Part shown: piece by piece, positions 1 through 24,131 of the stretch
Numbering within the stretch: position 1 is the stretch's first letter
Layout: each line of letters opens with the position of its first letter
Origin: a virus
Taxonomy: Duplodnaviria; Heunggongvirae; Uroviricota; Caudoviricetes
Reading direction: 5' to 3' (one strand)
DNA length: 24,131 nucleotides
Virus record (IMG/VR): IMGVR_UViG_2667528074_000002
Coordinates: 1-24,131 of that record
Notes under the pieces: generated by a model
What the model was told of the DNA's origin: nothing
Databases searched by the model: none
Seen by the model: the letters and a program-made list of their open reading frames with translations, nothing else
Position numbers and translations under genes: made by a program

Positions 1-2
1 TG

Positions 3-386
3 CCCTGCCTGTCGTTCGCTTTCTGTTGCGGTTTCGGCACCCTGCTGCGCCTGCGCCACCATTTCCTCAAATCGTTTGACGACATCCGGCTTCAGGTCAC
101 CTTCATCAAGTGCAGTCAGAAAGTCGTTCAGCGTGCCGGGCTTTGAGTCGTGGTAAACCGAAATATCACCGACGCAGTATTCCCTTTCAATACACGACCG
201 AAGATAAACGTCATATTTTCCGGTCTGAGCTTCAAAAGCATATTCTCCTGCCGGACCTGTCACCACTGTAGCCACCGTTCTCATGACCACTGCGGATGTA
301 TTCTGTCGGGCTTTCAGAAGAATATGATGACCGGACATAGGACGGCCAGCGCCATCAGCAAGAATCCCTGAGATGAGTGTGGACAT
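3..386 (-). CDS. Second side-tail-fibre gene, 5' portion only (open to window edge); N-terminus paralogous to Stf
   Basis: ATG at 386..384 preceded by a GGGG/A-rich RBS; frame stays open to position 3. Translation MSTLISGILADGAGRPMSGHHILLKARQNTSAVV...[21 protein letters not shown]...KRFEEMVAQAQQG aligns block by block with the N-terminus of the Stf ORF ([50 protein letters not shown]). Absent from the ORF track because it has no stop inside the window. Confidence 0.6.
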   Translation of the reverse strand, partial: MSTLISGILADGAGRPMSGHHILLKARQNTSAVVMRTVATVVTGPAGEYAFEAQTGKYDVYLRSCIEREYCVGDISVYHDSKPGTLNDFLTALDEGDLKPDVVKRFEEMVAQAQQGAETATESERQAG

Positions 387-396
387 AAATTTTTCC

Positions 397-421
397 CCAA
401 AAAAGCCAGCTTTCGCCGGCA
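397..421 (-). terminator. Intrinsic terminator-like hairpin between tfa and the second fibre gene
   Basis: On the minus strand GCCGGC-GAAA-GCTGGC (6 bp stem with one G.U pair, GNRA loop) followed directly by TTTTTT, beginning 6 nt after the tfa stop. Confidence 0.4.
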
Positions 422-426
422 ATGCT

Positions 427-1008
427 TTAACTGACAGGTTGCTGCGGCCAATCAATTTCCGGTGCTAAAGATGTATCAACCCGGTTCAGCAACACCCGAT
501 ACTTCTTCCAGGCCGCCAGTAACGAGGTTTCTTCCTCCGTTGCAATTTCCAGATCTGCAGCATCCTGAAGCGGTGAAATATGCTCACTGGCTACCTGCAT
601 CAGGCTGTTTTTTGTTTCTTCCGCCTCCCGGATCCGGAACAGTCTTTCTGCTTCTGCATCTTTCACCCAGGCTGTACCGTTCCACTTCTGATACTCTCCA
701 TCCGGGGATAACCAGGTGACATTTTCCGGTAACGGACCGGGTTCAGAAATAAATAATGCATCCCCTGATGCCACGTCATAAACCGTTTTACCCCGATGGT
801 CTTCAACGAGATGCCACGATGCCTCATCACTGTTGAAAACAGCCACGAAGCCAGCCGGAATATCTGGCGGTGCAATATCGGTACTGTTTGCTGGCAGACC
901 TGTATGAGGTGGAATGTATGCATCACCTTCACCAATAAATTCATTGGTTCCGGCCAGCAGATTATAAATTTTTATGGTCCGTGGTAGTTCACTCATTCTG
1001 AATGCCAT
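427..1008 (-). CDS. tfa: Tail fibre assembly protein (lambda Tfa-like chaperone)
   Basis: 193 aa [57 protein letters not shown]..., matching my recollection of lambda Tfa (194 aa). Its start overlaps the stf stop (TAATG), indicating translational coupling. Confidence 0.85.
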
Positions 1009-3332
1009 TATGCAAGCCTCACAATATAGTTAAATGCGATGTTTTTAACGGTGTTTTCCGCGTTACCCGCAACGTCAACAGTAATGGTATGTCCGTGTGA
1101 ACCAATACTGAAAGAATGGGCATGAGCACCGATAACAACCGGATGCTGGTGCGCACCAATACCAACTGTATGCGCATGTGCACCGGCACTCACGGCTGTA
1201 CCGGACAATGAGTGACTGTGGTTGCCCTGACTGTCCGTTTTCGATAAATAAGCAATACCCTGTGTGTTGGTTCCTTTAACTGTGGATAAACTTCCTGTAA
1301 TGGTTGCTGTTCCATACTGACTCCAGCCAGAACTGTTCATCCTTAAACCACTTGTGTGGGCATGAGCACCCGCGGCCCCTGTTGAACCGCTCAGACTGTG
1401 AGCATGAGCCCCCGTGTTATTCGTCGATTTGGTGCCGTAATCGAAACTGCCTGTTGTTTTCGTCCCGTAATCAAACGACGATGTGGTTTTCGTCCCCAAA
1501 TCCGTACCGGATGCACTGGCACTGTGGGTGTGCGACTTAATTCCATCCTGTTCCTGAGACAATACAGCACGACCGCTGGCGGGTTTCCCCTTGATTGTCC
1601 AGCCTCGCATATCAGGAAGCACACCCGATGGATACGCGACAGCAAGTTTTGGGTAGGCTGATTTGTCAAACGCCTGCCCCTGCATCAGGACGTAGCCAGA
1701 CGGAACGATATCTGATGGCCACGGGATCGGCGCACCTGCCGGAAAGGCCGAATTCTCTCCGGCCCCAAGGTATTCAAGAACATCTGCAACGGAATTTTTT
1801 GCCAGAATATCCCTGCCAACCTGAGTCAGTTCAGTCAGGCTGGCGACATCATTTTCCGTAAAATACGGTAATTTATTTTTCGCCGTGGAAAGCCCTGCCA
1901 GCGCCGTCAGTGTCGCATTCTTCGGTTGCTTACCCGCAAGCGCGTTAGTCATGGTGGTAGCAAAATCTGGATCATTCCCGAGCGCTGCGGCCAGTTCATT
2001 CAGCGTATTCAGTGCGTCAGGTGACGCGTCGATAACATCTGCAATCGCGGCCAGTACAAAAGCGGTGTTCGCAATCTGGGTATTGTTTGTTCCCCTGAGC
2101 GCGGTTGGTGCTGTTGGCGTTCCGGTCAGTGCCGGACTGTCCAGTGGGGCTTTTCTGTTCGTTTCATCCATTACCACCTTAACCGCCTTTGGCGTTGCAG
2201 CAAGCGTTTCAGACGTGCTGTTGGTTGCACTGCTGAGCTGCACTATCCCCTTTCTCGTTGTGTCCGCATCCTCAAGCGCGACAGCTGAAGCTATATCTTC
2301 TGCACGTTTTGCCGAATTTTCTGCACGTATTGCCGCCGCTTCTGCCGCACTTTTGTTCTGCGATGCTGATACCGCACTTCCCGCAGCCTCTGTCGCCTTC
2401 GTGGATGCCGTTGACGCACTCCCCGCCGCCGCTGTTTTTGCCTCTGCCGCGGCAGAGGCGCTCCGTTCCGCTGCTGTTTCAGATGACCTGGCATTCGTCT
2501 CGGACGTTTTTGCCGCCTTAGCAGAATTTTCTGCCGCCGTTGCCGAGGAAGCTGCACGGCCGGCACTTGATGATGCGTTCGTTTCTGATGATTTTGCTGC
2601 CTCTTTTGAGGCCACCGCATCTCGTGCTGAAGTGGCGGCCTCTGACGCTTTCGTGGTCGCGGTGGAGGCAGACGTGGCGGCTGATTGTTGTGACGCTGCC
2701 GCATTCGTTTCTGACATTTTCGCCGCACCGGCACTGGTGGCCGCCGCGCGTTTTGAGGACTCTGCGGCTGCGGCACTTTTTGATGCCTCAGTGGCCTTTG
2801 CTGATGCCGTTTCTGCGCCGGAAGACGCATCCTGAGCCGACGTCGCAGCCTGTCCGGCGGACGTGCTGGCGGCGCGTGCTGAGTCAGTTGCATCAGTCAC
2901 AAGGGCCGCGACCTGAGCAGCTGATGCACTGGCATCGCCGGCTGATTTCTTCGCGTCTGCCGTACTCTGTGCCACCACGGACGCGTTACGCGCCACCTCT
3001 TCCACCATCAGTTCAAGACGGCGCAGTGCCTCCGGACGGGCATCATCCTCCGTCATGGCACCGAGAAAATCATTCAGCGTACCGGGTTGTGAATCTTCAT
3101 AAACGGTGATGGTCCCGGCGTGCGATGGCGGAAAACCGTCAACCTGCAGGATGACACTGTACTGACCGTACTCCACATCCATGCTGTAACGCCCGGCTTC
3201 ATCCGGATTCTCTGAGCCCACCGTGTTCACCACCACCGTGGTGCTGTTACGTCTGGCTTTCAGCTGAATGGTGCAGTTCTGTACCGGTTTTCCTGTGCCG
3301 TCTTTCAGGACTCCTGAAATCTTTACTGCCAT
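1008..3332 (-). CDS. stf: Side tail fibre protein, full length (unsplit Stf)
   Basis: 776-codon ORF in the track; ATG at 3332 gives [28 protein letters not shown]... (the track's first M at 3338 is a GTG). N-terminal attachment region, long Ala/Ser/Thr-rich shaft and C-terminal His-rich repeats (GAHAHS, GAHAHT, GAHQHP, GSHGHT) match what I recall of lambda Stf. Confidence 0.85.
2246..2975 (-). repeat. Low-complexity Ala/Ser/Thr-rich repetitive coding region inside stf
   Basis: Protein stretch built of reiterated short motifs ([36 protein letters not shown]...[51 protein letters not shown]). At DNA level this is GC-rich and quasi-periodic, and it generates long spurious ORFs in other frames on both strands. 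Confidence 0.5.
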
Positions 3333-3340
3333 ATTCACCC

Positions 3341-3372
3341 CACAAAAAAGCCCACCGGTTCCGGCGGGCTGT
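3341..3372 (-). terminator. Intrinsic terminator downstream of lom
   Basis: Minus strand AGCCCGCC-GGAACC-GGTGGGCT (8 bp GC-rich stem) followed by TTTTTTGTG; sits between the lom stop (3397) and the stf start. Confidence 0.55.
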
Positions 3373-3396
3373 CATAACACTGTGTTACCTGGCTAA

Positions 3397-4017
3397 TCAG
3401 AATTTATAACCGACCCCAACGATGAATCCGTCAGTACGCCAGTCGCCACTGCCGGAGCCTTCATAAGCAATATCAACAACGACGGACGCTGCCGGATTAA
3501 TCTGTATACCAGCACTCCACGCCACTGAGGTATGCCGCATTGCACTTTCGTCCCTGGCGGTGGTCGTCTCTTTCATATACCCGGGAGTGATTTCCGTCTT
3601 GCGGTAATCCCTTGTACTGCCGGACCACCGACTGTGAGCCACTCCGGCCATGGCGTACGCACTGACCTGCTTACTGATTTGTAAAACCGGTCCGGCCATC
3701 ACGCTCACATAACGTCCACGCAGGCTCTCATAGTGAAACGTATCCTCCCCGGTCATCACTGTGCTGCTCTTTTTCGACGCGGCGAACCCCAGGGAAGCCA
3801 TCACCCCCACACTGTCCGTCAGTTCATAACGGTACTTCACGTTAATCCCTTTCAGATGACTCACACCGGTATCCCCGCCCGACAACGACGGCAATGTACC
3901 CGGTTTCACCTGAAAATAGCCCACCGTAAACGTACCCTGTCCACCTTCCGCACGGGCCGGAGTGACTGTCACCGCAAGTGCGGCAAAGACAGCAACGGCA
4001 ATACACACATTACGCAT
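3397..4017 (-). CDS. lom: Outer membrane beta-barrel protein Lom (Ail/Lom/PagC family), lysogenic-conversion moron
   Basis: 206 aa with N-terminal signal peptide MRNVCIAVAVFAALAVTVTPARA and C-terminal ...GVGYKF ending in an aromatic residue, typical of OM beta-barrels; matches my recollection of lambda Lom. RBS GAGAGGTGAA upstream of the ATG. Confidence 0.85.
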   Translation of the reverse strand: MRNVCIAVAVFAALAVTVTPARAEGGQGTFTVGYFQVKPGTLPSLSGGDTGVSHLKGINVKYRYELTDSVGVMASLGFAASKKSSTVMTGEDTFHYESLRGRYVSVMAGPVLQISKQVSAYAMAGVAHSRWSGSTRDYRKTEITPGYMKETTTARDESAMRHTSVAWSAGIQINPAASVVVDIAYEGSGSGDWRTDGFIVGVGYKF

Positions 4018-4032
4018 CGTTCACCTCTCACC

Positions 4033-4062
4033 GTTTTATAATAAAACGCCCGTTCCCGGACG
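4033..4062 (-). terminator. Intrinsic terminator-like hairpin between J and lom
   Basis: Minus strand CGTCCG-GGAA-CGGGCG (6 bp stem with one U.G pair, tetraloop) followed by TTTTATTATAAAA, 17 nt after the J stop and just upstream of the lom RBS. Confidence 0.45.
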
Positions 4063-4078
4063 AACCTCTGTAACACAC

Positions 4079-7000
4079 TCAGACCACGCTGATGCCCAGC
4101 GTCTGTTTCTTAATCACCATAACCTGCACATCGCTGGCAAACGTATCCGGCGGAATATCTGCCGAATGCCGTGTGGACGTGAGCGTGAACGTCAGGATCA
4201 CGTTTCCCCGACCCGCTGGCATGTCAACAATACGGGAGAACACCTGTACCGCCTCGTTCGCCGCGCCATCATAAATCACCGCACCGTTCATCAGTACTTT
4301 CAGATAACACATCGAATACGTTGTCCTGCCGCTGACAGTACGCTTACTTCCGCGAAACGTCAGCGGAAGCACCACTATCTGGCGATCAAAAGGATGGTCA
4401 TCGGTCACGGTGACAGTACGGGTACCTGACGGCCAGTCCACACTGCTTTCACGCTGGCGCGGAAAAGCCGCGCTCGCCGCCTTTACAATGTCCCCGACGA
4501 TTTTTTCCGCCCTCAGCGTACCGTTTATCGTACAGTTTTCAGCTATCGTCACATTACTGAGCGTCCCGGCGTTCGCATTCACGTTACCACTGATATCGGC
4601 ATTTTTCGCCGTCAGCCGACCATCAGGTGTCAGGGAAAATGCCGGAGGATTACCGCCGCTGGTAATGGTGGGGGCCGTCAGGCGTTTCAGGAACACGTCA
4701 TTCATGAATATCTGATTGCCCTGCGCCACAAACATCGGCGTTTCATTCCCGTTTGCCGGGTCAATAAACGCGATACGGTTAGCGGCAACCAGAAACTGGC
4801 TCAGTTTGCCTTCCTCCGTGTCCTCCATGCTGAGGCCAATACCCGCGACATAATGTTTGCCGTCTTTGGTCTGCTCAATTTTGACGCCCCACATGGCATT
4901 CCACTTATCGTTGGCGTCCTTCCACTCTTTCGAAAACTGCTCCAGTTTGCTGGCGTTATCCTCCGTCAGGTCGACTTTTTCCAGCAGCTCTTTACCGAGA
5001 TGGGATTCGGTTATCAGGCCTTTGAAAAAATCCAGGTAACCTTCGGCATCATCGCTCGCCCGACCGACGGCCTCCACGAATGTCGATTTGCCGACTGTGT
5101 TCACACTGCGAACGTAAAAATAATAATCATGGCCCGGCTTAATATTGATACTGGCGGCTATCCAGTACAGCGCCGTGCCAAGATAGCGGGCTGTGGTTTC
5201 AACCTGCCTGATATCCGCAATCCGCGTTTCCGAAAACCAGAACTCAAACTGCACTGTCGGGTCATATACAGCCAGTTTCGGAACCGCCGTTATCTGAAAA
5301 TAGCCTGGCGTCAGCTCAATCTGTGACGGCGCAGCCGGTGCGGCAATCCGGAAAGAGACCGACGCCGCATCGCCCTGTTGCCCCCACGCATTTACCGCCC
5401 GGACCGTCAGCGTGTAATGCCCCAGCGCCAGTTGCCTGAAGCGGTATGTGGTTTCCGTCGTCCGGGCTGTGCTGACCAGCCGTTCACTGCCGTCATCCGC
5501 TGCCACGGTCAGGCGAAGCAGGAAGCTCACGCCCTTCACCACCTTCGGCGTGTCCCAGCGGGCCAGCACCTGATATTCCCCGCTGTCTGCGGTGACTTCG
5601 GCAGTCAGGTGCTGCACCGCTGGCGGCGTGACCCCCTTCACCGTACCGCTCTGGTCGCCGTCAAAGTGCGCCCCGTTATCCACGATGGCCTCTTTTTCCG
5701 GTACATGCTGCACGGCGGTGATGGCATACGTGCCGTCATCGTTCTCACGGATACTCACGCAGCGGAACAGGCGCTGGCGCAGCGTCGGCAGCTTCAGCCC
5801 CCATACGCTGTATCCGGCAACGCCGTCAGGAATCCGGCTCACTTTCACCTTCACGCCGTCGGTGACGGACCTGACCTCCACGCTGACCGGATTACCCTTT
5901 CCGTCAACCAGGCTTATCAGTGTGGTGCCGGAGGATGGCAGCATGATTTCACGGTCAAGCGTCAGCGTCCGGGTCTCGCTGTTCACCGCCAGCACGCGAC
6001 CACCGGTACTGATACCGGCATAGTCATCATCGCAGACTTCAATGACGTCACCCGGTACATGGCGAAGCCCTTCTGCACCCACGCTGAAGTCCACCGTCTG
6101 CGTTTCCAGCAGTTCCGTTTTAATCAGCCACAGACCGGCGCGGTGTGCCTGCCCCCGGCTGGTACAGCCAAAGGCCTCCATCTTCGTGACGTTACGACCG
6201 TAACGGGCAATAGCCTGCGTATCTTCAACCAGCTCCGTCGCCGTCTCCCAGCCGTTATCCGGGTCAATCCAGTTCACCTCCACGGCATTATGGCGGTCTT
6301 TCAGGGCGCTGAAGCTGTAACGGAACGGCGCGCCATCATCCGGCATCACCACATTGCCGCGGTTATAGGTCCACACCTTATCCGACGGTCTGTCCTGCAC
6401 GAACGTCAGCGTCTGTCCGTTCCATACCGGCATACAGCGCATCGCCGAACAGAAATCACTGAGAACGTCCCACGCCTTACGCTGTGATGCCAGATAAGCA
6501 TTACAGGTGATACGCGGCTCCGTGCCACCATAGCCATCCGGTACTGACTGGTCACAGTACTGACCGATAACATACAGGGTCCATTTATCCACCTCCGCTG
6601 CCCCGAGACGTTGTCCCATGCCATAACGCGGATGGGTGAGCATGTCCCACAGGCACCAGGCCATGTTGTTACTGTATGCCGGTTTAAGTGTCCCGTCCCA
6701 GATACCGCTGTACTGCCGCGTCTGTGGATCATAGTTCGACGGTACCTGCAGAATGCGTCCACGAAGATGGTAATTACGGCCCACCTGCTGGCTGCCAAAC
6801 TGCTCTGAATCCACCTGTACGCCGACCAGTGCCGTGTTCGGGTATCCCTGTTTCACATCGATGATTTCGGTGTATGACGACCAGAGCGTTTTATTCTGCA
6901 GCTGGTCTGTGGTGCTGTCAGGCGTCATCCTGCGCATCCGGATACTGAACGGGCGCGGCGGCAGGTTATCCACCACCACCGAGGCCAGATACTGCGAGGT

Positions 7001-7477
7001 GGTTTTACCCTTAATGGTGATGTCTTTTTCTGTCACCCAGGCGCCGTTACGCTGGATCTGGGCCAGTAATCTCACTTCTGACGGATTGCGGTCCCCCTGA
7101 GACGTGGTTTCCACCAGAGCCTGCACACCAAACGTAAAACGCAGGCGGTCGATATTTTCTGATGTGATGGTCCGGGTGATCGGCGTGTCGTATTTCACTT
7201 CCGTACCCAGCACCGTCTCGGAGCCGGAGGATTCAAAACCCTCCGGCGGAGTCTGCTCCTGCTCACCGGCACGGAACACCACCGTGACCCCGGAGAAATT
7301 GGCCTTACCTTCACTGTCCAGCACCGGCGTACTGTTCAGCAGCACGCTTTTCATTCCGTCCACCGGTCCTTCAATCGGCCCTTCACTGATCGCATCAATC
7401 ACGCTCAGTAACTGCGTGGATTTCAGGTTATCTTTCGCTTCGCGAGGAGTGTGCCCCTTGCTGCCACCTTTACCCAT
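4079..7477 (-). CDS. J: Tail tip / host specificity protein J (central tail fibre)
   Basis: 1132 aa [44 protein letters not shown]... ending ...[21 protein letters not shown]; same length as lambda gpJ and collinear with it as I recall it. Confidence 0.9.
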
Positions 7478-7485
7478 TTATCTGG

Positions 7486-7520
7486 CTCCATTAACAACAA
7501 AACCGCCCGCAGGCGGTTTC
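7486..7520 (-). terminator. Stable stem-loop with U-rich tail in the I-J intergenic region (possible attenuator or mRNA structure)
   Basis: Minus strand AAACCGCC-TGCG-GGCGGTTT (8 bp stem) followed by TGTTGTTAATGG, lying in the 60-nt gap between the I stop and the J start codon. Confidence 0.35.
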
Positions 7521-7537
7521 ACATAAAACGTTTTACA

Positions 7538-8185
7538 TCAGCGACCAATCACCACAACCTGACCACCATCACCCTCATCAGCAGTACTGATACTCTGTGA
7601 AATCACACGCGACCCCACTCGCATCTCACCATACAGTACCGGTAACGGATTCCCCTGGGCGATCATATTATCCAGCGAGGAAAAAAAGGTGTTCTGTTTG
7701 CCGTTATCCGCGGACTCCATGGACGGCGTTTTGATGGCCGGTGTCAGCATCTGCGCTATCCCGCCGAGGATCATACTGGCCCCGGCGGCATACATCCCCG
7801 TAAGTGCTGCCGCACCCAGCCAGCCCGCGGGATTCCACCAGGCTACCGCAACAACCACAGCCCCCAGGATGGTCTGAAAAATTCCGCCATGCTTTGCACC
7901 GGCAAGCCGGGGAACAATGTGGATCACCGTACCGTCCGGTAACGGCTCATGGAGCTGTGCCGTTACTCCGGACTCGCTGACATCCCGCCCGGCGATACGT
8001 ACCTGATACCAGCCGTCACTCAGTTTCTGACGAAACGACGGAAGTTGTGTGGCCAGCGCCCGGATGGCTTCAGCCCCCGTTTTCACACGAAGGTCGATGC
8101 GGCGGCCAAATCGTTGTAAATCCCCGTAAAGGCAGATGCGTGCCATGCCCGGTGACGCCAGAGGGAGTGTGTGCGTCGCTGCCAT
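7538..8185 (-). CDS. I: Tail tip assembly protein I
   Basis: 215 aa MAATHTLPLASPGMARICLYGDLQRFGRRIDLRVKTGAEAIRALATQLP...EGDGGQVVVIGR; matches my recollection of lambda gpI. Its start overlaps the 3' end of K, as in lambda. Confidence 0.85.
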   Translation of the reverse strand: MAATHTLPLASPGMARICLYGDLQRFGRRIDLRVKTGAEAIRALATQLPSFRQKLSDGWYQVRIAGRDVSESGVTAQLHEPLPDGTVIHIVPRLAGAKHGGIFQTILGAVVVAVAWWNPAGWLGAAALTGMYAAGASMILGGIAQMLTPAIKTPSMESADNGKQNTFFSSLDNMIAQGNPLPVLYGEMRVGSRVISQSISTADEGDGGQVVVIGR

Positions 8186-8826
8186 TTGTCGGTATACCTC
8201 TCTCGTTTGCTCAGTTGTTCAGGAATATGGTGCAGCAGCTCGCCGTCGCCGCAGTAAATAGCGGCATGATTCGGCACCGATGAACCAAAGCAGCACAGCA
8301 GCACATCGCCCGGCTGCGCCGCTGACAGGGTGACCGGGTAAAAGCCGGTATCCGCCATGTTGTCCAGGTAAAGATTCTGACCGTTACGCCACCAGTCATC
8401 CTCACGATGAAAATCCGGTATCTCAATTCCTGCCAGATGATAAGCGTCCCGGAACAGCGTGTAACAGTCCGTCACCCCGTGCTCAAAGCGCCTTCCGGTC
8501 AGATGTGGCACGCAGCGGAATTTATGGAGAGCCCCCCGACAGACCAGCCACCACGGCAAATCACTCTGTACCTGCAGCTGACGGTCGGCTTCACTCAGCC
8601 AGGGCAGACCACCGGGATGGCTGTGGACCAGCGCCACCACCTCACCCTGTATTTGTGCCCGCAGCCAGTCTTCCGGTACCATCCGGAAACACGCCTCCGG
8701 AGTACCGGAGATATTCACGCAGGGAAAATATCTTTCCCCCTCCGGCGTTCTCACCACGAAGCCGCACGACTCCGCTGGCGCACATCGCCGGGCGTGCGCC
8801 AGAATCGCTGATTCAGTCTCTGTCAT
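8083..8826 (-). CDS. K: Tail tip assembly protein K (JAMM/MPN plus NlpC/P60 two-domain protein)
   Basis: Chosen start ATG at 8826 (MTETESAILAHARRCAPAESCGF...) overlaps the L stop. JAMM-like motif HSHPGGLPWLSEADR preceded by a conserved Glu; NlpC/P60-like Cys (GVTDCYTLF) and His (VPNHAAIY). The 8901 start in the track is probably an artefactual extension. An internal Met at 8682 would give 199 aa, the annotated lambda K length as I recall it. Confidence 0.8.
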   Translation of the reverse strand: MTETESAILAHARRCAPAESCGFVVRTPEGERYFPCVNISGTPEACFRMVPEDWLRAQIQGEVVALVHSHPGGLPWLSEADRQLQVQSDLPWWLVCRGALHKFRCVPHLTGRRFEHGVTDCYTLFRDAYHLAGIEIPDFHREDDWWRNGQNLYLDNMADTGFYPVTLSAAQPGDVLLCCFGSSVPNHAAIYCGDGELLHHIPEQLSKRERYTDKWQRRTHSLWRHRAWHASAFTGIYNDLAAASTFV

Positions 8827-8833
8827 GGATTTA

Positions 8834-9529
8834 CTACGAAAGTTTATTGATGGAAAGGAAACCGCCAAAGTTACCGACGTTATGACGTGACTTACAGCCA
8901 CTCAGGCATTTACTGCATTTATCCTTCGTGATATCAGACGTCGGCTGGTCATATTCATCCGCGACAGCCGGACCGTGATAACCGCACTCATCACCGCGAT
9001 AGGTCCAGGTACAGGTGTTGGCCAGCATGGTACGTCCCGGGAAAACCGCACCGTCTGTCTCCGCTGGCGAGGCCAGAACAAACGTTGCCGTCACCGCCGT
9101 CAGATCGCTGCACTGTTCAATACGCCAGTAACTGATCACCTCCTGTTCCGGATCGGCTTCACTGTTTCCGTTGGTAAAATTCACCGCATCCAGAAAACGG
9201 GCGTAAACCTTACGCCGGATCACCGTTCCGCCAGCCAGACTCTGTAAATCCTCCACCATCCCGGTAACCATCCCGTACAGATTGGACACCGTCAGGGTGG
9301 GGCGGGCGCTGCCTCCCTTGCCTTTCATTTCAAACCCTGCTCCCTGAACAGGATACACCTCATATTTCCGGCCCTGCCAGGTGACGGCCTCCCCCTTCTC
9401 GTTAGGCTCATTACTGAAAAAATAACGCTCCCCGCCAATCTCTGTCAGATCAATTTCCCAGAGTACCAGACTGGCAGACTGCTCCGTACGGGTACATTCA
9501 TTCAGTGTTTCCTGCCGGATATCCTGCAT
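8834..9529 (-). CDS. L: Minor tail protein L
   Basis: 231 aa; C-terminal cysteine cluster (CTWTYRGDECGYHG...CSKCLSGC) consistent with the Fe-S-binding C-terminus of gpL; size and position match lambda L. Confidence 0.85.
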   Translation of the reverse strand: MQDIRQETLNECTRTEQSASLVLWEIDLTEIGGERYFFSNEPNEKGEAVTWQGRKYEVYPVQGAGFEMKGKGGSARPTLTVSNLYGMVTGMVEDLQSLAGGTVIRRKVYARFLDAVNFTNGNSEADPEQEVISYWRIEQCSDLTAVTATFVLASPAETDGAVFPGRTMLANTCTWTYRGDECGYHGPAVADEYDQPTSDITKDKCSKCLSGCKSRHNVGNFGGFLSINKLS

Positions 9530-9538
9530 CCGTCCTCC

Positions 9539-9871
9539 TCATACCACGACCTGTTCAAAATTTGCGGTTACCGTGACCCACAGCGCCCCCACACTGGACG
9601 ACCATTTACGGCAGACCACCCGGACAGGTGTCCAGCCATAAGGCGGTGTCCACTGAAACGCCCTGACCCCACCGTGCCGGGCCAGAAACGCTTCCAGCGC
9701 CTGATGCTCCCCTTTACGGACACGGATCGTGACACTGTACGTTGGCAACAGAGGATTCAGTCCCGCCGGACGACGCTGTTCATAACCATCACCCAGTTTA
9801 ACTGTCACCACTTTTGGCTCTGAATCCACCTTCATATCCGGACGGACTTTCCAGCTGAATATCTCCATCAC
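9539..9871 (-). CDS. M: Minor tail protein M
   Basis: 110 aa; ...GDGYEQRRPAGLN...TYSVT...WTPPYGWTP...CRKWSS...FEQVV resembles lambda gpM; overlaps the H stop. Confidence 0.85.
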   Translation of the reverse strand: MMEIFSWKVRPDMKVDSEPKVVTVKLGDGYEQRRPAGLNPLLPTYSVTIRVRKGEHQALEAFLARHGGVRAFQWTPPYGWTPVRVVCRKWSSSVGALWVTVTANFEQVVV

Positions 9872-12800
9872 CGGTATACTCCGCTTAACTGCCCGCCATC
9901 ACGGGACTGTTGTTGCATAAAATCTGCTGCAGCCCTTTTCCCCAGGTTGTAAACCGCCTGCATGGCTTCCGGCCCAATCTGCCCGTTCTGACCATCGTTA
10001 TTGATCTCGATGTTGTACTGCGGCGCAAACATCACCATCCCCGAACCACAGGTCGCTGCCACAACACCCAGCTTACCGTCAACCCCCCTGCGCAAGGGCA
10101 GGATAGCCTCAGGCCCCGCTTCACCCATCACCCCCGCGCCTTTTGCAAAAGCAAAAAACGTCGGACGGTTAACCACCGTGCCACTGTAGCGACTCAAATC
10201 AGCAGACTGATAAACACCACCTTCTGCATTGGTTTTCACATCACCGAAATCAAACCCCATCACACTGCCAATCCCTTTGACAGCCTTCATCATGGTTGCC
10301 TGCGCCAGAATTTTTGCCATATCTGACAGCACAGATGAGGTGAAAGATTTGAAATTGAGTTTGCCGGTGGTAACAAAAGTTGCCAGACCATTTCCCATAC
10401 TACTGAAAGCAGACATAAACATCTGTTCTGCAGTCCCGGCAGCATTATCCGCGTCGGCAGTAAAATTCATGAACGCGCGTTTTGCACCGTTTTTCCACTC
10501 CCCCTGCGCGGCATCCATTTGTTGCCAGTAGCGGCGATTCTCATTCAGTTTCCGGTTCAGACTGTCTGTCAGCGTCTGTTCAGCCTTCCGGTATGCGTCA
10601 GAACCATACGAGCCTTTCTGCTTACTGTCCCGTTCAAGTTGCTCCAGCTGTTGCTGGTACTGCTGTCGTAGACGCAACTGCGACTGGTACCGCTGCCGTT
10701 GCTGATCGCCCATTCCTGCCATGGCAACGTCCAGATCGTGTTGCTGACGCTGTGCGCGCTCTTCCTCAGCCAGTTGACTGGTCAGCTGAATGGTCTTTTT
10801 CTTCAGGTCATTGAGGGCAGTCTGCTTCTGCAGCTCCTGCTGTTTTGCATCCAGCAACGTCAGTGCCTGAATCAGCTCATCCTTGTGAGCCAGCACACTT
10901 TTTTCATCTGCTGTCAGTTTTTTACCGGCCAAATCGCTGATACGCTGCTGAAGGGCCAGAAGCTGTTTATGCGCTTCTGTCATCCTTTCAGTAGCCATGC
11001 CCGCTGACTGTCTGGCGGCGGCAATCTGTCCCTCCACCTGCGCCTGTTGCTGGCTGTACTGCAGTAATAACCGGGTGGCCTCATCATTACGGGTGGCAGG
11101 AGTTTTTTTCTTAATGGCTTTTTCGTAACGTTCATTTTCACGCTGTATCGCTGCGTCCCTGACCGCCTGATCGGCGTACTGCATGGCATTAATACGCGCA
11201 ATTTCACGCTGATGTCGTGCTGCTTCCGTTTCGTTCATCCGGTTCAGCGCGGCATTTTCAGCATTCCGGCGTTTCTGCTGCTCCTGATAATTTCGCTCAG
11301 CCTGCTCTTTTGCATCCTGCAAATCCTGCTGGCGTTTTCGCTCTTGTAGCGCATCCAGTTGTTGCTGATCGTATTCCACCGTGGTGGACGCCTTAGTCCA
11401 CGGAAATTTCTTCGCCCGCTGAATTTTTTCCTGCAGCGACGCAATCTGCGCATCAAGGGAATCTTCCCGACCAATGTTCATGGCCGCATCCCAGAACTGC
11501 TTCCACCAGTCAGACAAGGTTTGCAGCGTACTGCCCAGCGCATTGAGGTTATTATCAATATCCGACGTACGTTTACCGGTTTCCTCTGCCAGTGCAGACA
11601 TGGCTATCCGGGCGGCGTCACTGGTACGCCCCTGCTCTCCGAGCACACGGATCTGTTCAAGCTGGGTGGCTGTCAGAAAATGCAGTTCATCATCCAGCGC
11701 CTTCGCAGCACTGACCGGATCATCCTTCAGCCGTTTAAACTGACTGATGGTGTCACTGACAGACTGCCCTACCGAGCGTTCCATCTGTGCGGCAGCTTTC
11801 GCCACCATACCAATATCGTTACCGTGAAATGCACCGCTCCCCACTACCTGCGCCAGTGACCCCGCCATGGCATGTTGCGTGATGCCATTACCGGAAAGAT
11901 TTTTACTGAGCGCCCACAACTGCCCGGCTGTCACACCGGCATAGTGTCCGGTGAGCTCAAGCTGCCGGTTAAAGGCTTCGCCTTCTTCCTGCCCCTCCAT
12001 CCAGGCTTTACCCAGACCAATAACCGCAGCAGTGATCCCTCCGATAACTCCCCCCACCGCCAGGCCTTTCGGAGTCATTAATTTATCAATCCAGCCGGCA
12101 CGGTTAGCCAGGGTGATCCCGGAGCCACGAAGCGCACCGAAATTACCACGCGCCAGTTCACCAATCATGACCCCCAGCTCCCGACGAGCTGCCGCACTTT
12201 TCAGTCCCAGCGAATGTGTGGTGTTTCCGGCTTTCTCCATTTTACGGATGTACACCTCCGCGGCACTGCTGCACCCAAGTTGTGCCGCCTTTGCCCGAAG
12301 CAGTTCCGTCGTGGTCATTTTCTGGCGACTTGTCTGTTCTTTCAGCTGACGAATAAATGCGGTTTTCTGGCGGGTGGCCGTTTCCTCTGCCTGTGTCAGA
12401 ACGCGGGTTTTCGCTGTCACCTCAGAAATCAGGGCCAGATAATCCTGCTGAGCAATCCCGCCACTGTTTCTGGCCTGTCGGATCTGCTGCTGAATACGCT
12501 GTAACTCCTGCAGCCCCGCACTGGCCTGTTGTACGCTGTCGATCTGACGATAAAATGCGGCAGCCATCTTATCCTGCGCCGCAGCCAGCGCAGCCGCCTG
12601 AACCTGCTCCTCCCGCATCTGACGACTCAGGGCCTCCATCCGCAGGCGCGCCCTTTCCACATCTTCCGCCAGCGAAACATGCCCCTGCGCATGCTTCACC
12701 ACGGCCTGAGTCTGTATCACCGTCGCGCTGGCAGCCTGTTTCTGACTTTCCTCAAACCGTTTCATACGGGCTTCGGCCCGCTCCGCCTCCTTTGCTGTAC

Positions 12801-12891
12801 CATTCAGCAGATTTTTTACACGCGGAAGCTGCTCTTTAAAATCGGCGGTATCAATGCTTAAATCAATGACAAGGTCAGCAATCTGGTCCAA
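9868..12891 (-). CDS. H: Tail tape measure protein H
   Basis: 1007 aa, strongly alpha-helical/coiled-coil composition rich in Q/A/E/R, C-terminal Gly-rich region ending ...NNDGQNGQIGPEAMQAVYNLGKRAAADFMQQQSRDGGQLSGVYR like the lambda H C-terminus; positioned between G-T and M. Confidence 0.9.
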   Translation of the reverse strand: MDQIADLVIDLSIDTADFKEQLPRVKNLLNGTAKEAERAEARMKRFEESQKQAASATVIQTQAVVKHAQGHVSLAEDVERARLRMEALSRQMREEQVQAAALAAAQDKMAAAFYRQIDSVQQASAGLQELQRIQQQIRQARNSGGIAQQDYLALISEVTAKTRVLTQAEETATRQKTAFIRQLKEQTSRQKMTTTELLRAKAAQLGCSSAAEVYIRKMEKAGNTTHSLGLKSAAARRELGVMIGELARGNFGALRGSGITLANRAGWIDKLMTPKGLAVGGVIGGITAAVIGLGKAWMEGQEEGEAFNRQLELTGHYAGVTAGQLWALSKNLSGNGITQHAMAGSLAQVVGSGAFHGNDIGMVAKAAAQMERSVGQSVSDTISQFKRLKDDPVSAAKALDDELHFLTATQLEQIRVLGEQGRTSDAARIAMSALAEETGKRTSDIDNNLNALGSTLQTLSDWWKQFWDAAMNIGREDSLDAQIASLQEKIQRAKKFPWTKASTTVEYDQQQLDALQERKRQQDLQDAKEQAERNYQEQQKRRNAENAALNRMNETEAARHQREIARINAMQYADQAVRDAAIQRENERYEKAIKKKTPATRNDEATRLLLQYSQQQAQVEGQIAAARQSAGMATERMTEAHKQLLALQQRISDLAGKKLTADEKSVLAHKDELIQALTLLDAKQQELQKQTALNDLKKKTIQLTSQLAEEERAQRQQHDLDVAMAGMGDQQRQRYQSQLRLRQQYQQQLEQLERDSKQKGSYGSDAYRKAEQTLTDSLNRKLNENRRYWQQMDAAQGEWKNGAKRAFMNFTADADNAAGTAEQMFMSAFSSMGNGLATFVTTGKLNFKSFTSSVLSDMAKILAQATMMKAVKGIGSVMGFDFGDVKTNAEGGVYQSADLSRYSGTVVNRPTFFAFAKGAGVMGEAGPEAILPLRRGVDGKLGVVAATCGSGMVMFAPQYNIEINNDGQNGQIGPEAMQAVYNLGKRAAADFMQQQSRDGGQLSGVYR

Positions 12892-13210
12892 ATCTCATTC
12901 CTCCCGATATACCTTCCCCCAGATGCATCAGCTCTTCATCCGTGCGTTCAGGGATCACCCTGTCATCCGTAACCAGACTGAAATCATCCGCCGGAATACG
13001 TTCACCGGACACCATCTGAACCATCAGCGACTTCAGTGTGGAAATCTGTGCATCCAGCCAGATATCCCCGAAACTCTGCTTCCGGAAGAAATCCCCCCAT
13101 TCGCCCAGTTCTGACGCTGACATTTCTGATAACATCCGCCGCCAGTCTGCCCGCCGGAACTCACGGGCAAGCTGCATCACAAACTGCATCTCCCGCGTCA
13201 GGACTTTTCC
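12875..13210 (-). CDS. T: T reading frame, expressed as the G-T fusion via -1 programmed frameshift from G
   Basis: ORF in the -1 frame relative to G, open upstream through the G 3' end; heptamer G GAA AAG (13210..13204) lies 2 codons before the G stop; T frame continues ...GKVLTREMQFVMQLAREFRR... to a stop at 12875, overlapping the H start. Confidence 0.75.
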   Translation of the reverse strand, partial: GKVLTREMQFVMQLAREFRRADWRRMLSEMSASELGEWGDFFRKQSFGDIWLDAQISTLKSLMVQMVSGERIPADDFSLVTDDRVIPERTDEELMHLGEGISGGMRFGPDC

Positions 13211-13587
13211 GGTGTCAGGGGAACCTGTTCACCGTTCTGAACATCACCGGTGGAGACCGGCATACCACTCAGGGATAAAACCAGACTGCCCCCGTCGCCA
13301 AGCGCGTCATAAGACCAGGTGTTTTTTACATCCTCATTCAGCGCATCCACATCCTGTGACGGGTCCGTATTCCACATTGACCGGGAAACCAGCCAGGCAT
13401 TGATATCCATCCCCATACGCAGAAATTCAATCTGACGATCCGCCACCGGCATGGCATCATCCAGGGCGTCAAACTCAGCTGTCCGTTTCTGGACAAACGC
13501 CAGATACTCCACCCGCTGAAGTCCGGATAATTCCGTCAGTACCACAGACTGATTACCGTAGTTAAATGTGTCCTGTTTCAGAAACAT
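13198..13587 (-). CDS. G: Tail assembly chaperone G
   Basis: ATG at 13587 (MFLKQDTFNYGNQSVVLTELSGLQRVEYLAF...) with RBS GGAGGGG; resembles lambda gpG (MFLKTESFEHNGVTVTLSELSALQRIEHLAL...). The upstream extension in the track is not supported by an RBS. Confidence 0.85.
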   Translation of the reverse strand: MFLKQDTFNYGNQSVVLTELSGLQRVEYLAFVQKRTAEFDALDDAMPVADRQIEFLRMGMDINAWLVSRSMWNTDPSQDVDALNEDVKNTWSYDALGDGGSLVLSLSGMPVSTGDVQNGEQVPLTPEKS

Positions 13588-13599
13588 GTCCCCTCCGTA

Positions 13600-13625
13600 A
13601 ACAAAAAACCCCGGCATACCGGGGT
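13600..13625 (-). terminator. Intrinsic terminator between V and G
   Basis: Minus strand CCCCGG-TATG-CCGGGG (perfect 6 bp GC stem) followed by TTTTTTGTTT, located between the V stop (13644) and the G RBS. Confidence 0.6.
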
Positions 13626-13643
13626 AAAAAACAGACTGCCAGG

Positions 13644-14384
13644 TTAATCACCATTAACGGTAATACCGGCCACAGCAACCTGCGCACCACCCGCAGTCAT
13701 CCCCACAATCGAGGTGCTGCCCGCTTTCACACCTTTCACCGTTGCCACCATGCCACTCAGCGTAACCGTGGCGATATCAGGAGATGATGACGCCACACTC
13801 ACCGTTTTATCAGATGCATCTTCCGGTACTGTGCTGAATGTCAGCGTCGTCGTTGCCCCCACTCTGACACTGGCGGAAACCGGCATTACTGTCAGCCCGG
13901 TCACCCCCACAATTTCAGTCCCCTCCTCAGCCAGATACGGACGCCCCACACCGCTGATTTTAACCGTACGGGTCATCACATCTTTTGACGTAATGGTTTT
14001 ACCCAGCGAACTCAGCCAGCCGCGGAACACATCAACGGTACCGTTAGGGTATTTGATGCGGAATGCACGAACTTCACCGGAATCAAACAACTGAATCAGT
14101 TTTTTCTGTCCGCTGTCACCCGGACGCCAGGCCAGCGTCGCGGATGTATCACCAACAGATTTTTGCCCCTGAGTTGTCGTTTTCCAGTCAGCATTTTCAT
14201 CATCGAGATAATCGTCATCTTCCGCATCTGCAGTCATTTCCCCCGGCTGCAGATCCTTCACCATCGCGAGGCGCAGCCAGTCCGTATCTGACAAAGGATT
14301 CGCAAATGCGTCGCCCTTGCCGGTATACATCCAGAACGTCGTCCCCGCCCCTTTCATTTTTTCAAGTGGATTCGGTGTCGTCAT
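13644..14384 (-). CDS. V: Major tail protein V with C-terminal Ig-like domain
   Basis: ATG at 14384 (MTTPNPLEKMKGAGTTFWMYTGKGD...) with RBS GGGGTGGGG, giving 246 aa as in lambda gpV; the C-terminal third (TVMPVSASVRVGATTTLTFSTVPEDASDKTVSVASSSPDIATVTLSGMVATVKGVKAGSTSIV) looks like a Big_2-type Ig-like domain. Confidence 0.9.
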   Translation of the reverse strand: MTTPNPLEKMKGAGTTFWMYTGKGDAFANPLSDTDWLRLAMVKDLQPGEMTADAEDDDYLDDENADWKTTTQGQKSVGDTSATLAWRPGDSGQKKLIQLFDSGEVRAFRIKYPNGTVDVFRGWLSSLGKTITSKDVMTRTVKISGVGRPYLAEEGTEIVGVTGLTVMPVSASVRVGATTTLTFSTVPEDASDKTVSVASSSPDIATVTLSGMVATVKGVKAGSTSIVGMTAGGAQVAVAGITVNGD

Positions 14385-14395
14385 TTCCCCACCCC

Positions 14396-14797
14396 TTAAT
14401 TTGTATATGTGATTTGATACGTGATTTCCGCCATCGCCCATGTTGCCATATCGTTATCACGCTGATAGTTAAATCCCCGTGGGATCATGGTATCGATAAG
14501 GCCGTAAAGCGCCGGAATATCCTCCAGTGCCGGGTAAATAATGTTGTCCATCCACGTATCCAGATCAGAATCCGGTGCCTGTGCACGGATAAAGACGGCG
14601 ACATGCAGAACTGCCAGCCAGTCATCCTCATCCGTCATTTTTCCGGTGTACTGTGCATCACTCAGCCACACCGCCACGGCAGGCAGCTCCTGCGCATCAA
14701 TAAAGGCAGGAAGACCGTCAAACAGGACGGTCTTCTCCCCGCACGTCGTTTTCAGGCGCGAAAGTACGGCCTGACGAATTTGTGTGTGTCGGTTCAT
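14396..14797 (-). CDS. U: Tail terminator protein U
   Basis: 133 aa MNRHTQIRQAVLSRLKT...FDGLPAFIDAQELPAVAVWLSDAQYTG...NIIYPALEDIPALYGLID...ITYQITYTN; resembles lambda gpU. Start overlaps the Z stop (ATGA). Confidence 0.85.
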   Translation of the reverse strand: MNRHTQIRQAVLSRLKTTCGEKTVLFDGLPAFIDAQELPAVAVWLSDAQYTGKMTDEDDWLAVLHVAVFIRAQAPDSDLDTWMDNIIYPALEDIPALYGLIDTMIPRGFNYQRDNDMATWAMAEITYQITYTN

Positions 14798-15372
14798 AGG
14801 TTCAGATATGACCTCAGTTGTTGTTTCAGGGCATACCCCAGCTGTTTCGGCATCTCGTTATCAATGACGCTTTTACGGGCATCCTCAAATGCCTGTGTCA
14901 GCGGACCGGACAGCGGAATTTTCACCACATCAATGGGGTAACGATTTTTGCCGTCAATACGCCGCATCACATGCCAGCGACCGTTCGCCAGTTGCTGAAC
15001 AAAGGCATTCCGGAAAAGATATTTTCCCACTTTCAGCACACTGCCACGGTAATGTAACCTGCCACCACGCCGGGTCATTCTGACCTGTGCAGCCCCCAGT
15101 TTTATGGCGGGCAGGTTGCCGCGATTTACGCGAATACGGGCATACATTTTTCCGTCCGGGCTGGCTTTAAGTACCCTGACACGCTCACGCACCAGTTTCA
15201 GGGGGCTCCCCTTCACCTGGTTATCACCAGCCACAGTATTCTGCGCGACCTGCCGTGTGGCGACAGAGACAACCTTTGCCGCCACACGGTTCATCGCCCA
15301 TGCGCTGGCCTGTGGCACCATACGGGTATCAAGGCTGTTCAGATTACGGATGGCATTTTCAAGCCCCTTCAT
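14794..15372 (-). CDS. Z: Minor tail protein Z (tail completion)
   Basis: 192 aa, same length as lambda gpZ, N-terminus MKGLENAIRNLNSLD...; synteny FII-Z-U-V. Confidence 0.8.
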   Translation of the reverse strand: MKGLENAIRNLNSLDTRMVPQASAWAMNRVAAKVVSVATRQVAQNTVAGDNQVKGSPLKLVRERVRVLKASPDGKMYARIRVNRGNLPAIKLGAAQVRMTRRGGRLHYRGSVLKVGKYLFRNAFVQQLANGRWHVMRRIDGKNRYPIDVVKIPLSGPLTQAFEDARKSVIDNEMPKQLGYALKQQLRSYLNL

Positions 15373-15383
15373 CCCACACCTCT

Positions 15384-15659
15384 TTACTCAATAAAGATCA
15401 TTGGCTTACCGTTAAAGCGTTCATGCCGTGTGACCGTCCATTGTTGTCCGTCATAAACAACGCGGTCCCCGCGCCGTGGGCGGTATCCCGGAGAAAACAC
15501 CACCAGGGAAAACGCCGGTCCGGAAAGCGCGTTCAGCTCTGCCAGTGTTTCTCCCGGGATCACCGTCATATCGACATCATTAATCGAAGCCATCTTTCCC
15601 ATTCTTCTGATCGTGACCGCATCCATACGCGCAGCCAGCCGGGAAAAAGGATCAGACAT
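15384..15659 (-). CDS. Head-tail joining protein, FII-like
   Basis: 91 aa; C-terminal ...RRGDRVVYDGQQWTVTRHERFNG resembles the lambda FII motif ...RRGDTLTIGEENFWVDRVSP; sits immediately upstream of Z. Confidence 0.6.
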   Translation of the reverse strand: MSDPFSRLAARMDAVTIRRMGKMASINDVDMTVIPGETLAELNALSGPAFSLVVFSPGYRPRRGDRVVYDGQQWTVTRHERFNGKPMIFIE

Positions 15660-15975
15660 TGAGTTTTACCGGCACGTCTTCTGCGCTGGTTCCGGCATCC
15701 GCCCAGGTAACCCCGACAAGCGGATCGGAACCACTGTTCGTCAGCTGAACTTTTCCGGATTTCAGATAAACCTTCTTACCCGTTTTCATGTCATCCGTTT
15801 TCAGCTTCGGCAACATAAATACACCCTCAGCTATCCCGTCCCCCGTTTCGCCCTTTGCAATATCGGTCAGTGCCACTGCAAAAATATCTCCCACCTGCAC
15901 CAGTTCACCACTGCTGATGTCTTTACCAGCAATGATCTCCACCGTTTTTCCTTCTTCCACAAAATTCTTTGCCAT
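15652..15975 (-). CDS. DUF2190-like small head protein (possible decoration/cement or head-fibre protein)
   Basis: ATG at 15975 (MAKNFVEEGKTVEIIAGKDISSGELVQVGDIFAVALTDIAKGETGDGIAEGVFMLPK...) with RBS GGAGA; Gly/Val-rich beta-type composition and MAKN start are typical of the family that follows the major capsid gene in HK97-like head modules. The track ORF begins earlier at a TTG. Confidence 0.6.
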   Translation of the reverse strand: MAKNFVEEGKTVEIIAGKDISSGELVQVGDIFAVALTDIAKGETGDGIAEGVFMLPKLKTDDMKTGKKVYLKSGKVQLTNSGSDPLVGVTWADAGTSAEDVPVKLNV

Positions 15976-16024
15976 AACTGTCTCCATACAGCCCCTGCCC
16001 GGGGCTGATTTCAGGTACAAAAAA

Positions 16025-16040
16025 AGCCCTTACGGGCCAT
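16025..16040 (-). terminator. Weak terminator-like hairpin after the capsid gene
   Basis: Minus strand GGCCC-GTAA-GGGCT followed by TTTTTT, between the capsid stop (16062) and the DUF2190-like start; the stem is only 4-5 bp. Confidence 0.25.
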
Positions 16041-16061
16041 CAGGGTTGTTGTCTGCGACAT

Positions 16062-18134
16062 TTACGCCGTACATTTCACCAGACCGCGGTGATCAACCGG
16101 TGCAACGCCGGCGTCAATACGCACTTTCGTGGTCACGCCATCCACACTGAAACCTTCCATCTGATCAATGTATGGCGTATCCACACCGTTGAGATAAGCC
16201 ACTTCAATCGTATCGGAGCCTTTGGATGCAGCCAGATAAAAGGTGGTCTGGCTGCTATCATCCAGACGCGGCTCAGCGATAACGGTCGCAAAATCTTTCA
16301 CTGGGTTAATAATACCGGCATTGACGTCTGCGCCTTTCACACTGGCAGAGCGGATCACCTGGTTAGCCACCGATTCCATCGCCGTCGGTACCAGCACGAA
16401 CGCAGGGCGAATATTCAGGTGACGCTCACCTTCTTTCTGAACACGCATCAACTGGCGGGCTTTATCCAGCGATGCCACGTCCATTGCTGCGCTCTCCAGT
16501 ACGTTTGCATGTTTCGCTTTATCGAACAGGCTTACATTATCTGTGGAGATTTTCGGGTTAGAGGTCAGAATGGCATAAACCAGATCGGCAATCGTGGATT
16601 TCGCCGCACGGCCCAGCTTCATCGGGACATCGGTCAGCATATTCAGATCATCATTGATAATGGCCTGACGGGTGATACTGAACAGTTCACCATAGGTCGC
16701 CAGTGCAATCGTGGCCTGTTTATCTCCGGTGGTGACGTACTTATATTCAGCCCCTTCACGCACCTGACGCAGAGAACTGAAGCCCCCCATTCCCACACGA
16801 TGAGCAATTTTAAAATCAGACAGCTGACCTTTCCGGGTCCACTGCTCGTAAGTCTCAGGGGCTTCTTCCCAGCCCTGCAGAATGGCTTTGTTCGCAACAT
16901 CCAGCAGAATATTACCGAAGTCAGACGAGCTGTGTGTGAATGCCGCACCAACCATCTGCATGGGGTTATAACCGGAAACCCCGATACCCCGTTCAGTCAG
17001 CGACATACGGGCATATTCGCGCAGGGTCATCCCGTTGTAGACGTTATCCTGTTCACGCTCAGCAAATCCGGCGCGTGCCATCAGCGCCTGTCGGATCCCG
17101 TCCCCCACAAAATTACCGTTGCCGGCATAAATATGGGACGGGGTATTTTTATTTGATGGTGAAAATTCCTTACCCATTTCATTCAGTAACTTCTCGCGAG
17201 CCTGCTCAAGCGAGCACTCCGGATCGGAAAGACAACTGGCCTGCAATGTCTGATAACGCCCGCCAAACATACCAAACAGATCATTAATACCACTCACGCG
17301 TGCTTTTTGCTCAGCCAGCACCTGTGCACGGATACTGCTTTCATCTGCGGAAGACGCATTTGCAGTGGTCACGGTACTTGTCGCGGTTGCGGCAACCTGA
17401 GCCGTAGTCTGCTCCTGTGTCTGAGATGCAGTATTTTTGTTTTCAGGCTCACGCGTTGCACTGTTGCGTGGCGGAGTAATCATATTTCGGATGGATTCCG
17501 GCATTTTTTTAAATTCCTCTGTACGTTTTGACTGAATACATGCCATTGCATTAACTTCCGGTGTCACCTGGTCAGCAAATCCGTGTGCCAGACATTCGGC
17601 ACCTGACATCCAGGTTTCATCCGCCAGCATGGCAGCAATTTCATCGGTAGTTTTTCCGGTTTTTTGCGCATAAGCAGGCAACAGGACCGATTCAACTTTA
17701 TCAAGCAGGTCGGCATAATCGCGCATATCATCCGCATCACCACCACTCACTCCCCATGGTTTATGGATCATCATGAATGCATTTTCAGGCATGATGACGG
17801 GATCCCCCACCATCGCAATGACCGACGCCATTGACGCCGCCACACCGTCGACATAAACGGTAATGGACGCACCATGTGTTTTCAGTGCATTAAAAATGGC
17901 GATGCCTTCAAAGACATCGCCACCCGGTGAATTAATATGGAGATTGATGTGGGTGATATTACCCAGCGCATTCAGATCACTGACAAACTGCTTCGCCGTA
18001 ACTCCCCAGAAACCAATCTCGTCATAGATATAAATATCTGCGTCACTTTTATGACCCGCCTTCATCCTGAACCAGGAATTATTCTTCAGGCTGGCCTTCG
18101 GTTCGCCGCGAAACCACGCGTTCTGTTTCAGCAT
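16062..18134 (-). CDS. Prohead protease (ClpP/S14-like) - linker/scaffold - major capsid protein, encoded as one ORF
   Basis: ATG at 18134 (MLKQNAWFRGEP...) with RBS AAGGAGGTGG. N-terminal ~200 aa carry ClpP-like Ser/His/Asp motifs (GVAASMASVIAMVGD, FMMIHKPWG, AHGFADQV). A Thr/Ala/Gln-rich linker follows (...TASQTQEQTTAQVAATATSTVTTANASS...), then a ~400 aa C-terminal region of capsid-like size and composition. No stop codon separates them. Confidence 0.8.
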   Translation of the reverse strand: MLKQNAWFRGEPKASLKNNSWFRMKAGHKSDADIYIYDEIGFWGVTAKQFVSDLNALGNITHINLHINSPGGDVFEGIAIFNALKTHGASITVYVDGVAASMASVIAMVGDPVIMPENAFMMIHKPWGVSGGDADDMRDYADLLDKVESVLLPAYAQKTGKTTDEIAAMLADETWMSGAECLAHGFADQVTPEVNAMACIQSKRTEEFKKMPESIRNMITPPRNSATREPENKNTASQTQEQTTAQVAATATSTVTTANASSADESSIRAQVLAEQKARVSGINDLFGMFGGRYQTLQASCLSDPECSLEQAREKLLNEMGKEFSPSNKNTPSHIYAGNGNFVGDGIRQALMARAGFAEREQDNVYNGMTLREYARMSLTERGIGVSGYNPMQMVGAAFTHSSSDFGNILLDVANKAILQGWEEAPETYEQWTRKGQLSDFKIAHRVGMGGFSSLRQVREGAEYKYVTTGDKQATIALATYGELFSITRQAIINDDLNMLTDVPMKLGRAAKSTIADLVYAILTSNPKISTDNVSLFDKAKHANVLESAAMDVASLDKARQLMRVQKEGERHLNIRPAFVLVPTAMESVANQVIRSASVKGADVNAGIINPVKDFATVIAEPRLDDSSQTTFYLAASKGSDTIEVAYLNGVDTPYIDQMEGFSVDGVTTKVRIDAGVAPVDHRGLVKCTA

Positions 18135-19584
18135 TACCACCTCCTTTATCGCTGGCCGGATCGGTATCAAACACCAGATCCAGCCTGCGGTTTTCATCAA
18201 TTTCGGCCTTGCGCCGACGTTTGACATCATCCGGATTACGACCACTGGCGCGTACCCAGTCTGATTCTGTCGCCGCACCACCTCGGATCTGGATTCTCCA
18301 GGCTTCAGCTTCCTTGACAGGATCGATCCACGGCATCACCGGACCAGAATATGTTGCGTTATATAACGTTTTCATATCGACATCCGGCGGGATTTTCAGC
18401 AACCCAGCGGCAACCACCATATTCAGCCATGCCCGGTACACCGGACGGGTTACAGCACCAATAAAACAGTCCTGCATGATCAGATAACCATCGGTGGACT
18501 CGACCAGTTCCTGTCGCTGGGCGCTGTAGGTACCGTTATAGTTACGTGCTGCACTGGAAAAACTCAGACGTGTGCCCGCCGCCACGGCCCGCAACTGACC
18601 ATTACGAAAAGTTTCCAGGTTAGGGTTAGGCCGATCGGATTTGACCATGCCAATATCTTCCCCCTTGCGCAGATCGTCATAAATAATGCCGGGAGTGATA
18701 TGCAGTTCCCGGTCATTATCTTTATTTGTCACAACGTCTTCATAATCCTGTCCGTCTCCTTTACGGATATACAGCCCCAGAGCCGCAGCAATACGCGCCG
18801 CTGTCAGTTCAGCATCTTCATATTCCTTAAGCGCACTGATCCGCATCAACACACCTGACAACATGGATGTACCACGCGTCTGATGCAGCCGGCGGGTAAA
18901 CTTCAGATGCACCATATTTTCAGCGGCGATCTCTTTGGTATCACTCTGTCGGCCGGTAACCGGATAATTTTTATAAACCAGGTATTTTTTCGGCCTGCCC
19001 CACTCATCCAGAAAAACCCCCTGATTCATTCCCGCGGACTCATCACTGAGCATGGGCACAAAATCCGGCTCTATTGCCTCGAGCCAGAAAGGCACGCCGG
19101 CAGTCCGGACCAGCCCGGCACCTGCGCCTCTGACCATCTGGGCAAACACTTCACCATCACGTAACCAGGTACGCAGCAGCAGACGCTCGAGCATGGGGCG
19201 CGTATACTGCCCGGTCACATCCGGACTGACAGACCATTCCGACCACAAACGACGGATAATCATTGCCACTTCTGTGGCCATATCACCGTTTTTCAGTAAT
19301 GGCTGGGGTTCAACAATGATCCCTTTTGCACCAATCACCCGCTCCTCAAGTTTGTCGAAAGCACCGATTACCAGGTCATGATTGATATCCAGAAAACGGG
19401 CCTGCTCCCGCAGGGAAACCGCCCCATACTTACTGAGCTGGTCAGCAGAACGGTTTTCCCGTCGGGCTTTGTGTGTGCGGGTGGGTTTTACGGCCTCATA
19501 AGCGCGAATTAACGCTCTTGAGCGCAATCTCGCCGCCTTCCAGCCTGGTGAAAAAACACCAATCACATCATCCAGAATTGCCAT
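18079..19584 (-). CDS. Portal protein
   Basis: 501 aa ORF between the gpW-like gene and the protease-capsid gene; start overlaps the W-like stop; acidic C-terminus. Assignment rests on size and conserved gene order, not on a recognised motif. Confidence 0.75.
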   Translation of the reverse strand: MAILDDVIGVFSPGWKAARLRSRALIRAYEAVKPTRTHKARRENRSADQLSKYGAVSLREQARFLDINHDLVIGAFDKLEERVIGAKGIIVEPQPLLKNGDMATEVAMIIRRLWSEWSVSPDVTGQYTRPMLERLLLRTWLRDGEVFAQMVRGAGAGLVRTAGVPFWLEAIEPDFVPMLSDESAGMNQGVFLDEWGRPKKYLVYKNYPVTGRQSDTKEIAAENMVHLKFTRRLHQTRGTSMLSGVLMRISALKEYEDAELTAARIAAALGLYIRKGDGQDYEDVVTNKDNDRELHITPGIIYDDLRKGEDIGMVKSDRPNPNLETFRNGQLRAVAAGTRLSFSSAARNYNGTYSAQRQELVESTDGYLIMQDCFIGAVTRPVYRAWLNMVVAAGLLKIPPDVDMKTLYNATYSGPVMPWIDPVKEAEAWRIQIRGGAATESDWVRASGRNPDDVKRRRKAEIDENRRLDLVFDTDPASDKGGGNAETERVVSRRTEGQPEE

Positions 19585-19802
19585 CAGAACCTCGCCAGTT
19601 TATACCCAGGATCCCCCCGCCGCCGCGCAGTCAGGGCAGCAAGCCGCCGCTCCCACTCCTGGCGGCCCTGTCGGATCTCGGACAAATTTTCCATGGTCAT
19701 CTGCTGACCATTAAAGGTGACGGATTTACCGTCCAGCACAGCCATTTCCGCATCGATATAACGCTGAATCACGGCTTCAATATCATTCTGATTCATAACC
19801 AT
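19584..19802 (-). CDS. gpW-like head-tail connector / head completion protein
   Basis: 72 aa between the terminase large subunit and portal, as lambda W is between A and B; C-terminal ...RRLAALTARRRGDPG resembles the lambda W C-terminus (...TQRRRGPAGF). Confidence 0.6.
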   Translation of the reverse strand: MVMNQNDIEAVIQRYIDAEMAVLDGKSVTFNGQQMTMENLSEIRQGRQEWERRLAALTARRRGDPGYKLARF

Positions 19803-21907
19803 CCTCCGGAAGTCACCCAGGGGTTGTCCTCATCGGGTGCCATTTTTTTTCGTTTCCTTTTTCTGACAGGCGGAAGTGCCGGCTCCGGCAGAACAGGTAG
19901 CTCCACGTTGTCACTGACGCACTCCAGCCAGGTTTCCCGGCACGCCCACTCCGGCGCATCAGGCCACTGAATTTTCTCGTACCCATGCAGAATGACCAGC
20001 GCCTCGGCATACACCATCAGGTCAAAGGCTTCGTTGGCGCCGCGCCCCGGCTTACTCCATTTCCCGTCACTGCTCCGCTCTTCATACGTCAGTTCGTCGT
20101 AAAACCAGCCCCCCAGCCAGTCAGGGAAATGCACATACCCCGGCCCCGGGGAGTCACGCCATAACGCATTATTCACCCGGTCTTTCAGGGCATCAGTCTG
20201 AAGAAGCCAGAGAGGAACATCACCCGAAGCCTGCGCCCGTCGCCCCGTTCGTCCGGTGTTATCCGGAAATGTACGGGTGATCAGTTTTGCGCGACGTATG
20301 CTGTCGCCCTTAAACAGATAAATACGCTTTCCAAGACCATCAAGACGGCAGCGACGCCAGAATTTATAGGCATTATCTGTCACCCCGTCTTCACCGCCGG
20401 AGTCCACCGCCATTGCCATTACCCGCATGCGCTGAGAAGGGGCGGAGGCCAGCGGCCAGCTTTTATAAAAAACATCCGTCAGCAGAACATCCCAGTCCTC
20501 CGGATAACCGGCAGGGTCAATACGCAGACTTTCTCCGTTATTGTCACAACGCAGCGACTGCGTGATGTTGTAACGATCAACTATCCATCGCTCGCCGCGA
20601 CTACCATAGCCTGTTACCTGAACCACAAAACGGCGATGACGCCCTGCCTGCACATCCACTGTCGCCGCAAGGAAATTAACGCCATCCGGTACACTGCGGT
20701 GAGGAACGGGCTCTGCCCGCTGCTCAAGCAGTTCACTTTTACGCTGTTCCGCCGCTGAACGGGGCAGATAGGGGCGTCCGATATCGGTATTCACCACCGC
20801 CTTCAGGGTCTCTTCACTTCCGGTTCGCTCATACTCTTCTTCTGCCGCCAGCAGCTTAAAAATCAGTTGTTCCCAGGTCTGAAACGCAGCAGCCGGCCCC
20901 TCCATCCAGAATGACGCAATCCTGGAATTTCGTGGTGTTCCGACGATACTGCCGTCCGCCGCGACCCGTTCACCTTCCCGAAGCCAGATCCCCTTGTTAT
21001 TCAGTTCGCGTTTCTGCTCCGGAGCAATCAGCCCGCGACAGTGCGGACACATCAGACGTGCAGCCTGTCCGGCCGCCACAAAATCGGGGTTATTCCGGTA
21101 ACCGGTCATGTTATCCATTACCGGCTGAAAATATTCCCCACAGTGCGGACACGGCCAGTACCAGCGACGGCGATCGCCACGGTTATAAAGGGACAGGATC
21201 CCCGTGGTTGGCGGTGCCTCATGTGCGCCACCACAGCGCCATTTGGTGTCGGTGATATCCCGCCCGGGCGAACTCTCAACCAGCGTCATCCCGGAAGACA
21301 TAAAGGTGGTGGTGCGTTTTGATGCCAGCGTGAAGGCATCCCCTTCACCGTCAACGTTCTCAGGGAAACGGTCATAATCCGTCAGCGCCACACGGCGGTA
21401 ATCCGAGGAAGAGAAAACAGTGATTGACGGCCAGCCAATCTTCAGGAAAGAGCCGTCAAGAAACATTTTATCGTGGACGTTGTTGTCATTGCGGGAAGGA
21501 CTCAGGCGTTTACTAACCTCCGGGCTGTGACGAAACGTCCTGGAAAGACGCGTTCTGGAATGCTCACGCGCCTTGGTTTCGGTCATCTGTACCACCAGCA
21601 TATCAGCCGGATCGCAGATAACACCGTACACAATCCAGCCGTCAATCAGCCCCTCTGTTTTCCCTGTTCGGGCAGGACCAACAAACACTACGGCATCATA
21701 TTCACGGGCAGATAATGTATTTATAGGGTCAATCATGTAGGGTGTCAGCGATGACTCCCACGGACCAGAAGTATTGGCTCCCCGTGGTACCCGCATATAA
21801 CGCCTGATGGCTTCCGCTACTGGCAGCCGGCTGGGTGGGCGAAACAGCGAGGCCACCTCGCGCCAGATATCGGATGCGCGGCTATGGCTCTCGTTCACCT
21901 GATTCAC
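19793..21907 (-). CDS. Terminase large subunit (GpA-like)
   Basis: 704 aa; P-loop VVFVGPARTGKTEGL near the N-terminus; size and position (after the small subunit, before W-like and portal) fit a lambda-type terminase ATPase/nuclease; start overlaps the small-subunit stop. Confidence 0.85.
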   Translation of the reverse strand: MNQVNESHSRASDIWREVASLFRPPSRLPVAEAIRRYMRVPRGANTSGPWESSLTPYMIDPINTLSAREYDAVVFVGPARTGKTEGLIDGWIVYGVICDPADMLVVQMTETKAREHSRTRLSRTFRHSPEVSKRLSPSRNDNNVHDKMFLDGSFLKIGWPSITVFSSSDYRRVALTDYDRFPENVDGEGDAFTLASKRTTTFMSSGMTLVESSPGRDITDTKWRCGGAHEAPPTTGILSLYNRGDRRRWYWPCPHCGEYFQPVMDNMTGYRNNPDFVAAGQAARLMCPHCRGLIAPEQKRELNNKGIWLREGERVAADGSIVGTPRNSRIASFWMEGPAAAFQTWEQLIFKLLAAEEEYERTGSEETLKAVVNTDIGRPYLPRSAAEQRKSELLEQRAEPVPHRSVPDGVNFLAATVDVQAGRHRRFVVQVTGYGSRGERWIVDRYNITQSLRCDNNGESLRIDPAGYPEDWDVLLTDVFYKSWPLASAPSQRMRVMAMAVDSGGEDGVTDNAYKFWRRCRLDGLGKRIYLFKGDSIRRAKLITRTFPDNTGRTGRRAQASGDVPLWLLQTDALKDRVNNALWRDSPGPGYVHFPDWLGGWFYDELTYEERSSDGKWSKPGRGANEAFDLMVYAEALVILHGYEKIQWPDAPEWACRETWLECVSDNVELPVLPEPALPPVRKRKRKKMAPDEDNPWVTSGGWL

Positions 21908-22380
21908 ATATCGGCCTCATCACAACAGCCAATGACTGCTTTTTCCAGCGTATCGCGGATCTCATCAACCACAATCTGCACTTCATTCAGTTGTGATGCG
22001 GTCCACCCTCTGTCCCTTTCCAGCCTGTCTGGCCAGGTTTCCAATACCTGAACTATCGCTTTCACCACGACGGAAAACGACCGTCTGACATCACTGGCCG
22101 GAATGAGTTGTGCCGTTTCCTGTTCGAACTTAAGACGCTCACGTTCAGACTGATACCAGGCTTTGCGCTCATGCGCGTCCATTTCGCCTTCTGCAACCGG
22201 CGGTGGTAATGCCAGAAATGCCGACACAATATCAACCACCCGATAAAGCTTGAGGTTGCTTTCATGCCCCCCTGCAACGGGTAGATTTTGCAGCCTTGCC
22301 GCAGCAGTCTGGCGATGTACACCTGACAGTGCCGCCAGTTGACTGATATTCAGCGTCAGATTTTTTAACTCTCGATCCAT
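21904..22380 (-). CDS. Terminase small subunit (Nu1-like, N-terminal HTH)
   Basis: 158 aa; N-terminal helix-turn-helix LNISQLAALSGVHRQTAAARL; RBS GGAG upstream; located ~186 bp downstream of the cosN-like sequence, the same spacing as lambda Nu1 from cosN. Confidence 0.8.
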   Translation of the reverse strand: MDRELKNLTLNISQLAALSGVHRQTAAARLQNLPVAGGHESNLKLYRVVDIVSAFLALPPPVAEGEMDAHERKAWYQSERERLKFEQETAQLIPASDVRRSFSVVVKAIVQVLETWPDRLERDRGWTASQLNEVQIVVDEIRDTLEKAVIGCCDEADM

Positions 22381-22483
22381 ACCCGCTCCAGAATGTTTTA
22401 AACATGCATCTTGCGAACAACTTTAGGCAAACGGTGTTAGTGATGAACAAAAAACAATCAAAATCGACACCATAAAAATAAAA

Positions 22484-22511
22484 CCACTGTAATATCAATC
22501 CATTACAGTAG
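22484..22511. promoter_or_regulatory. cosB-like inverted repeat with embedded IHF-consensus site
   Basis: CCACTGTAAT-(8 bp)-ATTACAGTAG, a 10 bp inverted repeat with 9/10 complementarity; the centre TATCAATCCATTA (22493..22505) fits the IHF consensus WATCAANNNNTTR. Lies between cosN and the small terminase gene. Confidence 0.45.
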
Positions 22512-22554
22512 CGGTGATGACGAATGAAATTTCAAAAACTAGCCTTTTTCCGCG

Positions 22555-22566
22555 CCGCTGCCGCCC
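22555..22566 (-). other. Putative cosN (cohesive-end site), lambda-like but divergent
   Basis: Minus strand ACGGGGCGGCAGCGGCGCGG against lambda ACGGGGCGGCGACCTCGCGG as I recall it: first 10 nt identical, next 5 differ, then CGCGG identical. Predicted 12-nt end GGGCGGCAGCGG versus lambda GGGCGGCGACCT. Confidence 0.55.
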
Positions 22567-22740
22567 CGTGGCAGGCCACCCCACCGGAAGGACCCGCACA
22601 AATGAGAGCGTTTATCATTAATATTTACAGATAAGATGACGTACATCATTGAAACGCCATTCAGCCATATACCGGCAGCATTCGTTGTTGCACTCCGTAA
22701 CCCTGCGACTAAGGTTGAAAGCATGGCCATCTTTTTGCCA

Positions 22741-22785
22741 CCGGCAAATCTTCAATGGATTTCCCCTGCCGGTTTTTTATTTTCG
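22741..22785 (+). terminator. Plus-strand hairpin plus T-tract element A
   Basis: CCGGCA...TGCCGG outer stem (6 bp) with an inner AATC/GATT stem, followed by TTTTTTATTTT on the plus strand. Confidence 0.4.
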
Positions 22786-22872
22786 TCGATGCATAACATT
22801 GCATTTACATCAATACCGTCTATTGTCATAAGTATGTTGTACCGATGCTCGGGTGATATTGGCGGTCTTCGC

Positions 22873-22916
22873 CAGCCGGTTCTGTGTAGCTGCTCCCTGT
22901 GACCGGTTTTTTATTT
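22873..22916 (+). terminator. Plus-strand hairpin plus T-tract element B (paralogous 3' end to element A)
   Basis: AGCCGGT...ACCGGTT stem with a large loop, followed by TTTTTTATTT; shares TCCC-TG-CCGGTTTTTTATTT with element A. Confidence 0.3.
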
Positions 22917-22961
22917 CTCACATTATCGCAGCCCCTCACTGAAGGGCTGCTGTAATGCCTG

Positions 22962-23069
22962 TTACTCACAAATCAAACGAACATGCTGACCACTCATTTC
23001 AATGCGTAAGTATTGTGGCTTGCCGTCAATCAACGCGGTGATTAACTTGTCACCTGTAGGTTTCCACAT
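22962..23069 (-). CDS. Small hypothetical protein (35 aa)
   Basis: ATG at 23069 preceded by GGAGAAAATT (strong SD, 6-nt spacer); MWKPTGDKLITALIDGKPQYLRIEMSGQHVRLICE; followed by a 7 bp hairpin at 22928..22950. Too short for the ORF track. Confidence 0.3.
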   Translation of the reverse strand: MWKPTGDKLITALIDGKPQYLRIEMSGQHVRLICE

Positions 23070-23242
23070 AATTTTCTCCTGTTTTAATGCCCCTTGCCGC
23101 CGGGCAGTTGATCAAAGTTCATCTTGATTCGACAAGATTTAGAATGAATAAGATAAAATTGGCACAAGCAGCAGAATTTCATGCTTTCTGGACGCTGGCG
23201 CACCCTTCATTTTTCAGCAAAATATTCTGCTCTTACAGGCGA

Positions 23243-23425
23243 TCAGTTCTGCATACACTGCCGAACACCGTCGACAATTTCACAGACCTGAGAAGCTGTA
23301 TCGAAAAGCTGGCGCGCCTTATCCAGGCTGACGCACCCCACCAATAAAAAAGGCACCAGTATCGCTACCAGTGCCCATTTCGCCGCCGTTCGCGGCATTC
23401 TGTGTGTCCAGTGTTTTCGGCTCAT
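23243..23425 (-). CDS. Small putative lipoprotein (about 60 aa precursor, about 30 aa mature)
   Basis: ATG at 23425 with RBS GGTGGTGGTGAC; N-terminal basic region MSRKHWTHRMPRTAAK, hydrophobic core WALVAILVPFLL and lipobox LVGC; mature peptide CVSLDKARQLFDTASQVCEIVDGVRQCMQN with Val at +2 and three Cys. Start codon sits 1 nt after the stop of the upstream small ORF (TGA-C-ATG). Confidence 0.5.
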   Translation of the reverse strand: MSRKHWTHRMPRTAAKWALVAILVPFLLVGCVSLDKARQLFDTASQVCEIVDGVRQCMQN

Positions 23426-23426
23426 G

Positions 23427-23564
23427 TCACCACCACCTGACCGCACTAACCAACTGTGCAATACCATACAAACACAAGCAAAACGCTCCAGCCTTGATTA
23501 ACCAGGCGGTAGCTACACTGATTTCGCTCGTCACCGGAGCTTTCAGTTCAGGGCCGTTTTTCAT
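23427..23564 (-). CDS. Small putative single-pass membrane protein (45 aa), translationally coupled to the lipoprotein gene
   Basis: ATG at 23564 with RBS GAGGT (6-nt spacer); MKNGPELKAPVTSEISVATAWLIKAGAFCLCLYGIAQLVSAVRWW with a C-terminal hydrophobic helix; its stop is 1 nt before the lipoprotein ATG. The longer 71 aa version in the track lacks an RBS. Confidence 0.35.
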   Translation of the reverse strand: MKNGPELKAPVTSEISVATAWLIKAGAFCLCLYGIAQLVSAVRWW

Positions 23565-23659
23565 TGTCAACCTCAGCAGTATTCTTTTATACTTTCCCAC
23601 GAGGATTTTTTCCGTATTCACTGAGCACAATTTCCTTTTCATCGCGTGATAACTAAAAA

Positions 23660-23700
23660 CCCCGGACTGTTCCAGCAGCCGGGGTTTTATTTTTTTATTT
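23660..23700. terminator. Bidirectional intrinsic terminator
   Basis: CCCCGG-(13 nt loop)-CCGGGG hairpin flanked by AAAAA on the 5' side and TTTTATTTTTTTATTT on the 3' side of the plus strand, so a U-tract follows the hairpin in both orientations; overlaps the stop of the 93 aa gene. Confidence 0.6.
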
Positions 23701-23976
23701 ACTGGTATGAGTGCGGCATCGGGCTATTTCATTCCGGGCCTTACTGTCACCGCGACAGATGCAACGCACCGTATCGCCGTTCAGTGTGGTAATGTAAGCC
23801 TCATCCTCTTTTTCTACCGGAATACATGGAATATCCCCGCCCCGGCAATACTCAATTTTTGCAGCAAGATGAGTGTCACGCGGATAGAACTCCAGACGAT
23901 ACATATCCCCCAGGACATGCACTTCCTCAACCTGACGGCCATCTTTAGTTACCGTTATTTTTTTCAGTGCGTACAT
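23695..23976 (-). CDS. Hypothetical Cys-rich small protein (93 aa)
   Basis: ATG at 23976 with strong RBS GGAGGTACGT; MYALKKITVTKDGRQVEEVHVLGDMYRLEFYPRDTHLAAKIEYCRGGDIPCIPVEKEDEAYITTLNGDTVRCICRGDSKARNEIARCRTHTSK contains five Cys arranged CxxxxxC...CxC...C, possibly metal binding; stop lies inside the terminator U-tract. Confidence 0.6.
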   Translation of the reverse strand: MYALKKITVTKDGRQVEEVHVLGDMYRLEFYPRDTHLAAKIEYCRGGDIPCIPVEKEDEAYITTLNGDTVRCICRGDSKARNEIARCRTHTSK

Positions 23977-24044
23977 ACGTACCTCCGTTCTTTCGTTTTT
24001 TTGAGTAATAAAAAAGGCCGCCGCAACGCCCTTTGCCAGTACGT

Positions 24045-24131
24045 TTACAAACCAACGCGCTCTTTCATCCAGCCATAGACAAACGACTCATTGGCCTCGC
24101 GTTTCTCTGCCAGCTCCAGATAACGCTCGCC
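24045..24131 (-). CDS. 3' end of an upstream gene (C-terminal 28 codons only)
   Basis: Only frame open to the window edge on the minus strand: ...GERYLELAEKREANESFVYGWMKERVGL then TAA at 24047..24045; protein-like composition; identity not recognisable from this fragment. Confidence 0.35.
   Translation of the reverse strand, partial: GERYLELAEKREANESFVYGWMKERVGL

Follow-up and report, generated by a model that had tools for sequence, protein, structure and literature searches.

Two side-fibre cassettes at the end of the late operon of a lambda-like temperate phage of Escherichia coli, the second apparently imported from contractile-tailed phages

The window, that is, the whole stretch of 24,131 bp that was analysed, is a complete draft contig (LIQA01000045.1, assembly GCA_001413995.1) carrying the late genes of a temperate, mEp460/lambda-like siphovirus whose host is E. 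coli. On its minus strand, the genes J, lom, stf and tfa are followed by a hairpin with a T-run and, at the very end, by a second fibre gene, denoted here as stf2. The stf gene (1008..3332, minus strand, with its ATG at 3332 and its stop at 1008) encodes an intact side tail fibre of the Ur-lambda type with 774 residues, and tfa (427..1008, minus strand) encodes the 193-residue tail fibre assembly chaperone of Stf (Pfam PF02413, Caudo_TAP, 3e-43). The 5' part of stf2 (1..386, minus strand, ATG at 386-384) is cut by the contig end and, because the window is the entire contig, the gene is visible in this genome only to codon 128. The earlier note on this DNA had proposed two side-fibre genes in tandem, stf-tfa and then stf2, and both the gene order and the N-terminal homology described below bear this out; its statement that the second gene continues beyond the window is correct for relatives, where the gene is complete, but the window is the full contig, from which the remainder is missing. 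The late operon of this phage ends, then, with two fibre cassettes and not with one, the second being complete in relatives. Lambda has a single stf, as the note stated, and its tfa is followed by ea47, located on the opposite strand.

The stf DNA is 97% identical to lambda stf and is free of the frameshift of laboratory lambda. A protein with exactly this Stf sequence was encountered nowhere but here. Its product contains the Pfam domains PF08400 (8e-74, 246 bits), Phage_fiber_2 and Collar, and it matches the tip of T4 gp37 (2xgf) at 2e-72. The collar, or attachment, domain of Stf corresponds to residues 1-94 (3051..3332, minus strand), which match the collar domain of Ur-lambda Stf (PDB 9e7m_Ta) at 1.4e-55 and are 98% identical to it. 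In Ur-lambda, 12 copies of this domain encircle the point where gpV and gpM meet (PMC12617516). Both halves of this docking site are encoded in the window, namely the tail tube protein gpV (13644..14384, minus strand, PF16461) and the distal tail protein gpM (9539..9871, minus strand, PF05939), each of them 55% identical to its lambda counterpart. The contact residue E63 is kept in gpV, as is W6 in gpM, in which K2 is E and R80 is T. The use of the lambda contact residues as a docking test for Stf2 was considered uninformative, as K2 and R80 are changed even though a lambda-type Stf domain is present. The near-identity to lambda DNA (97%) stops at about base 446, some 20 nt before the tfa stop.

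A terminator-like hairpin after tfa had been pointed out in the note, and it was recovered by a consensus scan and folding at 395..420 (minus strand), between tfa and stf2. It has a 6-bp stem (GCCGGC/GCUGGC, with 5 G-C pairs) that is capped by a GAAA loop and followed by T6 and, being a G+C-rich, intergenic hairpin followed by a U-run, it is a predicted Rho-independent terminator. This site is among the three best terminator-like sites of positions 1-4200, the others lying in the J/lom and lom/stf gaps. Its folding energy is -11.5 kcal/mol, which is not unusual when compared with shuffled sequences (z -1.0), so that the case rests on the consensus pattern and the intergenic position. The hairpin sequence is unchanged in nine of the ten relatives checked, with one stem base differing in the tenth (L002). 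The hairpin between lom and stf (3339..3370, minus strand), identified by the same means, consists of a 9-bp stem, 7 of whose pairs are G-C, followed by a T-run. Each of the two fibre genes has a terminator-like site just ahead of it. It is established lambda biology that the Q-modified polymerase reads through terminators of this kind.

The alignment of the two N-termini, proposed in the earlier note as a check, gave a significant result: in BLASTP, the 128-residue Stf2 fragment aligned with Stf without gaps, with 51 of 127 residues identical (40%) and 59% positives (E 1e-28). The fragment also matches the Pfam family PF08400, 'prophage tail fibre N-terminal', with 175.6 bits (cut-off 26.6; E 6e-52). 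PF08400, which both Stf and Stf2 match, is the collar domain that anchors the side fibres of Ur-lambda. In Stf2, this collar-type domain spans residues 1-94 (105..386, minus strand), as defined by phmmer, a family profile and an AlphaFold model, and in a clustering of N-domains it falls into a distinct variant (the Stf2 subtype), only 40-45% identical to lambda-type domains; two features are retained across subtypes, the PGTLNDFL motif at the domain end and a Gly in the beta4-beta5 turn. In phmmer searches, the Stf2 of a near-identical relative (L008) matched 9e7m_Ta at 1.5e-17 and the neck collar spike of the Vibrio myophage XM1 (7kjk_A3) at 8e-6, and the Stf2 family profile matched 9e7m_Ta at 1.8e-27 and the same XM1 spike, gp40, at 4.6e-12; lambda-type Stf did not reach E 0.01 against the latter. 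The AlphaFold model of another relative (P0001, 96% identical to L008 Stf2) predicts a six-stranded antiparallel sheet (strands 2-8, 20-26, 37-42, 48-54, 56-64 and 68-77) followed by a helix (85-91), as in 9MGH/9E7M, and Foldseek aligned it to 9e7m_Ta with a TM of 0.79 and an rmsd of 2.8 A, the pLDDT of the domain being moderate (about 57-82). Stf and Stf2 have the attachment fold in common. The paralogy suggested by the note thus stands as formal homology but not as a local, diverged duplication (see below), and its shared attachment domain stands for the fold, whereas the subtype differs and the similarity does not establish a common attachment site.

The fate of the gene past the contig end could be followed in 11 relatives with the same tfa-stf2 junction, comprising two complete genomes (C5, with the locus at 1,736,460-1,741,401 of NZ_CP010122 and Stf2 recorded as WP_073521232.1, and 2013C-3264), eight drafts and one IMG/VR contig. 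All 11 have an intact stf2, which in the ten loci reaching the gene end encodes 473-474 residues; in the relatives, the gene is not the pseudogene remnant that the note had considered as a refuting outcome. In the ten relatives that reach further, stf2 is followed by an intact gene for a 187-residue DUF4376 protein, which begins 8 nt past the stf2 stop, and then by attR, the prophage end. In these relatives, the protein combines a match to DUF4376 (PF14301, 58 bits versus a cut-off of 25; PHROG 1141, 4e-84) with a position directly 3' of a fibre gene, as is characteristic of the class. The class is an established one of fibre chaperones: experiments on Alteromonas phage V22 and on the H-fibre of Campylobacter CJIE1 showed that the fibre depends for its function on such a protein, encoded just 3' of the fibre gene, yet the homologue of phage A5 binds its fibre and is dispensable for it (PMC7289586, PMC10579305, PMC7882524); the requirement for the upstream fibre is known from distant members only (PMC7289586, PMC7882524).

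Among the same-junction alleles, the pN/pS of stf2 is 0.155, that of the DUF4376 gene 0.23 and that of tfa 0.125, and the stf2 fragment of the window shows 11 synonymous and no non-synonymous differences when compared with several alleles. Since phages clearly exchange this cassette, the low value of stf2 could reflect selection on copies in contractile-tailed phages, passed on by recombination. The prophages with this junction have J and Stf proteins of 82-99% identity and occupy two integration sites. The junction is rare, being present in 2 of 5,426 complete E. coli genomes, and in the sole independent lambda-like tandem (L065) the second fibre ORF has just 304 codons.

According to the model, the Stf2 of the relatives is composed of a ring-forming collar of ~94 residues, a helical shaft of ~130 residues (helix 100-228) and a globular distal domain of ~210 residues (266-474). 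In its C-terminal part, Stf2 is similar to tail-fibre proteins from phages Goslar and Av-05. The matches of the distal domain in BFVD were viral fibre proteins only, from which no receptor could be deduced, and comparison of Stf2 with the PDB gave no significant match outside the N-domain. Like the Stf/Tfa system of Ur-lambda (PDB 9E7M/9MGH; PMC12617516), Stf2 would therefore have a collar domain of ~94 residues, a linker and a helical trimeric shaft. It differs in that its collar is of another subtype (40% identical), its shaft is much shorter (474 residues in total versus 774), it has an unrelated distal domain in place of the gp37-like tip and its partner is a DUF4376 protein and not Tfa. 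Both genes are located in the late operon on the downstream side of J and lom, but stf2 comes after tfa and not directly after lom, as a primary fibre gene of the lambda type does.

The closest relatives of Stf2 were found in other types of phage: L56/L57 of phiP27, tail3/tail4 of Rac-SA53 and the terminal pair of P2-tailed Stx2e-type prophages have N-domains 77-92% identical to that of Stf2, the same DUF4376 partner and the same position as the last late-operon genes next to attR. These phages have contractile tails and a baseplate fibre of their own, of the DUF3751/Mu-S type, unlike the window virion, a lambda-type siphovirus already bearing a PF08400 fibre. No experimental study of the proteins of these fibre pairs was found in the literature. 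A copy of the stf2 cassette, with 96.4% identity over 1,936 nt, is located after gpD in a P2-tailed prophage. Contractile-tail contexts (P2-like, phiP27-like and Rac-SA53-like) account for 49 of the 70 Stf2-subtype N-domains and lambda-like tails for 14, all of them second fibres and none after lom. Outside these lambda-like second fibres, the subtype occurred, in the sample examined, only in contractile-tailed prophages, as an extra fibre that is last in its operon. Considering this distinct N-domain subtype and the 96% DNA identity to the P2-tailed copy, the cassette was most probably acquired as a unit from temperate phages with contractile tails. A local duplication of stf was ruled out, given the 40% protein identity, the lack of a DNA repeat between the two genes and the presence of the nearest relatives in other phage types. 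In a search for the donor junction, the spacer between tfa and stf2 matched none of the phiP27-, Rac-SA53-, P2-type or L024-type locus spacers.

As a primary fibre after lom, the Stf2-subtype domain is found in none of 34 lambda-like loci, and those lambda-like phages in which a Stf2-like distal domain with a DUF4376 partner forms the only Stf have a lambda-type N-domain as its anchor. Because the subtype is never primary and these lookalikes of its distal domain use the lambda-type anchor, the comparison suggests that the gpV/gpM site may be unsuited to the Stf2 anchor.

Temperate phages with two fibre specificities and cognate chaperones, as would be the case for the lineage of the window, are known. 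In Mu (G segment/Gin), P1 (C segment/Cin) and e14 (Pin), the specificities are switched by site-specific inversion, the constant N-terminal part being common to both. Here, on the contrary, each fibre has a complete gene of its own and both genes point the same way, the relatives lack an invertase gene between J and attR, and no crossover-type inverted repeats were found, the only inverted repeat being a 16-nt pair with an 88% match. Inversion was consequently rejected, and with it the 'switchable' host range contemplated in the note. Simultaneous display has precedents as well: in T5-like phages (T5 p132/pb1), a dodecameric collar surrounds the tail of the siphovirus and bears side fibres that are dispensable but accelerate adsorption, and DT57C, through LtfC with LtfA/LtfB, displays two receptor specificities at once. 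In these phages, however, the collar is a separate protein and both DT57C specificities are on one branched fibre, whereas here each fibre has its own collar domain. A lambdoid phage with two stf genes was not found described in the open-access full-text literature, in which PF08400 likewise yielded nothing relevant.

These observations can be integrated by assuming that stf2 is an imported, functional accessory fibre cassette that adds a second receptor specificity, a reading that we hold to be probable, although with some reserve, and in which the display of Stf2 on the virion is what we infer. The late transcript, antiterminated by Q, would read through the intergenic terminators, so that both cassettes would be transcribed; each fibre would trimerise with the aid of its own chaperone, Tfa in the case of Stf and the DUF4376 protein in that of Stf2; and Stf2 would enter the virion via its collar domains, assembled into a ring. 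The phage may then carry two kinds of host-binding fibre, bearing a second receptor specificity beside those of Stf, with its OmpC-type tip, and J.

The cassette might instead be a passenger, left when recombination at the 3' end of tfa brought the right-hand end of a prophage with a contractile tail, including stf2 and its chaperone gene, next to a lambda-like late operon. In this case, the Stf2 anchor would be unfit for a lambda-type virion, the proteins would be made but not incorporated, and their genes would be too young to have decayed. Such a history would agree with the fact that tfa is shared at high identity by many prophages, with the end of lambda identity in the last ~45 nt of tfa, with the 96% identity of the cassette to the P2-tailed prophage copy and with the rarity of the junction. 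A failure of incorporation would agree with the finding that none of the 34 lambda-like loci has an Stf2-type N-domain in its primary Stf, the Stf2-like distal domains there being joined to the lambda-type anchor, and with the tail and neck proteins of the window, in which no similarity to their counterparts in phiP27 or the P2-tailed prophage was detected. We nevertheless regard it as unlikely, in view of the intactness of stf2 (11/11) and of the DUF4376 gene (10/10) despite the divergence of J and Stf and the two integration sites, and of a pN/pS of 0.15-0.23. Moreover, the same N-domain subtype serves three unrelated tail and neck gene sets and so is not tightly matched to its partner, and lambda-type N-domains tolerate gpV and gpM proteins just 55% identical. 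Even less probable is that stf2 is broken in the window genome itself, the contig stopping at codon 128 through, for instance, an insertion sequence and not a shared repeat. The entire contig does halt inside the gene, both repeats and IS elements break assemblies, and the window fragment is ~97% identical to the relatives, versus 99.65% to L008 over 8 kb. However, the 128 codons contain no stop or frameshift, their changes are all or nearly all synonymous, every relative is intact, and fibres from different types of prophage share 89-96% identity in the shaft region just past the break, enough on its own to break a short-read assembly.

If Stf2 is indeed a functional accessory fibre, its place on the virion has to be considered. 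Stf2 and Stf trimers could compete for the 12-position, four-fibre collar at gpV/gpM, giving virions that carry both. The modelled collar has the fold of the Ur-lambda domain (TM 0.79), the domain order (collar, short linker and helical shaft) and the PGTLNDFL and beta4-beta5 Gly signatures are likewise the same, and docking looks tolerant, since lambda-type and cluster-3 N-domains, 53% identical, are found on similar tails, and in the window the lambda-type domain sits on a 55%-identical gpM with two of the three named contact residues changed. Such a mixed collar remains doubtful in our opinion, given that the Stf2 subtype, 40-45% identical to the lambda type, is never the primary Stf and that sharing four positions would leave fewer copies of each fibre. 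A different place is suggested by XM1 gp40 (PDB 7KJK; PMC10457771), in which a homologous N-terminal Ig-like domain precedes a trimeric fibre (Foldseek E 3e-6, with an identity of just 23%). Six gp40 trimers bind the connector and the terminator at the neck of this contractile-tailed phage (PMC10457771), showing that such a domain can ring a virion away from the tail tip. By analogy with the XM1 collar spike, we slightly favour a Stf2 ring at the head-tail junction over the mixed gpV/gpM collar. The Stf2-subtype N-domains of 77-92% identity occur with three unrelated sets of tail and neck genes, and the comparison of the window proteins with those of phiP27 and of the P2-tailed prophage revealed no common docking partner. 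It may be speculated, quite tentatively, that the Stf2 collar is an anchor indifferent to tail type, encircling some feature common to long-tailed virions, most plausibly the head-tail junction, and giving a lambdoid phage with two fibre rings. One cassette of fibre and chaperone would then plug unchanged into P2-like, Mu-like and lambda-like virions, and the phage would have its Stf collar at the tail tip together with whisker-like fibres at the neck.

Side fibres determine the speed of adsorption and the range of strains recognised by lambda-like phages. Engineered chimeras of lambda Stf have been used to retarget DNA-delivery particles (PMC11338833). If contractile and non-contractile virions alike accept the Stf2 anchor, this domain would represent a ready-made, portable attachment module for phage engineering and a clear case of host-range modules crossing morphotypes. 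Should the cassette be only a passenger, the locus would still record the reshuffling of prophage ends by recombination within tfa, a conserved gene. A naturally occurring lambda-like phage bearing two anchored fibres would show how a second specificity is added while the first is kept.

At the fibre end of the window, with every gene on the minus strand, J (4079-7477) is followed by lom (3397-4017), by the first side-tail-fibre gene stf (ATG at 3332 to stop at 1008, 774 aa), by its chaperone gene tfa (427-1008, 193 aa) and by the 5' part of a second fibre gene, stf2, which runs from an ATG at 386-384 for 128 codons and then off the sequence. A similar terminator-like hairpin, also on the minus strand, stands ahead of lom (4047-4062, after J), of stf (3349-3370, after lom) and of stf2 (420-395, after tfa, with the hairpin part at 405-420 and a T6 run). 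These three mutually similar hairpins are the top 3 of 16 terminator-like sites in positions 1-4200, where about 4 were expected by chance. The stf-tfa block shares 97% DNA identity with that of lambda, and stf is considered to be of the Ur-lambda type because, unlike in laboratory lambda, its reading frame is single and uninterrupted. For Stf, the N-terminus matched the Ur-lambda collar domain of the solved structure 9e7m (E 1.4e-55) and the tip matched T4 gp37 (2xgf; E 2e-72). The earlier note had proposed that the second gene is N-terminally paralogous to Stf, and this was borne out by a gapless alignment of the 128-residue fragment with Stf residues 1-127 (40% identity, E 1e-28), both proteins matching the collar domain PF08400 far over the cut-off. 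It was also right that lambda has a single stf: ea47, on the opposite strand, comes after lambda tfa, and nothing comparable to stf2 lies there.

The window is the entire 24,131-bp draft contig LIQA01000045.1 of GCA_001413995.1, its end falls inside stf2 at codon 128, and the exact Stf protein was recorded on this contig alone. Just past that end, the stf2 shaft region is 89-96% identical among fibres of different prophage types, which suffices alone to break a short-read assembly, and the window probably ends in stf2 owing to this repeat; the IMG/VR contig L026, which has the same tfa-stf2 junction, also ends inside the stf2 shaft. That stf2 is instead broken in this particular genome, for instance by an insertion, is quite improbable. 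The continuation was read in relatives. The exact Tfa protein occurred in 95 blocks of the assembly collection, and in the 8 of 95 where gene order was read, the order was always J, lom, stf, tfa, a PF08400 protein of 473-474 aa, a DUF4376 protein of 187 aa and host genes, the host site being ssrA/smpB in seven and the yciE-trp side in one. The closest relative among the places listed, L008, is 99.65% identical to the window across 8 kb. The junction is also present in the complete E. coli genomes C5 and 2013C-3264, the latter with J, lom and Stf clearly unlike the window's. A short pseudogene remnant, as the earlier note had contemplated, was not what the relatives contained, since stf2 and the DUF4376 gene were intact in all ten loci translated. 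The tfa-stf2 spacer, hairpin included, was identical in nine of these, L002 having one stem base changed. Summed over allele pairs, pN/pS was 0.155 (stf2), 0.23 (DUF4376 gene) and 0.125 (tfa). Relative to several alleles, the window's stf2 fragment carries 11 changes, all of them synonymous. Found in just 2 of 5,426 complete E. coli genomes, the exact junction is rare, whereas Stf2-like DNA occurs in 158 of the same 5,426, and the 90%-identity cluster of P0001, a protein 96% identical to the L008 Stf2, has 368 member sequences.

The relatives' 187-aa protein matched PF14301 and PHROG 1141, and sequence comparison found no similarity to Tfa, so each fibre has a separate putative chaperone, of a different class. 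DUF4376 proteins encoded directly 3' of fibre genes are experimentally supported as fibre chaperones in three systems: V22 gp27 is needed for a functional gp26 fibre (PMC7289586), A5 gp9 binds its own fibre and may cap it (PMC10579305), and the gene located downstream of Campylobacter CJIE1's H-fibre is needed for H-fibre activity (PMC7882524).

The origin of the second cassette, stf2 plus the DUF4376 gene, was approached through 79 IMG/VR loci related to Stf2, with flanks classified by marker proteins. These and further loci at hand yielded 108 PF08400 N-domains, which were clustered at 65% identity; as the loci were chosen by Stf2 similarity, proportions are not population frequencies. The Stf2 subtype had 70 members: 17 after gpD in P2-like tails, 16 after tfa in contractile Rac-SA53-like tails, 16 in contractile phiP27-like tails, 7 in truncated or deleted contexts and 14 in lambda-like tails, where it was the second fibre every time (13 in the window's lineage, the window being counted twice, and one independent, L065). 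The two lambda-type clusters (34 members) were the first fibre after lom in all cases, and in about 20 lambda-like loci whose sole side fibre carries the Stf2-like distal domain with DUF4376, the N-domain was lambda-type throughout. P0001 itself is encoded after gpD of a P2-tailed prophage, and its cassette matches that of L008 at 96.4% identity across a 1,936-nt stretch that begins near codon 11 of stf2 and stops some 30 nt short of the chaperone gene's end. Given this match and the mostly contractile-tail contexts, sequence comparison indicates that the cassette is an import from contractile-tailed prophages or belongs to a pool common to both. Thus, of the notion of a diverged Stf paralogue, the homologous N-domain stands, whereas a diverged copy of stf was rejected, the nearest cassettes and anchors lying in contractile-tailed prophages. 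Two loci (L024, L089; ~8600-12000) have contractile-tail baseplate genes, then a fibre whose distal part resembles that of lambda Stf, followed by a lambda-like Tfa, a different terminator-like hairpin, a Stf2-type fibre and DUF4376, that is, the window's four-gene order on another tail type. In L016 (6961-10917; E. coli PSJ-22, ompW site), a Stf2-type fibre (788 aa) and a DUF4376 gene directly follow the major capsid gene; the tail genes look deleted, because a related Stx2e prophage (L015/L098) has a complete P2-like tail cluster at that point.

An AlphaFold model of P0001 (40-sequence alignment; mean pLDDT low, 65) showed six strands and a helix at residues 1-91, a single long helix at 100-228 followed by a disordered stretch, and a globular domain at 266-474, with pLDDT 80-92 across much of 261-360. 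The distal part resembles the tail-fibre proteins of phages Goslar and Av-05, and sequence/profile and structure comparison found no related solved structure. In one fibre subfamily (L065 7297-11839; L066, L068, L070-L072, L075, L082, L083), the Stf2-distal similarity shifts reading frame past a ~304-aa ORF, in lambda-like and contractile-tail contexts alike, which could reflect a split tip gene or a conserved frameshift. A Stf2-like distal domain, up to 91% identical, is also joined to the PF12571 (P2 H-type) baseplate anchor (P0048, P0052, P0053, P0058, P0064, P0069), so that a single receptor-binding module occurs with three different anchors.

In Ur-lambda, Stf residues 1-94 build a dodecameric collar that encircles the junction of the rings of gpV (tail tube) and gpM (distal tail protein), each of four trimeric fibres being tethered through ~10-residue linkers to three domains of the collar, and the beta4-beta5 loop contacts gpV E63 and gpM K2, W6 and R80 (PMC12617516). 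In the Vibrio myophage XM1, six gp40 collar-spike trimers sit at the neck, where a ~100-residue Ig-like N-domain binds them to the connector and tail terminator (PMC10457771). The Stf2 family profile matched gp40 (E 4.6e-12), while lambda-type Stf did not reach E 0.01. The N-domain of the P0001 model superposed on the Ur-lambda collar domain with TM 0.79 and rmsd 2.8 A, and more poorly on gp40.

The evidence that the Stf2 anchor fits the window's virion is mixed. Against a fit, the Stf2 subtype is the primary Stf in no sampled locus. Also against it, comparison of the window's V, U, Z, connector, portal and capsid proteins with those of phiP27 detected no similarity, and for the P2-tailed Stx2e prophage the matches were confined to weak ones of portal and terminase. 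For tolerance, on the other hand, the subtype (77-92% identical) already serves three groups of phages whose tail and head-neck gene sets are unrelated. Moreover, the window's lambda-type N-domain is 98% lambda-like while its gpV (13644-14384, minus) and gpM (9539-9871, minus; contact residues K2 changed to E and R80 to T) are just 55% identical to lambda's, and two lambda-type subtypes with 53% mutual identity occur on similar tails. From these comparisons, collar docking seems tolerant of partner changes, and may be governed by ring closure around a cylinder of conserved size more than by specific side-chain contacts. The closest phage relatives of the window's head and tail genes are mEp460-like (82-83% DNA identity). 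A 739-aa ORF (16062-18281, minus) with a ClpP-type protease and a capsid protein domain overlaps the portal ORF, an arrangement usual in mEp460-like heads, and a 74-aa ORF (23243-23467, minus) with a lipoprotein-like signal (…LLVGC) lies, reading along the transcribed direction, ~860 nt upstream of the gene for the small terminase subunit.

Near-identity to lambda DNA stops within the last few tfa codons, and in the main rival explanation the second cassette is a passenger acquired by recombination in tfa, its proteins not being built into the virion. We regard this as unlikely, and hold it reasonably probable that the cassette is functional in this lineage. As to where Stf2 would sit, it may share the collar site of Stf in a mixed collar, yet our slight preference, by analogy, is for a ring of its own at the head-tail junction, because of the gp40 homology and because contractile and non-contractile phages are most alike in their neck architecture. 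The earlier idea of switchable fibres received no backing, there being no invertase and, as sole inverted repeat, an imperfect 16-nt pair.

All protein families at the locus are already known, RefSeq naming both fibre genes generically ('prophage tail fiber N-terminal domain-containing protein'), and it is well established that a phage can have two receptor-binding fibres. In open-access full text, neither a lambdoid phage with two collar-domain fibres nor the cross-morphotype spread of the Stf2-type anchor was found described. Read-through of terminator sites is established in lambda late transcription. In the functional reading, which we favour, a Q-modified polymerase would read through the hairpins, so that both cassettes would be expressed as late genes, each fibre would be folded by its own chaperone, and Stf2 would attach by a ring of collar domains, adding a second receptor specificity.

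Follow-up and report, generated by a model that had tools for sequence, protein, structure and literature searches.

A Gifsy-2-type protease-scaffold-capsid fusion gene in a lambdoid prophage head module and a candidate internal start within it

The fusion gene and its place in the head module

The window analysed here is a stretch of 24,131 nucleotides of tailed-phage DNA (positions 1 to 24,131 of IMG/VR record IMGVR_UViG_2667528074_000002), and all coordinates below refer to it. Its minus strand carries a complete gene (16062..18134) of 690 codons plus a stop codon, with the ATG at 18134-18132 and the stop at 16064-16062, encoding a tripartite capsid precursor of 74.9 kDa. The open reading frame (ORF) list and the translation confirmed that this is a single uninterrupted frame, as the first-pass annotation had described it. 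The ATG is preceded by AAAGGAGGTGGTA, in which the Shine-Dalgarno (SD) sequence AAAGGAGGT for the full-length product (18139..18147, minus strand) could be read directly within the 3′ end of the portal gene. Its predicted duplex with the anti-SD sequence (-14.8 kcal/mol) was strong, and was the strongest among all in-frame starts of the fusion ORF.

The upstream gene (18079..19584, minus strand) encodes a lambda-family portal protein (PF05136, E = 8e-81) and overlaps the start of the capsid gene by 56 nt. The downstream gene (15652..15975, minus strand) encodes a capsid cement, or decoration, protein of 107 amino acids (PF09956, Phage_cement_2, E = 1.2e-19), which is 62% identical to the product of the Gifsy-2 gene directly after the Gifsy-2 capsid gene. 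A Pfam scan of the neighbours placed the fusion gene between the portal and cement genes of a lambdoid head module with the order TerS, TerL, W-like, portal, fusion gene, cement protein, adaptor, Z, U and V, all on the minus strand. The synteny of this module is shared with Gifsy-2 and with E. coli prophages.

The whole protein scored 993.4 bits against NF045540 (scaf_prot_MCP1, [quoted passage not shown]), above the curated cutoff of 475, and the match was end to end, residues 32-689 covering profile positions 2-651 of 652. It is therefore a member of this family, from which nothing distinguishes it; the annotation pipeline PGAP gives near-identical E. coli genes the same product name. The protein also matched PHROG 133 over its full length (1176 bits). 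We estimate at about 90% the probability that this is a tripartite capsid gene of the Gifsy-2 type, belonging to the head module of a lambdoid prophage, and that it follows the general maturation pathway set out below. The reading of the ORF as a covalent protease-linker/scaffold-capsid precursor agrees with the curated name of NF045540 and with the published account of Gifsy-2.

The novelty that the first-pass annotation had implied does not hold. Such a fusion has already been described and named and is very common: of 5426 complete E. coli genomes, 2071, over a third, contain a match that RefSeq lists under the product name of NF045540. The identification in itself thus matters little, because the arrangement is in the literature, its Gifsy-2 version has been studied structurally, a curated NCBI model covers it, and enterobacterial prophages carry it extremely often. 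It does call for caution in annotation, since the older labels "Clp protease ClpP", "protease/scaffold" and "Nu3" mask a major capsid protein. In one automated survey of capsid proteins, none was found for Gifsy-2 (PMC8814770).

A long ORF of this kind could stem from an error in sequencing or assembly, or from a frameshift near the domain junction that joined separate protease and capsid genes into a pseudogene, and a check for frameshifts near 17300-17500 had been proposed on first inspection. The comparative data already refute this. In a set of 80 independent loci, drawn from different species of Gammaproteobacteria (among Enterobacterales, Pasteurellaceae, Pseudomonas, Shewanella, Psychromonas and Photobacterium), 76 had one uninterrupted frame. 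Thousands of full-length database proteins have the same architecture, including those of the isolated phages mEp460, cdtI, Ayreon, Gifsy-2 and Pseudomonas vB_Pae_CF140a, and a dedicated hidden Markov model has been curated for them. Nothing was found in favour of an artefact or a pseudogene; the other four of the 80 related loci (L043, L044, L046 and L078), which are truncated or interrupted, show that decay happens in some prophages. On this evidence, the fusion ORF is not a frameshift artefact, and we give that explanation practically no weight. Conservation of one frame across so many genera indicates, at the level of sequence, that the fusion is ancient and under selection.

Protease, tether, scaffold-like segment and capsid domain

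Residues 32-190 (17565..18041, minus strand) form a ClpP-related head maturation protease domain of the MEROPS S14 type, as judged from NF045542, PF00574 and an alignment with the solved ClpP 6hwm. The Pfam domain CLP_protease (PF00574) spans residues 45-191 (E = 1.8e-36), and NF045542 (Clp_rel_HeadMat) gave 222.6 bits against a cutoff of 120; the protease part of the polypeptide as a whole takes in residues ~20-195. The predicted catalytic codons on the minus strand are those of Ser101 (17832-17834, in GVAASMASV), His124 (17763-17765, in MIHKP) and Asp188 (17571-17573, in FADQV), which align with AASM, IHxP and (L/F)xDQV of 6hwm. None of the three residues varied among 18 close homologues, and in a broader set of 78 at least 95% of the sequences retained them. 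The Ser/His/Asp triad of a ClpP-type serine protease that had been read from the sequence alone is therefore borne out.

The domain is followed by a conserved basic tail, residues 196-228 (AMACIQSKRTEEFKKMPESIRNMITPPRN; 17451..17549, minus strand; pI 10.3). A stand-alone protease of 240 amino acids from Vibrio phage K304 aligned to fusion residues 20-232. The K304 gene after that protease showed no relation to residues 211-690 when the two were compared, and the protease module is thus mosaic with respect to the capsid family.

Older records name proteins of this kind "ATP-dependent Clp protease proteolytic subunit". This name, together with the homology to a solved ClpP, would suit a bona fide ATP-dependent ClpP subunit, that is, a host-like protease moonlighting in the prophage. 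However, the domain fell far short of the cutoffs of all ClpP equivalog models (for TIGR00493, it scored 59 bits where 308.6 are required), yet it exceeded the cutoff of NF045542, the model for "head maturation protease, ClpP-related". Its location between the portal and cement protein genes also argues against a host-like subunit, and so do its closest stand-alone relatives, which are phage head maturation proteases. By sequence, the N-terminal domain is ClpP-related but not a bona fide ClpP, and we consider a true ClpP subunit highly improbable.

Next in the chain is a low-complexity tether rich in Thr, Ala, Gln and Ser, residues 229-263 (17346..17450, minus strand), delimited by its composition, its hypervariability and its low pLDDT. 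These 35 residues (T9 A8 S4 Q4) varied strongly among homologues in both length and sequence; the Thr/Ala/Gln-rich linker noted earlier is thus present. The tether leads into a helical scaffold-like segment, residues 264-323 (17166..17345, minus strand), in which AlphaFold predicted helices at residues 265-288, 295-303 and 309-323. The motifs IRAQVLAEQKAR and LFxMFGG are conserved in the alignment of this segment.

Two AlphaFold models were obtained. In the full-length model, built on an alignment of 18 homologues at 74-97% identity, the mean pLDDT was 34 and the helices at residues 262-320 alone were confident, the scaffold-like segment reaching 70-82. When the alignment was widened to 67 sequences at 51-99% identity, that segment was again helical (pLDDT 70-85), and residues 264-690 reached a pLDDT of 62, which suffices for the fold class but not for domain boundaries or a cleavage site.

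The major capsid protein region comprises residues ~334-690 (16065..17135, minus strand), as located by Pfam, a PDB profile search, hhalign and Foldseek. Within it, Phage_capsid_4 (PF25209) covers residues 394-687 (16074-16955, minus strand; E = 6e-54), and the Mu-like gpT family PF10124 matches as well. A PDB search with a profile of 45 sequences retrieved the capsid proteins of JBD30 (8rkx and 8rkc, E = 3e-10) and also 9jod; a search of the PDB with the single fusion sequence returned ClpP entries only and no capsid protein. Comparison of the capsid region with Mu gpT by hhalign gave 94%. The top 19 Foldseek matches were all phage capsid proteins of the HK97 fold, with TM-scores of 0.2-0.36 for a model of moderate quality. 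These four lines of evidence support the identification of the C-terminal part as a capsid protein of the Mu gpT/HK97-fold kind, as had been proposed from its size. A stand-alone Bordetella phage capsid protein aligned from fusion residue 366, and homology brackets the N-terminus of the mature capsid protein only to between about residues 334 and 394. The E-values of the protease and capsid domain matches rule out chance.

A candidate nested start at Met211

Within the basic tail of the protease, a GAGGA sequence (17515..17519, minus strand) lies 10 nt upstream of an invariant in-frame ATG, that of Met211 (17502..17504, minus strand). These could serve as the SD sequence and start codon of a nested scaffold-capsid product of 480 amino acids and 52.0 kDa. 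This residue was Met in all 78 homologues, down to ~50% identity. The Glu206 codon was GAG in 65 of 65 homologues, while GAG has a share of 38% gene-wide and of 67% in the next-highest Glu column. Where Glu206 was replaced, the codons CAG, AAG and GGA retained AGGA, and the third base of this codon was 97% conserved. Among codons other than those of Met and Trp, third-base conservation was at least 93% only at K203 and E206, against a gene mean of 0.51. Codons 205-221 also had the lowest predicted mRNA opening energy in the ORF (3.6-4.9 against 8.26 ± 1.65 kcal/mol; mean of 26 homologues). The gene thus carries, by these sequence features, a predicted in-frame internal start with a ribosome-binding site of its own after the protease domain.

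A comparable site was found in the distant Paracoccus-type fusion family. In all 10 sequences, AAGGAG, AAAGGG or AAAGGA stood 6-7 nt before an invariant ATG just past the protease domain, although the amino acids differ.

Two other Met codons of the window gene, Met115 and Met137, are each preceded by an SD-like sequence. They were rejected as internal starts because these motifs derive from invariant Gly/Asp codons in the catalytic domain and show no excess synonymous constraint.

The conservation around Met211 might have a different cause, with only the full-length 75-kDa polypeptide being made and every capsid subunit bearing its own protease. The GAGGA-N10-ATG sequence could then reflect a protein-level constraint on Met211-Pro212, a factor binding site, or an mRNA or ribosome-pausing element, the last perhaps helping the protease to fold ahead of the tether's emergence. 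Several observations are consistent with this. The duplex predicted for the internal SD (-6.0) is much weaker than that of the upstream SD, and no nested CDS was annotated in the database records examined. Met211 lies in a tail common to stand-alone proteases, so its conservation could indeed be at the protein level. The geometry of the procapsid does not require a nested product either, because 415 protease-scaffold parts would fill only ~36% of an interior of 23-nm radius. However, codons for Glu, Gln, Lys and Gly alike keep AGGA, which is conservation of nucleotides rather than of an amino acid; the site falls where the mRNA of the ORF is least structured; and the Paracoccus-type family, which is independent and distant, carries another, no less SD-like motif in front of an invariant ATG at the corresponding point of its architecture. 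We therefore regard production of the full-length chain alone as unlikely, though as an alternative to be taken seriously.

A nested 52-kDa product is suggested because Met211 is invariant, GAGGA is conserved at the nucleotide level, the mRNA is least structured there, and the distant family has an equivalent. On these sequence features, the GAGGA and Met211 pair is probably a functional start. That it is functional and also not already described for the Gifsy-2-type and Paracoccus-type families is a tentative proposition, to which we give somewhat less than even odds. If the start is used, one frame would give two products, the 74.9-kDa protease-scaffold-capsid chain and the nested 52.0-kDa scaffold-capsid chain from Met211. 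The protease-less product would be abundant and the full-length chains a minority, so that the dosage of protease per procapsid would be set by translation. A functional nested start would be of modest importance. It would explain how ~415 proteases per prohead are avoided despite the covalent link between capsid protein and protease, and it would be a widespread further case of the nesting of protease and scaffold genes in tailed phages and herpesviruses.

Proposed maturation and comparison with known systems

A maturation pathway can be proposed from what is known of Gifsy-2, HK97 and lambda. Assembly of the capsid domains on the portal would yield a T=7 procapsid in which the N-terminal parts face inward, and the helical segment may there play the role that the delta domain has in HK97 or Nu3 in lambda. 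Confinement would activate the protease, which would remove and digest the protease, tether and scaffold parts and leave a capsid protein of ~32-39 kDa. DNA packaging would then expand the shell, and the cement protein from the next gene would stabilise it. For this element, we infer cleavage, the cleavage sites and the stoichiometry of the products from the known systems.

In the literature searched on this gene type, experimental work was found only for Gifsy-2, along with a survey of Paracoccus. The tripartite capsid gene of Gifsy-2 was reportedly studied by Effantin, Figueroa-Bossi, Schoehn, Bossi and Conway in 2010 in Virology 402:355. The window protein is 68% identical over 688 residues to Gifsy-2 STM1034.3n (STM1033 / STM1034.3n), with the same three-part architecture and length class (696 amino acids in Gifsy-2 and 690 here). 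The neighbours are also the same: an upstream lambda-family portal gene with an overlapping start, a 107-aa cement protein, a Gifsy-2-family adaptor, Z, U and V. The window gene is nevertheless a separate allele, differing in the tether sequence and in the N-terminal 20 residues, and nothing functional sets the two apart on present evidence. Three articles describe fused protease and coat genes, a T=7 capsid and a trimeric decoration protein for Gifsy-2 (PMC12315714, PMC8814770, PMC8538268).

Fusion proteins of Paracoccus prophages, such as p30 of phage vB_PsuS_Psul1, were reported by Decewicz et al. 2019 (PMC6536676). These proteins, represented by NF045541 (scaf_prot_MCP2), share the ClpP-tether-Mu-gpT architecture and a length of ~700 amino acids with the window protein. 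They differ in being only ~31% identical to it and in having a tether that is acidic rather than Thr/Ala-rich. The window protein scored 400.4 bits against NF045541 (cutoff 525), with only residues 227-687 aligned, and is not a member of that family.

HK97 (gp4/gp5) likewise has a scaffold fused to the N-terminus of its capsid protein, the delta domain, which is removed by the prohead protease, and it has an HK97-fold shell; its protease, however, is encoded by a separate gene of a herpesvirus-like family. HK97 is without a decoration protein and forms chainmail crosslinks instead (PMC8538268). A BLAST comparison of HK97 with the fusion protein detected no sequence similarity, and HK97 Prohead II was among the Foldseek matches of the capsid model. 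In Mu (I/Z/T), gpT is a detectable homologue of the capsid domain by the PF10124 and hhalign matches given above, and annotation places an internal start, that of the scaffold Z, within the protease gene I. Mu differs in that its protease-scaffold gene and its capsid gene T are separate.

In lambda, the C, Nu3 and E genes occupy the same position, flanked by the portal gene B and the tail genes. There, one frame encodes both protease and scaffold with a nested internal start, Nu3 lying within C, and a decoration protein, D, is added to the shell and stabilises it. The lambda protease belongs to another family, and the capsid protein has a gene of its own, E, and is of a different sequence family. 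The order also differs: the decoration gene D precedes E, whereas the cement gene (PF09956) follows the capsid gene here. Were the Met211 start used, the ratio of protease to capsid protein would be controlled as in lambda C/Nu3, Mu I/Z and herpesvirus UL26/UL26.5.

A tripartite capsid gene in a single reading frame

The tripartite gene lies on the minus strand at 16062-18134, with its ATG at 18134, its stop codon at 16062-16064 and 690 sense codons in the ORF list and translation, exactly as the first-pass annotation had it. Its frame extends upstream no further than a GTG at 18281. Initiation is nonetheless assigned to the ATG at 18134, since it follows AAAGGAGGTGGTA, for which the predicted anti-SD duplex (-14.8 kcal/mol) was by far the best among the in-frame starts. 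The start is identical in the E. coli RefSeq annotation, and from it the gene shares its first 56 nt with the end of the portal gene.

A scan with one genome per species gave 80 loci (48-89% identity) from Enterobacterales, Pasteurellaceae, Pseudomonas, Shewanella, Psychromonas, Photobacterium and others. All three parts were in one uninterrupted frame in 76 of the loci, and the fusion was also found in isolated phages, among them mEp460, cdtI, Ayreon, Stx2 phages and Pseudomonas vB_Pae_CF140a. A frameshift artefact, which the first-pass annotation had proposed to check for, is thus excluded. The gene was 5′-truncated or interrupted in only four loci (L043, L044, L046 and L078), presumably decaying prophages, which implies that the intact frame is held by selection elsewhere. 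Enterobacterial-type tripartite genes also occurred in two metagenome-assembled genomes, a 'Bacillota bacterium' (L002, JAEWTL010000010.1; 89% identity) and a 'Geobacteraceae bacterium' (L010, DAINBV010000046.1; 72% identity). Both contigs probably stem from enterobacterial prophages and were put in the wrong bin.

The tripartite fusion has been described and curated before and is very common. NCBIfam NF045540 matched the protein end to end, with 993 bits where the cutoff is 475. By megablast, 2071 of the 5426 complete E. coli genomes carry the gene, under the product name 'ClpP-like prohead protease/major capsid protein fusion protein'. Its identity to the gene product of the Salmonella phage Gifsy-2 was 68% over 688 residues. 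Effantin et al. reportedly divided the Gifsy-2 protein into an N-terminus resembling ClpP, a middle domain of some 200 residues that might serve in scaffolding and, at the C-terminus, the capsid protein; they are said to have used HK97 gp5 and lambda gpD to model maps at 12 Å. In the literature, the Gifsy-2 protease and coat genes are fused (PMC12315714, citing work of 2010), its capsid is listed as T=7 (PMC8814770) and the phage is listed with those whose threefold axes bear a trimeric cement protein (PMC8538268). The same architecture has been independently reported in Paracoccus prophages (PMC6536676).

Protease, tether, helical segment and capsid domain

Pfam placed CLP_protease at residues 45-191 (E=1.8e-36). 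Ser101 (GVAASMASV), His124 (MIHKP) and Asp188 (FADQV), the residues picked out from the sequence at first reading, aligned with AASM, IHxP and xDQV of the solved ClpP 6hwm, the ClpP catalytic positions, and all three were invariant among homologues. This part passed NCBIfam NF045542, "head maturation protease, ClpP-related". A genuine ClpP was rejected as all ClpP models failed (for example, TIGR00493 with 59 bits against 308.6).

The Thr/Ala/Gln-rich linker proposed earlier is present as a tether at residues 229-263 (T9, A8, S4 and Q4 of 35), hypervariable in length and sequence. It is followed at residues 264-323 by a segment of three conserved helices, the only region confident in both AlphaFold runs. 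In Vibrio phage K304 (L083, 2468-4394), a stand-alone protease of 240 aa was 46% identical and aligned to residues 20-232, indicating that the protease module ends at about residue 230. The separate capsid gene after it had no detectable similarity to residues 211-690, which shows that the ClpP-like module recombines among different capsid families.

Phage_capsid_4 matched residues 394-687 (E=6e-54), with a secondary match to Mu-like gpT. Searched with a 45-sequence profile of residues 325-690, solved structures gave matches to "Mu GpT domain" capsid proteins, namely 8rkx/8rkc (E=3e-10) and 9jod (E=9e-9), and with this profile hhalign gave a 94% probability against Mu gpT. With a widened alignment, AlphaFold returned a moderate model of residues 264-690 (pLDDT 62, pTM 0.48), for which the best 19 Foldseek PDB matches were all tailed-phage capsid proteins of the HK97 fold. 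The JBD30 procapsid came top (E=3.5e-4, probability 1.00), followed by phiXacJX1, SU10, a capsid-forming PICI, HK97 Prohead II, SPP1, D3, P22 and YSD1. TM-scores were low (0.2-0.36), so the model backs the fold class and not fine detail. A C-terminal region that does not model as an HK97-fold capsid protein, the outcome named in the first-pass annotation as a refutation, was thus not what was seen. No other capsid protein candidate was found within the head module of the window. The observation of a protease-linker-capsid ORF is confirmed, and its interpretation is supported.

Late operon and proposed maturation

The genes on either side belong, with the tripartite gene, to a minus-strand lambdoid late operon. 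A gpA-type large terminase (19793-21907), a small ORF at the W position and a lambda-family portal (18079-19584) come before the tripartite gene. After it lies a 107-aa Phage_cement_2 protein (PF09956; 15652-15975), 62% identical to the product of the Gifsy-2 gene at the equivalent position; in lambda, by contrast, D comes before E. The E. coli cement orthologue is still merely 'DUF2190 family protein' in RefSeq, although 'Phage cement protein' is the current Pfam name of the family. The head-tail adaptor position is taken by a 91-aa ORF (15384-15659) that matches the Pfam family PF13856, which is named 'Gifsy-2' and carries the description 'ATP-binding sugar transporter from pro-phage'; its E. 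coli orthologue is 'DNA breaking-rejoining protein' in RefSeq. For a small virion protein, both of these seem to be misannotations inherited from older records. Beyond lie gpZ, gpU and gpV and, between the tail tube gene and a tape-measure ORF of about 1007 codons, two small ORFs side by side (13198-13617 and 12875-13189). This pair presumably occupies the position of the lambda G/G-T tail chaperones, made in lambda by a programmed -1 frameshift.

At least 12 database proteins of 1135-1159 aa (P0048, P0052-P0061, P0072 and P0073) join portal and protease-scaffold-capsid; the corresponding overlap in the window is 18079-18147. P0048 follows the portal frame to ...DTDPASDKGG and then the capsid-gene frame from about residue 3, placing the frame switch exactly at the AAAGGAGG/ATG overlap. 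Such fusions may reflect a one-base indel allele that recurs in a lineage of defective prophages, or else the same assembly error made several times.

Starting from the observed architecture, intact catalytic triad, capsid homology, conserved single frame and cement gene, assembly and maturation can be pictured by analogy with Gifsy-2, HK97 and lambda. Precursors would co-assemble into a T=7 procapsid with their N-terminal parts inside, the helical segment serving as an attached scaffold. Confinement would activate the protease, everything upstream of a cut point between residues ~334 and ~394 would be removed, and the shell would then expand and bind the cement protein.

A probable nested start at Met211

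The ATG of Met211 (17502-17504, minus strand) was invariant in all 78 aligned homologues, unlike the region around it, which was only moderately conserved. A putative internal SD, GAGGA, lies 10 nt upstream. Codon 206 was GAG in 65 of 65 sequences with Glu there; for Glu codons in these genes overall the share of GAG is 38%, and in the next most biased Glu column it is 67%. The other sequences had Gln (CAG), Lys (AAG) or Gly-Asp (GGA GAC), with AGGA or GGAG kept in all. When every codon was scanned, only two other than Met and Trp reached at least 93% third-base conservation (gene-wide mean, 0.51): Lys203 (AAA) and Glu206 (GAG), which lie shortly before Met211. The Lys203 codon (17526-17528), eight codons upstream of Met211, was AAA in 67 of 78 sequences, and may be part of an A-rich standby/enhancer element serving the putative internal start, or unrelated.

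Averaged over 26 diverse homologues, codons 205-221 had the lowest predicted opening energy of the ORF (3.6-4.9 against 8.26±1.65 kcal/mol) and held 13 of the 15 lowest positions. The distant Paracoccus-type fusions likewise have an invariant ATG just past the protease domain, with AAGGAG, AAAGGG or AAAGGA at -12 to -7 in 10 of 10 sequences, though the encoded residues vary. The invariant Met211, the synonymous constraint, the accessible mRNA and this parallel together point to an internal ribosome-binding site.

Several points weigh against it. The internal SD falls short of the upstream one in strength, Met211 lies within the tail common to stand-alone proteases, and none of the records examined annotates a nested CDS. 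Nor does geometry require a nested product, since an interior of 23-nm radius would be only about 36% full with 415 complete N-terminal parts in it. On balance, we put the chance that the Met211 site functions as an internal start at roughly two in three. The product of initiation there would be a scaffold-capsid protein of 480 aa and 52.0 kDa that lacks the protease. This probable nested start, a modest addition to the known fusion, would resemble the nesting of lambda Nu3 within C and of Mu Z within I.

What the first reader, a model, noticed from the sequence alone, without database searches (positions are those of the whole stretch)
22484..22566. cos site with lambda-like core but a different predicted cohesive end, plus an inverted repeat and IHF-consensus site
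About 186 bp upstream of the small terminase gene, the minus strand reads ACGGGGCGGCAGCGGCGCGG. Its first 10 nt and its last 5 nt match lambda cosN as I remember it, but the central five bases differ, predicting a 12-nt overhang GGGCGGCAGCGG instead of GGGCGGCGACCT. Between it and the terminase gene lies a 10 bp inverted repeat around a perfect IHF consensus, resembling lambda cosB (terminase-binding R sites plus the I1 IHF site). A changed cohesive end would block in vitro packaging and cos-cosmid compatibility with lambda, and may accompany a co-evolved terminase specificity.
Basis: partly seen in the sequence, partly recalled or inferred. Interest (0 to 1): 0.45.

Follow-up and report, generated by a model that had tools for sequence, protein, structure and literature searches.

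The report
Lambda-type cos site of a prophage
This is the ordinary DNA-packaging cut site (cos) of a lambda-like E. coli prophage; its predicted sticky end differs from lambda's at four bases, but the same end occurs in Salmonella phage Fels-1 and many other prophages, and this kind of variation is already described.

Summary
The minus strand reads ACG|GGGCGGCAGCGG|CGCGG (22569..22550), 186 bp upstream of the small-terminase ATG, and matches the true lambda junction except at end positions 8, 9, 11 and 12. Together with a gpA-family large terminase, this makes a complete lambda-type cosQ-cosN-cosB site.

The predicted end is not new. Fels-1 has the identical junction, 68 viral contigs carry the same 20-mer, and Gifsy-1 differs by one base. 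Feiss and co-workers have published that natural cosN variation is confined to bp 7-12 and does not affect nicking.

The IHF consensus (22493-22505) is well supported: it is intact in 54 of 54 relatives, and substitutions fall on its N positions. The inverted repeat is not: it is perfect in only 27 of 54, uncompensated, and absent in CP-1639/ASU11. It is unlikely to be the terminase-binding site. A CATCACC motif at the R3-equivalent position is the better candidate.

Identical TerS and TerL proteins sit beside different cosN alleles, while cosB tracks the TerS N-terminus. Verdict: a known kind, of low interest.

The parts
22589..22595 (-). cosQ-like heptamer GGGTCCT, 22 bp before the predicted nick (23 bp in lambda).
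   Evidence: Identical to lambda bases 48473-48479 as read from NC_001416; that this heptamer is cosQ is from my own memory. Present in the window. GGGTCCT-N22-GGGCGG is expected 0.00 times by chance. The same heptamer recurs in the cdtI, phi458 and Gifsy-1 records; mEp043 and Tritos have GGGTCCTC; Fels-1 has GGTACTC. Feiss et al. report that cosQ is highly conserved.
22550..22571 (-). cosN, 22 bp: CCACG|GGGCGGCAGCGG|CGCGG. The predicted nicks lie on the - strand between 22567 and 22566, and on the + strand between 22555 and 22554.
   Evidence: chance expectation 0.03. The flanking CG steps are conserved as in lambda. Twofold symmetry about the centre of the core is 14/22. The spacing is constant in every one of the 80 matches listed, of 119 related viral contigs found; one sequence extracted later has a 1-nt-shorter core.
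22555..22566 (-). Predicted 12-nt 5' cohesive end, GGGCGGCAGCGG.
   Evidence: By homology to lambda. It is identical to the homologous 12-mer of Fels-1 and one base different from Gifsy-1. The cdtI and Tritos records start at the homologous base. The physical ends have not been determined.
22522..22554 (-). Spacer bp 13-45 (CGCGGAAAAAGGCTAGTTTTTGAAATTTCATTC), in the position of lambda's I2 segment. It has an A5/T5 tract.
   Evidence: Nearly invariant in 54 distinct relatives. A role like that of I2 in termination is inferred from PMC4669245, not tested.
22513..22521 (-). GTCATCACC at bp 46-54, the candidate R3-equivalent binding site for the small terminase.
   Evidence: It lies where lambda R3 (bp 50-65) and N15 R3 (bp 48-60) lie. 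It is almost invariant in 54 relatives. CATCACC is kept in the CP-1639/ASU11 cosB, and related CATCATC motifs sit at the same place in the Fels-1, VT1-Sakai and mEp043 types. Binding is inferred.
22493..22505 (+). IHF consensus TATCAATCCATTA at bp 62-74, the equivalent of lambda's I1.
   Evidence: Exact consensus. Intact in 54 of 54 relatives, with substitutions concentrated at its N positions, bp 66 and 67. A consensus match also lies at the same place in cdtI/Tritos (bp 64-76) and in CP-1639.
22473..22512 (-). Inverted repeat (8 bp perfect, 12 pairs with G-T) followed by the T-run TTTTATTTTT. It overlaps the IHF site.
   Evidence: Terminator-like hit. RNA fold -17.2 kcal/mol, z = -3.85. Only 18 of 54 relatives keep all 12 pairs, there are 2 compensatory cells, and it is absent in CP-1639/ASU11. 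It is probably not a selected structure.
22440..22457 (-). TTGTTTTTTGTTCATCAC at bp 110-127: a second, direct copy of TCATCAC, 74 bp from the first. Candidate distal TerS site (R2/R1-like).
   Evidence: Conserved in 54 relatives, in CP-1639/ASU11 and, as GTTTTTTGTTC(A/G)(T/A)CATC, in the Fels-1 and VT1-Sakai types. Function is inferred.
21904..22380 (-). Small terminase subunit (TerS), 158 aa, Pfam DUF1441.
   Evidence: PF07278, E = 1e-44. PHROG 141, terminase small subunit. An identical protein is on 65 E. coli contigs.
19793..21907 (-). Large terminase subunit (TerL), 704 aa, lambda gpA family. This is the enzyme predicted to nick cosN.
   Evidence: GpA_ATPase and GpA_nuclease, each E < 1e-80. 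25% identical to lambda gpA, E = 1e-21.
18079..19802 (-). Small W-position ORF (19584-19802) and lambda-family portal (18079-19584), which complete the packaging module.
   Evidence: The portal matches Phage_portal_2, E = 8e-81. The gene order Nu1-A-W-B is that of lambda. The 72-aa ORF has no family hit above threshold; its adaptor role is inferred from position alone.

Best explanation
The region 22440-22595 (minus strand) is the cohesive-end site (cos) of a lambda-like E. coli prophage. It has the same three-part layout as lambda's cos.

- **cosQ** is GGGTCCT at 22595..22589.
- **cosN** is CCACG|GGGCGGCAGCGG|CGCGG at 22571..22550.
- **cosB** runs from about bp 46 to about bp 127, counting the first overhang base as bp 1. 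It holds a CATCACC motif at the R3-equivalent position, an IHF site at bp 62-74, an A/T tract, and a second CATCAC copy at bp 121-127.
- **The small-terminase gene** starts at bp 187.

Inferred mechanism, by homology to lambda:
1. The DUF1441 small terminase binds cosB, helped by an IHF-induced bend.
2. This positions the gpA-family large terminase on cosN.
3. The large terminase makes two nicks 12 bp apart, leaving the 5' overhang GGGCGGCAGCGG.
4. cosQ, cosN and the bp 13-45 spacer serve in termination at the next cos.

[quoted passage not shown] They are a common natural allele, the same as in Fels-1. Packaging specificity lies in the cosB-TerS pair, not in cosN.

Shown: the sequence anatomy, the homology, and the pattern of conservation. 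Inferred: the nick positions, the TerS and IHF contacts, and that the prophage is active.
For: - **Match to lambda.** Exact match to lambda's cosQ heptamer, nick-flanking bases and left half of the end. Chance expectations are 0.03 and 0.00.
- **Symmetry.** 14/22 positions are symmetric about the predicted centre, against 10/22 in lambda.
- **Proteins and spacing.** Lambda-family TerL and portal follow in lambda order. The TerS start is at bp 187, against 191 in lambda.
- **Record boundaries.** The cdtI and Tritos records are opened exactly at the homologous nick.
- **Same or near-same ends in named phages.** Fels-1 has the identical junction. Gifsy-1 reads GGGCGGCAGCGT, as the literature states.
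- **Constant spacing.** The core between the flanks is 12 nt in every one of the 80 matches listed, of 119 related contigs.
- **IHF site.** Intact in 54 of 54 relatives, with variation at its N positions, and retained in the cdtI and CP-1639 cosB types.
- **Modularity.** cosB type tracks the TerS N-terminal type, while cosN alleles cut across both.
- **Literature.** Variation at bp 7-12 is common and neutral for nicking, and specificity lies in cosB-TerS (PMC4669245). Lambda terminase cuts 47 +/- 2 bp from its R site (title of Higgins & Becker 1994, as listed). The DUF1441-type cyanophage Cr-LKS3 has experimentally determined lambda-like 5' ends (PMC9303873; TerS match).
Against: - No physical end mapping exists for this prophage. 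I found none in readable literature for any phage with this exact allele.
- TerL is only 25% identical to lambda gpA.
- TerS has no sequence similarity to Nu1, so transferring mechanistic detail from lambda is an extrapolation.
- Cr-LKS3 has a 9-nt end, and VT1-Sakai and CP-1639 have 11- and 10-nt cores. Overhang length is therefore not fixed across the wider family.
- The two CATCAC copies are direct repeats, whereas lambda's R3 and R2 are inverted, so the cosB geometry may differ.
- I could not establish how the cdtI and Tritos record starts were chosen.
Confidence: 0.85

Rival explanations
1. The inverted repeat plus T-run (22473-22512, minus strand) is an intrinsic transcription terminator at the end of the lysis region. 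On this reading it is not a protein-binding part of cosB, and its overlap with the IHF consensus is incidental.
For: The terminator scan calls it: 12 pairs, a 6-nt loop, and the tail TTTATTTTTA. The RNA fold is -17.2 kcal/mol with z = -3.85. 92.7% of stem cells across 54 relatives can pair under RNA rules, against 21-62% for slid controls.
Against: The stem has only 3 G-C pairs. 36 of 54 relatives have at least one broken pair, and there are only 2 compensatory cells. The related CP-1639/ASU11 cosB keeps the IHF consensus and the CATCAC motifs but has no hairpin, and its A/T tract is inverted. The late transcript must read through here to reach the head genes. The slid-control excess is expected because the structure was derived from one of these sequences.
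Confidence: 0.1
2. The two arms of the inverted repeat are the small-terminase binding sites, bound by a TerS dimer, with IHF bending the DNA between them.
For: Lambda's R3 and R2 are inverted relative to each other and flank I1. The repeat is real in the window.
Against: The arms are only 8 bp apart and overlap the IHF consensus itself, whereas lambda's R3 and R2 are about 60 bp apart. The right arm varies freely, at positions 77-83. The palindrome is perfect in only 27 of 54 relatives that share the same TerS N-terminus. CP-1639/ASU11 lack it although their TerS is 82% identical. The conserved motif at the R3 position is CATCACC, outside the core palindrome.
Confidence: 0.08
3. The nicks are not 12 bp apart at the lambda-homologous positions, so the true overhang has a different length or register.
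For: Cr-LKS3, with a DUF1441-like TerS, has a 9-nt end. VT1-Sakai and CP-1639 have 11- and 10-nt cores. TerL is only 25% identical to gpA.
Against: The window keeps lambda's exact 12-nt spacing between the conserved ACG and CGCGG flanks, with the twofold symmetry centred on it. That spacing is constant in the related contigs. CP-1639 may be a decayed prophage; I recall it described as cryptic.
Confidence: 0.07
4. The cosN allele is an adaptation matched to a co-evolved terminase, creating a packaging-incompatibility barrier with lambda.
For: The end differs from lambda's at 4 of 12 positions. Ends mismatched at 2 positions already lower yield about fourfold. TerL copies next to the two alleles differ at 13-21 residues within and after the nuclease domain.
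Against: An identical TerS sits next to four alleles, and an identical TerL next to two. The same allele is joined to at least six cosB/TerS types. Lambda TerL cuts right-half variants equally well, and no cosN specificity was found. The TerL differences are clustered as at a recombination boundary.
Confidence: 0.05

Closest known systems
Bacteriophage lambda cos (cosQ-cosN-cosB)
   Same: The cosQ heptamer GGGTCCT is identical. The ACG and CGCGG nick flanks are identical, as are end positions 1-7 and 10. The core is 12 nt with twofold symmetry. An IHF site lies in cosB. The TerS start is about 190 bp from the left end. The TerL and portal belong to the gpA and lambda-portal families, in the same gene order.
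   Different: End positions 8, 9, 11 and 12 differ. The cosB sequence is unrelated. TerS is DUF1441, with no sequence similarity to Nu1. TerL is only 25% identical. The candidate TerS motifs are direct repeats 74 bp apart, not lambda's inverted R3/R2 arrangement.
Salmonella phage Fels-1 cos region (NC_010391)
   Same: The cosN is identical, CCACG|GGGCGGCAGCGG|CGCGG. It has a DUF1441 TerS (48% identical) and a CATCATC-type motif at the R3 position.
   Different: The upstream element is GGTACTC rather than GGGTCCT. The cosB sequence differs, and there is no exact IHF consensus.
mEp460 / phi458 / Ayreon group of E. coli lambdoid phages
   Same: The cosQ and cosB are the same (92-97% identical), and TerS residues 1-145 are 83% identical.
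   Different: Their cosN allele is GGGCGGGAGCGT, with G at position 7 and T at position 12. The C-terminal end of TerS differs (164 aa against 158 aa).
Gifsy-1, N15 and mEp213/LLS cosN variants described by the Feiss laboratory
   Same: All are lambda-like 12-nt ends that vary only in bp 7-12. Gifsy-1 is GGGCGGCAGCGT, one base from the window. mEp213/LLS is GGGCGGCGCGCT.
   Different: Gifsy-1 and N15 have Nu1-type TerS and their own cosB types.
Phage cdtI and phage Tritos
   Same: They have a DUF1441 TerS, a near-identical left flank and I2-like spacer, and an IHF consensus at bp 64-76. Both records are opened at the homologous nick.
   Different: Their TerS is only 39% identical, their cosB is different (CATGGCGGCGGCA...), and their allele is GGGCGGGAGCGT.

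Membership tests
[quoted passage not shown] | A 12-nt core with significant identity to GGGCGGCGACCT, with the left half conserved | tested here: met
   8 of 12 positions are identical, including positions 1-7 and 10. The differences are at 8, 9, 11 and 12 only.
[quoted passage not shown] | Conserved CG dinucleotides flanking both nick positions | tested here: met
   ACG|...|CGCGG is identical to lambda.
[quoted passage not shown] | The cosQ heptamer upstream of cosN | tested here: met
   GGGTCCT at 22595..22589, 22 bp from the nick against 23 bp in lambda.
[quoted passage not shown] | Partial twofold rotational symmetry centred between end positions 6 and 7 | tested here: met
   14/22 symmetric positions, against 10/22 in lambda.
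[quoted passage not shown] | Virion DNA actually carries 5'-protruding 12-nt complementary ends | not testable with these tools
   This needs virion DNA. The only indirect support is that the cdtI and Tritos records start at the homologous base, and that Cr-LKS3 has experimentally determined ends.
[quoted passage not shown] | A gpA-family large terminase encoded just downstream | tested here: met
   GpA_ATPase and GpA_nuclease, each E < 1e-80. BLASTP against gpA gives E = 1e-21.
complex (lambda/21/Monarch-type) cosB | An IHF site (I1) between the TerS-binding sites | tested here: met
   Exact consensus at bp 62-74. Intact in 54 of 54 relatives, with variation at its N positions. IHF binding itself was not tested.
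complex (lambda/21/Monarch-type) cosB | Three R sequences, with R2 inverted relative to R3 and R1 | tested here: inconclusive
   Two direct CATCAC copies, at bp 47-53 and 121-127, are conserved. I found no clear inverted third copy. No binding data exist.
Nu1-family small terminase (winged helix-turn-helix DNA-binding domain) | Sequence membership in the Nu1 family | tested here: not met
   Pfam assigns DUF1441 only. BLASTP against lambda Nu1 gives E = 31. There is no sequence hit in the PDB.
Nu1-family small terminase (winged helix-turn-helix DNA-binding domain) | N-terminal winged-helix (MerR-like) fold | tested here: inconclusive
intrinsic (Rho-independent) terminator | A G+C-rich stem followed by a T-run, conserved among relatives | tested here: not met
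   The T-run is present, but the stem has only 3 G-C pairs of 12. 36 of 54 relatives have broken pairs, there are 2 compensatory cells, and it is absent in CP-1639/ASU11.

The most novel reading that the evidence does not exclude
The DUF1441 small terminases may recognise cosB through a geometry different from lambda's. Two direct CATCA(C/T)C repeats lie about seven helical turns apart (bp 47-53 and 121-127). Between them are an IHF site and an A/T tract. In lambda, by contrast, R3 and R2 are inverted around I1. This would be an uncharacterised packaging-specificity class, widespread in E. coli and Salmonella prophages, including Stx and Cdt phages.
Probability: 0.35. Interest if true: 0.3.

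Novelty: already known. Interest (0 to 1): 0.12.

Why it matters
It matters little beyond correct annotation. Knowing the cos position gives the proper left and right ends of this prophage genome. It also flags the small ORF over cosQ/cosN as probably spurious.

The comparative data gathered here illustrate a published principle: cosN right-half alleles move freely among lambda-like phages, while cosB and the TerS DNA-binding end travel together.

The one open point is how DUF1441-type small terminases read their cosB. I found no experimental dissection of this in the literature I could search. These terminases are common in Stx-, Cdt- and Gifsy/Fels-type prophages of pathogens.

Tried and rejected
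- **Literature search for the 12-mers** (GGGCGGCAGCGG and relatives): only unrelated primer or construct hits.
- **Papers not held in the library:** the Asakura 2007 PNAS paper on cdtI and Vahanian et al. 2017, Virology 509:140, the cosN survey. I therefore cannot say whether this allele is tabulated there, or how the cdtI ends were set.
- **The LF82 prophage paper** says nothing about how the Tritos ends were mapped.
- **The genome-contig scan with the 20-mer** gave 39 hits, nearly all in high-GC organisms and without phage context. These are chance matches and were discarded.
- **E. coli complete RefSeq genomes:** the best match over the cos region is only 97.5% identical. The same prophage turned up through the exact-protein look-up instead (L247).
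- **Hairpin as a selected structure:** considered and rejected.
- **Inverted repeat as R sites:** considered and rejected.

Full report
**Observation**

On the minus strand the window reads ...GTGCGGGTCCTTCCGGTGGGGTGGCCTGCCACG GGGCGGCAGCGG CGCGGAAAAAGGCTAG.... The 20-mer ACGGGGCGGCAGCGGCGCGG occupies 22569..22550, and the 12-nt core occupies 22566..22555.

I did not rely on memory for lambda. From NC_001416 the junction is ...GGGTCCTTTCCGGTGATCCGACAGGTTACG | GGGCGGCGACCT | CGCGGGTTTTCG.... The window matches lambda at the three bases before the nick, at end positions 1-7 and 10, and at the CGCGG after the second nick. It differs at positions 8, 9, 11 and 12, which is four bases and not five.

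The pattern ACGGGGCGG-N6-CGCGG is expected 0.03 times in this window by chance.

The heptamer GGGTCCT, which lambda carries at 48473-48479 (I recall this heptamer being named cosQ), is present at 22595..22589. It lies 22 bp before the predicted nick, against 23 bp in lambda. GGGTCCT-N22-GGGCGG is expected 0.00 times by chance.

**Context**

The genes that follow on the same strand are:
- a 158-aa small terminase of Pfam family DUF1441 (22380..21904);
- a 704-aa large terminase with the gpA ATPase and gpA nuclease domains;
- a small ORF in the position of lambda's W;
- a lambda-family portal.

This is lambda's gene order. [quoted passage not shown] TerL is 25% identical to gpA, E = 1e-21. The site is more twofold-symmetric about the predicted centre than lambda's own, 14/22 against 10/22.

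An identical TerS is recorded on 65 E. coli contigs. One of these, L247 from GCA_018456385.1, differs from the window at 3 positions in 5.1 kb. The window is therefore a recurrent E. coli prophage.

**Is the end unusual? No.**

Evidence from named phages:
- The deposited genomes of phage cdtI (NC_009514) and phage Tritos (OV696610) end in ...CCACG and begin with GGGCGGGAGCGT CGCGG. They are opened at exactly the homologous position.
- Gifsy-1 reads TTACG|GGGCGGCAGCGT|CGCAGG.
- Salmonella phage Fels-1 reads CCACG|GGGCGGCAGCGG|CGCGG, identical to the window.
- mEp043 has GGGCGGCGCGCT, and PhiR5_1 has lambda's own end.

Evidence from contig collections:
- The exact 20-mer occurs in 68 IMG/VR contigs. 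Every copy follows a cosQ-like element, and the copies are joined to at least six unrelated right flanks.
- In 119 contigs that share the window's immediate flanks, the core is GGGCGGGAGCGT (96) or GGGCGGGAGCGG (19), and the spacing is constant.

Evidence from the literature:
- Feiss et al. 2015 (PMC4669245) define lambda-like phages by such ends.
- They report that differences at bp 7-12 are common: N15 at 9 and 12, Gifsy-1 at 8, 9 and 11.
- They report that the left half, the flanking CG steps and cosQ are conserved.
- They found that lambda TerL cuts right-half variants as well as its own, and that a two-base end mismatch costs only about fourfold in yield.
- A dedicated survey exists (Vahanian et al. 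2017, Virology 509:140; cited), but I could not read it.
- Zhang et al. 2025 (PMC12315714) infer the mEp213/LLS end in the same way.
- Cr-LKS3, whose TerS matches this family, has experimentally determined lambda-like 5' ends, 9 nt long (PMC9303873).

**Is the allele tied to the terminase? No.**

- Of six genomic places that encode the identical TerS, five carry GGGCGGGAGCGT and one carries the window's allele. The cosB is otherwise nearly identical.
- Their TerL proteins are 97-98% identical to the window's. The differences cluster after residue 443, as at a recombination boundary.
- Across all fetched loci, one TerS sequence lies next to four alleles, and one identical TerL next to two.
- The window's allele is found with DUF1441 TerS proteins of several types, and with true Nu1-like TerS (MKVNKKKLAEIF...).
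- By contrast, each TerS N-terminal type has its own cosB sequence.

This is the classical modular picture. Specificity lies in cosB and the TerS DNA-binding end, while cosN is a shared and drifting substrate.

Two SNPs confined to the 12-bp core, within about 300 bp of otherwise identical sequence, are what the heteroduplex-end mechanism of Feiss et al. would produce. That last point is inference.

**cosB**

I compared 54 distinct sequences that share the window's cosB type.

*Well conserved*
- The spacer at bp 13-45 and GTCATCACC at bp 46-54 are almost invariant.
- The IHF consensus at bp 62-74 is intact in all 54. Its substitutions concentrate on N positions 66 and 67, which is the signature expected of a selected IHF site.
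- The more distant CP-1639/ASU11 cosB (TerS 82% identical) keeps CATCACC, an exact IHF consensus (TATCAACAACTTA), and GTTGTTTTTTGTTCATCAC.
- cdtI and Tritos, with a quite different cosB, also have an exact consensus at bp 64-76.

*Not conserved*
- The consensus alone is expected 0.91 times per window, so location and conservation carry the argument.
- The 8-bp palindrome ACTGTAAT/ATTACAGT is perfect in only 27 of 54.
- The right arm varies at bp 77-83.
- The palindrome is absent from CP-1639/ASU11.

*Terminator reading.* With its T-run, the repeat scores as a terminator-like hairpin. Only 18 of 54 relatives keep all 12 pairs, and there are just 2 compensatory cells.

*Conclusion.* I conclude that the IHF site is real and the palindrome is incidental. 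The likeliest TerS sites are the CATCACC motif at the R3-equivalent position and its direct copy at bp 121-127. For comparison, lambda R3 is at bp 50-65 and N15 R3 at bp 48-60. The title of Higgins & Becker 1994, listed, says that lambda terminase cuts 47 +/- 2 bp from its R site. The TerS-site assignment is inference.

**TerS**

**Verdict**

Its predicted end is a common, previously documented natural allele. The suggestion that the changed end marks a co-evolved terminase specificity, or would in itself block packaging, is not supported. The novelty rating is "already known", and interest is low. The only open question is how DUF1441 small terminases read cosB.

Noticed in passing
L242 (Escherichia phage ASU11, ON416862.2), locus positions about 350-400: The deposited ASU11 genome goes straight from the cosQ region (GGGTCCTCCTGGTGGGGTGGGCCT) to cosB (TTATGGCACCATCACC). 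About 46 bp, including the whole of cosN, are missing compared with CP-1639. This may be an assembly artefact at the physical ends of virion DNA.
   Followed up: partly
L238 (VT1-Sakai) and L240 (CP-1639), just upstream of the DUF1441 gene: The core between the conserved ACG and CGCGG flanks is 11 nt in VT1-Sakai (GGGCGGGCGGG) and 10 nt in CP-1639 (GGGCGGGCGG). These may be decayed cos sites in prophages, or real variation in overhang length.
   Followed up: no
L004 (mEp460_4F5, LR595868.1), positions 1-25: The record starts 5 nt before the predicted nick and is 3 nt shorter than its relatives across the core and right flank (GGGCGGGAGCGCGG against GGGCGGGAGCGTCGCGG). This looks like an end-assembly artefact.
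   Followed up: no
L237 (Gifsy-2), locus positions about 320-350: Gifsy-2 has the same TerS family, but its cosN region has diverged: CCACG GGTGGCTTCGGGCT CGCGGG. That is 14 nt between the conserved flanks, and the GGGCGG left half is absent.
   Followed up: no
window 22539-22730 (-): A 63-aa ORF runs across cosQ and cosN and has no Pfam match. Overlapping ORFs are annotated as hypothetical proteins in the mEp460 and phi458 records, and as a 'putative late gene regulator' in Ayreon. It is probably not a real gene.
   Followed up: partly
window 19793-21907 (TerL), residues 443-681, compared with L243-L248: The amino-acid differences from the TerL copies of otherwise identical packaging modules all lie after residue 443. 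This suggests a recombination junction inside the nuclease domain.
   Followed up: partly
window 16062-18281 (-): A single long ORF matches both head-maturation protease and major head protein families (phrog_133, phrog_4523). This is a fused protease-capsid gene of the kind reported for Gifsy-2 (mentioned in PMC12315714).
   Followed up: no
window 467-665 (-): An Rfam match to IS009 (RF02111; 202 bits, against a gathering score of 117) lies inside the tail-fibre assembly gene at 427-1008.
   Followed up: no
window 23243-23467 (-): A small ORF between the lysis region and cos has a signal-peptide-like start and a lipobox-like LLVGC. It matches phrog_7528, of unknown function.
   Followed up: no
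window 3397-4017 (-): A homologue of the Lom outer-membrane protein (phrog_108) lies between the central tail fibre J gene and the side tail fibre gene, as in lambda.
   Followed up: no
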